Below are positions 1-54,313 of a stretch of DNA of 54,313 nt, in pieces. Location: assembly GCA_014730165.1 (NCBI GenBank), contig WJIS01000079.1, forward strand, positions 1 to 54,313. Direction: 5' to 3'. The first letter of the stretch is position 1. Every line of letters begins with the position of its first letter. The position numbers and the translations under genes are program-made. This DNA comes from Promethearchaeota archaeon. GTDB taxonomy: Archaea; Asgardarchaeota; Lokiarchaeia; Sigyniarchaeales; SOKP01. Under the pieces are notes generated by a model. The model saw nothing but the letters and a program-made list of their open reading frames with translations. It was not told where the DNA came from and made no database searches.

Positions 1-675
1 AGCAGTATTGCTCATGATTTTAATAATTTATTAACTCTAATAAAGGGATATGCAGATATGGCACAGATGAATATCGAAAATGACCAGAAGACGAATAATT
101 ATCTTCAGGAGATTAGTAAATCAATCAAAGGAGCAGCGAAATTGATCCATAGATTATTGGATATGAGCAGAGAGAACAAATTATATAGAAAAGTCATTAA
201 TGTAAATAGAATTATAAAAAATCTATTAGAAATGCTTTCCTACTTCATCGCAGAGAATATAAGGGTTGAAACTAAACTTGAAGAAAAATTATGGAAAATT
301 AAAGCAAATCCAGAAAAAATCGAGCAAATTTTAATGAATTTAATCATAAACTCAAGAGATGCGATGCCAGAGGGAGGAAATTTAACAATTAACACAAAAA
401 ATATTCTAAGATCAGAAATATCAGATTCTAAGCAGTTAGATTGTCCATATGACCACTTGATTTGTATTTCGGTACAAGATCAGGGGACAGGTATCGAAAA
501 ATCTGAATTGGAAAAAATATTCAAACCTTTTTACACAACTAAAGAAGTGGGAAAGGGAACTGGACTCGGACTTTCAATAGTAAAAAACTTTATCTCCCAA
601 CATAAAGGGTGGATTGAAGTTGATAGTGAAATAAATAAAGGTTCAAATTTCAGAGTTTATCTTCCCTCAATCTAA
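1..675 (+). CDS. Sensor histidine kinase, C-terminal part (HisKA + HATPase_c); runs off the 5' edge of the window
   Basis: The frame is open from base 1 and reads SSIAHDFNNLL (H-box), then QILMNLIINSRDAM (N-box), DQGTGI (G1), FKPFYTTK (F-box) and GTGLGL (G2). Confidence 0.93.
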   Translation, partial: SSIAHDFNNLLTLIKGYADMAQMNIENDQKTNNYLQEISKSIKGAAKLIHRLLDMSRENKLYRKVINVNRIIKNLLEMLSYFIAENIRVETKLEEKLWKIKANPEKIEQILMNLIINSRDAMPEGGNLTINTKNILRSEISDSKQLDCPYDHLICISVQDQGTGIEKSELEKIFKPFYTTKEVGKGTGLGLSIVKNFISQHKGWIEVDSEINKGSNFRVYLPSI

Positions 676-798
676 TATGTATTTTATCCTTCTCCAATTT
701 TATATATATATTATTCTTCAGATACTTACCTTCCAAATGATAGTATTTTTTATCGAAAACTTACTAAATTAAATAATTAAACCAAATAATCTAAAGAG

Positions 799-1740
799 AT
801 GTCGTTGGAAAAGATAAAGGATGAGTTAAAAAAGCTCAAAAAGAAGAAAGATGTGACAATCTTAGCTCATTATTATCAGCCGCTTGAAATTCAGGAAATA
901 GCAGATTATCTTGGAGATTCATTAGGATTATCACGCATCGCGAAAGAAAAAGCAAATTCAGAATATATAATATTTGCTGGTGTTCTGTTTATGGCTGAAA
1001 CTGCTTCGATAATTAATCAAGATAAAAAAGTGTTAATCCCTTCCAGAGATGCGGGGTGCCCTTTATCAGATTTTCTAAATCCTCAACAGATTGAAGATTA
1101 TAGAGATATGTATCCTGAATTACCTATAATCACCTATGTAAATACCACAGCAGAAGTAAAGGCACATTCTGATATCTGTTGTACATCATCGAATTCAGTT
1201 AGAATTATTAATAAAATTGCTAAAAAAAAAAATGTTGATACGGTTATTTTTGGTCCAGACCAAAATTTAGCAAGTTATGTAGCTGAACGAACAGATATAA
1301 AAATAATTAAGATTCCAGAAAATGGTCATTGCCGAGTTCATTCACAATTGTCGGTAAAAGATATAAATAAAGTCCAAAAAGAATATCCAAAGGCTCAAAT
1401 CCTTGTCCATCCCGAATGTAAAAAAAAGGTTAGGGATAAAGCAGATTACATTGGCTCTACAAGTGGGATCTACAATTACGTAAAGAAAAGTAGAAAACAT
1501 ACGGAATTCATTATAGGTACAGAAAAAGGTCTTTTAGAGAGACTTGCTATGGATTTTCCCTCAAAAAAGTTTTATTTAGCTAGTAATAAGTTAATCTGTT
1601 ATAATATGAAAAAAAATAGCTTAGAAACTATCCGAGATATAATGAATGATATCGAGAATGAAAAATATAGAGTAATCGTTCCTAGAGAAATCGTGGAAAA
1701 AGCTATTAAACCTTTGAATAGAATGTTCGAATATTCTTGA
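799..1740 (+). CDS. nadA: Quinolinate synthase A
   Basis: LAHYYQ, GDSL, FAGVLFMAE, AGCPL, YVNT, CTSSN, C.VH, HPEC, GST, C..MK motifs, including the three Fe-S cysteines. Confidence 0.96.
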   Translation: MSLEKIKDELKKLKKKKDVTILAHYYQPLEIQEIADYLGDSLGLSRIAKEKANSEYIIFAGVLFMAETASIINQDKKVLIPSRDAGCPLSDFLNPQQIEDYRDMYPELPIITYVNTTAEVKAHSDICCTSSNSVRIINKIAKKKNVDTVIFGPDQNLASYVAERTDIKIIKIPENGHCRVHSQLSVKDINKVQKEYPKAQILVHPECKKKVRDKADYIGSTSGIYNYVKKSRKHTEFIIGTEKGLLERLAMDFPSKKFYLASNKLICYNMKKNSLETIRDIMNDIENEKYRVIVPREIVEKAIKPLNRMFEYS

Positions 1741-1767
1741 ATGTCCGTAAGTTTAAATACTTTATAT

Positions 1768-3369
1768 CTAAAGATAATACGTAATCTTTCTCTGATTCTT
1801 ATTTTTTAACCATTTTAAGAAAGTTTTAGTTGGTCTACCTGACCAGATTATATTCGAATTATTGACTAGTTCAAATTTCTTAACATCATTATGGTTAAAA
1901 TTGAACTCTTCCATGATATCACTCAACTTTATGACCCAAGATACAAAATCTTTGTATAACTTCCCATCATAGTCTGATTTAGCATTTGATTTATGAGTTC
2001 TTTCATAAAATTCAATATCAGCAGTATTAAATCCTTGGAAATATCTGTAATTCTGGTTTTGCCATAAAAATTCAATTTTATCATCATTCACATCTCTTAT
2101 ATTACATTCCCACATTTTTACTTTTTCAAGAGAGGGAAATGTTCTTAGATTGTCGGGTATTTCAGTTAGATATTCATTTCCGGAAAGATCAATTGATTTT
2201 AATTTTTGGAGATCCTTAAGATCAGTTAAATCTTTAATTCTATTATTTCTCAGAAATAGGTGCTCAAGATTTTGATTCGCATTTAAACCCGTTAAGTTCT
2301 CAATAATATTATTATTTAATTTTAAACATATTAGTCCATCATAATTTTCTATTCCGCTTAAATTTTTTAGAAGATTATTGGATAAATCCAAGATCTCAAT
2401 TGAACTTTCCTTTCCTTCTAATCCCTCTATATTTTCAATATTTGAAATCTTTTGATTTATCAAGTGAATTTCGGTGTCTTGAGCGATTCCAATTATTTTC
2501 CCGTCATATTTTATAAAATCAAATGGATCCTCATCAAAATATTCAATATTTTGATTTAAGAACCGAATTAATGGGAAGTTTTTTCTCTCTTTATAGTGTT
2601 GATAAATTTCTCTCACGAGAGTTTCCTTATTTTGCTCTTTTATACTATTTTTGATTTTTTGGAAAATTATAGGAAAATGTTTAATGTGAAAATATCGGAG
2701 TATTTGATTAATAATACTGATTATAGCAGGTGTTTGAATCAACTCATCGGTATTTAACAAATCATTCAAACGTCTTACACTTTCATTTAGGATTGGTAAA
2801 TTAATCGTACTAAAAATCGACTCAAATTCATCGGTACTCAATACTTTTAAATATCGTTCCTGAATTAGAAAATTAATAACGCTGGAATGTCCGCTCGAGG
2901 CTCTAAGAGCAACCTCTTCCTTGAATACTTTTCTCGCTTGTGGATCTCCCACACGAACTAATTCCTTTAATAATGGAAATGCGATATTTCTATGTAAAAT
3001 TCTTGTGTCATATCCATTTTCAACCCACGCTTGAATATTTGAACAATGACCCCAAAATTCTACTTCTGGTTTAATTTTATTTCTGACACCAAAATCACGT
3101 TCCATAGATCGATCAAGGTATTCAGCGGCTTCGTCTATGGAATCAATCTCATCATAATCTCTAATATTATCAACGGGTATATTAAGGAGGAGGTACATAC
3201 ATTGTCTGAACATCTGATTTTTTACATAAATGTTTGTTCTTCCATTTTCTAGTTTTAAGGTTATGAATTTATTGATTTTTTTTTCTTTTTGTTGAGTATT
3301 TTTAGCAATCAGCAATAAAGCTATGCTAAAGCTTATGAGTGTTAAAAAAACAATTTTGACAAAGATCAT
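1768..3369 (-). CDS. Leucine-rich repeat protein with Lokiarchaeia-type N-terminal domain (start uncertain)
   Basis: C-terminal LxxLxLxxNxI repeats (ILDLSNNLL, CLKLNNNII, HLFLRNNRI, SIDLSGN). The N-terminal block EFWGHCSNIQAW...YDTRILHRNIAFPLL resembles a domain I recall from Lokiarchaeia LRR proteins. Confidence 0.85.
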   Translation of the reverse strand: MIFVKIVFLTLISFSIALLLIAKNTQQKEKKINKFITLKLENGRTNIYVKNQMFRQCMYLLLNIPVDNIRDYDEIDSIDEAAEYLDRSMERDFGVRNKIKPEVEFWGHCSNIQAWVENGYDTRILHRNIAFPLLKELVRVGDPQARKVFKEEVALRASSGHSSVINFLIQERYLKVLSTDEFESIFSTINLPILNESVRRLNDLLNTDELIQTPAIISIINQILRYFHIKHFPIIFQKIKNSIKEQNKETLVREIYQHYKERKNFPLIRFLNQNIEYFDEDPFDFIKYDGKIIGIAQDTEIHLINQKISNIENIEGLEGKESSIEILDLSNNLLKNLSGIENYDGLICLKLNNNIIENLTGLNANQNLEHLFLRNNRIKDLTDLKDLQKLKSIDLSGNEYLTEIPDNLRTFPSLEKVKMWECNIRDVNDDKIEFLWQNQNYRYFQGFNTADIEFYERTHKSNAKSDYDGKLYKDFVSWVIKLSDIMEEFNFNHNDVKKFELVNNSNIIWSGRPTKTFLKWLKNKNQRKITYYL

Positions 3370-3515
3370 TGAAGATAACTGGATTGAAGGTGATTGAATT
3401 TTTTATAGAATCATAAGTTAATTCCAACAATTTTATTAGATCTAACTATTTAAAATTCTAATTTTTTAAAATTTCTGGATTATATATCAGTAGAAATATT
3501 ATAGATATCAAGATT

Positions 3516-4814
3516 TTAGTTTATTAACGTATGGCAAATAGGACATTCTTTCCAATCCTTAGAAACTTTTGCCTCACATTTAGGATTTGAACAAATAACT
3601 AATTCCTCCTTTTTAAGCATTTCCTGCTTATACCTTATACTTGCATTATTAGCTTCGTCTATACTTTTTAAAAAAATGTCATTATCTAATGAATTTTTAC
3701 AACGAGCACAAGATTTAGAAAAATCTTGACTAAGTATGGTTTTTCCGCATTTTGGGCAAAATCCTTTTACTTTATCAAGTATCTCATCTACTTCTCGATC
3801 CTTTGTATCTGCAATTGACACAATATTTAAATCTTCATACTGTTCAGAACCTTGGATAATATTTATTAAAGAATTTGTTCCCTCTTTGGATTTTGACAAT
3901 TTCTCAGACTGAACAACTAAATCCATTAAAAATGTTTTTGATATTCCCATATCAATTGCTAGTTTAATAATAAGTTTTTCAATTAACATCTCAAAAGGTT
4001 CCCGAATTCTCTCCCATATTAAATCCATATTTATTAATTTCTTAGCTATTTTCTCAGCCATCTTATCTAAATCATAGATTTGTCTGTATCCTTTTAGATT
4101 TATATGTATGATTTCTTCGATAAGATGATCACCTATCAACCTAAATGTGCTTGTGCCCAGGAGGTCTTCTGAATGGAAAAAGAATACATCATTTTCTCGA
4201 TTAAACATGTAGAATCCCAAATGACTGGACATTATTTTATCCACATAAAAATCGATTCTTAATTTTTTAACCTTATAATGTTTACAAAATTCATTAATTT
4301 CAAATTTATATTCACGCGTAAGCACAGAATTCAGAAAAATATAAAAAAGAGCTAAAAATAATTCACGATTCTGGTTAATCTCAAAGAATTTATCTCCAAT
4401 TTTGGATATCATCCGAAGAATTTGAAATAATATTGACTCTTCAATACCTATTTGTTGATAAAAACTAATTAATTCCGTAGACTTTAGTATAACATCGTTA
4501 ATTTCGTTTATATAGAATATTTCTTTTTCCCTATTATCATAATCTTCATTTAAACCTTCTATTCCCTTTTCTGTGATAAAATAATGCGGTGCACCTTGAA
4601 AGATGCGTTTTTCTATATTATTTTTTTGGAGATGTAATTTTATATATTTTGAAAGAGTGGAACGACTCATATCAGATTTTTCTTGTAAGTTAGAGAATCT
4701 ATGCGGTCCTAAGTTCCTCAAGACAAACAGGATTCGCTTATCATATTCATCCATATCTGAGGCTATTTGGATGACTTTCTTTTCAGTTGTATTACTGATA
4801 TTTGATTGTTCCAT
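3516..4814 (-). CDS. Winged-helix (MarR/ArsR-like) regulator with C-terminal double zinc ribbon
   Basis: N-terminal wHTH (RFSNLQEKSDMSRSTLSKYI...YFITEKG); C-terminal CPKC...CARC and CSNPKC...CPIC. Confidence 0.75.
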   Translation of the reverse strand: MEQSNISNTTEKKVIQIASDMDEYDKRILFVLRNLGPHRFSNLQEKSDMSRSTLSKYIKLHLQKNNIEKRIFQGAPHYFITEKGIEGLNEDYDNREKEIFYINEINDVILKSTELISFYQQIGIEESILFQILRMISKIGDKFFEINQNRELFLALFYIFLNSVLTREYKFEINEFCKHYKVKKLRIDFYVDKIMSSHLGFYMFNRENDVFFFHSEDLLGTSTFRLIGDHLIEEIIHINLKGYRQIYDLDKMAEKIAKKLINMDLIWERIREPFEMLIEKLIIKLAIDMGISKTFLMDLVVQSEKLSKSKEGTNSLINIIQGSEQYEDLNIVSIADTKDREVDEILDKVKGFCPKCGKTILSQDFSKSCARCKNSLDNDIFLKSIDEANNASIRYKQEMLKKEELVICSNPKCEAKVSKDWKECPICHTLIN

Positions 4815-5062
4815 ATATGATATATCTGAAACTTCATACTTAAACTTAGACTATAATTTTAAAAATTATTGAGGATTTCGAACTATTATATTGATGGCGA
4901 ACTTGATATAAGAAAAATCAAAATAATCAATTTCAGCATTAAATGATGAGATCTTTATTTTTTTAAGAAATAAATTTATAAATCTGTAAGAAATATGATT
5001 TATCGTTTCAGTTCTCAAAATTGGGATGAAATATCTTAATATAATTAAGCATTTAAACATGT

Positions 5063-5251
5063 GTGATGAATTTGTCTATTGAAAATCCGAATGTTATGAA
5101 CAGATTAAAAAAGATTGAGAATAAATTAGAAAATCTCGAGAAAAGAATCGCAAATATTGAAGATTTAGTAGGAAAAAACCCAAAACCGAGAAGACCAGGA
5201 CCTCCCCACCCTGGAAGGGGACCTGAACCTCCGGAGCCATTTAGGTTTTAG
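5063..5251 (+). CDS. Small protein with short coiled coil and proline-rich C-terminus
   Basis: Heptad segment RLKKIENKLENLEKRIANIEDL, then KPRRPGPPHPGRGPEPPEPFRF; T-tract downstream. Confidence 0.7.
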   Translation: MMNLSIENPNVMNRLKKIENKLENLEKRIANIEDLVGKNPKPRRPGPPHPGRGPEPPEPFRF

Positions 5252-5332
5252 ATCTTCTATACCAACCAATAAGATTTATTTTTTTAGCGATCTTTTAAAA
5301 TATTTATTTTCAAATATAATAAACCAATTTGA

Positions 5333-7378
<2,046 letters not shown>

Positions 7379-7537
7379 TTCTTTATTTTTTTTTTATAAA
7401 TGTTGATAACTTTCTATTTAGTTTATTTTTTTTATACATATTTTATCGAACTGGAGTATGTAATGATCGACAAGAGTATATTAATATTAAAGATTCCTCT
7501 ATAAACTCAAGTATATACAATTTAATGGTGGAAAATT

Positions 7538-7789
7538 ATTACACAATATAGATTTCGTTTAACTGGAGTTCCTCCAGATCAGGCTATAAAACAAATAGAA
7601 GTGGACCCAAATCAATCAATCGCTGAAATAAAGAAAACAGTTCAACGTGAATATAAACTTAACCCGATCCTGGCTATCCAATTCATTTTTAAAGGAAAGG
7701 TTCTCCCTGATGATTTAAAGTTCTCAAAAGTGGGTATCCATCCCAAAAAAGACGTTATTACCGTTATGGCAACACAAGCAGGCGGATAA
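7538..7789 (+). CDS. Ubiquitin-like protein with C-terminal di-glycine; probable ATT start at 7538
   Basis: The frame extends upstream of the 7601 GTG as (I)TQYRFRLTGVPPDQAIKQIEV, back to a TAA at 7523. It has the ubiquitin-like IQFIFKGKVLPDD...VGI and ends QAGG*. GGTGG SD-like motif at 7527-7531. Confidence 0.85.
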   Translation: MTQYRFRLTGVPPDQAIKQIEVDPNQSIAEIKKTVQREYKLNPILAIQFIFKGKVLPDDLKFSKVGIHPKKDVITVMATQAGG

Positions 7790-7962
7790 GTAATAGTAAC
7801 CTTTCTATTTCATTTTATTTTTATTTTTCTTTTCTTCAAAAAGGTTTATTCTAATCCTAAAAAAATTAAAAATTTCTATGCAAAATATTTTGAAATCAAG
7901 AAACTTAATGGTAATATGATTCACTTTTAATAATCATAAAGAAAAAACATTTAAAATAAATT

Positions 7963-8667
7963 TTAATTCTCGTTGAAGGTCTTATCCTTTAAATCCTCAT
8001 CCTGTTTCAATTTGGGTTTTTCAACGATTTCAAATAAATCATTGGGAGTATATTCAGGACGAAAGGATTTAAATTCAATATCTTCAGAAATCTCAATAAA
8101 TTCATCCTTCTCGGTAAGATCAGATTGCTCTGTTTGATCTTCAGCTGTACTAGTTAATATCTTTCCTGTTCTAAGTAAATCTTCTTGAAATTCTTTAAAT
8201 CCCTCACCAGTTTTAGCAGATAATTCAAAATATGTCATACCCTTAGATTTAGCATATTCGATTCCTTCATCTTTTCTAATTGCTCGATTTTTAATATCAA
8301 CTTTATTCGCGAGAAGATAAAACTTTGAAACCCTCTCTGTATTGACCATAGAAAACCAAGAGTCAATGTTCATATAACTTGGGAACCATTCTACCGAATA
8401 TACAAGGATTATGATATCTGCATCGGCAAAAAAGGTATCTTGGAAACTTCGAAATTGTTCTTGTCCCGCAAGATCCCAAATTACTGCTTTCCCATCTTTT
8501 TCTGTAATTTCAAACGAATGGAATTCAATCGCAGTAGTCATCTGAAGTTTTTCTTCAGAATTAAGAGATCCATTCAACCTCTTTGATATGGTTGTCTTTC
8601 CTGTAGCTCCATCTCCGGCTATAACTATTTTAAATACTTTTTTATCTGATAATTGTTTTACCATCAT
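7963..8667 (-). CDS. Ras-superfamily small GTPase (Rab/Roc-like) with acidic C-terminal tail
   Basis: G1 GDGATGKT, G2 TTAIEF, G3 WDLAGQEQF, G4 NKVD, G5 ELSAKTG. Confidence 0.93.
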   Translation of the reverse strand: MMVKQLSDKKVFKIVIAGDGATGKTTISKRLNGSLNSEEKLQMTTAIEFHSFEITEKDGKAVIWDLAGQEQFRSFQDTFFADADIIILVYSVEWFPSYMNIDSWFSMVNTERVSKFYLLANKVDIKNRAIRKDEGIEYAKSKGMTYFELSAKTGEGFKEFQEDLLRTGKILTSTAEDQTEQSDLTEKDEFIEISEDIEFKSFRPEYTPNDLFEIVEKPKLKQDEDLKDKTFNEN

Positions 8668-8732
8668 TTAAACCATCCCTAATTTTATATTATATATATT
8701 TTTGTACTATTTACTTTAAGAACGCCAAACTC

Positions 8733-9053
8733 CTACTTATATCCCCCTAAACTCTTATTGCAGCTAAGTGCTACAAGATTTGGATTATATAGTATATAAG
8801 GAGTGATATAAACTCTCTTTCCATCTAAAACCGTACAATGTCTACATTGCATATCCTTATCTATATAAGCAATCATAGTGTGTACTGCTTTTTTGTCATT
8901 TTTAGAGGAATAATGCATTAATACTATTGGAAAAGGAAAACGCTCAACACTATCAACAACATCTTCTGAAACAACGATTTTAAAGACTCTATTGCATTCT
9001 GAACAAGGTACCATAGTTTCGAATTTAGCGTCCTTTTTAATCTCTGTTATCAT
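8733..9053 (-). CDS. Small Cys-containing hypothetical protein (possible Zn binding), upstream of the GTPase
   Basis: CSEC and CRHC motifs; co-oriented with and 65 bp from the GTPase gene. Confidence 0.7.
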   Translation of the reverse strand: MITEIKKDAKFETMVPCSECNRVFKIVVSEDVVDSVERFPFPIVLMHYSSKNDKKAVHTMIAYIDKDMQCRHCTVLDGKRVYITPYILYNPNLVALSCNKSLGGYK

Positions 9054-9225
9054 ATGCTGTAATTGATATACACTGAATTCTTTTGAATCTTCTCTCTAAA
9101 GAGTAAATAGGGATATATAGAAAATTTATGACTATTTATTCTGATCCATGGAAATTGGAAAAATAAGTAATTATAAATAAGATTTTTAATATAAAAATAA
9201 AGTGAGTATTTATTAAATTCTTCTA

Positions 9226-10638
9226 TTAAGCTTGTCCTTTCCACGAGTATTTTTCTGACTTTTTTTCATGAATTTCAGCAATTTTTTTACGTAAATCTCC
9301 CAGTTCCTTACCATGTAAGGGGAAGTAATATAGACTAATGACTCCTAATAATATAAAGATCGATTGTACAATTAAAAGAAGAAATTTTATCCCTACTATT
9401 GCTATAAAATCCTGTGAAGGTGCGTTTCTGATGAATCCAAATAACAACAATATTGAAGTCCCAAATATTGGACCAATGCTCTCACCGATTTTGAGGAAAA
9501 AAGCGTTAGTTCCAAGAATTAATCCCTCTCTACGTTTATTATTCTGAACTTCATCTGAATCAGTAACCAGAGAAAGAACGGGATAATCAAATAGTACATA
9601 TCCTTGCGCAATGAAATTCATAATTAGAAATAACCAAATCAATATCTCCAGTTCTCGGGGTAGAATCACAAAAAAACCGATTATATTAAAAATAATTTGA
9701 AGTATTCCTCCATATATCATCAAGGTTCTCATTTCATATTTTTCAGAAAGTCTTTTATAAATCAGATAACCAATTAAAGCAACCACAGTAGAAAGAAGAT
9801 AATATAACAGCGAAGCTAATATGTAATCCACTCCGAAAATATAGAAATAAGCAAAGACAAAACTTAATCCAAGAGACATGTTAATATGATAGAACACCCG
9901 AAATGAAGTTACTGAAAGAAATGATCGATTAGATATCACTTCCTTAATTGCTGTAATAAGGCCTAGATCGACTTGATCTTCATATAATTCAGGCCTTTCT
10001 TCCAATTTAGATCCAGCATAGAAATAGCAGATCGCAGATATTAGAGCACATATACCCGCATATATCTGAAATGTTAAAAGTCCCATCTCATAAATTAAAA
10101 AGGATAATAAAACGGGTAATGCACCAATTATAAGAAATAATTGATTATTCAATGCCATCTGATTTCTTTCTTTTGTACTTTCCGTTAATTCTGGCATCAA
10201 AGCCATCCAAACTAACCATACAAGCGATAGCAACATATCGAATGCACAGATGCTAACAACAAAATGGATAAATATAATAATTTGATTATTATAACTCCAC
10301 GGAAACCACATAGAAAAAAAGAGGAATGCCCATAGTAAGCCTCCCCATTTAATATATACCAATCTGCGACTTCCCCATTTTTTAAAATCTGTTTTATCGC
10401 TAATACGTCCACCATAGAAATCATTAACGGAGTTAACGATTGCATAAATCACTTGTCCTAATGTAAAAAGAATTTGCTGTAAGCCCAAATCATCCCAGAA
10501 GAAATTCACGTATGTAAGGCTAAAAATCCCACTCAAAATAATATTCGGGAAATTAACTAATGAATATATGGTCCGTTCGCGGCGTGTAAGCTTAAATTGA
10601 TCTTCCATATCAAGAGTTTTAGTATCAACTTTTTCCAT
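9226..10638 (-). CDS. MFS transporter, GPH/MelB-like family
   Basis: About 12 hydrophobic segments; NDFYGGRISD..RR, ALMPELT...ER and DSDE...RREG motifs. Confidence 0.88.
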   Translation of the reverse strand: MEKVDTKTLDMEDQFKLTRRERTIYSLVNFPNIILSGIFSLTYVNFFWDDLGLQQILFTLGQVIYAIVNSVNDFYGGRISDKTDFKKWGSRRLVYIKWGGLLWAFLFFSMWFPWSYNNQIIIFIHFVVSICAFDMLLSLVWLVWMALMPELTESTKERNQMALNNQLFLIIGALPVLLSFLIYEMGLLTFQIYAGICALISAICYFYAGSKLEERPELYEDQVDLGLITAIKEVISNRSFLSVTSFRVFYHINMSLGLSFVFAYFYIFGVDYILASLLYYLLSTVVALIGYLIYKRLSEKYEMRTLMIYGGILQIIFNIIGFFVILPRELEILIWLFLIMNFIAQGYVLFDYPVLSLVTDSDEVQNNKRREGLILGTNAFFLKIGESIGPIFGTSILLLFGFIRNAPSQDFIAIVGIKFLLLIVQSIFILLGVISLYYFPLHGKELGDLRKKIAEIHEKKSEKYSWKGQA

Positions 10639-10823
10639 TTTAAAACAACCTATTATGTGTAATGATAATTGTAAGATACATTCTAATTTTAATTTCTCAG
10701 TTTCCTTAATTCTTATAGAGTTATTTTTATTAGAACTTTTTAATTAATTGTCAAATTTATATTTGAGTGATGATTTCAAAAGATTCAAAAATATTTTTGT
10801 TTATACTATTCCTTTATACTTTG

Positions 10824-12053
10824 ATGAGTAAAAGCGAAAAAACTAAAATTGCTATTCAAAAAATTCAACACGATGATATCCATACAGCTGTTTTTAAGGC
10901 ATTAGAATTGATTCACGCAAAAAATCTTTTTAAAAAACCCAATCTAAGTGTATTATTGAAACCAAACATACTAATGAGTAAAGAACCAGAAGGAGCAGTA
11001 GTAACCCATCCGGAAATCGTACGAACAGTTATACAATGGGTTAAACAATTCGAACCTAAAAAGATCATCATTGCCGAATCAAGCGGGACGACTAATAGAG
11101 GTGCTACTGAAAGAGCTTTTATTGGAAGCGGAATTAAATCTGTTGCCGAGGATGAAGAAGTAGAGTGGATCCCATTTGATCAGACTAACAGAAAAATCTA
11201 TCAAGTTAAAGATCCTCTTATCTTGGATAAAATAGCATCATCTCAATTAATAGAGGAAGTGGATATCATCATTAATATTCCTAAATTAAAAACTCATAGT
11301 CAATGTATCTTAACCTGTTCAATTAAAAACATGTTTGGAACTTTAATTCTGGGAAATAAACCAAAAACACATGCGAAATTCCCAAAATACGAAGATTTTT
11401 CCGCTGCGTTAGCAGATATCTATTCAATTTCCAAACCTCAATTGACCGTGGTTGATGGTTACTTGTGTCAGGAAGGAAATGGACCAACGAGAGGAGATGT
11501 CGTAAAAATGGACCTCATTCTTACAGGATATGATCCTGTGGCATTGGACACAGTCGCTTGCGAGATTATTGGCTTTAATCCCGAAGAGGTCTTATATATT
11601 AATAAAGCTGCTGAAAAAGGATTGGGTACCAAAAATTTGGATAAAATAGAGATTCTGGGAGAGAATATTAAAGATGTATATAGAAAATTTGAAAGACCAA
11701 AAATTAAACCTATATCTGTTCCATTACCAAGATGGCTGGCAGATTACGTTGGTGATGTTATCTTTCGAGCATCCATTAAATTCAATCCTTCAAAATGTAA
11801 GCTTTGCTCTACATGTTGGGAGAATTGTCCCGTAAATGCTATATCTCCTCCAGAAATACTGCGAAAGGGGAATATTCCCATTTGGGATAAAAACAAATGT
11901 ATATTTTGTTACTGCTGCGCAGAGTTATGTCCCCATGAAGCTGTAGACTTTAGAATAAATTATATTAGGAACTTTTTTACTTCGAAATTGGGAATAATCT
12001 TCTCAGCCTTCATTATTACAATTGTGGTTATTTTAATTTTAATACTCCTATGA
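10824..12053 (+). CDS. DUF362 family protein with 2x[4Fe-4S] ferredoxin domain and C-terminal TM helix
   Basis: VLLKPN, THPE, NIPKLKTH, SIKNMFG, EGNGP, DPVALD; CKLCSTCWENCP and CIFCYCCAELCP. Start taken at the ATG at 10824. Confidence 0.88.
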   Translation: MSKSEKTKIAIQKIQHDDIHTAVFKALELIHAKNLFKKPNLSVLLKPNILMSKEPEGAVVTHPEIVRTVIQWVKQFEPKKIIIAESSGTTNRGATERAFIGSGIKSVAEDEEVEWIPFDQTNRKIYQVKDPLILDKIASSQLIEEVDIIINIPKLKTHSQCILTCSIKNMFGTLILGNKPKTHAKFPKYEDFSAALADIYSISKPQLTVVDGYLCQEGNGPTRGDVVKMDLILTGYDPVALDTVACEIIGFNPEEVLYINKAAEKGLGTKNLDKIEILGENIKDVYRKFERPKIKPISVPLPRWLADYVGDVIFRASIKFNPSKCKLCSTCWENCPVNAISPPEILRKGNIPIWDKNKCIFCYCCAELCPHEAVDFRINYIRNFFTSKLGIIFSAFIITIVVILILILL

Positions 12054-12204
12054 ATTAAAATATTCATTAGCTTATTTGAGTGATTTAATAATATAATTCC
12101 GATTTAATAGCATAATTCCAGTTGTTTATAATAAAGAATTTCTTAACCCCTTTATTTTATACTTCGATGTTCTCTAAATTTATTCATTTAAATTCCCGTG
12201 AAAA

Positions 12205-13494
12205 ATGAATTCAAAAGTAGCTAGAGTCTATGATAAATTAAAAGAAATCTTCCTATCTATAGATTCATCCTTTTTTAAACTCCCAGATTCAGAGTTTTTG
12301 AATTCTAATGAAGCTGATCTAGTATTTCAGATGTTCCCTGAATACTATAGAATTATCAGAAAAAGTTTTGATATAGATGAGGAGGAAGCTATTAGAACGT
12401 TAAAACACACTTTCAAAACATTACAGGTTTATTTCTTAATTTTGTCAGATAATTTTGAGTCGAATTTAACTAATGATAAATTTGGTTGTATTAGAGAAGA
12501 ACTAAAAGAGATCGCTGATTTAAATCCAATTATTTTTCCGTTAATTTTACTATTGCATGATATAGGAAGGCCATTCAATAGAACATGGCATACGATAGAA
12601 TCTAAAAATATGATTTATCATAATTCTTTGCTTGATGGATTTGATTTAGAAGAGTTAGAAAAAATCATTGTTCTAATTGTTATTGAGCATCATCTTCTTA
12701 TAGGAACCATATTTACCGGTGAATCTTCGTATCTGGGAAGTATTTCTTTATGGAAATCAATTGCTGAATTAGAACATTCTCTATCTGGTGAATCTATAGA
12801 TATTATTTTTCAATGTTTAAGTGTTTTTACTATTATAGATATTTGGGGATATGACTATTCGACTATTTACGACCATTATTTTGATTATTATACCAATATA
12901 AGACTTAATTTAGCACAAATATTTAAAGAGGTAAATTATAGGAAAGATCTTTCTGGAATGAAAATATTAGAAGAGAAATTGGCTCAATTAGATCATCAAA
13001 ACCTAAAGTGGCGTATTGCTTGTTCATTACGGATATTCCAATTCATTGATACTAAACCCTATTTAACTAAGAGATTCTATTTTAGAAAAATTGAAGAGGG
13101 TTTAGAGCAATTAGGTATGAATTGGAAGCAATTTGAGTCGAGATTGGGAAATTACTGCTCCAGAATCCAGTTTAAATATACTTTGGGGATAATGATGATA
13201 TTAGCAATGAATGAATTTAAAAGAAACCCAATAGATAAATCTTTCAAAATTGAATCAAATATTTTTAATTTTTGGATTGAATGCAGTAAGATAATTTATA
13301 TGTTTCTAAAAAGGAATGAACAACAGAAATCCCCATTATTCTACTATGTATTTGATTTACCTAGAACATGGTTTTTACAAGATTATTATAGAGAGAGAAT
13401 AAAAAAGCCTCTGTTGATAGAAAAAATCAAAAAGAGTAATTTTGATTATAATCATGAAATCTTTGGATATATAAACAAAATTAAGATTAAATAA
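12205..13494 (+). CDS. HD-domain-like hypothetical protein
   Basis: LKHT...LLLHDIGR...WH...IEHH pattern of HD-superfamily metal ligands. Confidence 0.6.
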   Translation: MNSKVARVYDKLKEIFLSIDSSFFKLPDSEFLNSNEADLVFQMFPEYYRIIRKSFDIDEEEAIRTLKHTFKTLQVYFLILSDNFESNLTNDKFGCIREELKEIADLNPIIFPLILLLHDIGRPFNRTWHTIESKNMIYHNSLLDGFDLEELEKIIVLIVIEHHLLIGTIFTGESSYLGSISLWKSIAELEHSLSGESIDIIFQCLSVFTIIDIWGYDYSTIYDHYFDYYTNIRLNLAQIFKEVNYRKDLSGMKILEEKLAQLDHQNLKWRIACSLRIFQFIDTKPYLTKRFYFRKIEEGLEQLGMNWKQFESRLGNYCSRIQFKYTLGIMMILAMNEFKRNPIDKSFKIESNIFNFWIECSKIIYMFLKRNEQQKSPLFYYVFDLPRTWFLQDYYRERIKKPLLIEKIKKSNFDYNHEIFGYINKIKIK

Positions 13495-13533
13495 TTAGCA
13501 TTAGTAATAAAAAAAATGTAGTTTAATTAGAAA

Positions 13534-14097
13534 TTATCCCCTATCGGGTATTTTACTACATAACAGAGAACCCCCAAGCATCCCATTAATTCCACCAAAA
13601 AGTTCGGCGATTATCGTTAGTACAAGAATAATTATTAATAATGTTTGAGAAACCGGCAAAAAATATGTGATCGATAAAAGTATTATACCATCAACTAGAA
13701 ATAATGAACCAAATATTAGCTTCTTTTTTAAATGGGGGGTAGTTATCGTTTTAAATCTTAAATTAGCATCAAAAATGCCTGTCAAGAGTGCCAATACTGC
13801 GGTAAATGGTAAAGTAAATGAGAGCACTGTGATTGTGGTGTATATAGTATCAAAGTAAAACGTCGGGAATATAAGATTCAATAATGTAAGTATTAAAATA
13901 AACATCGTAAACCCTAAAGGAAGATGTAAGATAATTGGGTGCATATTCAATTCCATAAGTTTCCTTCGCTTTTCTGATACTTCACGTGTAAGTTCTTCAA
14001 ATGCACTTTTCGGTACGCCGCAAGCCGGACAGACCTCTCCTAGTTTGCTCTCTTCAATTATAAATCCACAATTTTTACATCTAACTAATTTAGCCAT
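13534..14097 (-). CDS. Rubredoxin-like domain fused to DUF2231-like membrane domain
   Basis: CKNCG...CPACGVPKSAF, then HPIILHLP and four hydrophobic helices. Confidence 0.8.
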   Translation of the reverse strand: MAKLVRCKNCGFIIEESKLGEVCPACGVPKSAFEELTREVSEKRRKLMELNMHPIILHLPLGFTMFILILTLLNLIFPTFYFDTIYTTITVLSFTLPFTAVLALLTGIFDANLRFKTITTPHLKKKLIFGSLFLVDGIILLSITYFLPVSQTLLIIILVLTIIAELFGGINGMLGGSLLCSKIPDRG

Positions 14098-14203
14098 AAG
14101 ATGAATCTTTGATTAGTGATTTTTAAAAATTCTCCTAATAGAAAATCAATCTGATTTATTAAAGCTATAAAAATGAGGAATTAGAATTTAGGATCTTCTC
14201 AAT

Positions 14204-15037
14204 TTAGAGATTAGTTTCTTTCACCTTTTTGAGAAATGCTTGTTTTTTTTTCTCTCCTTTTTTTTCATACTTTGGCCATATTCGTTTTACTTGACTGGGT
14301 AAACACATAATAATTTTTGAGAGAATTCCATCCATTTTAGGAACGCATACTTCAATTTTGTCTTTTAAAATTGCCTTCAGTACACCTTCTGCTACTTCTT
14401 CAGGAGGGACGGGATCATGGAGAAATGTTAACGGTGAGCCACCGTGTTTTGCTTCATATTCTAACATCGGGGTATCAACTGAGTCCGGAAAAATGGTTGA
14501 AACTTTTATATCATATTCCTTAAGCTCTAAGGCGAGGGTCCAATCTAAACCCCTTAATGCAAACTTCGTTGCGGTATATATTGAACTATATGTCTCAGGA
14601 ACTATACCTGCCAATGAAGAAATAGTAATAACATGCCCTTGATTCTGCTCCTTCATGATTGGAATAATTTCTTTAGTGCAAATTATTGCTCCCATAAGAT
14701 TGACATTGATTTGTTTTTCAATATCTTCATAGGTTGTATTTTCAAATAATCCTGGAATGATAATACCAACAGTATTAACTAAAAAATCAATTTTTTGATA
14801 TTTTTCTAAAGTCTTAGAATAGAAGGTTTTGACCTGCTCTTTATTAGTAACATCACATCGAAGCGTGAAAGGTTCTTGTTTCAAATCCTTCGATATTTTT
14901 TTTAATGAACCTTCATCTATATCACCTAATGCGAGTGCTATACCCTCTTTATCAAATAATTTCGCGATTTCTTGCCCAATTCCACCACATGCGCCCATTA
15001 ACACAGCAACTTTACCTTTTAACTCTTCCTTTTTCAT
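14204..15037 (-). CDS. Short-chain dehydrogenase/reductase
   Basis: GACGGIG, CDVT, NTVG, ISSLAG and YTATK (YxxxK). Confidence 0.93.
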   Translation of the reverse strand: MKKEELKGKVAVLMGACGGIGQEIAKLFDKEGIALALGDIDEGSLKKISKDLKQEPFTLRCDVTNKEQVKTFYSKTLEKYQKIDFLVNTVGIIIPGLFENTTYEDIEKQINVNLMGAIICTKEIIPIMKEQNQGHVITISSLAGIVPETYSSIYTATKFALRGLDWTLALELKEYDIKVSTIFPDSVDTPMLEYEAKHGGSPLTFLHDPVPPEEVAEGVLKAILKDKIEVCVPKMDGILSKIIMCLPSQVKRIWPKYEKKGEKKKQAFLKKVKETNL

Positions 15038-15274
15038 ATAAATAATTCAACTATATTTTGAGTAATCTATGTGATTTAATATTATATTCAAAAACATAAA
15101 TACTTCATTTTCTTCAACCCAAATATTATCTATTGTTAAAGAAGATAAAGAATTATATGTGAAGAAGATAAGAGGTGATAATGATTAATTATTCAAATTA
15201 CATTAACTTATTTAAATTATGTTGACTTAATTTTAGGCAATAAACAAATTGCTTTTGCTAGTGTATTAAATATT

Positions 15275-15463
15275 ATGGTGTGGGGAGGTTCTTTAAACTC
15301 AAAAGGTTCTGATTATCTGAAAAAGCTTCGGGAAGCAGATAAAGTAGTAGGTTTTTTAGATAGGATTAAGGAAAAACTGAAACCGGAAGAAAAGTCCCAT
15401 ATTAAAAAGACGATCGACATAATTAGTGATTATGTGAATAGATTAACCGAGTCAAAAGAATAA
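15275..15463 (+). CDS. Small helical hypothetical protein (start uncertain)
   Basis: Protein-like amphipathic composition; fills the gap and converges on the next gene. Confidence 0.55.
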   Translation: MVWGGSLNSKGSDYLKKLREADKVVGFLDRIKEKLKPEEKSHIKKTIDIISDYVNRLTESKE

Positions 15464-15471
15464 GTTAATCA

Positions 15472-16044
15472 TTAAATCTCAGCTATTAATTTTTTAATCA
15501 TATCTATCATTTGATCAGCTGTTTTTTGGATTACCTCTGTGAGTTGAAAATTGAAAAAAGGGAGATCTTCATTCTCATTAATATCATCGATAGTAAGTTC
15601 TCCTTCTTTATATTGAGTGAGTTCCGTAAATCCATCAATACTCTTGGGAACAAATCCGATCATAAACACATCAGTTAATTCCGGTGTTTGTGCTTTTAAA
15701 TAATCGATCACTACATGGATGGGAATGGTGTGGCTCGAAATCGGAACCAAATCAACCATATGTTCACGTTCTATCAAAGCAACGGTTCCGGGTTCTCTAC
15801 TTAATGTACATGTATCAAGAATTACCAAGTGGGTTGGATTAAAATTTGTGATATCTTGGACTCTAGCAAGAGGATCTATACCAGCATTAATAAATAAGAC
15901 TTTATCACTTGAATGAGAGAGTAGTTCAGTTATAATATAGGGTCCAATTCCATCATCTTGCATTTTTTCCTCTCCCAAACCCATAAACACAATTTTTTTG
16001 GCATCCTTAAGTCTATTGAATAATTTATCGTACAAATCTTTCAT
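15472..16044 (-). CDS. Hydrogenase maturation protease (HycI-like)
   Basis: GLGEEKMQDDGIG, INAG..P, LVILD and SSHTIP motifs. Confidence 0.88.
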   Translation of the reverse strand: MKDLYDKLFNRLKDAKKIVFMGLGEEKMQDDGIGPYIITELLSHSSDKVLFINAGIDPLARVQDITNFNPTHLVILDTCTLSREPGTVALIEREHMVDLVPISSHTIPIHVVIDYLKAQTPELTDVFMIGFVPKSIDGFTELTQYKEGELTIDDINENEDLPFFNFQLTEVIQKTADQMIDMIKKLIAEI

Positions 16045-16142
16045 AACTAACTCTGATAATATTCACTGCTAAATTAAATTATCAATAGATTGTGTTTAAA
16101 AGTAAAATTCATTAGGAAAGTTGGATTTAAATATAATGAGAG

Positions 16143-16742
16143 ATGTCAGATAATTCAAGCGAAAAGGTCCAAATTGAAGGAAAGATCAAAGCAAATAAAG
16201 TAATAGTTATGGATCCCGATGGAATCTCAGAGTTCTATGAAAGCAGTTATATTGGGACAATTGAAAAAAACAATTCGAATGGTGAGGTTTTATATTTAGA
16301 TCCAATCGAAGTTCTTCTATTGAAAGAGAGGCGTCGTATCCTATTATGGCCAGCTAATAATAAAGATAAAGATTTATTTGATTTTGAAGGATTATTGACC
16401 TATTTTACGAAATATGATAAGAATTTATGGCAAAAATATATCATTTATATGGATCTGAGAAAAAGAGGCTATATAGTACGAGGAGGATATGGAGATGGAA
16501 TTGAATTTCGTGTGTTTAAAAGAGGTGCTGATTTTAGAGAAGATTCAGCAAGATATTTGATCTATCCCGTTTTTGAAGGTTCACCTATAGAATTGCGAGA
16601 TCTTGATAAAATTTCTAGAGTTGCACTAAGTTCAAGAAAAGATTTAATTGTCGCTACCGTTGATAGATTAAGCAAACCTATATATTATAGTGTAAAAAAG
16701 TTTGAGATTTTAAATAAAGATATAAGTGGTGATGAGCGTTAA
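16143..16742 (+). CDS. endA: tRNA-intron endonuclease family subunit (possibly non-catalytic)
   Basis: LDPIEVLLL, YMDLRKRGYIVR, FRVFKRG and RVALSSRKDLIVATVD...YY. Confidence 0.85.
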   Translation: MSDNSSEKVQIEGKIKANKVIVMDPDGISEFYESSYIGTIEKNNSNGEVLYLDPIEVLLLKERRRILLWPANNKDKDLFDFEGLLTYFTKYDKNLWQKYIIYMDLRKRGYIVRGGYGDGIEFRVFKRGADFREDSARYLIYPVFEGSPIELRDLDKISRVALSSRKDLIVATVDRLSKPIYYSVKKFEILNKDISGDER

Positions 16743-18402
16743 CGATAAATTCGTGTGCGATACTTCAGTAATATTTAACGGTCAGATTTTAACATTAATC
16801 GAAGATGGAGAATTAGGTGATACACCTGAAATCTATGTCCCTAATGTTGTAATTGCAGAGGTGGAATACAGATCAAACATTCAGAAGGAAATAGGTTTTT
16901 TTGGGATTAATGTTATGAAAACTTTACGAGAATTAGATAGTGATGGGGAAATTCATTTAAAGATAACTGGAAAAAGGCCTTCGAAGGACGAAATCAAATT
17001 GGCACCCGGAGGAGAATTAGATGCGAAAATTCGAGAAGAAGCAAAAAACATTAATGCGGTTCTCATTACAGCAGACCGAATTCAAGGAGATATAGGTATC
17101 TTTGAAGGTCTTGAGGTTTTTTATGTTAAAGATAAAGTTACTAAAAAACCTACAGAACCCCTTACTCTTAGATTACTGGATTTTTTTGACCCTGATACAA
17201 TGAGTGTTCATCTCAAGCGAAATATCCCACCTTATGCTAAAAAAGGCGGTCCAGGGAGTTGGAGATTAGAAAAAATATCCAATGATATTATTAGTAATAA
17301 ACTAATTGAACAAATTGCCTTAGAAATTGTAGAGTATGTAAGGGAAGATGAGCATTCATTCATAGAAATTGAGAAAACGGGGGCATTGGTTGCTCAAATG
17401 CGTGAATTTAGAATTGTTATAACTCGGCCTCCATTTTCAAATGATGTCGAGATCACCGCAGTAAGACCTCTTGTGAACCTTGAATTAAACGATTATTCAA
17501 TCAATAATAGATTACAGAGGAGACTAGATAAAGCTGAAGGAATACTCGTTTGTGGAGCCCCCGGTGCGGGAAAATCCACATTTTCTGCTGCTTTAGCTAA
17601 TTATTATTTAGAAAATGAAAAAGTTGTAAAGACACTTGAAAGTGTCAGAGATTTACAAGTTAAACCCGAAATTACGCAATATACCAAATTAGATGGTAGT
17701 TTAGAAAATTCAGCCGATATTTTGCTGCTAGTAAGACCCGATTTCACCATATTTGATGAAGTTCGTACAACGGCAGATTTCAAGATTTATACAGATTTTA
17801 GATTGTCTGGAGTAGGAATGATTGGTGTGGTTCATAGTTCGTCTGCTATTGATGCGGTTCAACGATTTATCGGAAGAGTTGAACTTGGAATGCTTCCTTC
17901 CATAATTGATACAATCATCTTTATTAAGGGAGGAGATATTGAAAATGTGTTGGTAGTTAGAATGACAGTCAAAGTTCCATCTGGGTTTAAGGATAAGGAT
18001 CTAGCTCGTCCTGTAATAGAGGTGAGAGATTATGAGACCAGAAGATTAGCATTTGAAATTTATTCTTTCGGTCAAGATATTGTATTAAATCCTATCAATC
18101 CAATTAGAAGGAAAGATGGATTTGATGATTTTGAAAAGTATTCTCCGTTTGAAAGTCATAATAGAAGAAGTAGCGGAGATGAGTTTCATATAGATATTAA
18201 TATTAAAGGAGACAGGATGATAATTACTGCCCCAGATCGATATTCATCCCAAAATATACAGATATTATCAGAGCATAAATTAATATTTACTGGTGCGTTG
18301 AGTAGAAGTGGAGATATAACACTCTCATTGTCACAAAGGGAAGGAAAGAAAATATTGAGAGAAATGGAAAAACATAAAAGAATTTATGGAAAAGTAAAAT
18401 AG
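16732..18402 (+). CDS. PIN-domain ATPase (PINA / PINc-VapC ATPase)
   Basis: N-terminal PIN (VCDTSV...AEVE...DAKI...TAD), TMSVHLK, Walker A GAPGAGKST, RPDFTIFDEVR, GVGMIGVVH, DLARPVIEV; overlaps the endA stop. Confidence 0.92.
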   Translation: MSVNDKFVCDTSVIFNGQILTLIEDGELGDTPEIYVPNVVIAEVEYRSNIQKEIGFFGINVMKTLRELDSDGEIHLKITGKRPSKDEIKLAPGGELDAKIREEAKNINAVLITADRIQGDIGIFEGLEVFYVKDKVTKKPTEPLTLRLLDFFDPDTMSVHLKRNIPPYAKKGGPGSWRLEKISNDIISNKLIEQIALEIVEYVREDEHSFIEIEKTGALVAQMREFRIVITRPPFSNDVEITAVRPLVNLELNDYSINNRLQRRLDKAEGILVCGAPGAGKSTFSAALANYYLENEKVVKTLESVRDLQVKPEITQYTKLDGSLENSADILLLVRPDFTIFDEVRTTADFKIYTDFRLSGVGMIGVVHSSSAIDAVQRFIGRVELGMLPSIIDTIIFIKGGDIENVLVVRMTVKVPSGFKDKDLARPVIEVRDYETRRLAFEIYSFGQDIVLNPINPIRRKDGFDDFEKYSPFESHNRRSSGDEFHIDINIKGDRMIITAPDRYSSQNIQILSEHKLIFTGALSRSGDITLSLSQREGKKILREMEKHKRIYGKVK

Positions 18403-18745
18403 ATACTTATTTAGGATAACTTTCTCATAGAAAAAGTGACTCTTTTGATGACGTTTTATTGGTTATTAAAAATAATTATTTATTCTAGATTAACTATTCT
18501 AGATCTAGGTTAAAAATTTAAATAATACGATATCTGTAAGATTTTCATAATAGCTTAGAATATTAATTTTGAGATTAAAATGAGCAAATTTTGAGACAAT
18601 TACATAAATCTACATTATATCTTGTTTAAAAAAGATCTAGAAATATGAAAGGATTAATAGAAAAGCTGAAAACCCATATTTAATAAATTATATAAAAATT
18701 AAATAATTTGAATTATTTAGCAACTAAAAACTAAATCTGAAGGAT

Positions 18746-19474
18746 ATGTCAAAACAAAATTCTCCTAAATCAAAGGAAATAGATACTAAGCAGTTAGAAG
18801 AGCAAATAGCACAACAAATAAAAATAGCTGATGCTCTAAATAAGATGATTAGAATTAGAATTCTTACATTATTATGGATTTATAGGGAACAAAGTGTAAA
18901 CGATCTGTGCGAGAAATTAGGAAAAAGCTGGCCAACAGTGAATACACATCTTGAAGCTTTAGAAGAATCTGGTTTGCTCGATATAAGAAGAGTAAAATCT
19001 CCTGGTCCAAAAAATAAGAAATTGTATTCGGTTAAACCCAATATGCTTAAGTATACTCGATTGAATCCAGATTTTCTTAAATTACCTCCAGAAAAGGTTG
19101 TAGAAATTTTAATGAAAGATATAGAATCTGATGCTAAAACGTTAACATTAATTCAAAAGGTTTTGGATGATATTCCCCCCTATCAAGAAGAACTACAAAG
19201 GAAATTAAAACAAATGAGTCCATCTAATGAAAAACTCAAACAATTTTACCTTAAAAAACACATAAATTACTATGTAGAAACACTTGATGAGGAAGATTTT
19301 GAATATTATTTTGAAAAACAAATGGAATTATTTGAAGAATTAGAGGAATTTAAAAAGGAGAAAAAGCAAAAAGATTCTTTAGAAGAAACAGAAAAATCAT
19401 ATATTCTATTCCAAGTAATACTTCCCGTTAGAGAAATTCAAAAAGCTCGTTCTAATCGGTTATGGAAAGTCTAA
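18746..19474 (+). CDS. ArsR-family winged-helix transcription regulator
   Basis: ALNKMIRIRILTLL...SVNDLCEKLGKSWPTVNTHLEALEESGLL. Confidence 0.85.
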   Translation: MSKQNSPKSKEIDTKQLEEQIAQQIKIADALNKMIRIRILTLLWIYREQSVNDLCEKLGKSWPTVNTHLEALEESGLLDIRRVKSPGPKNKKLYSVKPNMLKYTRLNPDFLKLPPEKVVEILMKDIESDAKTLTLIQKVLDDIPPYQEELQRKLKQMSPSNEKLKQFYLKKHINYYVETLDEEDFEYYFEKQMELFEELEEFKKEKKQKDSLEETEKSYILFQVILPVREIQKARSNRLWKV

Positions 19475-19486
19475 TCTGAGATCTAC

Positions 19487-20242
19487 TTATCTATTTTTAA
19501 CATTATGTATTACTTTATCCACTATGGGTATTAAGACATCATTGATATTCTGATGAAATCTCAGATCTGCTTTAGAATCATAAGGTGTGTCTCCTAAATT
19601 TAGGATTATAAGTTTTGCCCCATTTCGTTTTGCGATTCCAGGCATATTTGCAGCGGGTGTGACAACGAGGGATGAACCTATAACCAAAAAAACATCCGAA
19701 CGTTCTGAAGCTTCAAAAGCATCATTTAATTCATCCTCGGGTAATGGATCTCCGAAATTCACAATACTAGATATAATCCTACCACCGCAGTATATACAAT
19801 TAGGTTGATTTTTTCTTATTCGATTAGTTCTATATCCCTTCCCCCATTTCAATTTATCCCAACCTGCTTCCTCAAAAGTCATCTTTTTATTGCAATTCAA
19901 ACATTTAAGAAAATACATATTTCCATGTAATTCCGACATTTTTTCAAAAGGGAATCCCGATTTCGCATGTAATCCGTCCACATTTTGGGTTATAAGAAAA
20001 TCTAATTGTTCAATTTCAAGTAAATCTATTAAAGCTTCATGACCGACATTGGGTTTTACTTGATCCCAAGGAGGACTTTTCGGAGGGGGTAATCCTTTAT
20101 CTCTTCTAGTCCACACACCATCAGGACCTCTATAATCGGGTAACCCGCTCTCCGTTGAAATACCTGCCCCTGTAAATGCAACGGTGTATTCTGAATCAAC
20201 GATCCAATCTGCAACTGTCTCAATTTTATCTTTAAGATTCAT
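19487..20242 (-). CDS. cobB: Sir2-family NAD-dependent deacylase
   Basis: FTGAGISTESGLPDYRG, TQNVDGLH, ELHGN, two CxxC pairs, GSSLVVTPAA. Start taken at MNLKDK. Confidence 0.92.
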   Translation of the reverse strand: MNLKDKIETVADWIVDSEYTVAFTGAGISTESGLPDYRGPDGVWTRRDKGLPPPKSPPWDQVKPNVGHEALIDLLEIEQLDFLITQNVDGLHAKSGFPFEKMSELHGNMYFLKCLNCNKKMTFEEAGWDKLKWGKGYRTNRIRKNQPNCIYCGGRIISSIVNFGDPLPEDELNDAFEASERSDVFLVIGSSLVVTPAANMPGIAKRNGAKLIILNLGDTPYDSKADLRFHQNINDVLIPIVDKVIHNVKNR

Positions 20243-20362
20243 TTTTATAATCAAACTATTATAATTCTTAATTATACACAAATAAAATCGCTAATTTAAA
20301 ATCTAAGTTTCATGGATTTTTATATGAAATCATAGAAAAAATAAAAATAGCGCAATTAGATT

Positions 20363-21145
20363 TTAAAATGGCCAACCTCCACCACCAGGGAACCGCTTTC
20401 GAGGATGACGATGAGGAAAAGGTATCCATCCAGGTCTACCGAATGGACCATGCCTATTATCATGTAAAACATTATCAATAGAAAGCACAAATCCTAAAAG
20501 GATTCTACGATCTGTTTCATTATCAAGAATCTTCAACGCATATGTATCCTTGAAATCAAATAATCCTCCTAAAAATATATCACGCCATCTATCTGCTTTC
20601 TCAATCTCAGCTACAACTTTTCCTGTAGACAACTCTCTGATTTTATAAGACCATCCCATAAACTCTCCTTGAGCTTCGTACCAACGATTACCACCCGGGT
20701 CTTCTAACCAAAAAAGTGGGCGAAATACAGAAGTAATTTTCTTTTTTATTCTCGCAATTAAAAGTCCATTAGGATCTTTAAGATCTTGGGCTCCTCGTGC
20801 GGAAACGATTTTTTCATGAATCGTAGCTGCAACAACCCCATTCATTTCTAATAACTCAATTTTTTTACGGATATTAAAAATCTTTCTGTTCATTCTTCCA
20901 ATTATCTTACCATTTTCATCCAAAATATCCCCACTTCCCCAATCCCAATATTTTTCTTTAAGAACATAATAATTTCTATTAACATCAAACAAGCTTAAAC
21001 TAGTATTGTTTCTAGTTTCTTTGGGTGTGGTTGCAACTTCATTAGATTCTTCATCTTTTAATTTTTCTCCACAAAATTCACAATAATTATAATTGGAGCC
21101 TTTTAGTTCTGTACCACAATTAGGACAATACATTTTTTCTATCAC
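20363..21145 (-). CDS. Zinc-ribbon + LURP-one/Tubby-C/scramblase-like protein
   Basis: CPNCG...CEFCG; repeated beta hairpins with IARIKKK, DTYALKI and a final helix LLGFVLSID; G/P/H-rich tail. Confidence 0.75.
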   Translation of the reverse strand: MIEKMYCPNCGTELKGSNYNYCEFCGEKLKDEESNEVATTPKETRNNTSLSLFDVNRNYYVLKEKYWDWGSGDILDENGKIIGRMNRKIFNIRKKIELLEMNGVVAATIHEKIVSARGAQDLKDPNGLLIARIKKKITSVFRPLFWLEDPGGNRWYEAQGEFMGWSYKIRELSTGKVVAEIEKADRWRDIFLGGLFDFKDTYALKILDNETDRRILLGFVLSIDNVLHDNRHGPFGRPGWIPFPHRHPRKRFPGGGGWPF

Positions 21146-21245
21146 TTCTGATTAAAATTAATATTGAATCTAGTTAATGTATAATATCAAAAGTTAATTA
21201 AATTACAATAGTCCGATTTTTATCTCATTTTTTAACTTTATAATC

Positions 21246-22037
21246 TTAATTTGTATCTTTGAAATTATCAGCGATCCTCTCAATTAAATTTCGTAGATTT
21301 TCTTTAAGATTATAGTATGAAATTACTTCAATAATACTTTGAATATTATCCAGTGAATCATTTTTATGAGAATCAGTTCCAATTCCTACAAGGATACCAT
21401 TATCCCTAATTTTGTCAAATAATGATTCTTTATAACGACTTGAATAAAATTCAGAGTATCTAGAATTCAATTCGTAATAAATTTGATTAGCTTGCATAAA
21501 CTTCAAAAGAGAATCATAGCCGTAATGAATAAATGTGGATGGATCAAAGTGTGCTAAACCTAATATGGGAAACTTCCCCGAAATAAGAGATTCATTTTTC
21601 CAATATCTAAGAATACGGTCTACAAATTCGATTGACTCCGGATTTTCTAAATATTCAAAGAGTATGATATCAAATTCATTTGGTTTGACTAATTCGGTAA
21701 TATAATCAAAACTACTAGATAAATCAATCTCCACACCCTTTAAAACTCTCAGACCTTTCTTAGTTTCAATGAGAGATTGATTTAGAAAAGAAATCTCTCC
21801 TAAATACCTTTTAATTTTTTGGTGAGTGTCTAAGGTTTGTATAATGTTGCTTTTCCAAGAATTTGAAAGATGATCTGTAATTGTAATGAAATCAAAATTA
21901 AATTTGATGGCAGATTTTACAATCTTTTTAAGAGAATTCTTTCCATCAGAATAATCTGAATGTATATGTAAATTTATTTTTGGTAATTCTTCATTTAATG
22001 AGGAATCTGACAATTTAGGCTGATCTCTTATAACCAT
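21246..22037 (-). CDS. PHP-domain protein
   Basis: NLHIHSDYSDG, ITDH, GVEID, LAH, ELN, GTDSH. Confidence 0.9.
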   Translation of the reverse strand: MVIRDQPKLSDSSLNEELPKINLHIHSDYSDGKNSLKKIVKSAIKFNFDFITITDHLSNSWKSNIIQTLDTHQKIKRYLGEISFLNQSLIETKKGLRVLKGVEIDLSSSFDYITELVKPNEFDIILFEYLENPESIEFVDRILRYWKNESLISGKFPILGLAHFDPSTFIHYGYDSLLKFMQANQIYYELNSRYSEFYSSRYKESLFDKIRDNGILVGIGTDSHKNDSLDNIQSIIEVISYYNLKENLRNLIERIADNFKDTN

Positions 22038-22135
22038 TAAATAGTTTATAAATATAAAGATTTTGTATAATCTCTTTTAATTTAAAATATAGATTTGAAT
22101 AATAAATTCATTATTGATAATATCGGGAAAAAAAT

Positions 22136-22957
22136 GTGAGAAGAATTACATTTGGTAATACAAGTGAAAAGATTCCAATTTTAGGGCAAGGAACTTACGG
22201 TATATTCCCTGATCAGTCTGAAAAGAATTACGAAAATTGGAGGAAAGTATTGAGAAGAGGTATAGAATTAGGTATGACTCATATTGATACAGCAGAAATG
22301 TACGGTGATGGATATTCTGAAAAAATTGTGGGTGAGGTCGCGAAAGAATATGAGAGAGAGGATTTATTTATTACTACGAAGATGCTTCCTTCAAGAAAAA
22401 CGGACTCTCAAATGGAAAGAGCGATAAATAAGAGTTTAGAAAGATTAGACATGGATTATGTAGATCTATATCTCATACATTGGATTGAAGGAGATAGCAA
22501 TCTTAAGAAAATTATGAAGAACTTTGAAACCTTTATCAATAAAGGTAAAACAAGATATATTGGAGTAAGTAATTTCTCGGTTGATCAAGTAAAAGAAGCA
22601 CAGAAATATCTAAAAGAATACTCTTTGGAGACTAATCAGGTTAAGTTTAATATTATAATTCAAGATCAGTTAAAGAAATTTGATTATTATAAAAAAAATA
22701 ATATTACTATCACAGCGTATACACCATTAGCGAAAGGAAATTTAAATGGATTACCGAATGAAAAAATGGGGATAGTAGAAGGATTAGCAGATAAATACAA
22801 TTCAACTAAACTTCAAATCACGTTATCATGGGTAATTAATCAAAAAAATGTTATAGCAATACCTCGAACATCGAATATCAAACATTTAGAAGAAAATACA
22901 AGAGCTTCTAACATCAATCTAACAGATCGAGAAATAAAGAAATTAAGTATTAGCTAA
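22136..22957 (+). CDS. Aldo/keto reductase
   Basis: LGQGT, IDTAEMYG, FITTK, DLYLIHW, IGVSNF, AYTPLAKG, IPRTS...HLEEN. Confidence 0.94.
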   Translation: MRRITFGNTSEKIPILGQGTYGIFPDQSEKNYENWRKVLRRGIELGMTHIDTAEMYGDGYSEKIVGEVAKEYEREDLFITTKMLPSRKTDSQMERAINKSLERLDMDYVDLYLIHWIEGDSNLKKIMKNFETFINKGKTRYIGVSNFSVDQVKEAQKYLKEYSLETNQVKFNIIIQDQLKKFDYYKKNNITITAYTPLAKGNLNGLPNEKMGIVEGLADKYNSTKLQITLSWVINQKNVIAIPRTSNIKHLEENTRASNINLTDREIKKLSIS

Positions 22958-23000
22958 ATAATTCAAAAATGATTTTATCATTCATCGGTTTCTCAACAGA

Positions 23001-23540
23001 TTAAGCTTCTTCTTCTGGTAATTCTGATTTTTTAACTTTTTCTTTTACTTCCTTTATCTCTTTTATTTCCTCTTTATCTAATTGTTCAACGCCTTCATCA
23101 GGTTTAAAGTTCCTACCTTGATGAACAAGCTCAAAATGTGCTTTATGTTTTAAAATCTCATCATGCAAAGTTTCTAGTTCTTCATTTTCTAACATTCTAT
23201 CAAAAAACTTAATTATACTAAAATACACTTTATCTATAAATGTATCCATTTGGGAAAGCTCATAAGACAAATCTCTCAGAAAATTAAAATCAATCATCAT
23301 CTGAACCTCCTTATTCATGAACTCCTCCTCTACTTTCTTTCGAATTCTTCGTTCTTCAAAATGCGACCAAATTGTTTCATAAATGAAATAATTTATAGAT
23401 TGAACAAATTCCGTTAGGAGAGCAACCCCTCCCGCAGCAGCTAGGTCTTGAGTAGCGACATAAGCTGTTAATGTTCCAAGAACTAGAGTTATCAATCGAT
23501 ATATGACGGTCTTTAATAAACTTCTTTTCCAATCAACCAT
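23001..23540 (-). CDS. DUF2061-like membrane protein with soluble C-terminal extension
   Basis: RSLLKTVIYRLI...YFIYETIW pattern of DUF2061. Confidence 0.72.
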   Translation of the reverse strand: MVDWKRSLLKTVIYRLITLVLGTLTAYVATQDLAAAGGVALLTEFVQSINYFIYETIWSHFEERRIRKKVEEEFMNKEVQMMIDFNFLRDLSYELSQMDTFIDKVYFSIIKFFDRMLENEELETLHDEILKHKAHFELVHQGRNFKPDEGVEQLDKEEIKEIKEVKEKVKKSELPEEEA

Positions 23541-23561
23541 TTAAAACTCTCCCTCCATAAT

Positions 23562-25451
23562 TTATACCCCTAATGTTTTTAATTCTCTGGTATAATATAT
23601 TTGAACTAAAGCACTAAAAAATAAACTTACTCCAAGAATCAAAAAAGAACTAATTACGATCAATTCACTTCCAGCTTGACTGATATTGAAAGAGATATTT
23701 CCAATTTCAACAATATTTATTATATCACTATAGATTAAAATTGAGAGTAAAATAACAAATAATGAACCGAAGACCTGTATAATTCCCAGGAAAATATTAA
23801 AGAAATATATTAGTTTGATTTGTTTTTTTTGTAACTCTATTATTTGACCTTCACCTATGCTTATGGCTATTTTATCTTTATCAATTTTTCTTACGAAAAA
23901 ATATACAACTTCTCTTAGTGGAATTAGATCAAAAATTACAGTGATAATAGTAACTACCCCAAAAAAGATTAATATCCTAATGAGAATATCATTAAAAATA
24001 ATCTCTCCACCCGGCAAGGTCGTTGAGATGGTTCCAAAGTTATTGATAATTAGGATGATTATCGTAACAAAAACAATAGCACAGGCTTTAATTCCTGCCA
24101 ATGTTAAAACAATTGAATATCGATCTGCGATCTTTAACAGGTAATAGGCAAAACCAATCAAGAGCATTAGGATACCAACAATAATTGCAACGTCTGAAAG
24201 AATGAATGATAATACCAAGCAAATAATACCTACAATAATGGGAAGCAACGGGAAAAATGGTGCTTTAAATGGTCTATCTAGCTCCTTTCTTTTGTATCTT
24301 AAACTAACTGCGGCAAAATTTACAAAAGCTAAACCGAAGAAGTAAATGAAACTTGTCATATTTGCTGCTAAATCAATATTTGAATTTACTAATATTGTAA
24401 TAGTAATTGAGACTGCTGTAGTAACTGCTAAAGAATAGACAGGCATATTCCTTTTTTTATTCACTTTTTGTAATCTATCAGTTACATAATTATCTCTTGC
24501 TAGTGCTTGAAGAACATTTGTTGCTGAGCCTAGAGCCGCATTAATGGCAATTACTGTTGTTATAATAGCAGCAGCGCCCATTAAATAAAATCCAAAAGGA
24601 CCAAGAATATCACCTAATACATCTGCTAGCAGAATTGGTGTTCCAGTTAATCCACTACTATTTCCTCCTATATTTATTAATACTACACTAGTCATAATTA
24701 AATATATTACCGCAGTCACTCCGATTGCTAACATATTGACACGAGGGGCATTTTTCGCTCTATTTTTTAATATCGGATTCAAATGTGCCAGGTTGGATGT
24801 TATTGAAGTGTAGCTGATAAAAAGAAGAGAGAACATTTGAATAACCCCAAATGCTGTAAAATCAGATAAAAGATAACTTGGTTGATATCCTTGGGGATTT
24901 GTAAAAGGTGCGATAAAAATACCTGATAAAGTAAAAAATATAAAAATAGCGATAAATACAACAGTTAACCAGAGTAAGGATTTTATTGCTACATCTTGAT
25001 TTCTAAAATTAGTAATAGTAATTAATAACGTTGCTATAACTCCAAAAAGAGGTAATGGAACATTTATGGTGAAAATTTGGTTTATTACAAGAGCAAATGC
25101 CATTGAAGAAAATACACATGTTCCTATATTCGCTAACCATAAGAAAAAGCCTACAATGTAAGCTAATAAACCACCTAATGCCTCTTTACTAAAATTATAT
25201 GCTCCTCCGGAATAAGGGATGCTTGTAGATAATTCTGAATAATTTAAAGCAGTTAAAAAAATAAGTAGCCCTCCTAAACCTAAACTGATCAGCACTCCAG
25301 GTCCCGCTGTTTCTACCGCAGTACCTAAAAGAATAAAAATTGAGCCTCCAATTCCACAACCAATACCATAAAGAGTTCCTCGTAATATTCCTAACGGTTT
25401 TTCTGAAGATTCCTCAATTACCTTCTTTTCATTATTATTTTTTTTGCTCAA
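23562..25451 (-). CDS. APC-family amino acid permease with extra C-terminal TM helices
   Basis: GIGGSIF...AGPG...NYSELST..PYSGGAY, ALARD, RPFKAPFFP. Confidence 0.88.
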   Translation of the reverse strand: MSKKNNNEKKVIEESSEKPLGILRGTLYGIGCGIGGSIFILLGTAVETAGPGVLISLGLGGLLIFLTALNYSELSTSIPYSGGAYNFSKEALGGLLAYIVGFFLWLANIGTCVFSSMAFALVINQIFTINVPLPLFGVIATLLITITNFRNQDVAIKSLLWLTVVFIAIFIFFTLSGIFIAPFTNPQGYQPSYLLSDFTAFGVIQMFSLLFISYTSITSNLAHLNPILKNRAKNAPRVNMLAIGVTAVIYLIMTSVVLINIGGNSSGLTGTPILLADVLGDILGPFGFYLMGAAAIITTVIAINAALGSATNVLQALARDNYVTDRLQKVNKKRNMPVYSLAVTTAVSITITILVNSNIDLAANMTSFIYFFGLAFVNFAAVSLRYKRKELDRPFKAPFFPLLPIIVGIICLVLSFILSDVAIIVGILMLLIGFAYYLLKIADRYSIVLTLAGIKACAIVFVTIIILIINNFGTISTTLPGGEIIFNDILIRILIFFGVVTIITVIFDLIPLREVVYFFVRKIDKDKIAISIGEGQIIELQKKQIKLIYFFNIFLGIIQVFGSLFVILLSILIYSDIINIVEIGNISFNISQAGSELIVISSFLILGVSLFFSALVQIYYTRELKTLGV

Positions 25452-25523
25452 ACTTGAACAACTTCATTTTAGTTTTTTTAATCAAACCTTTATAATGATT
25501 TTTAATGTGAATTTAATGAAAAT

Positions 25524-26960
25524 TCAAGATTTTTCGAGATGGAACACTCCGGAGACAATTGTAAGAGAGGATGCTGTTATAAGTAGCCAGATGATTATGT
25601 CCATATTAATGTCTCCCAAATTTATTAACCCCGTCAAGGAGCCAATTGCATATATTATAAAAAATATTCCCATACAAATTAAAATTCCACCAAAAAATTT
25701 AGAAAGTCGATATATTAATGAAAGGATTTCAAGCCTGTGAATTCTACTCTCTTTATCTCTAATTTCCTTTTCTTGACCTTCCAATTCTACTTTAAGTTTC
25801 TGAAATACTTCTCGAGAATCATTTATACTTTTTTCAATTGTTTCATTTGCTTTTTCAAGCTTTTCATGTTCTCTTCTTACATCTTCCAGCTTTTCTGTCA
25901 ATGCTTCTAATCTTGACTCTCTTTCACCATATTCCTTTTTCGAACGTAGAATATTATCCTTAATTTCGTTTAATCTCTCGTCATTAGCTATAATTAATTC
26001 CTCTTTCTTGGAGATCTCTTCTTCTAAGCTTTTCACTTTCTCCTTTGTATCTTGAATCCGAGATTCAATCTGTACAACTTGTTGTTGTTTCTCTGTCATT
26101 TGATATTTGTATTTTTCTAAAAGCTCTTCATAAGTTTGCCGTTGTTCTTGCATTTCAGGAAATCCTTCCTCATATTCCTTTAATTGATGGTCAATTTCAT
26201 TGATACGATTTTCTTTTTTATCCAATTGTTTATTAAGAAGTTGTAATTCATCTTCTTTAGCATCTATTAAATTGTTCGAATGTTCTAATTCCACTTTATT
26301 CTTGTCAATTGAAACTTTGATCGCTTCATTTTCAGCTTTAAAACTTTTCAATTTCTTTTCTAACGCATTTGCTTCTTCTTGCTTTTTTTCAAGAGCATTT
26401 TCGTTCTCTTCAATTTCTTGTTTAATTTTAGATAATTCATTTCTCAAGTCTTCTTTCTTGACGACTTTCTCCTTGACATCATCAGATAGAACAATTAAAT
26501 CTACTTGGCGTTGCTCATAGTTTTTCACTAATTGTTCGTTATTTTTTAAAAGCTCTTGATATTCTTCTTCTAAATTTTCCTTACTTTCCCGTATAATTTC
26601 TAATCTTTCTTCCAAGTTTTGCAATTCATCAGTTTTCCGATTATATTTCTCCTCTAATGAGGATAAAGTCTCCTGTAACCCCACTAGATATTTCTGCTTA
26701 TCATTGATTTTTTTTGTAATAGTTTCAATCTGAGATTTTGCTTCTTGAATCTCTTTATTTAATTCTTGTACTGTTTGGTCGTCAATATCTTTTTTTTCAA
26801 TACCTTTTTCAATCGCTTCAATACTATTCTCAAAGGTTCTTAGATTTTTGTCAATTATATCTCTTGAATCCTTAGCTTTTGTAAGAAGTTCTTTATCAAC
26901 CTTTTCTAATTCCTTTTCTAATTTATTATTTTTCTCGTTTCCACCATTCTCATCTGTCAT
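25524..26960 (-). CDS. Long coiled-coil protein with C-terminal two-helix membrane anchor
   Basis: About 400 aa of E/K/Q-rich heptads followed by two hydrophobic segments at the C-terminus. Confidence 0.82.
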   Translation of the reverse strand: MTDENGGNEKNNKLEKELEKVDKELLTKAKDSRDIIDKNLRTFENSIEAIEKGIEKKDIDDQTVQELNKEIQEAKSQIETITKKINDKQKYLVGLQETLSSLEEKYNRKTDELQNLEERLEIIRESKENLEEEYQELLKNNEQLVKNYEQRQVDLIVLSDDVKEKVVKKEDLRNELSKIKQEIEENENALEKKQEEANALEKKLKSFKAENEAIKVSIDKNKVELEHSNNLIDAKEDELQLLNKQLDKKENRINEIDHQLKEYEEGFPEMQEQRQTYEELLEKYKYQMTEKQQQVVQIESRIQDTKEKVKSLEEEISKKEELIIANDERLNEIKDNILRSKKEYGERESRLEALTEKLEDVRREHEKLEKANETIEKSINDSREVFQKLKVELEGQEKEIRDKESRIHRLEILSLIYRLSKFFGGILICMGIFFIIYAIGSLTGLINLGDINMDIIIWLLITASSLTIVSGVFHLEKS

Positions 26961-27412
26961 TTTATTTAAACTCTGGATTATATGATTTTATGGAATATTG
27001 TCAATAAATAATTGAATTTAAAATTTTTAAAAATTGTCTTTATATAAATATAAAAAACAGATCTTTTGCCTAGATGAATCTTTGATTAAAAGAGTATTAT
27101 AAAATATAGATCTTTGATTCATAATAACCATCTGCTTAATTAAATCCTTAAGAATTAATACTTATTCTATTTTTTAAACTTTTATTTTTTAAATTTTTCA
27201 TTCGACAAAAGTTCGATTTTGGATTAGTATTACTATCTTTCTAATTAAAATATATTTATAATGATTTATTCAATACCGTAGATAATCAAATCTTCAAAAC
27301 TAAATTAAATTATTGATAATTTTAATCAGAATTTTAGAACTATTCAAGAATCTAAATTGAGTTCTTTGTTTGGATTTTTAAAAATAATAATATTATCAAT
27401 AGTAAATTGGCT

Positions 27413-28903
27413 TCAAATTTCATTGTAAAGTTTTACATTAATAAATATCGAAAAAGATCGTGGACCAAATGTGACCATAATATAATAGTTTTCTCTTCCT
27501 CCAATATCTAACTTTCCGTCAATAACTGGCAGTATTAGTTGTCGATTCCCATATGTAGTAGCTAGATCATGGTCTAAACGATTAAAATCTGCTCTGTTTT
27601 CTAATGCTCGTACCGTGTGAAAATTTTCTCCGCAATCTTCCCGAGATATTTCTGCAAACTTATAGTGCAAATCTAAATAGTTTCCATATTCATGCTCATT
27701 TACAATCAGTGAAGTAGTAGTATGATAGGATCTAATAAAAACCTCCCCATTTTTGTTTGTATTTTCACGACTAATTGTATCCTTAAGAAGATCTTTGATA
27801 ATATCGGTTAAAAATATTAATTGAGTAATGCTATAACTTCGCAATTTTAATTTATATCGACAAATTGTTTCGTTTTGGGTTTTAATGGCTTTTTCTTCTT
27901 GGATACTAATTAATGGGTTAAATAGACTAAAGTTTGTTTTTAAGTCTTTTTTTGCAATATTTAAATTCAATCTATTCCCATTTCTAAATGCCCATGTTCG
28001 CAATAAACATTTCTCAGCAAATGATAGATTCTCTGTTGCTTCCCAGAAACCTCTAACGATCTGAGAGATTTCTAAAGTTGGACTCGCACTTCCAATAAGA
28101 AGTCTATGCCATGAATTCTGTATAAATCCTTTCAATTTAAATAATTTTAAGAAACAATCTTTTGGAGTCATCCCTCCAAAAGTCCTGGGATCAATTTCTA
28201 TCCATATATTGTTAAAGTATTTTAAAAGTTGATAAAAAATCTCGATATCACCGGAGATATCTAAACCACTTAATATAAAAATATTTTCGGGATATTTTGA
28301 AATAAAGGAATGGATAGCTTCCTGTGTAAGTATATTATCGTGATAATCTTGAAAGTATGAATTACATAAATCAATTTTCATAATTAGATTATTTTCCTTT
28401 GCATAATCTAATATATTTCGTAAATTTGGGTTTTTATCATTTAAATTCAAATTGGAGTATGCGGGATAAATCGCAAATCCTATAATATTACAACATTGTT
28501 GATATTCTATAACTTTTGAGATTATAGTTTCTGCTTTTTGATCTTCCGAGAGATCAAACGAAAGGATAACTTTGAACAATGAAGGATCGATTTTAGCTAT
28601 CCGAATAGCGTCTTCATTCTCTATGCCATAATCTCTTCCCAAGTTCATAGCCTGAAGATAAACTGATTCTATCTGTGCACAATTAATTTCAACCTTAAAA
28701 TCCTCAAGAGTAATCTTTCTTCTATAGAAATATGGATGATTCTGTTTATTCTTCAAATTTAAAAGTCTTTTCAGTTTTTCTGATTTCCCCTTAGATTCAA
28801 AAATAGGCCAAACTAAGCTATCTATCTGTGGATATAAGAAAGCATTAGCAAATTTCTCACCAAATATACAAGAGAAATCGGGTTGATATAATCTTTCCAA
28901 CAT
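27413..28903 (-). CDS. Fusion of degenerate amidohydrolase-like domain and YjbQ/UPF0047 domain
   Basis: The C-terminus has HTTTSLIVNE and LILPVIDGKLDIG...GPR (YjbQ). The N-terminus follows Amidohydro_2 spacing (GFAIYPAY, KYPENIFIL, NIWIE, RLLIGS, NGNRL). Confidence 0.68.
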   Translation of the reverse strand: MLERLYQPDFSCIFGEKFANAFLYPQIDSLVWPIFESKGKSEKLKRLLNLKNKQNHPYFYRRKITLEDFKVEINCAQIESVYLQAMNLGRDYGIENEDAIRIAKIDPSLFKVILSFDLSEDQKAETIISKVIEYQQCCNIIGFAIYPAYSNLNLNDKNPNLRNILDYAKENNLIMKIDLCNSYFQDYHDNILTQEAIHSFISKYPENIFILSGLDISGDIEIFYQLLKYFNNIWIEIDPRTFGGMTPKDCFLKLFKLKGFIQNSWHRLLIGSASPTLEISQIVRGFWEATENLSFAEKCLLRTWAFRNGNRLNLNIAKKDLKTNFSLFNPLISIQEEKAIKTQNETICRYKLKLRSYSITQLIFLTDIIKDLLKDTISRENTNKNGEVFIRSYHTTTSLIVNEHEYGNYLDLHYKFAEISREDCGENFHTVRALENRADFNRLDHDLATTYGNRQLILPVIDGKLDIGGRENYYIMVTFGPRSFSIFINVKLYNEI

Positions 28904-29090
28904 AATTGATCTAATTTTAATTCTGTTTAATAGTTTAGCTTAACAATGTCTTTATGATTCTTATTAAATTATATTAGATTCGTGATAATTAATTAATTGA
29001 AATTTTAAAATTAGATGAGATGCTTAATTATATAAATCGGGATAGATAGCCGAAATAGCGATCAACTAATAAAAGAAAAACATTAATCAA

Positions 29091-31073
29091 ATGTTTACTA
29101 ACAAGAATATTGAAAGAATTCAAAAGAATAAACCAATCTTTATTAAACCCAATATTGGACAACCTATCCTTCTTAATTTACAGGAAGAGATCGAATCAAA
29201 TGGAAAATCATCTAATAATATAGATTTTGATTTATTTGGTTTATATGTTTCTAAAATTGATATTAATGAAGTAATGAAGAATTTAGAGGATAATGTCTAT
29301 TTACAACCAGTTTTAGCTGGAAAAGGAGAATTTAATGAGAGAAGAGGAAAACTAATAAAACTTTCAATTCTAAAGGTGAGTAAAGTATTATCCCCTAATT
29401 TAAAGAAAAAAGTATATCCTACGGAAAATAGTTGTGAAATATGGGATATTTATCATAACATTCGGAAAGGAGGGTTTAAAAAATCCAGGAGAGATACCCT
29501 TTTTAAATGTGAAGTAAGTTTTCGTGTACCTAATGATTTAGCTGATCTTATAGATGAATTTAATGTAATTTTATTTGACTTAATCGTATATTTTAATAAT
29601 CACAAACAGAAACGAGTTAATTATCATAGTATAGCATTGTTTAATAAAAGTTGGGAGAATTTTCGTTTTATTCACGCAACAGATACACATATAGCTAGAA
29701 GGAATGATTTTATATATAAATTTTTGAAAAAGGAGAAAAATAAGAAGAAGAATGATAATCAATTAGGAACTGAAGATCTTAATCACGAGGTTTTGGAATA
29801 TGATTTTGAATTTGAAGAGGAATTTCAGCATGAAAATCTGGAAATATTTAGACATGGTAAGTTTAACTTTAATTATAATTTAAGATTGTTTATCTCAAAA
29901 GTAAATAAGCTTTGTTCGAATGGAAAACTTGATTTTATTGTCTTAACTGGTGATATTGTAGATTTTGTTGATACAGCGAATACGGATGAGTATTATGATA
30001 ACAATTTTCAGTTTTTTTTGGATATTCTTTTAGGCATACAACGTGAATTAAAAGTTGAAATACCAGAGCATATTAATAAAGAAGAGCTACTAGTACCGAT
30101 ATTTACTATTGTAGGAAATCATGATTATAGAAAGGGATATTATAGCATTAAAACGGGTATTATTTATAAAAAATTTGGGCTGGAAAAGAAAGATGTTAAG
30201 AATTATAAAGATGATAAATATTTCAATTATTTTCGATCTATGTATTCAAGAACTAAATTCCTAGAAGATTACTTCAAATTCATAAATCCAAACCGTAATT
30301 TCAAAATTGATATCGGAAAGGACTATTCACTTATATTCTTGGATACTGGAATTGATTCCATAGCAAATTTATTTGGTTTAATGAGAAGTGCACCAAGTAC
30401 TAGAGGATTAAAAGATTATCAAATAGAATCGTTACGAAATTATATCATCCAATCTCAAAATAGAAATGTGATAGTGTTTATGCATACTCCTCCTCTTTCC
30501 CCTAATTTAGGTCCTTGGAAAAAATGGAGACTTAGAAAAAGATTTGGATTGAAACGAAAGGTCGAATGGTATGATTTTTATGAACAAAATATTGAAAAAT
30601 ATACAGGAAGTAAAAGGATAGACTCAATATTATATTTTAAATATCAAACTATTATGTATAATTGGGACATATTGATGGAAATTTTATCGGGCTCAGATAA
30701 AATAATTAGAAGAAAGATTGATTTGGTATTCTGTGGACACACTCACACCTTAAAAGAATTTCGCATTAGAGAAGCGAAAGAGGCGGAGAAACAGAAAGTT
30801 AATTTGGGGTTTTATTTTATTCCATTTTATTTAAAGGGACCTTGCAAGATATATACTAATCGATATAGGGATATTATTAAAAAATTTGATAATATTTTAG
30901 ATTTGAAAAGCTGGTTTGATGCTAAAAAACCATTCATATTTCAAACACAAGGATTGGGACCCTTATCATCTAAATTTAAAGTCAAGTCTCCTGGATTTAG
31001 ACTTGTCACAATAAAAAAAAACCAAGTGGTTAATATAGCCGTTTATTCAATGCAAATAAAATCTAAAGAATAA
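29091..31073 (+). CDS. Calcineurin-like metallophosphoesterase, large
   Basis: TDTH, TGDIVD, GNHD, FMHTPP and CGHTH motifs. Confidence 0.85.
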   Translation: MFTNKNIERIQKNKPIFIKPNIGQPILLNLQEEIESNGKSSNNIDFDLFGLYVSKIDINEVMKNLEDNVYLQPVLAGKGEFNERRGKLIKLSILKVSKVLSPNLKKKVYPTENSCEIWDIYHNIRKGGFKKSRRDTLFKCEVSFRVPNDLADLIDEFNVILFDLIVYFNNHKQKRVNYHSIALFNKSWENFRFIHATDTHIARRNDFIYKFLKKEKNKKKNDNQLGTEDLNHEVLEYDFEFEEEFQHENLEIFRHGKFNFNYNLRLFISKVNKLCSNGKLDFIVLTGDIVDFVDTANTDEYYDNNFQFFLDILLGIQRELKVEIPEHINKEELLVPIFTIVGNHDYRKGYYSIKTGIIYKKFGLEKKDVKNYKDDKYFNYFRSMYSRTKFLEDYFKFINPNRNFKIDIGKDYSLIFLDTGIDSIANLFGLMRSAPSTRGLKDYQIESLRNYIIQSQNRNVIVFMHTPPLSPNLGPWKKWRLRKRFGLKRKVEWYDFYEQNIEKYTGSKRIDSILYFKYQTIMYNWDILMEILSGSDKIIRRKIDLVFCGHTHTLKEFRIREAKEAEKQKVNLGFYFIPFYLKGPCKIYTNRYRDIIKKFDNILDLKSWFDAKKPFIFQTQGLGPLSSKFKVKSPGFRLVTIKKNQVVNIAVYSMQIKSKE

Positions 31074-31080
31074 TGAATCT

Positions 31081-32043
31081 TTATTTCTTGTTTATTAACT
31101 TAATTACTTCTTCATATGTTGTATCTGACATAGGTCCAAAAAACTCAACTTTGAGAGCACCAGCTGCATTTGCAAATTTTCCTGTTTTTTCTAAATCCCA
31201 ATTGAGTAAATACCCAACTATAAATGCTCCACCAAAAGCATCTCCCGCTCCTGTTGGATCAACCTCTTCAACTTTAAACGATGGAACCTCGATTCCATCA
31301 ATGATTTCCGAGCTGAAAATTTTACATCCCTTATTACCCCGTTTCAAAACAACTATTTCTGGTCCATGATTGAGTAATTGTTTACATGCTTCCTCTCCTC
31401 CCTCAATTCTAGCTAACATTTCAGCCTCTTCCCCACTAGGAAGTAATATCGTCGTATCTTTTAGTACAGGTTCACAAATTTCTATAATCTTATCTATTTC
31501 CATCATCTCGGGACGGAGGTTTGGATCAAAAGAGATGATAACTTCTGGATTTGCCGTCTTAGCTATTCTAATAGCTTTATAACATGCTTCTTTAGAGTGT
31601 TCACTAATAGAAAGAGCACTCCCCATAATATGCAAGCATTGAATATTCTTAAAATAATCTGAGTTAACATCATCTGGATGTGTAGCTCCTGCTGCTCCCG
31701 CTGCGAAGATGAATTTACGAGATCCATCCGAATTATATTGATTAAACGCTATACCTGTAGTTTGTGTATTATCTACACGTATTTGGGAAATATCAACATT
31801 ATCCTTTTTGAATTTGTTTATGATACAAGAACCAAATTCATCATTTCCAATTACACCTACGAATCCAGTTGATAAATTATATGGTTTCGATAATCGAGCA
31901 GCGGAATCTATAAAGTTAGCTGGTGCTCCGCTTGGGAATGGCCCTCTATAGGTTCTCCCAACCTCTCTATGAGGGATATCTATTTCAGTTCTCATTATCT
32001 CAACGAGAAGTTCTCCTAAACATAAAATTTCCGGAGCTGTCAT
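31081..32043 (-). CDS. PfkB-family sugar kinase
   Basis: SGAPAN, GNDEFG, FDPNLRP, KRGNKG, DPTGAGDAF. Confidence 0.94.
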   Translation of the reverse strand: MTAPEILCLGELLVEIMRTEIDIPHREVGRTYRGPFPSGAPANFIDSAARLSKPYNLSTGFVGVIGNDEFGSCIINKFKKDNVDISQIRVDNTQTTGIAFNQYNSDGSRKFIFAAGAAGATHPDDVNSDYFKNIQCLHIMGSALSISEHSKEACYKAIRIAKTANPEVIISFDPNLRPEMMEIDKIIEICEPVLKDTTILLPSGEEAEMLARIEGGEEACKQLLNHGPEIVVLKRGNKGCKIFSSEIIDGIEVPSFKVEEVDPTGAGDAFGGAFIVGYLLNWDLEKTGKFANAAGALKVEFFGPMSDTTYEEVIKLINKK

Positions 32044-32333
32044 TATTTTAATCTATACTTTATGTATTTTTTTAATTCATATATTCTTTAATATAGTTTT
32101 AGTATTTATTGTATTCTTTAAAGCATTTATCAGTTTAGAAAGTTTCAATTTAAGAATTATAAATGAATTTATAAGTTAGAAATTTTGTTTTCTTCCTAAT
32201 TTGATCAGGACAACCTTTTAAGTAATAATAACTAGCAAGCTATTGAATTAAGTCTAAGAAAAAAAGAGGATACTATATTAATATATTGAAATAACGTAGA
32301 TATATTAAGAAACAAAAATAATGATAAAAAAAT

Positions 32334-33275
32334 ATGATAGTAGATTCTCACGTTCATTTGTTCTTTGAAAAAAGTGATCCTGAGGAATTTTTTATAGGTT
32401 GTTCCACTGCGGGAGTATCTATATTCGGTAAAAATAAACCTTTAGATGAAAGACAAGATCCAGAACAACTCTATGAACAACAACTCGATATCCTTTCAGA
32501 TAAAGACGGATCAAGATTAATTGGTGAAATGGATAAAGCTAAAATTGATAAAGCAATTTTATTACCTTTGGATTTTTGGTTAAAATATCCTAAATCTGAC
32601 CATCAAGGGATTTCAATAAAAGAAAAAAACAAAATATATAGTGATGTAGTTAAAAAATATCCAGATCGATTTAAAACATATTTTGGAATTGATCCAAGAC
32701 GAAAAGACGCAATAAAGTTATTGAATGAAGCTATGAAAAAGTGGGAACCCGTAGGATTAAAAATACATCCTACTGCTGGTTTCTACCCCGATAATGCAAT
32801 ATGCTTTCCACTTTATGAGACGGCTATAGATTATGGAATACCAATTTTGATCCATAGCGGACAAGAACCCGCACCGATGGAAGCTAAATGGAGCCATCCA
32901 ATGTATATAGATACAGTTGCTGCTAATTATCCCGAGGCAACAATTATTATTGCTCATTGTGGACATGGATGGTGGCGGCAAGCTTTAGATATCGCGATAA
33001 TGAAACCCAACATTTATGTTGATTTTTCTGGATGGCAACCATTATTTAATTTAAATCCCCACTATTTTTGGGAACCCTTAAGGTTCGCCATAGACACCTT
33101 AGGTCCTTGGAGAGTTTTATTTGGGTCTGATGGGAGTATGCTTGATGTGTTTCTCTCACCCAAAAAATGGGCAAAAGTTATAGCAAATCCGTCAAGAACA
33201 ACTGAAATTAATTTTACTCAAGCGGAAATAGAGATCTTCATGGGTAAAGCCGCTCAAAAATTATATAATCTATAA
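32334..33275 (+). CDS. Amidohydrolase_2 family metal-dependent hydrolase
   Basis: DSHVH, GLKIHP, ILIHSG, IAHCG, VLFGSD. Confidence 0.9.
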   Translation: MIVDSHVHLFFEKSDPEEFFIGCSTAGVSIFGKNKPLDERQDPEQLYEQQLDILSDKDGSRLIGEMDKAKIDKAILLPLDFWLKYPKSDHQGISIKEKNKIYSDVVKKYPDRFKTYFGIDPRRKDAIKLLNEAMKKWEPVGLKIHPTAGFYPDNAICFPLYETAIDYGIPILIHSGQEPAPMEAKWSHPMYIDTVAANYPEATIIIAHCGHGWWRQALDIAIMKPNIYVDFSGWQPLFNLNPHYFWEPLRFAIDTLGPWRVLFGSDGSMLDVFLSPKKWAKVIANPSRTTEINFTQAEIEIFMGKAAQKLYNL

Positions 33276-33366
33276 TTTTAACTATTTTTTTTTTAAACTA
33301 TATTTTTAAAGTAATTGTTATTATTTCTGCACATAGGTAAAAAATACAAGATTGAGTTGAAATTAT

Positions 33367-33789
33367 ATTTCAGAAAATAGATTTGAAATTAATCCATACG
33401 ATTATTCCAAGCATTTTTTCACTGAAACAGCGTTGTTAGTTTCGATGAGCACCGATGGCAAAATTAATGTAATGGCTTTAGATTGGAAAACTATTGGAGA
33501 ACTCTGGCATATCCCTGTAATTACAGCAGCAGTTGCTCCTAGTCGTTATTCATTCTCTCTTCTAACAGACGGGATTAAGGAGTTTACGATCAATATACCA
33601 TCACCCAAAATCAATAGTGCAATCATTATAGTAGGTTCCAAATCTGGGAGAAATACAGATAAGTTTAGAGATGCCAATTTAGAACCGATAAAGGGTGACC
33701 AAACTAAAGTTCCAACGATCAAAGATTCCTTATTAAGTTACGAGTGTAAAATAGTTCATGAAACTAAATCTACAGATTTAAAAAAATAA
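33367..33789 (+). CDS. Flavin reductase-like FMN-binding protein; probable ATT start; C-terminus looks short
   Basis: NVMALDW, SRYS, EFTIN, GSKSGRNTDKF, YECKI. The frame is open back to a TGA at 33358 (ISENRFEINPYDY...). Confidence 0.75.
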   Translation: MSENRFEINPYDYSKHFFTETALLVSMSTDGKINVMALDWKTIGELWHIPVITAAVAPSRYSFSLLTDGIKEFTINIPSPKINSAIIIVGSKSGRNTDKFRDANLEPIKGDQTKVPTIKDSLLSYECKIVHETKSTDLKK

Positions 33790-33859
33790 TTAAGTATCGT
33801 CTACAAAAAAATTAGAATTAATTTATTGAAATTAATTTTAAAATAAGAGGCGTTCCAAT

Positions 33860-35287
33860 ATCACGGATAAAATTGAATATCTTTGCACTAATTGCAATCA
33901 TAGGATTATAAGTACGAAGATCGAGTACAAATGTCCAAAATGTGATAATTTATTCTTAGTTAACACAGATTTGGACAAATTTAAGACTTTCTATGATAAA
34001 GACCCGAAAATAGAAAAATTTTGGGACTTTGTGGAACTGTTTCCCTTTTTAAATCGAAATTATATTGTTAGTCTCGGAGAGGGTATGAGTCCTTGTAAAC
34101 GATCTAAGAAATTTCATGAAATTTTAGAAATCACGAATTTGTATTTTAAAGATGAAATTCATAATCCTACAAATTCATTTAAAGATAGAACCGCTGCATT
34201 ACTGATTTCTCATTCAAGGAATTTAGGATATGATAAAGTAGTATGTGCTTCAAATGGAAACCAAGGGGCATCAATAGCGGCATATTCCTCTTTAGAGGGA
34301 ATGAAATGTGTTAATTTCGTTCCGAAGAATATTGATATTGGTAAAAAAGCTCAAATGATTGCGAATAATTCTGAAATAATTACGGAAGGTGAAACTGTTG
34401 ACGATTCTATCCAGAAAGTTTTAAGTAAGGATTATATAGAATTTTATCAATGTACTCCAGAATTAAATCCCTTAACAATTGAAGCTCAAAAAACAATTTC
34501 ATTAGAAATTTTTCAGCAGATTGGTCAAATAGATTCTATAATCACTCCGATGGGGAGTGGAGGTTTAATGGTAAGTTTATGGAAAGGATTTAAAGAATTA
34601 TTTGAGATCGGTTTAATCAAAAAGATTCCTAGAATAATAGGTGTTCAATCGCAAATATCTTCGCCAATAGTGAATGAAATAAACAAGAAGATTGTTCATA
34701 ATCAAACTAATTACACCACAAAATCCCATGCTTTAGGCATCCTTGTTAAAAATCCTTTTTATAAAGAACTCTGCAAAGAAATTATCAAAAACACTAATGG
34801 TTTCGCAGTTGCTATATCAGAAGGTGTTATGTTAACGTTTGCTGAGGAACTTGCCAGAATAGAAGGAATTTTTGCTGAACCTGCTTCTGCCTTAACGATT
34901 GCTGCCTTGAGTCAATTAAGAGAAGAAAACAAATTTGAAACGAATGAAAAAATTGTATGTATAATTACTGGATCTGCTATCAAAACACCTTATGTCTTAG
35001 AAGCCTTGTCAAATAGAGCAAAAACTGCTGGAATGGGTAGTCTTTTAAGCAGTAAATTAAAAATTTTATCACAAATTTCGATATCTAAAAAAAAAGGATT
35101 ATATGGGACTAAATTAAAGGAGATGATAGGTTCCATTAGTCTTGCTGCAATTTATCAACATTTAAAAGAATTAGAAGAGAAAAATTTAATTGTAAGAAGA
35201 AAGGAGGGGAAGACAGTACTTTATACTATTACTGATAAAGGAAAAAAGGTTTTAGAAGCTTTAGAAACTTTGATTACTTTATTTTAA
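33860..35287 (+). CDS. thrC: Threonine synthase-like PLP enzyme with N-terminal Zn ribbon and C-terminal winged-helix domain; probable ATC start
   Basis: SLGEG, NPTNSFKDR, ASNGNQG, PMGSGGL, EGIFAEPASA, ITG. The upstream in-frame extension has CTNC...CPKC. C-terminal YQHLKELEEKNLI...YTITDKG. Confidence 0.85.
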   Translation: MTDKIEYLCTNCNHRIISTKIEYKCPKCDNLFLVNTDLDKFKTFYDKDPKIEKFWDFVELFPFLNRNYIVSLGEGMSPCKRSKKFHEILEITNLYFKDEIHNPTNSFKDRTAALLISHSRNLGYDKVVCASNGNQGASIAAYSSLEGMKCVNFVPKNIDIGKKAQMIANNSEIITEGETVDDSIQKVLSKDYIEFYQCTPELNPLTIEAQKTISLEIFQQIGQIDSIITPMGSGGLMVSLWKGFKELFEIGLIKKIPRIIGVQSQISSPIVNEINKKIVHNQTNYTTKSHALGILVKNPFYKELCKEIIKNTNGFAVAISEGVMLTFAEELARIEGIFAEPASALTIAALSQLREENKFETNEKIVCIITGSAIKTPYVLEALSNRAKTAGMGSLLSSKLKILSQISISKKKGLYGTKLKEMIGSISLAAIYQHLKELEEKNLIVRRKEGKTVLYTITDKGKKVLEALETLITLF

Positions 35288-35292
35288 AATTA

Positions 35293-35928
35293 CTAAGTCT
35301 TTTGTACACTTTGTGTATCTTCCAGTTCAATTGTAAGAAATACTTTTTCAAAAACTTGAGGTAAATTCTGATTAATTATATTCCTTGTTCCAGCTATAAA
35401 GATTAATGAAATTAAGCCACTTATACCGAATTGAATGATTCCATTTAATAGTAATTCATATAATGCAGGTCCAAGTCCAAATAATAATATTTCATATAAT
35501 AAATAACCAAATGACATCCATAAGCCTCCAACAACTACACCAATTATATCCCTATAATTTAATTTCTCTCCATATCTCTTTGGATCAGCAATTAATCCTA
35601 TTATCAGGCCTTCTATTGCTTTAATGATAAAGGTTCCAGGAGCAAATAAAGGATACCCTAATAGAATATCTGCTAAACCAGATCCGATTCCTCCGGCAAC
35701 CGAACCGATAACTGGACCAAATAATAAAGCTGTTATCATTACTCCCGCATCTCCGATGTTTATAAATCCTTGCGTTACGGGGATGGGGATAGCGATCACC
35801 ATCGTTAATACACATACTAAAGCGCCAAAAATACCTATTAAGGAAAAAATTAACTCATTAAAAGCTAAGAAATAACCATGAAATTGCTTAGTTTCTTTGG
35901 AATTCTTATTTTCCATTTTAAGCATCAT
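35293..35928 (-). CDS. ECF transporter S component
   Basis: IPIPVTQGFINIGD, GGIGSGLAD..GY..FAPGTFIIK. Confidence 0.9.
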   Translation of the reverse strand: MMLKMENKNSKETKQFHGYFLAFNELIFSLIGIFGALVCVLTMVIAIPIPVTQGFINIGDAGVMITALLFGPVIGSVAGGIGSGLADILLGYPLFAPGTFIIKAIEGLIIGLIADPKRYGEKLNYRDIIGVVVGGLWMSFGYLLYEILLFGLGPALYELLLNGIIQFGISGLISLIFIAGTRNIINQNLPQVFEKVFLTIELEDTQSVQKT

Positions 35929-35957
35929 TAATAATTTTTTTATTAATTCAATTAATG

Positions 35958-35993
35958 TAAGTTTGATCTTATATATAAGTTTGATCTTATATA
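35958..35993. repeat. Perfect 2 x 18 bp tandem repeat (TAAGTTTGATCTTATATA) in the promoter region of the ECF S gene
   Basis: Identical copies at 35958-35975 and 35976-35993. Confidence 0.9.
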
Positions 35994-36061
35994 TGCAAAA
36001 ATATGATATCTATTCGATAGATCATAAATTAGATAAAATAATATAAAAAAGATTATAGAAT

Positions 36062-36715
36062 TTATTTTTGTTTTTCTAGATATTCTGGTTTAATTTTAGT
36101 AACACGCTTAACGATTTTTGCTTGAAGTTCTAATGTGATTTTGGTTTTTGATTCAGAAGGAATCGAAATCTTGAATTTATAAGTTGGTTCTTCGATTTCA
36201 GTGGGTTGAGGAGTAGATTTAATGTAGGTAATATCTTTCGTTTGTTTAAAGTTAATTTCAATATCAATTGGTTCTTCTAATTTATTTTCAATATTAATAA
36301 GTCTTGAAATTCTGTCATATCTTGTTCGCACTTCTATGTGTTCTTTTGGACTCTTAGCATCCTCAAAGCTGATTTTCGGGTCACCCTCCTTTACATGAAC
36401 GATATCATCGTCTACTAAGATATCATCATCAATCATATCTTCAGAGATTATTTTAGAACCAACACATTCAGAAATATTAAGAAATAGAAAAGGTAAATTA
36501 TTCTTATATAGAACCATCGGAGAGTTTGGAGGGATTTCCACCGGTTCTCCAGCTTTTAATAAGATATATTTTACGATTGCGTATTGATTTATTTTATTAG
36601 AAAACACGGAATTTGAGGTGTATTGAATATCTATCTTTCTTTCAATAGTGAGCTTACTTTTAGATTTAAACCACTCTAATTTTACTTTTTTCCTGGTTGG
36701 AATTGATGCTTTCAT
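36062..36715 (-). CDS. Hypothetical protein resembling the C-terminal part of DUF4139 proteins
   Basis: Beta-rich; ends INIENKLEEPIDIEI...FKISIPSESKTKITL; GAGGT SD; follows the next gene by 11 bp. Confidence 0.6.
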   Translation of the reverse strand: MKASIPTRKKVKLEWFKSKSKLTIERKIDIQYTSNSVFSNKINQYAIVKYILLKAGEPVEIPPNSPMVLYKNNLPFLFLNISECVGSKIISEDMIDDDILVDDDIVHVKEGDPKISFEDAKSPKEHIEVRTRYDRISRLINIENKLEEPIDIEINFKQTKDITYIKSTPQPTEIEEPTYKFKISIPSESKTKITLELQAKIVKRVTKIKPEYLEKQK

Positions 36716-36726
36716 TTTTTTACCTC

Positions 36727-37494
36727 CTATAATAATTTCTTAAATCGCTGAGTTCTTTTTAGCTTCGCAGGTTGAACATTTTGAAACCTATTCAATTCCC
36801 CAAGCATCTCATTCCTAAGATTTGGGGCTTGAGCGACAGACTCTTGGGGCGGAACAACATTACTTATATGATCATGCTCAAATCCCTTAGAGGGAAGCTG
36901 AAAAATGGCAAAATTCAACTGCACATTATCGTAAGAAAACCCTGTTTGATTATTCACTATAAGAAATCCTTCTAATTCCGCTTCTTTTCCACTATCATCA
37001 ATATTAACTTGAAGTGTTGTATTCCATCTAATTCTGGTATCTTTTATGAAATATAAGATCTTTACTTTAACTTCTCCTTCATCTTTTGCATTTATGATAA
37101 AGTTAAAAGTTCCTTTCATATCAGAGTATGTTCTATACTTACTTGCTTCACATAATCTTGTGATTCTTTCTCGCATTTCACGTGTGAAATCAATTGAATA
37201 GGAGATTATATTACTTGCAGCAGATTTTTCGCGATCGATTATTTGATTTGATGTTTGGGTATCGGGCAAACTAACCGTAGTTTGTTGCAACGTAAACTTC
37301 TGTTGATCTTCTGGTTGAAGATATTCTAATAGAATGTCTGCGGAATTAGGATCGAAGCTTGCGGGTACATTTTGAATCTCAAATTGATTTGATCCTTGTT
37401 GCAGAGAAACCTTTATTTCTCGTTCTACTATTCCCCCCCCAGCATTAAAAATTACTAATCTAACTACTTTTGGGTCAATTAACATGGAGTTCAC
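36727..37494 (-). CDS. Hypothetical protein resembling DUF4140/DUF4139 N-terminal part
   Basis: VIFNAGGGIVERE..VSLQQGSN...VPASFDPNS and LY...IRW.....LEGFLIVNNQTGFSYDNVQL patterns. Confidence 0.7.
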   Translation of the reverse strand: MNSMLIDPKVVRLVIFNAGGGIVEREIKVSLQQGSNQFEIQNVPASFDPNSADILLEYLQPEDQQKFTLQQTTVSLPDTQTSNQIIDREKSAASNIISYSIDFTREMRERITRLCEASKYRTYSDMKGTFNFIINAKDEGEVKVKILYFIKDTRIRWNTTLQVNIDDSGKEAELEGFLIVNNQTGFSYDNVQLNFAIFQLPSKGFEHDHISNVVPPQESVAQAPNLRNEMLGELNRFQNVQPAKLKRTQRFKKLL

Positions 37495-37603
37495 AATTAT
37501 TTATTTCAAATTTAACTATAAAATGAATAGCATTTATCATATATATTCCTTAATTTAAAATCTAAAATTTAAGCAAAATCCATTTTGAAATGAGAGTTCA
37601 CAC

Positions 37604-38383
37604 TTATTTTTGACATTTCGGGCAATAATATCCATGACGGCTCGAAATTTTTAATTTTTCAATTTGAGAATTACATATTGGACATTTATCCTCCTTACTT
37701 CTATGAGGGACAATATAATTCTTAGGATATCCTTCTAATTCTTTTTTATAACTTATTACATCTCGGAGCACATCTTTCATAATCTTAAAAAGCTTAGAGA
37801 TTTCGCTATCCTCCAAATCAGAGATTTTTCTTTTAGGATATATATGTGCTTGGAATAAGATCTCATCGGAATATAAATTACCAATACCACTCACGGCGGA
37901 TTGATCCATTAAAGCAGTTTTGGCATAGGAACGTCTCTTCCGATTCATTATTTTTTTGAAATCCTCAAAAGAAACCTTTAAGGCATCTGGACCTAAATCT
38001 ATTTCTTTAATATAGGAACTAAGATCCTCAATAATTTGTACTTTTCCAAATTTTCTTATTGAGATATATGAGAGAAAACCATCTGAGAGAAATTTGAAAA
38101 TAACCTTACTATATTCAGGTTCCTCATCTTTTTCAGTAAAATATTCTATAGATCCTGACATTCCGAAATGAAATAATAAGTGGTTAGAGTTTATTTTTAA
38201 AAACAGATACTTACCATGTCGTATCGTAGAATCAATTTTTCTATTAATCAATGCATCTTTAAACTTTTTTTTGGGATTTTTTAATACATAGTCATCTCTA
38301 TAATATATATCACCGATCTCTTTGTTTATTGATGTTTCATTGATAATACTTCTAAATTTCTCAACTTCCGGTAACTCGGGCAT
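37604..38383 (-). CDS. mutM: Formamidopyrimidine-DNA glycosylase (Fpg/Nei family)
   Basis: MPELPEV, RHGKYL, HFGMSG, RKFG, LGPD, DQSAVSGIGNLYSDE, CPIC...CPKCQ. Confidence 0.95.
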   Translation of the reverse strand: MPELPEVEKFRSIINETSINKEIGDIYYRDDYVLKNPKKKFKDALINRKIDSTIRHGKYLFLKINSNHLLFHFGMSGSIEYFTEKDEEPEYSKVIFKFLSDGFLSYISIRKFGKVQIIEDLSSYIKEIDLGPDALKVSFEDFKKIMNRKRRSYAKTALMDQSAVSGIGNLYSDEILFQAHIYPKRKISDLEDSEISKLFKIMKDVLRDVISYKKELEGYPKNYIVPHRSKEDKCPICNSQIEKLKISSRHGYYCPKCQK

Positions 38384-38645
38384 TTAGTTTCTTCCTCAAT
38401 AACCTATATTATTTTGAAATAATAAACCATATCATTATAGAATTTAAATATTTTTTTAATTCAATTTAGATATTAAGAAATTTTGCTAATTATGTTTAAG
38501 AGAACTTTTTTATTCAAATAAATAAAAAACTGATTCAAAGTCTTCAAGAGACCAAATAGAATTATTTTGAAGTTAAATTTAAATAACCTTACACGAAAAT
38601 AATGGTATACCACTTATTCTAAAATAAAGATTGTAGGTAAAATAA

Positions 38646-38945
38646 TTGGTTCAAGAAGAGGATTTAAACGCAGATGTAATTTATTTTCTAGGCGAGAAAT
38701 TAGGAACTAAATTGAATATTTCTCCACCCGCCGCCAGAGGCTTGCTAAAATTGGCGATGAAAGATGAATTAGGTCCGTTTAAACTTATTGAAGAAATAAA
38801 ATATGAGGATTATAAGCAAATAATTTTAAATTCCTTAAGTAAACGATTGAAAGAATTAGAAATAGATAATTATGAGGAAATAATTCAATATTTAAATGTT
38901 GTTTTAACAAAGAGTCAATCCCTAATAACCCTAGGGAGGATTTAA
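38646..38945 (+). CDS. Small helical hypothetical protein
   Basis: 99 aa soluble ORF (ISPPAARGLLKLAMKDELG), co-oriented with the downstream membrane protein. Confidence 0.75.
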   Translation: MVQEEDLNADVIYFLGEKLGTKLNISPPAARGLLKLAMKDELGPFKLIEEIKYEDYKQIILNSLSKRLKELEIDNYEEIIQYLNVVLTKSQSLITLGRI

Positions 38946-39001
38946 TATAAATCTTATAATAATGATATTTATACGCAATAAAAAGATAGTACACAAATGA
39001 G

Positions 39002-39796
39002 TTGATTAAAATAGAAGATTTACTGGGTATTTTTGCTGTTAGTATATTACTAGTATTCATTGGAACTCTATTTTTCTTAGGAATATATTTAATTATAAGA
39101 GCTTATCAGACAAGCGAGTATAAGATATTGTTCGTTTCATGTGCTTCTTTTTCCATTGCAATTGGATTTATAGGAAGTAATGTTCTAAGTTTAGGAAGGA
39201 CATTTGAAGAAGTATTTGTTGTCGCAGGATTTATTTCATTATCCATGTTTACATTTTTTACGTTTCATAGATCAAGAAAAAGGACTTTCTTAGTATTGCT
39301 TTCAATTATTATCTTAGGAATTTTACTATTTATTACAAAATCTCTGTTTGTTATATTTCCTATAATTAGTATTGGGTACTTTTACAAAATTTTGGATACA
39401 GCCTTCACCTTTTTAGTTTTCTTCTGGTTGGGATTTTCATCATACAAAATATATAGAAGTATAAAGGAATATAATGTCCAACACTGGATTAAATTTAGAT
39501 ATAAAGTTATATCATTTACATCCTTCATAACAAGTTTCCAAACTATCCCTGAACTTTTTCTTGAACCCAGTATAACTTATACTGATACTGAAAATATAAT
39601 CGTTTCAGTTGTTTTCATGATCACCTTATTTATTACAATAATCTTTTCAAGTGGATTTTTACTAGCTTGGTTTATCCCAGATTCTTTAAAAAAATATTTA
39701 AATAGAGATTATCAAGTAAGTGAGAGTTTAGATATGCCAGAGGAAGAATTATACAATCTAATTAGAAGAGAAAGAAACCATCCAAAAAAATCGTAG
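39002..39796 (+). CDS. Integral membrane protein with about 7 TM helices
   Basis: Seven hydrophobic stretches counted by eye; ends AWFIPDSLKKYLN plus a short charged tail. Confidence 0.75.
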   Translation: MIKIEDLLGIFAVSILLVFIGTLFFLGIYLIIRAYQTSEYKILFVSCASFSIAIGFIGSNVLSLGRTFEEVFVVAGFISLSMFTFFTFHRSRKRTFLVLLSIIILGILLFITKSLFVIFPIISIGYFYKILDTAFTFLVFFWLGFSSYKIYRSIKEYNVQHWIKFRYKVISFTSFITSFQTIPELFLEPSITYTDTENIIVSVVFMITLFITIIFSSGFLLAWFIPDSLKKYLNRDYQVSESLDMPEEELYNLIRRERNHPKKS

Positions 39797-39874
39797 ATAT
39801 CTATACTCAACTTAGAAGATAATAAATCAATTTTGATTATATATATTAATTAAAATCAATAAAACATTAAATTA

Positions 39875-41413
39875 TTGATATTAAGAATGCAAGATGAAGA
39901 TATGGTTAATCTGGATTTTTTTGAGAAATTATTTGAAAATTATCCAGATTTAGTCTTTATTATTAATGCAGAAGGAAAATTTATCAAAACCAGTAAGGGT
40001 GTTATGAAGTATGGAGTTAATAATATTGATGATTTAATTGGAAAAAACATTTTTGATTTTCTAAAAGACGAAAAAAAGATATTAGTACAGCAACAACTGA
40101 AATATGTATTATCTAATCATTTCACCAAGATAGAACGCATAGAATTTGAAACTCTCAACGGAAATCAATATTTTGGAGAGATAACTGCCTCCCTCATTGG
40201 AAATGAAAGTGAAAACTCAGTTCTAATCTTAGTCGTAATAAGGGATATTACGAAACATGTACATCTTGAACGAGAACTCAAGGAAAACAAAAAAATGTTC
40301 CAATTGGTAATTGATAATATTCCTCAATATATTTTTTGGAAAGATATTGATTCTGTGTATTTAGGTTGTAATGAGAATTTTGCTCGAGTTGCGGGAGTAG
40401 AAAAGCCGGAACATATCATCGGTAAAACGGATTATGATTTAGCGTGGAAAAAATCTGAAGCAGAATCTTTTTATGAGATTGATAGAGTAGTAATGGAATT
40501 AAATAAACCAGAATTTGACGTTATAGAACCTCAATTACAAGCAGATGGTAAAGAAGCATGGTTAAAAACAAATCGTATCCCTCTCCATGATTCTAAAGGC
40601 GAAGTTATCGGGCTCTTGGGAACTTATGAAGATATTACTAAACAACTTGAATCTAGGTTAGCTTTGAAAGAATCCGAAAAAAAATATAAAACTGCGTTCA
40701 ATAGAGCGGAATTTTATAAAGATATATTTACCCATGATATAGGTAATATCTTACAAAGTATTTACTCCTCGGTTGAGATTTGTCGGATTTGTAAGGATGA
40801 CCCCGAAAAGATAAATGAATTAGATATTTTGCTGAAAACTATCGAAAATGAAACAAATAGAGCAGCGAGATTAATAAATAACATTAAAAAGCTTTCAAAA
40901 ATCGATTCCGAGGAGAAATTGCTAAAGTCGATTGAAATCCATCAGGTAATCAGAAATGTGGTACATGAACTTAGAATAAAATATTTACATAAAAAGATTA
41001 TCATAATAGAGGAATTTATTGAAAAATTAAACCCAGTTATTAATGCGAATGAATATTTTGAAGATGCAATTTACAATATCATGTTAAATTCTATAAAACA
41101 TAATGAAAGTAAAGTTATTAAAATAAAGATAAGAACCTCTTTACTCACCTTTCATAATCATTATAAGGTAAAAATTGAATTTATTGATAATGGAATTGGT
41201 ATGTTAGATGCTCAAAAGGAAGTATTATTAGAAAGTCGAAATTATAAAGATAAAAGTATTTTCAAAAGGACAGGAATAGGTCTATTATTAGTCAAGAAAA
41301 TAATTAATTACTTTGATGGGGAAATATCGATTAAAAACAGAATAATTAGTGATCATTCAAAGGGTACAAATTTTACTCTCATAATTCCTTTTAAACTCAA
41401 TAAGGATTATTAA
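39875..41413 (+). CDS. PAS-PAS sensor histidine kinase
   Basis: Two PAS/PAC units (IFWKD...YLGCN...IIGKTDYD; [16 protein letters not shown]...DIT), H-box FTHDIGN, N-box NSIKHN, DNGIG, TGIGL. Confidence 0.92.
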
Positions 41414-41464
41414 ATTTTGAAAAATATAGAAAAAATAAAAAAAAAATTCAATTCATAGGATGCC

Positions 41465-42418
41465 CTATAGATTACTGTATGTAATGAATTTCTGTTCTGA
41501 ACCAATCGAATAGATTTCAAACGATTTCCCCTTCTTTGTTTCGCAGAAAAATTGTATCATTGGAAACAAATGGATTTTTGTGATAATATTTGTATCATCG
41601 TCTTTTTCATAATTCTTATAATCCTTTCCAGCGTTTTTAATTGTTTTCTTAATATCTTTATTATAATATCCTAATGAAGCTTCAGCTTTTTTATCCAGAG
41701 TTTTAAAATCATCAAATTTTATCCCTTCTACTTCATCAATAAGTTTATGTAAATCCTCTTCCATCTCTTTTTCGTATTTGGTTTTTGCGCTGCTATGAAG
41801 TACTGGCATTCCGGTTACCACTCTCTTGAAGGGAACGGGTAATATCTGATATTTATAAAAGTTTTTTTGACCATCACATTCTTTACATCTTTCTCTTACT
41901 TTTCCCGTTCCATAACAATTACCACATGGATATTCAAATACTTTTTTCTGCTTATCTTGCTCTTCTCCTTCTAAAACGATAAGTTTGTCTTGTTGTTTCC
42001 CCGAGCCGCCACAAGAGCCACATTTCTCTTCTGAGTATCCCTTTCCACTACATCTCGAACACGCTTCAGCCTTAAGTGTATTATACATTGGGACCACATC
42101 ATCTTCATCCCAATTATCTTTGTCAACATCCCCCTTGAAAGCAAAGAATGTTTCTTTTGCAACTTTATCTGCCCTAACTAATTCCTCATCACCTTTAGCT
42201 TTTGCTGGTTCAATAACTTTTTTAATAGCAAAATAAATTGCGGCTTCTTTCTTTGTCTCTTTAACCGTTTCAGCAGCAGAGATAGCGTCTGGGGAGAAGA
42301 CAGCACCTTTAGTCCCAAATTGTTTCTCCATTGTTTTTTTATCTTTTCTTACAGCCTTTTGCTTCCATTTGTCAAATACATCGTCTAAATTCGGACTTTT
42401 AATTCTTACATCTGCCAT
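41465..42418 (-). CDS. DnaJ-type zinc-finger protein without J-domain (SSUH2-like architecture)
   Basis: Four CxxCxGxG-type repeats (CSRCSGKG, CGSCGGSG, CGNCYGTG, CKECDGQK); no HPD motif. Confidence 0.78.
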   Translation of the reverse strand: MADVRIKSPNLDDVFDKWKQKAVRKDKKTMEKQFGTKGAVFSPDAISAAETVKETKKEAAIYFAIKKVIEPAKAKGDEELVRADKVAKETFFAFKGDVDKDNWDEDDVVPMYNTLKAEACSRCSGKGYSEEKCGSCGGSGKQQDKLIVLEGEEQDKQKKVFEYPCGNCYGTGKVRERCKECDGQKNFYKYQILPVPFKRVVTGMPVLHSSAKTKYEKEMEEDLHKLIDEVEGIKFDDFKTLDKKAEASLGYYNKDIKKTIKNAGKDYKNYEKDDDTNIITKIHLFPMIQFFCETKKGKSFEIYSIGSEQKFITYSNL

Positions 42419-42670
42419 TTTTTCATTAACTCCAATTTTTTATACAAATCTGTCATTATTTTGATTGAATATCAACTATTTATGCAATATAAACCTATAA
42501 AATACTTTAAAAATGTTTTCAAAAAATAAATAGTTTTAAGTAGGTTAACTTTATTTTTTATATAAAAGAATTTTTAATTAATTAACCAGACTAATCTATT
42601 AGGTTTATTTAATTAAGATTTATCACTAATAAAATAATTATACTCTTATCGTATATATCGGTTATTAGAA

Positions 42671-42832
42671 ATGTCAGCAGAAGAAAAGCAGTCAGTAGAA
42701 TATTTTTTGCAATGGATTGAGAATGGAGGCGTATCGGACTGGATCGAGCATTTTCTAAATCAGGGAAATGAGGAAAAGCTCAGAGAAGTTAAACAAGTAT
42801 ATGATAAAATAAAACAAATCTTTGGATTTTAG
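42671..42832 (+). CDS. 53-aa small protein absent from the ORF track
   Basis: ATG 42671 to TAG 42832: MSAEEKQSVEYFLQWIENGGVSDWIEHFLNQGNEEKLREVKQVYDKIKQIFGF. Higher GC than its flanks; hairpin + T-tract downstream. Confidence 0.7.
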   Translation: MSAEEKQSVEYFLQWIENGGVSDWIEHFLNQGNEEKLREVKQVYDKIKQIFGF

Positions 42833-42880
42833 AGTTTTGTTTATTCTTATCGAATCTTACCGTGATTTGACTCGATGTTC

Positions 42881-42914
42881 TAACCAAATCTCATCTTTTG
42901 GTTAAATTTTTTTT
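42881..42914 (+). terminator. Hairpin followed by T-tract downstream of the small ORF
   Basis: TAACCAAA (42881-88) / TTTGGTTA (42897-904) stem followed by a T8 run. Confidence 0.45.
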
Positions 42915-43063
42915 GTTCAATATTTATCAATAATACTATTTAGGAAATATCTCTATTTTTTTATAGATTGTAGTATAGAGGCTTTAAGATATATTGAAAA
43001 ATTCTATAATTGATGCTTACTTATCTAAATTAAAAATTTTTTTGCCAAGAATACATTTTTGGA

Positions 43064-45739
43064 ATGACAAATTTACGGAAGAATTATTTTATAGTATTAG
43101 ATAGAGATAATTCAAAACGGAATGAACTGGTTTATGATGTTAATTTTTTCTATTTAAAATCATTAAAAAGAAGTAAGAAAAAATCTTTCTCCTACATCAG
43201 TAAACCATTCTTCAGAGGACACGTAATATTTGGTCTGGATTTTAAAGATAAACTGCGTCCTTTAAGATTTGAAAAGATTCAAAAGGACGGAGAGATAACG
43301 CCGGTTGATCCAAAGTTATTTAAAAAGTTTCTTATTGCTGATGAGAATAAATATATCGCCTTTTCCTCTCAAGCTTCTTATGAGGAACAAAAACCCATTC
43401 TTGATATGCTTAGCAGTTTTCAAATTGATAAATCAAAAGTCATTAAGTTAACTTTTTGTAAAGCATGTTTAGATGATAAGAAATTTAAAATCTTAGATAA
43501 GGGACATCAAATAAAATCTTTTAAAAACAAAATCCTCTGTCCAAATTGCGCATTAGATATAGTTTTACGACAAGCAAACATTAGAAATTTAGTTAGTAAT
43601 GAAAGATTTAGCCCAAAATTGAAGAACTTTTTTCGACATCTTATATTGAAATTTAAGGATATTCATAAAGTATTAGATTCATTCAAACCAGGATTTAATC
43701 CATCAAAAAATAAGGATATAACATTATATGATGTAGAAACAAATACTCCAGTAAATAAAAAATACCTGAACTTTCATGTGGATGATCTTAACATTCAAAA
43801 GAAATTCAAAAAACTTCTAACGGATTATAAAATCACAAAACTCTTACCCATACAAGCTTTAGCTGTTGAGAGGGGTTTACTTACAGAATTCAATGATCAA
43901 TTGATTATGGCCCCAACCTCGGGAGGAAAAACACTGGTAGGTGAATTAGCGGGAGTTTCTAATGCCTTGAGAAACAAGAACGATAAAATGCTTTATTTAG
44001 TCCCTATCGTTGCTTTAGCAAATATAAGGGAAGTTGAGTTTAAAGAAAAATATAGCAAAATTGATCTCAGAGTTATTAAAAAAGTCGGGGAGTCGTTATT
44101 AGATAAGAAAAATATAGATAATCTAGAAGATCTAAAAGACTCGGATATTATTGTTGCAACATATGAAGCAATTGATTACATTTTAAGGAGTGGTAATAAA
44201 AGTATATTAGGGAAAATTTCAACAATAATTATTGATGAAATCCAGACTTTAATAGAACCAGAACGGGGATTTATCCTGGACGGATTAATCTCACGATTAA
44301 AATCAATTTATAAACAATCGCAATATCTCTATTTAAGTGCTACAATTGGAGAACCTGAGATTCTAGCTAAAAAACTCGGGAGCCAATTGATAAGATATTC
44401 TAATCGCCCTGTTCCGATAGAACGCCATCTATTGTTATGTCAAAATGAAAAAGTGAAGCTTCGATATATTACAAAATTAGTAAGATCAGCATTTTCTGTA
44501 AAATCGGAATATGGATTCAAAGGACAAACTATTATATTTACTAACGCTCGAAAAAAATGTGAATCTATAACTACTTATCTCAATAATAAAGGTATTTGGG
44601 TACGTTCTTACCATTCCGGATTAACAAATGAAGAAAGAAAAATAATCGAAAAAGAGTTCCAAACTCAGAAAATATCTGGTGTAGTTGCGACAGCAGCTTT
44701 AGCAGCGGGGGTAGATCTACCGGCAAGTCAAGTTATATTTGAATCATTAGCTATGGGAATAAAATGGTTGACAGTAGCAGACTTCGAACAAATGCTCGGC
44801 AGAGCAGGTAGATTAAAAAAACATAAATTGGGTAGGGTTTTTTTATTAGTTCAACCCGAGAAGATTTACTCACCAAAAATGGAGATCACTGAAGAAAATA
44901 TTGCTATTCGATTATTAAACGGGAAAATTAGAGATTTTGAGTTAGAACCAAATGAAGATCGTTCTTTAACAGAGTTGTTAGCTTTTATTTCTATGCATAA
45001 TAAAGGTATCTCGAATTATGAAGTAGAGGGATTTTATAATTCTCTAATCAATGGAGAGTATGAAATCAATGCAATGATAAATAAATTGAAAAATATGAAA
45101 CTAGTTATTGAAAAAGAATCTAGATTTATTCAGATTACAGATTTAGGTAGAGCTATAGCCAAATCCTTCTTTACAGTTGAGAAAAGCTTCGATGTAATCC
45201 AAATGATTAAGAATAAAAGCCAATCCATTAAAGAAATTGTATTGAACATCAGACCCTTGAGGAATGTCTATTTGTCAAAATCCGTGGTTGCTGACTTATC
45301 AAAAAATGTCAATATGAAATATTTCTCTAATAACTTTTTTAGCGCTTCAGTCCTTAGTTTAATGGATGCTGAATATGTCAAGAAGAGAAAGAAGTTTTCA
45401 CGTGGATTTATCGATCTTATCTTAAAATGGATTAATGATATCTTTATTTGTTCATGTAAAGAAAATCCATATTGTGAATGTGGAAGGTTAAACCTTGAAA
45501 AAATTATTCTTGATTTGAGGATTGAGGATAAGATGTCTGTTGATGAAATATATCAGTTTTTAGAGGATGAATATCAGATTCTTATTTTTAAAGGGGATCT
45601 AATTGACTATTTAGAAAGTCTAATTTATTCTTTTGAGAGTATCAAAAATATAGTTGACGGAATTCCTAATTTAAGTTCTCAATATGAAAGAGAACTACAA
45701 GAAATCCCAGAGATCGTTAAGAAAATTAAAGGTATATGA
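43064..45739 (+). CDS. Archaeal superfamily II helicase (COG1202-type, DUF5814-like C-terminus)
   Basis: LLPIQ, APTSGGKT, DEIQ, LSAT, RPVP, YHSGL, TAALAAGVD, QMLGRAGR; C-terminal CSCKENPYCECG. Confidence 0.92.
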   Translation: MTNLRKNYFIVLDRDNSKRNELVYDVNFFYLKSLKRSKKKSFSYISKPFFRGHVIFGLDFKDKLRPLRFEKIQKDGEITPVDPKLFKKFLIADENKYIAFSSQASYEEQKPILDMLSSFQIDKSKVIKLTFCKACLDDKKFKILDKGHQIKSFKNKILCPNCALDIVLRQANIRNLVSNERFSPKLKNFFRHLILKFKDIHKVLDSFKPGFNPSKNKDITLYDVETNTPVNKKYLNFHVDDLNIQKKFKKLLTDYKITKLLPIQALAVERGLLTEFNDQLIMAPTSGGKTLVGELAGVSNALRNKNDKMLYLVPIVALANIREVEFKEKYSKIDLRVIKKVGESLLDKKNIDNLEDLKDSDIIVATYEAIDYILRSGNKSILGKISTIIIDEIQTLIEPERGFILDGLISRLKSIYKQSQYLYLSATIGEPEILAKKLGSQLIRYSNRPVPIERHLLLCQNEKVKLRYITKLVRSAFSVKSEYGFKGQTIIFTNARKKCESITTYLNNKGIWVRSYHSGLTNEERKIIEKEFQTQKISGVVATAALAAGVDLPASQVIFESLAMGIKWLTVADFEQMLGRAGRLKKHKLGRVFLLVQPEKIYSPKMEITEENIAIRLLNGKIRDFELEPNEDRSLTELLAFISMHNKGISNYEVEGFYNSLINGEYEINAMINKLKNMKLVIEKESRFIQITDLGRAIAKSFFTVEKSFDVIQMIKNKSQSIKEIVLNIRPLRNVYLSKSVVADLSKNVNMKYFSNNFFSASVLSLMDAEYVKKRKKFSRGFIDLILKWINDIFICSCKENPYCECGRLNLEKIILDLRIEDKMSVDEIYQFLEDEYQILIFKGDLIDYLESLIYSFESIKNIVDGIPNLSSQYERELQEIPEIVKKIKGI

Positions 45740-45754
45740 ATCAACTAAAAATAA

Positions 45755-46933
45755 TTATAAAATATGGATTTCTACTATATCCTCGTCCTTAAGTTTATAT
45801 TCTAATCCCACTCTCTTACGTTCTTGTCTTGCTCCTTCTCTAATAACCGTTGCAAAATCAAACTTCTCAAGGAATGACCGATGAATCTTTAAAGCAACGT
45901 CTCTAACTTTTGCTCCTTTATTAACTAATAATGGTTTTTCAGCAACTATACCCGCATTCATAGTATAAATCTTTATTTTTTCAAGATAATTCAATATAAT
46001 TTCCCCAAAATTATCGGGAAACATTGCTTTCTTCACACTGGTACCGATGATAATTGGAAATTCATCGCTATACTGATCTTCCATCAATTCGAATTTCTCC
46101 TCTGTGTGAGGTAGATCCCCCTTAGTTCCTATTAAAATTGCCTTCTTATATACCATAGATGGATTTAGAGTATCAAGAACTTGATCAATAGTTATCTTCC
46201 CATTAACTTTTACTACACAATTTACTATTCCATTTGCTCTAATAATTTCTTTAATTCTATCCGTTAAATCTATTATTTCTTTTGCTTGTTTTGTAAGATA
46301 AAAGATTTGGATTTTGTTCGAACCCGTCTTTTCAATATCTAACGGCGGAGGTTCTTCATTAATCCTGATATCCGCGTTTGAAAGTTCAGTTTTTAATAGA
46401 CTTAGCTGTTGACCTATATTTCTAGTTAAATCAATACAGATACAAATTAAATCACATGCTCGGATTTGAGCAAGAATTTCTTTACCATTTCCTACACCTT
46501 TTGAAGCATCTTCCATGATTGCGGGCATATCTACAATTTGAAATCCTATTCCTTCATACTTATAAATCCCTACTTCCGGTAATGCATTAAAACTACCGAT
46601 CTGATCTTTTGCAGCACCTGTAAGAAAATTAAGCAGAGCTGTTTTTCCAACTCCAGGATTGTAATAATCACTAATAAAAATTAATTGTATCCCTTCTTTT
46701 TTTATCGAAAAAGGACTTACCACTTTCGCAGTGGATTTTCGCTTCCTATCTTCTTTTTCCCTTTTTAGTTTTGCTAATCGAGATTTATTAAGAGCTACAA
46801 TTTTCTCAGTAGCTTTATGTTTTGGAATAAGTGAAAGGAATTGTTCCAATTTTTTTATTTTCTCATCAATCGATGTTGCGTCAAGATATTCTTTATACTT
46901 TGCTTGTGCTTCTGATCCGATATTGGAAGACAT
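45755..46933 (-). CDS. DRG/OBG-family GTP-binding protein with TGS domain (degenerate G motifs)
   Basis: PKHKATE, FSIKKEG, PGVGKT, QIVDMP, GKEIL...RACD, TKGD, KIH..F..A...RVGLEYKLKDEDIVEI. Confidence 0.88.
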   Translation of the reverse strand: MSSNIGSEAQAKYKEYLDATSIDEKIKKLEQFLSLIPKHKATEKIVALNKSRLAKLKREKEDRKRKSTAKVVSPFSIKKEGIQLIFISDYYNPGVGKTALLNFLTGAAKDQIGSFNALPEVGIYKYEGIGFQIVDMPAIMEDASKGVGNGKEILAQIRACDLICICIDLTRNIGQQLSLLKTELSNADIRINEEPPPLDIEKTGSNKIQIFYLTKQAKEIIDLTDRIKEIIRANGIVNCVVKVNGKITIDQVLDTLNPSMVYKKAILIGTKGDLPHTEEKFELMEDQYSDEFPIIIGTSVKKAMFPDNFGEIILNYLEKIKIYTMNAGIVAEKPLLVNKGAKVRDVALKIHRSFLEKFDFATVIREGARQERKRVGLEYKLKDEDIVEIHIL

Positions 46934-47109
46934 TTCAAATTCCTTGAGAAAATATATTGTTTTTATAACCTAATTAAATAAAACATCCATATTAAATAAT
47001 CATAGACTACAAAAAAAAATTAATATCTACTTTAAGGATCGATATAATAATAAAGATTTAAGACTTAGAATAACAAATCCTAAAACATTTTTAAAAATCT
47101 AAAAAATAA

Positions 47110-47571
47110 TTAGAATATTGAACGAAATCGATCTTCGGTCTTCAATCGGAGATCTCCAAGAACATCATCTATTCTGGTTGTAAATCTCTTTTCAAAATAT
47201 TTCTTCTTTTTAGAAAAAATATCATTACGCGGAAATCTATTTAAAAAATGAGCATTAATTTCTTTTAGATGTTTTTTAACCACATCTGTTTCTGTTTCCT
47301 TTTCGATTATAGCATAATATAGTAATGGTTGAGTATTATCCTTTTCTTCTGAACCAGGTAAAGCTATTAAGTCCGAATAACAAACTAATTTAAATGATGC
47401 TAATGAAACAACATTAATATCATCACCAAAGACCTCAGAGCTGAAACTTTCTAATGCAGAAAGAAAACCAGCACGTAAATTAGGATCAAGAACATTATCA
47501 GAAGCAGAATAATACTGTCTCTCAAAAATATTTCTATTACCTAAATTAATACCTAATTCGAGTATAGCCAT
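47110..47571 (-). CDS. Longin-like domain protein
   Basis: Beta-beta-alpha-beta-beta-beta-alpha-alpha pattern with DPNLRAGFLSALESFSSEVFG and LKEINAHFLNRF. Confidence 0.7.
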   Translation of the reverse strand: MAILELGINLGNRNIFERQYYSASDNVLDPNLRAGFLSALESFSSEVFGDDINVVSLASFKLVCYSDLIALPGSEEKDNTQPLLYYAIIEKETETDVVKKHLKEINAHFLNRFPRNDIFSKKKKYFEKRFTTRIDDVLGDLRLKTEDRFRSIF

Positions 47572-47762
47572 ATCATCTACTCTTGCTTTCTTTTTTATAA
47601 GAACTGAATTAACTTAAAATTCCTACTACAATAATTTCATTTTATACTTATAATTTTAATTATTCAACTAGTATAATGATTATTTATTAAGACATATAGA
47701 GTCCAATTTTAAAATGAATGTTATTTAATTCCTCTTAAGTAAGGGAGTAAAATATTTCTATT

Positions 47763-48620
47763 TTACGAGTTGAATTGATTTTTAAAACAAATTAATGTAT
47801 TCTGCATTAGTGATGCAACTGTCATCGGACCAATCCCCCCCGGATTAGGAGTAATTGCATATGCTTTCTCAAATACCTCGTCATAATTTACATCACCACA
47901 AAGCTTTCCATTAACTCTATTTGTACCAACATCGATTAATACTACGCCTTCTTTAATTTTTTCTTTAGTGATAAAATTTGGATGTCCAACAGCAACAATC
48001 AGTATATCCGATTGCTTCATAAAATTTTCGATATTCTTAGTTTTTGAATGGCATATTGTGATTGTAGCATTTCTATTTAAAAACATAAAAATCAAAGGCT
48101 TCCCAACGAGATTTGATCGATTGATTATTGTCACATTTTTTGATTCGATCTCTATATCATAATGTTCCAATAATGTGATAATTCCTTTTGGAGTACATGG
48201 CGCTAAGGTTTCCTTATAATCAAACAATTTTCCTCTATTTATATAAGAAAATCCATCAACATCCTTCGAGGGATTAATCTTTTGGATAATCTTATTTGTC
48301 TCCTTTCTCAAGGGTTCTGGGAGGGGTAATTGTAGCAAAATAGCATGAACATTATCATCTTTATTTAATTCTTCGATTTTATGGATAAGCTTCTTAGAAG
48401 AAATATTTTCATCTAAGGAAATCATCAAAGAATTTATCCCCACCTCCTGGCACGTTCTATGCTTAATCTTAATATACACTTCAGAGGCAGGATTAGTTCC
48501 AACTAAAATTGTTGCTAAACTTGGTGTATGTCCAGTTTCTTGTTTTATTTTTTTTATCTCTTGAGATAATTCAGAATTTAATTTGGAGGCTAATTTTCTT
48601 CCATCCAGAATTATTGTCAT
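47763..48620 (-). CDS. folD: Methylenetetrahydrofolate dehydrogenase/cyclohydrolase
   Basis: LDGR, LATILVG, LLQLPLP, KDVDGF, PCTPKG, RSNLVGKP, ATITICHS, DVG, TPNPGGIGPMTV. Confidence 0.97.
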   Translation of the reverse strand: MTIILDGRKLASKLNSELSQEIKKIKQETGHTPSLATILVGTNPASEVYIKIKHRTCQEVGINSLMISLDENISSKKLIHKIEELNKDDNVHAILLQLPLPEPLRKETNKIIQKINPSKDVDGFSYINRGKLFDYKETLAPCTPKGIITLLEHYDIEIESKNVTIINRSNLVGKPLIFMFLNRNATITICHSKTKNIENFMKQSDILIVAVGHPNFITKEKIKEGVVLIDVGTNRVNGKLCGDVNYDEVFEKAYAITPNPGGIGPMTVASLMQNTLICFKNQFNS

Positions 48621-48645
48621 AATAAATCAAAAAACTTTTTATTGT

Positions 48646-49728
48646 TTATATTCTACGTTTTTGCCAGTAATATGCAATAAAAGCAATTACTACCCCTATA
48701 ACTCCAAGCACAATTAGAAGTATTATCCAGTTGAATTCTACAACACCAATATTTTCATTCAGAGAAGAAATTGCATCTAACTCAAAAAGTGTATTGAATG
48801 CATAATATGAAGAGATAACGCTGGATTGCTTTTGAGCAAGATTTTGAGAACTTGAGAATCCACCATCTAAAGTGGTTTGTTGATCTAATATCCATTCTAT
48901 GGTTTTTTGACGATTAGGAATTTCAAGAGAATTCAATAGTGTTAATGCTTTAATTGCTTGAAATGTGCTACTGATGAGACTGACATCTGATTCTGAAGAT
49001 GAAACATAACCACCATCGAAATTATGGAAGCTCTTAAGATATTCTACTGTTTTAGTTGAATTAGAAAAGTCTCCCAATGTACCAAGCTTAAATATTAGGA
49101 GCGTCGCAAAGTATGTATTTGATAACTTTGATGATAAAGAAGAATTCCCTCCATACCCGCCATCCTCAGCATTATAACATGAATTTATCCAGTTCTTATG
49201 GATTGAAGTACTATTAATATTTGCATTGATTAAATCGTAAGATTCCAAAGCGAAATACGTAGAAGTTAAACTAGGAGCTTTAGTTCCATTTGTGGGAGAA
49301 AAACCTCCACCAGACTTTTCGGTTTGATTGAGATAAATCTCCACTTTTAATAATAAAGATGATGAAAGTGATGCTCCTAATTGATCAATTGAGTTTAGGA
49401 GATGATAAACATCATAAATAGGAACTACTTCATCTGTAAGAATTGATTCTAGGGTTGACTTTAAATTATTTCCTAATTCTGATTGACTAAACCCTTGTGG
49501 AAATACATTATAATAATATAAAATATCTAAAGCATAATTAGTAGATTCATATGAGACGACATCGTTCACGATTCCATTAGAAAATCCATCATCAGAAACA
49601 TATGTAGAATTTATAAAATCTACTAAATATACACTTCTTAATTTAGCAACGGATAACGGAGTAAGTAGTAATAATACGAGACTTACTACTGAAATAATTG
49701 AAATTTTTTGAAACTTATTCTTCAACAA
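48646..49728 (-). CDS. Prenyltransferase/squalene-oxidase repeat protein with signal peptide and C-terminal TM anchor
   Basis: Repeats DDGFS, GGGFS, DGGYG, DGGYV, DGGFS each followed by S/N-(T/S)-Y/F-x-A; hydrophobic N-terminus; C-terminal TM + RR. Confidence 0.82.
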   Translation of the reverse strand: MLKNKFQKISIISVVSLVLLLLTPLSVAKLRSVYLVDFINSTYVSDDGFSNGIVNDVVSYESTNYALDILYYYNVFPQGFSQSELGNNLKSTLESILTDEVVPIYDVYHLLNSIDQLGASLSSSLLLKVEIYLNQTEKSGGGFSPTNGTKAPSLTSTYFALESYDLINANINSTSIHKNWINSCYNAEDGGYGGNSSLSSKLSNTYFATLLIFKLGTLGDFSNSTKTVEYLKSFHNFDGGYVSSSESDVSLISSTFQAIKALTLLNSLEIPNRQKTIEWILDQQTTLDGGFSSSQNLAQKQSSVISSYYAFNTLFELDAISSLNENIGVVEFNWIILLIVLGVIGVVIAFIAYYWQKRRI

Positions 49729-49743
49729 GAAAACCTCTAATTC

Positions 49744-49769
49744 ATTTTACAAATTTAATTTTGTAAAAT
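49744..49769. promoter_or_regulatory. 26-bp near-perfect palindrome just upstream of the prenyltransferase-repeat gene
   Basis: ATTTTACAAA (49744-53) / TTTGTAAAAT (49760-69). Confidence 0.4.
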
Positions 49770-49825
49770 CTATCTTTAAATTAAAAATTAACTAGATCAG
49801 AGCAAGAAATTAGAAAATTTGAAAA

Positions 49826-51364
49826 TTAGGAGGAAAATACTTGGGAAATATCACGATATAGAACATCTTTGTTTGCTTGAAATTCTTCTTGAGTAATAAA
49901 TAGATTTCTAAATGAGGGTAGACTTCCTAATATCGCAGCACCGTTAAAAATAGCATGAAGTAGATTATTAGGTACAAAAAATTTGATAATTTTTCTAGAT
50001 TTATCAGTGGAATCTTCAAACTCACTCGCAACACTAGGGATGGTGGGCGTGCTTTTTGGGGGAGGTGCACTCTCAAGCTTTTTATCTTCCAAATTAAAAC
50101 CACAATAAGGGCAAAAGGCAGAGTCTTTATCTTTAATTTCCTTATTACATAAGGGACATTTAATTACTCCTTTAGCAGTATCAGGATTTTGCGAGTCAAT
50201 GTCTAAAGATATCTGAGGTAAATTAAGATCAGCATCACATTGAGGACATGTTGTTTTCCCATCAGATAAATCAACTAATGTTCCACATTTCGGACAGTTA
50301 TCTTTATCCTTTTTAGCTGCGGTCATAACAGGTTTCAATTGATTTGCTTCATTTTTATTAAACTCATCTTCATGGGGCTTAGGAATTTCTCCTAATTGAG
50401 GTAATAATCGATCAAGTTCAAATTTAAGTCGTTCTTCGAAACCACTATGCATTAAGTTTCCTCCAGAAAGCACTATATGGGAGAGTAGATCTCCCCAATA
50501 ATCCCGATCTATACTTTGTAGACAAGAAATAACCGCATTTGCTACATTTTGAGAATTTGAACCGATCATAGTAGGTTCAAATAAAACTTCAGGAGCTTCA
50601 TAGAGGATGTGATGAGGTATTTCCACGGTTGAACCATCCGGCATTGGATATGAGATGTTATCTCGTTGAATTTCTGGAGGATTATCTGGATCTAATACAA
50701 AATAGCAATTCTTTTCCTTCAATTCCTTGATTATTTCATCTGACGCTGATGATGATAGACTTATTCCCTCTCTCATCATTAATGATTTCAGATTATGACT
50801 TATATCCATACCAGCTAAATTTAATCTTTGAACAGATTTATATATTATTTGGCCATTAATAATTGGGACAATCCATGTTGTTCCATCTCCACTCTCTATG
50901 ATCAATCCAGTTGTGAGCCCAACAGAAAAACAAGAGAGGATTGGAGAAGGGACCATTATAATACTCTTAACTTGATGTGTTTCATACAAAACTCGTGCTA
51001 CAAATTCTTTAATCTCGTTAGAGACAAAAGGAGCTTCTACATATAATATGGGATAATTCTCAAAACTTTCTATTCTTAGGAGATTATAGAAAATATGATT
51101 TAAGATTTGGTAAAACTCATCCCAATCCATTATATTTCCACGTTGGATAGGATGTGATACTTTTAATACTCCTCTCATACGCATAGCATCTTCTCCTACA
51201 TACACATTTCGTGCATCCACATCTACCATAACAGAAGTGTATTTTTCAGTTCCAGTAATACATGGAAAAATATATCTTGGTTCAGATTCTCCAGCAAAAC
51301 CAACTTTCACATACGCTGAACCGAGATCGATTATAATTGGTGTTCCAGAGGGAGGTAATGACAT
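49826..51364 (-). CDS. Actin-family protein with internal double zinc-ribbon insertion
   Basis: IIDLGSAYVKVGFAG..P..IFP, YVGEDA, PIQRG..MDWD, IESGDG...VPI, LAG.D, LKEK.CY, MPDG, APEVLFEP, IVLSGG...GFEERL, GAAILGSL..F....IT.EEF. Confidence 0.95.
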   Translation of the reverse strand: MSLPPSGTPIIIDLGSAYVKVGFAGESEPRYIFPCITGTEKYTSVMVDVDARNVYVGEDAMRMRGVLKVSHPIQRGNIMDWDEFYQILNHIFYNLLRIESFENYPILYVEAPFVSNEIKEFVARVLYETHQVKSIIMVPSPILSCFSVGLTTGLIIESGDGTTWIVPIINGQIIYKSVQRLNLAGMDISHNLKSLMMREGISLSSSASDEIIKELKEKNCYFVLDPDNPPEIQRDNISYPMPDGSTVEIPHHILYEAPEVLFEPTMIGSNSQNVANAVISCLQSIDRDYWGDLLSHIVLSGGNLMHSGFEERLKFELDRLLPQLGEIPKPHEDEFNKNEANQLKPVMTAAKKDKDNCPKCGTLVDLSDGKTTCPQCDADLNLPQISLDIDSQNPDTAKGVIKCPLCNKEIKDKDSAFCPYCGFNLEDKKLESAPPPKSTPTIPSVASEFEDSTDKSRKIIKFFVPNNLLHAIFNGAAILGSLPSFRNLFITQEEFQANKDVLYRDISQVFSS

Positions 51365-51560
51365 TTAAATTCAATATTTAACAAGTTATTTTTTAAAAAT
51401 ATATTAAACTATGATTATCACAATAATTTAATTTTAACCTTTTAATTTTTTCTTTTCAAGAGTTAAGGTTTGATTTAAATATGTGTTATAATCTAAATTG
51501 ATAAGTATTCTATATGACATAGACTAAGCATAAAAAACTGATCATTAGAAATAATAAAAA

Positions 51561-52111
51561 GTATATAATAAAATGGGTTATCAACCTCTATAATTCCTTT
51601 TTCATGACTCATTGTGAATAAATCACAAGATTTTTTCCCCTGGATGAGGAGGAAACATTAGTTTTAAAGTTTCCCACCTATGACAAGAGCCACCTTTCTG
51701 TGATATAAAGTTTTTCATATGGAAATGACCTACTTATGTAAAACCTTTTCATTTCTATTATAGAGGACTTTAAATAATCCATTTTAAAATATACCTTGAA
51801 AACTCTTTTTCTTACTTTTCAGAAAAAAGGTTTACACAAATAGATCAAGTGTAGGAGTGTGCCTTTTAAAGGTTTATATCGCTAAATATTTTCTATCCTA
51901 TTTATATAAGTAAAACAAGATAGGTGAATGTTGTTTAACCAGTTTATAAAAATATATGTTCTTTTTTTTGTTACACTTTTGTAAAATCAATTATGTTGAT
52001 CACCCCAATCAAACTATGTTCGAAAAAAAATGAGAGAAACTTCTTTTGAATGAGGAGAATGATTTCGAAGTCTGGGGATCGGAATTTTGAATAGTTTTAA
52101 AAGAATGTATA
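51561..52111 (+). ncRNA. Candidate large structured non-coding RNA (unidentified family)
   Basis: No long ORF. Nested stems 51594-605/51644-54, 51612-17/51623-28, 51675-81/51920-26, 51700-09/51873-82, 51729-33/51851-55, 51737-49/51825-36, 51953-65/52099-111, 52003-07/52073-77, 52019-25/52063-69, with G-U pairs on the + strand. Confidence 0.6.
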
Positions 52112-52256
52112 AATTTAAGAGAATTTACAATTTTTGATATTAGTTTGAATTATTATAAGTCTGAAAGAATTCATATTAATTTAATAATAGTTGAAAAGTA
52201 TGGAACCTATAGTTAAAATATAGTATAATTTTCACTATTATCAAATATATATTGCT

Positions 52257-52694
52257 TTAAATATCAGAGAGATATTCCATTAATTTCTTTAGTATATCCT
52301 TTTCAAGTACTAAACCAATTAATTTATTATCAGTATCTACAATAGGTAAACGCTCAATATTATTATCAAACATTAGATTTAATATTTTTTTGATTGTATC
52401 ACCTCTTCTCGCAACATACGGTTCCGGTGTCATTAAATCTTTTACTAACGTATTAGGTGATTCTAAAGACATCGCAAATCTTGCTAATCTAATATCTCTT
52501 TGAGTAATAATGCCTAAAAGTTTCATCTTCTCCTTAGAATCAACCACAGGCAACCCTCCGATGTTTTTTCTTAGCATTAACAGTTCCGTTGTACTTATTT
52601 TTTCATTTGGAGTTATAAATAAAGGGTCTTCTATCATTAATTCGGAAACTTTAATTTTACCAAATGAATCTAATGTTGGTTCCTTTTGTGTCAT
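52257..52694 (-). CDS. CBS-domain pair protein
   Basis: KVSELM, IGGLPVVD...LLGIITQRDI, VKDLMT, IERLPIVD...LIGLV...DI. Confidence 0.92.
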   Translation of the reverse strand: MTQKEPTLDSFGKIKVSELMIEDPLFITPNEKISTTELLMLRKNIGGLPVVDSKEKMKLLGIITQRDIRLARFAMSLESPNTLVKDLMTPEPYVARRGDTIKKILNLMFDNNIERLPIVDTDNKLIGLVLEKDILKKLMEYLSDI

Positions 52695-52779
52695 TATTAA
52701 ATCTAATGTCGTTTATTCTTAAATTGACATCTCTAATAACTTAATAAAATGAATAATTTAATTTTGAATTAAAAGATAA

Positions 52780-53187
52780 TTAATTGGATTTATTCAATAT
52801 ATTTTTTATTCGGATTCGCATTTCTTCCACCTCTGAAGAAGCTGTTTGATAATATTGAAGTAAATATTCCCCCCAATCATTTAATTTTATCCATCCCCCT
52901 CCACCACTTCCTCCTTTGCTCGTTATCACTGCGGCCTTCCCCGTACGCTTCTCGATACGTTTTAAAATATTCCAAGCATATTTATAAGAATAACCACATT
53001 GTTTTGCGGCTTTAGTTAACGATCCTTTTTCACTTTCATTATTTCTAATATATTCCAGAAGTTTTGCCCACCCCTGTCCTAAAATATTTTTCCCGTCAAA
53101 CTCGAGCCAAATCTTTATTCCAAAATCAACATTCGGTTTTAATTCATCTAATCTAACAGAAGCAACTTTAGTAGATTCTTCCTCCAT
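52780..53187 (-). CDS. ModE-like winged-helix regulator (N-terminal domain only)
   Basis: KIWLE...LGQG..KLL...GSLTKAAKQCGYSYKYAW...GGSGGG...L...G. Confidence 0.88.
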   Translation of the reverse strand: MEEESTKVASVRLDELKPNVDFGIKIWLEFDGKNILGQGWAKLLEYIRNNESEKGSLTKAAKQCGYSYKYAWNILKRIEKRTGKAAVITSKGGSGGGGWIKLNDWGEYLLQYYQTASSEVEEMRIRIKNILNKSN

Positions 53188-53294
53188 ACTTATTAAATAT
53201 ATTTAGAATATTAATAACTTTAATTTTTAAAAAAGATAAATAAATTAAATAAAAGAGCATTTAATAGCTTAAAACCAATTAAGGGAGTTAGAAT

Positions 53295-54041
53295 ATGTTT
53301 TTTAATCGTGGAGCGCCTAAAAAAGGAAAAAAGATTATTGAGAATTTATTCTTTTTTCATGAAACTCAAATGTTAGATTGTAATCAATATATTATTAAGA
53401 ATGATCAAAAGGATGAATTAGTGATATTCGATGCAGGAAATGGTTTATCACTTGATGGGCTTATTGATGGCATGAAAAAGCTTAATTTGAGTTATGAAGA
53501 TATTACCAGCGTGTATTTAACTCATGAGCATGTGGATCATGTCGTGGGAATTTATCCGTTATTGGAAAAGATGGAAAATGATCCTCCAACTATTTTTGCT
53601 TTTGGGGAAACCGCGAAAATAATTCGGGAAGGAGATCAATCAAAAATTATTCCCGGCAACTTAGGAATAAGTCCCAAAATGTTTGGAATTAATATCAAAC
53701 CCTTAGATGTGGTGGAATTAGATTTAGAAAATCCTGTAAAAATTGGAAATGATTTCTCATTTAAAATTTATCATACACCTGGACATTCACTTGGATCTAT
53801 TACATATTACGAGCCAAACTTAAAGATTCTTATCCCCGGAGACTTAGTGTTTACAGGAGGTAGTTTCGGGCGATATGATTTTCCAGGGGGCTCTCTTAAA
53901 AAGTTGCAAGAGTCTATCGAATATGTGAATAATCTTGACGTAACCCACCTCTTACCCGGTCATATGGGAGTAAGTAATAAAGGAAATGAGCAAATTAAAC
54001 ATTCAAATAGAATGGTTCATTCAGTTGGAGGCTTTTTTTAG
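53295..54041 (+). CDS. Metallo-beta-lactamase fold hydrolase
   Basis: DAG, THEHVDHV, HTPGHS.GS, GDLVF, GRYDFPGG, PGH. Confidence 0.93.
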   Translation: MFFNRGAPKKGKKIIENLFFFHETQMLDCNQYIIKNDQKDELVIFDAGNGLSLDGLIDGMKKLNLSYEDITSVYLTHEHVDHVVGIYPLLEKMENDPPTIFAFGETAKIIREGDQSKIIPGNLGISPKMFGINIKPLDVVELDLENPVKIGNDFSFKIYHTPGHSLGSITYYEPNLKILIPGDLVFTGGSFGRYDFPGGSLKKLQESIEYVNNLDVTHLLPGHMGVSNKGNEQIKHSNRMVHSVGGFF

Positions 54042-54192
54042 ACGATTAATCGGGCTTCTTTTATATATAATTGAAACCTACCGTAATATGCTCAAAATTA
54101 CTTATCATACTCTATATCTATTTATTATAAGTTATCATTAAACCTTAGAAAAAAACCAAAGCAAATACTAATTATTTAAAAATGGATGTCTA

Positions 54193-54313
54193 TTATTCAC
54201 CCAAATTAAGAGGATCCTCAAGGGGTTCTGAGATTCCGAGTTTGTCAGCAAATCTAAGAATGAACTTTTTTCTGTGCTCATATGTGAGATCCAAAAATAT
54301 GAACACAGGAGCA
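54193..54313 (-). CDS. C-terminal end of a gene running off the window edge
   Basis: Minus strand reads ...APVFIFLDLTYEHRKKFILRFADKLGISEPLEDPLNLGE* with TAA at 54193-54195. Confidence 0.5.
   Translation of the reverse strand, partial: APVFIFLDLTYEHRKKFILRFADKLGISEPLEDPLNLGE

Follow-up and report, generated by a model that had tools for sequence, protein, structure and literature searches.

Inverted repeats like the one analyzed here have their closest described counterparts in truncated gene duplicates and pseudogene fragments, in MITEs and foldback elements, in the young MIRNA genes of plants, in hok-type toxin mRNAs, and in IS200/IS605-type TnpB elements. Young MIRNA genes of plants are reportedly born according to an inverted-duplication model; hok-type type I toxin mRNAs are inhibited by folding back on themselves. 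Our repeat lies in a window of 54,313 nt (the whole stretch of DNA that was analyzed; contig WJIS01000079.1, forward strand) from a Promethearchaeota archaeon. It is like a truncated duplicate or pseudogene fragment in that it belongs to a relic that runs colinearly with two intact paralogs through their upstream region, promoter motif, and first codons, that has lost its reading frame, and that relatives lack at this site. It departs from the typical truncated duplicate in that a short, inverted second start segment turns the relic into a long palindrome capable of forming a hairpin, and in that hardly any of the relic promoter motif has been lost. With MITEs and foldback elements the segment has its small size and terminal inverted repeats in common; unlike these, it is single-copy, lacks a target-site duplication, and has one “terminus” inside a longer block of homology.

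We consider it probable, from the comparisons that follow, that the inverted repeat is the scar of a lineage-specific rearrangement built from the relic of a gene start, with no designed RNA element. The spacer in which it lies holds extra DNA, the spacer shares homology with two paralog loci, the 3′ arm of the repeat sits on the ATG of the relic, and the intact paralogs lack the pairing. On this reading, the repeat is an ordinary genomic scar. Such scars mislead; a striking hairpin can be the debris of gene duplication.

The repeat region is the spacer between two minus-strand genes, an actin homolog downstream and a CBS-domain protein upstream (Table 1); an HTH gene and a gene of the metallo-beta-lactamase fold follow beyond the CBS gene. 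Actin orthologs with 56-65% identity were found in 31/31 related genomes searched and at a further 60 metagenome loci. Among 84 related loci examined that contain the actin N terminus, the upstream neighbor is the CBS gene in 43 and the HTH gene lies closest in 19, while 22 show neither within the flank. The CBS-actin spacer measures about 892-893 nt here, whereas it spans 68-227 nt wherever a related locus has retained the CBS neighbor (43/43), so that ∼750 nt of it is lineage-specific; the spacing is 98-316 nt in the 19 loci with the HTH gene nearest. On a relative's contig from run X3, actin and CBS are joined by 661 letters vs. 1415 in the window, which corresponds by arithmetic to a spacer of ∼138 nt. 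The actin homolog carries its double zinc ribbons C-terminally, and the usual gene order in the family-level group is actin, CBS, HTH, metallo-beta-lactamase fold.

Arms and stems are absent from all 84 homologous loci examined, and a search of the spacer against 40 related genomes returned short AT-rich matches only. In the metagenome scan no actin relative exceeded 64% full-length identity (71% for a fragment), and therefore no alignable spacer was found. A tblastx search of the spacer against its own genome gave nothing below E 0.07. Rfam 15 (positions 50800-52800, E ≤10) returned three matches at E 4.9-9, with 18.8-19.9 bits against gathering scores of 40-70, and ARAGORN found no tRNA or tmRNA in the window. 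As for a replication origin, there is no Orc1/Cdc6 gene among the five flanking genes scanned, and relatives are without the segment.

Table 1. Features of the CBS-actin spacer and its flanking genes (positions in the window)
Feature	Position	Strand	Basis
Actin homolog, 512 aa, with zinc-ribbon-bearing C-terminal part	49826-51364	-	Pfam Actin E 8.5e-70, DZR E 1.3e-6
T5 run, directly after the closing helix	51556-51560	-	sequence
5′ arm of the inverted repeat	51561-51594		sequence, alignment scores
Interior, 162 nt, somewhat higher G+C than the flanks, local hairpins on both strands	51595-51756		folds
TTTAT, junction to the TnpB insertion-sequence end in the X1 contig	51618-51622	-	X1 loose end before 51618
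Relic open frame, 34 aa, from the relic ATG (51782-51780), no zinc ribbon	51678-51782	-	ORF list
Relic, third copy of upstream region, 5′ leader, and first codons	51757-52130	-	relaxed blastn, three-way alignment
3′ arm, start-codon segment of the relic, about -12/-15 to +26 of the ATG	51757-51794	-	colinear with paralogs
T6 run, between inferred relic start site and hairpin domain	51823-51828	-	sequence
ATCTA(T/C)TT box, conserved, near the transcript start inferred from block C	51838-51845	-	alignment
Block C, family promoter motif: TATA-like TTAAAA, 5 nt, AACTCCTAC	51851-51869	-	18/19 positions
Block B, conserved upstream block	51975-52003	-	C52 24/24 specified positions; C384 looser
Block A, conserved upstream block (GATCCCCAGAC)	52070-52080	-	three-way alignment
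CBS-domain protein, 145 aa	52257-52694	-	Pfam CBS E 5.4e-29

In a relaxed blastn search of the own genome (G000), window positions 51758-52130 matched contig C52 at 17460-17826 with 79.7 bits, compared with a maximum of 62.5 bits in 20 shuffles; this is the sole spacer match in the genome above the shuffle range. A second, colinear match is found at C384:2834-3093. Each match immediately precedes one of two paralogous genes (414 and 435 aa, 69% identical) and reaches its first codons. The three-way alignment reveals blocks A, B, and C, a small box, an aligned ATG, and about nine codons as features common to all copies. The first ∼9 codons of the 34-aa frame that opens at this ATG align with the paralog starts and nothing further on does; tblastn gave no match at E ≤1e-3 in the window contig. 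The best local match of the paralogs near the relic (E 0.099) is not colinear, so that the interior of the repeat holds no colinear paralog coding remnant; nor does this interior have another copy in the genome. Colinear homology to two paralog loci, a promoter motif at the expected distance, and loss of coding sequence together identify the segment as a gene relic.

Block C carries the family promoter motif. It starts at -87 from the relic ATG vs. -82 and -81 in the paralogs, and with at most one mismatch the genome contains it just three times, namely in C52, in C384, and in the window. A G>T change at 51859 restores the consensus in strains X1 and X3, where the match is 19/19. The arrangement TTAAAA-N5-AACTCCTAC is present 48-73 nt upstream of the ATG in 7/21 family genes from G000 and its relatives, vs. 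∼0.07 genes expected (by arithmetic) from its genome frequency; the background of the 7-mer CTCCTAC is 0.0034 per 100 nt. Archaeal TATA boxes are centered ∼26 nt upstream of the transcript start. This distance, applied to block C, would place the start site of the relic near the conserved ATCTA(T/C)TT box. That sequence is conserved between TATA box and start site points to autoregulation or to a regulator of its own, and the promoter as a whole hints at a dedicated regulator of the TFB-like family.

Blocks B and A lie ∼200 and ∼290 nt upstream of the TFB-like genes (C52:17670 and 17765; C384:2928). They are kept in all three copies of the own genome, but a look at the corresponding regions of the relatives did not reveal them. 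Conserved structure was not detected in the shared upstream module: two consensus folds of the three copies, each spanning ∼260 columns, reach -5.4 and -10.0 kcal/mol, and their covariation terms are +1.2 and -1.4.

The parent family comprises zinc-ribbon proteins of ∼415-440 aa with a patchy, often multicopy distribution (13/31 genomes, all from one family-level group). The paralogs in the own genome are G000:C52:16240-17484 (L119:841-2085, minus) and G000:C384:3143-4450 (L120:944-2251, plus), and related loci were collected as L124-L144. We describe the parent gene as weakly TFB-like, based on profile and structure-based matches. The protein matches NCBIfam TFIIB at E 5.4e-5 (22.4 bits against a cut-off of 384), the TFIIB cores PDB 1d3u_B and 1ais_B at E 0.02, and the Pfam TFIIB zinc ribbon at E 0.02-0.07, which is below the cut-off; no Pfam family matches it at E ≤0.01. 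For a viral or mobile origin of the TFB-like gene, the searches returned no relative in viral contigs and no PHROG match.

The repeat itself had been noticed in a sequence-only reading of the window, which described 51561-51594 as an imperfect inverted copy of 51757-51794, and it is present as described: blocks of 6 bp, 13 bp (one G/T), and a perfect 10 bp, split by internal loops of 2×2 and 3×7, with 162 nt between the arms. An inverted-repeat search of 801 nt, which yielded 87 inverted pairs, recovers the outer part of the repeat as pair I3 (51558-51581/51774-51797, 83% complementary). The 3′ arm is colinear with the start regions at C52:17484 and C384:3143, with the ATGs aligned. On the plus strand, the 5′ arm also resembles a gene start, with an ATG at 51573-51575, five codons, and a stop. 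Aligned as a fixed pair, the 5′ arm and the reverse-complemented 3′ arm score 42, which 0/500 shuffles reach; the 5′ arm against the C384 start scores 30 (17/500 shuffles). The arm-to-arm score thus compares with 24-30 for the arms against the paralogs, and the 10-nt word shared by the arms is missing in the paralogs. A 9-nt word is common to the 5′ arm and the C384 start region at a place where the 3′ arm has diverged.

From these similarities, we infer that a short piece of the relic start segment was duplicated in inverse orientation and gave the 5′ arm, which would then not be a chance match. An inverted duplicated promoter, which the sequence-only reading had offered as an alternative, comes close: the arms do look like inverted copies of a gene-start segment, but the promoter itself was not copied and lies ∼70-90 nt further upstream. 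We also considered whether the entire upstream region had been copied in inverse orientation to the left of the 5′ arm; on reading the sequence, no block-C-like stretch stands at the expected place. Within the interior, an exact 16-nt word (51682-51697) recurs at G000:C86:1551-1566, C86 being a small contig with a copy of a TnpB element. A longer match, to C86:1516-1703 (55 bits), was rejected; it falls within the shuffle range of ≤62.5 bits, its orientation is unfit for the adjoining TnpB element, and it is probably due to chance.

Pairing between the start region and downstream sequence reaches -12.9 and -12.3 kcal/mol in the two paralog mRNAs, and 33/60 and 41/60 shuffles attain these values. 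With the intact paralogs at shuffle level, the pairing is private to the relic and does not serve the gene family as a regulatory structure; a family-wide structure that sequesters the start codon was rejected, as both paralogs are without the pairing. As in the fold-back inhibition of hok, long-range pairing here would bury a start-codon region within one transcript. Unlike in hok, the 34-aa frame of the relic is not membrane-toxin-like, an antisense RNA gene is missing, and conservation of the feature is lacking.

In the rearrangement that we favor, a partial copy of a TFB-like zinc-ribbon gene would have been inserted between the CBS and actin genes. This copy would have brought along ∼370 nt from upstream of the gene, including the family promoter motif, as well as the 5′ leader and ∼9 initial codons, but nothing further of the gene. 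The 5′ arm would be a ∼40-nt inverted duplicate of the relic start segment, 162 nt off, which probably arose in the same rearrangement or soon after it; template switching and fold-back repair are examples of mechanisms that could have produced it. The hairpin would then have no function of its own. Signs of low constraint are the strain divergence of the spacer (1.3-4% differences between strain contigs and the window, vs. 0.7-1.5% in the flanking genes), a TnpB junction in strain X1 (see below), and the T6 run between the relic promoter and the hairpin.

Several observations count against a scar. Besides the nearly intact promoter motif, two upstream blocks are kept in the relic, and this retention is greater than under uniform decay to ∼60% identity (P ∼0.07 by a rough run-length estimate of our own). 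Of the two arms, the contigs assembled from runs X1 and X3 cover the 3′ one, and it is identical in both strains. Finally, the domain closed by the repeat is unusually stable. In folds of 51540-51860 on both strands, the long pairing forms the closing helix of a multibranch domain. The segment 51555-51800 (246 nt) folds at -66.9 kcal/mol on the minus strand (z -5.6) and at -55.0 kcal/mol on the plus strand (z -3.9), and 0/200 shuffles do as well on either; since the boundaries of this segment were placed on the arms, the z values are inflated.

A rival reading is a young hairpin RNA, in which block C drives a minus-strand transcript of ∼290 nt that is closed by the inverted repeat and ends at the T5 run. 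Its role would be that of a small RNA, or else of an insulator or structured leader upstream of the actin gene, which has the same orientation. A promoter motif matching at 18/19 positions, and at 19/19 in two strains, would serve it, as would the better fold on the minus than on the plus strand and the invariance of the 3′ arm in X1 and X3. Oligo-T runs terminate archaeal transcription. On the minus strand, 51561-51822 is free of runs of five or more T, with a T5 run right behind the helix and a further T6 run at 51532-51537; on the plus strand, four T5+ runs fall within the domain. A domain without such runs and bracketed by T6 and T5 fits a minus-strand transcript, and this too speaks against a scar. 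The T6 run at 51823-51828, however, separates the inferred start site from the hairpin and could act as an early terminator. The element is absent from relatives (the 40 genomes and 84 loci above), hence it shows neither conservation nor covariation, and Rfam has no match for it. One strain, moreover, seems to carry an insertion sequence within the domain. We regard a hairpin RNA as unlikely on this balance. The hairpin is of low interest unless its transcription is demonstrated; if a stranded family promoter together with a new hairpin were transcribed, it would offer a rare view of a structured RNA arising from coding DNA.

The insertion sequence was encountered in run X1, in which the contig covering 51618-52036 runs leftwards into 25 letters that form the end of a multicopy genome repeat. 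The exact 25-letter end occurs at six places in G000, with ATAAA following it in each (TTTAT on the other strand). A 760-nt query from the repeat end matches ∼50 G000 contigs, many of them at contig ends, and one repeat copy encodes a TnpB-like protein (TNB domain, E 2.8e-24). Because the loose end in X1 matches the end of a multicopy TnpB element, an interruption of the hairpin domain by a TnpB insertion sequence is suggested in this strain, by one contig of depth 4 with 25 loose letters. The element at this junction, and it only, resembles IS200/IS605-type TnpB elements (PMC8612924, PMC10055086) in being multicopy and in having a subterminal hairpin and a constant pentanucleotide; the inverted repeat shares no sequence with it. 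Copies of the insertion sequence, with a subterminal 5-bp hairpin, include C346:18200-20900 (L147), C309, C328:4200, and C33:403; the TnpB-like gene of L147 is broken into two frames, 301 and 105 aa long.

The arms might also match by chance, the 3′ arm being the gene-start relic and the 5′ arm unrelated AT-rich spacer DNA. Whether the pairing of the arms exceeds chance depends on the test, with different verdicts from alignment score and duplex energy. In our own inverted-repeat scan (9-mer seed, scores +2/-2/-3, spacing ≤350), the score of 42 is equaled or exceeded in 21.7% of 2000 dinucleotide shuffles of the spacer. Genome-wide, 527 repeats score at least 42, and block shuffling of the genome leaves 380. 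Of the 527, 450 fall within the 1.21 Mb that has a GC content <0.28; in the AT-rich DNA of this genome, one inverted repeat that aligns this well is thus met every ∼2.7 kb. These figures speak for chance, and the minus-strand duplex energies speak against it. On the minus strand, the arm pair is the best pair of 50-nt tiles in the spacer at -30.9 kcal/mol, a value that 0/53 shuffles attain (minimum -29.6), which at the same time is a point against a scar. Tiles of the plus strand miss the arm pair, and a duplex set by hand (-27.8 kcal/mol) is exceeded by 1/53 shuffles. With the start-codon segment as anchor, the best downstream partner has -31.6 kcal/mol vs. -15.8 ± 2.4 in shuffles (0/60, z ∼-6.6), in a test whose anchor was picked post hoc with the pairing already known. 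The 9-nt word shared by the 5′ arm and the C384 start where the 3′ arm differs also argues against chance, which we judge to be decidedly improbable as the source of the repeat.

Less probable still is that the locus is a hairpin-RNA gene at its birth, in which an inverted-duplicated TFB-like gene start behind the family promoter would give the ∼290-nt minus-strand RNA, with one arm antisense to the start of the family genes. This archaeon is not known to have small-RNA processing of the plant MIRNA kind. The parallel with plants, whose MIRNA gene birth is the topic of PMC3237417, is one of origin: under the inverted-duplication model, as would be the case here, the hairpin arms go back to a stretch of a protein-coding gene that was duplicated in inverse orientation, with intact paralogs of the gene at other places in the genome. 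Unlike in plants, the host is an archaeon, the transcript of the hairpin is hypothetical, and pairing of the antisense arm with the paralog mRNAs is not significant (67/300 and 25/300 shuffles equal it), a result that tells against any hairpin RNA and for which antisense action on the paralog mRNAs was rejected. If this account were true, the hairpin RNA could place the neighboring actin gene, or the paralogs, under the influence of the regulator that recognizes the AACTCCTAC motif.

We can give hardly any credence to a MITE-like or foldback mobile element of ∼234 nt, a second alternative of the sequence-only reading. The size is suitable and the imperfect inverted repeats of 34 and 38 nt could serve as its bounds, but the assembly (4.65 Mb, 392 contigs, 97.8% complete) holds no second copy. 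A 361-nt query matches ≤23 nt elsewhere (E 0.005) and the arms alone ≤16 nt, so that dispersed matches to 51757-51794 are wanting, and there is no match in the 40 related genomes. No direct repeat is seen in the flanks of the arms (51558/51561 and 51794/51797). Being single-copy and without a target-site duplication, the segment is not a MITE; nor is the 3′ arm the end of an element, since homology to the paralog loci continues for ∼340 nt beyond its outer edge.

The model put forward in the sequence-only reading, in which nested stems of a plus-strand RNA enclose a loop that pairs with a promoter-like segment further upstream, fares just as poorly: the complementarity exists and the plus strand can form it at the hand-set -27.8 kcal/mol, but the arm said to enclose it (51715-51855) folds at -19.9 kcal/mol vs. 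-18.3 ± 3.3 in shuffles (z -0.49; 60/200 as good) without the outer stem in its minimum-energy fold, the four T5+ runs inside the domain lie on the plus strand, the family promoter motif of the relic faces the minus strand, a 5′ arm used as TATA box would by archaeal promoter geometry lie mostly upstream of the transcript start and be unable to pair, and neither Rfam nor the 40 genomes and 84 loci contain a homolog. As the nested stems fold no better than shuffled sequence, the large pseudoknot formed by pairing across them is not supported, and the two-state switch and the guide-like loop acting on its own promoter are not supported either. What that reading observed was partly confirmed, and its interpretation found partial support.

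An in-frame TAA is present in three members of the TFB-like family (G000:C193:520-1422 and the G005 and G012 loci; L143, L141, L131), which may be further decaying copies. In the spacer itself, run X3 shows a 7-letter insertion behind 52129, where the spacer differences are densest (8 other letters in 198).
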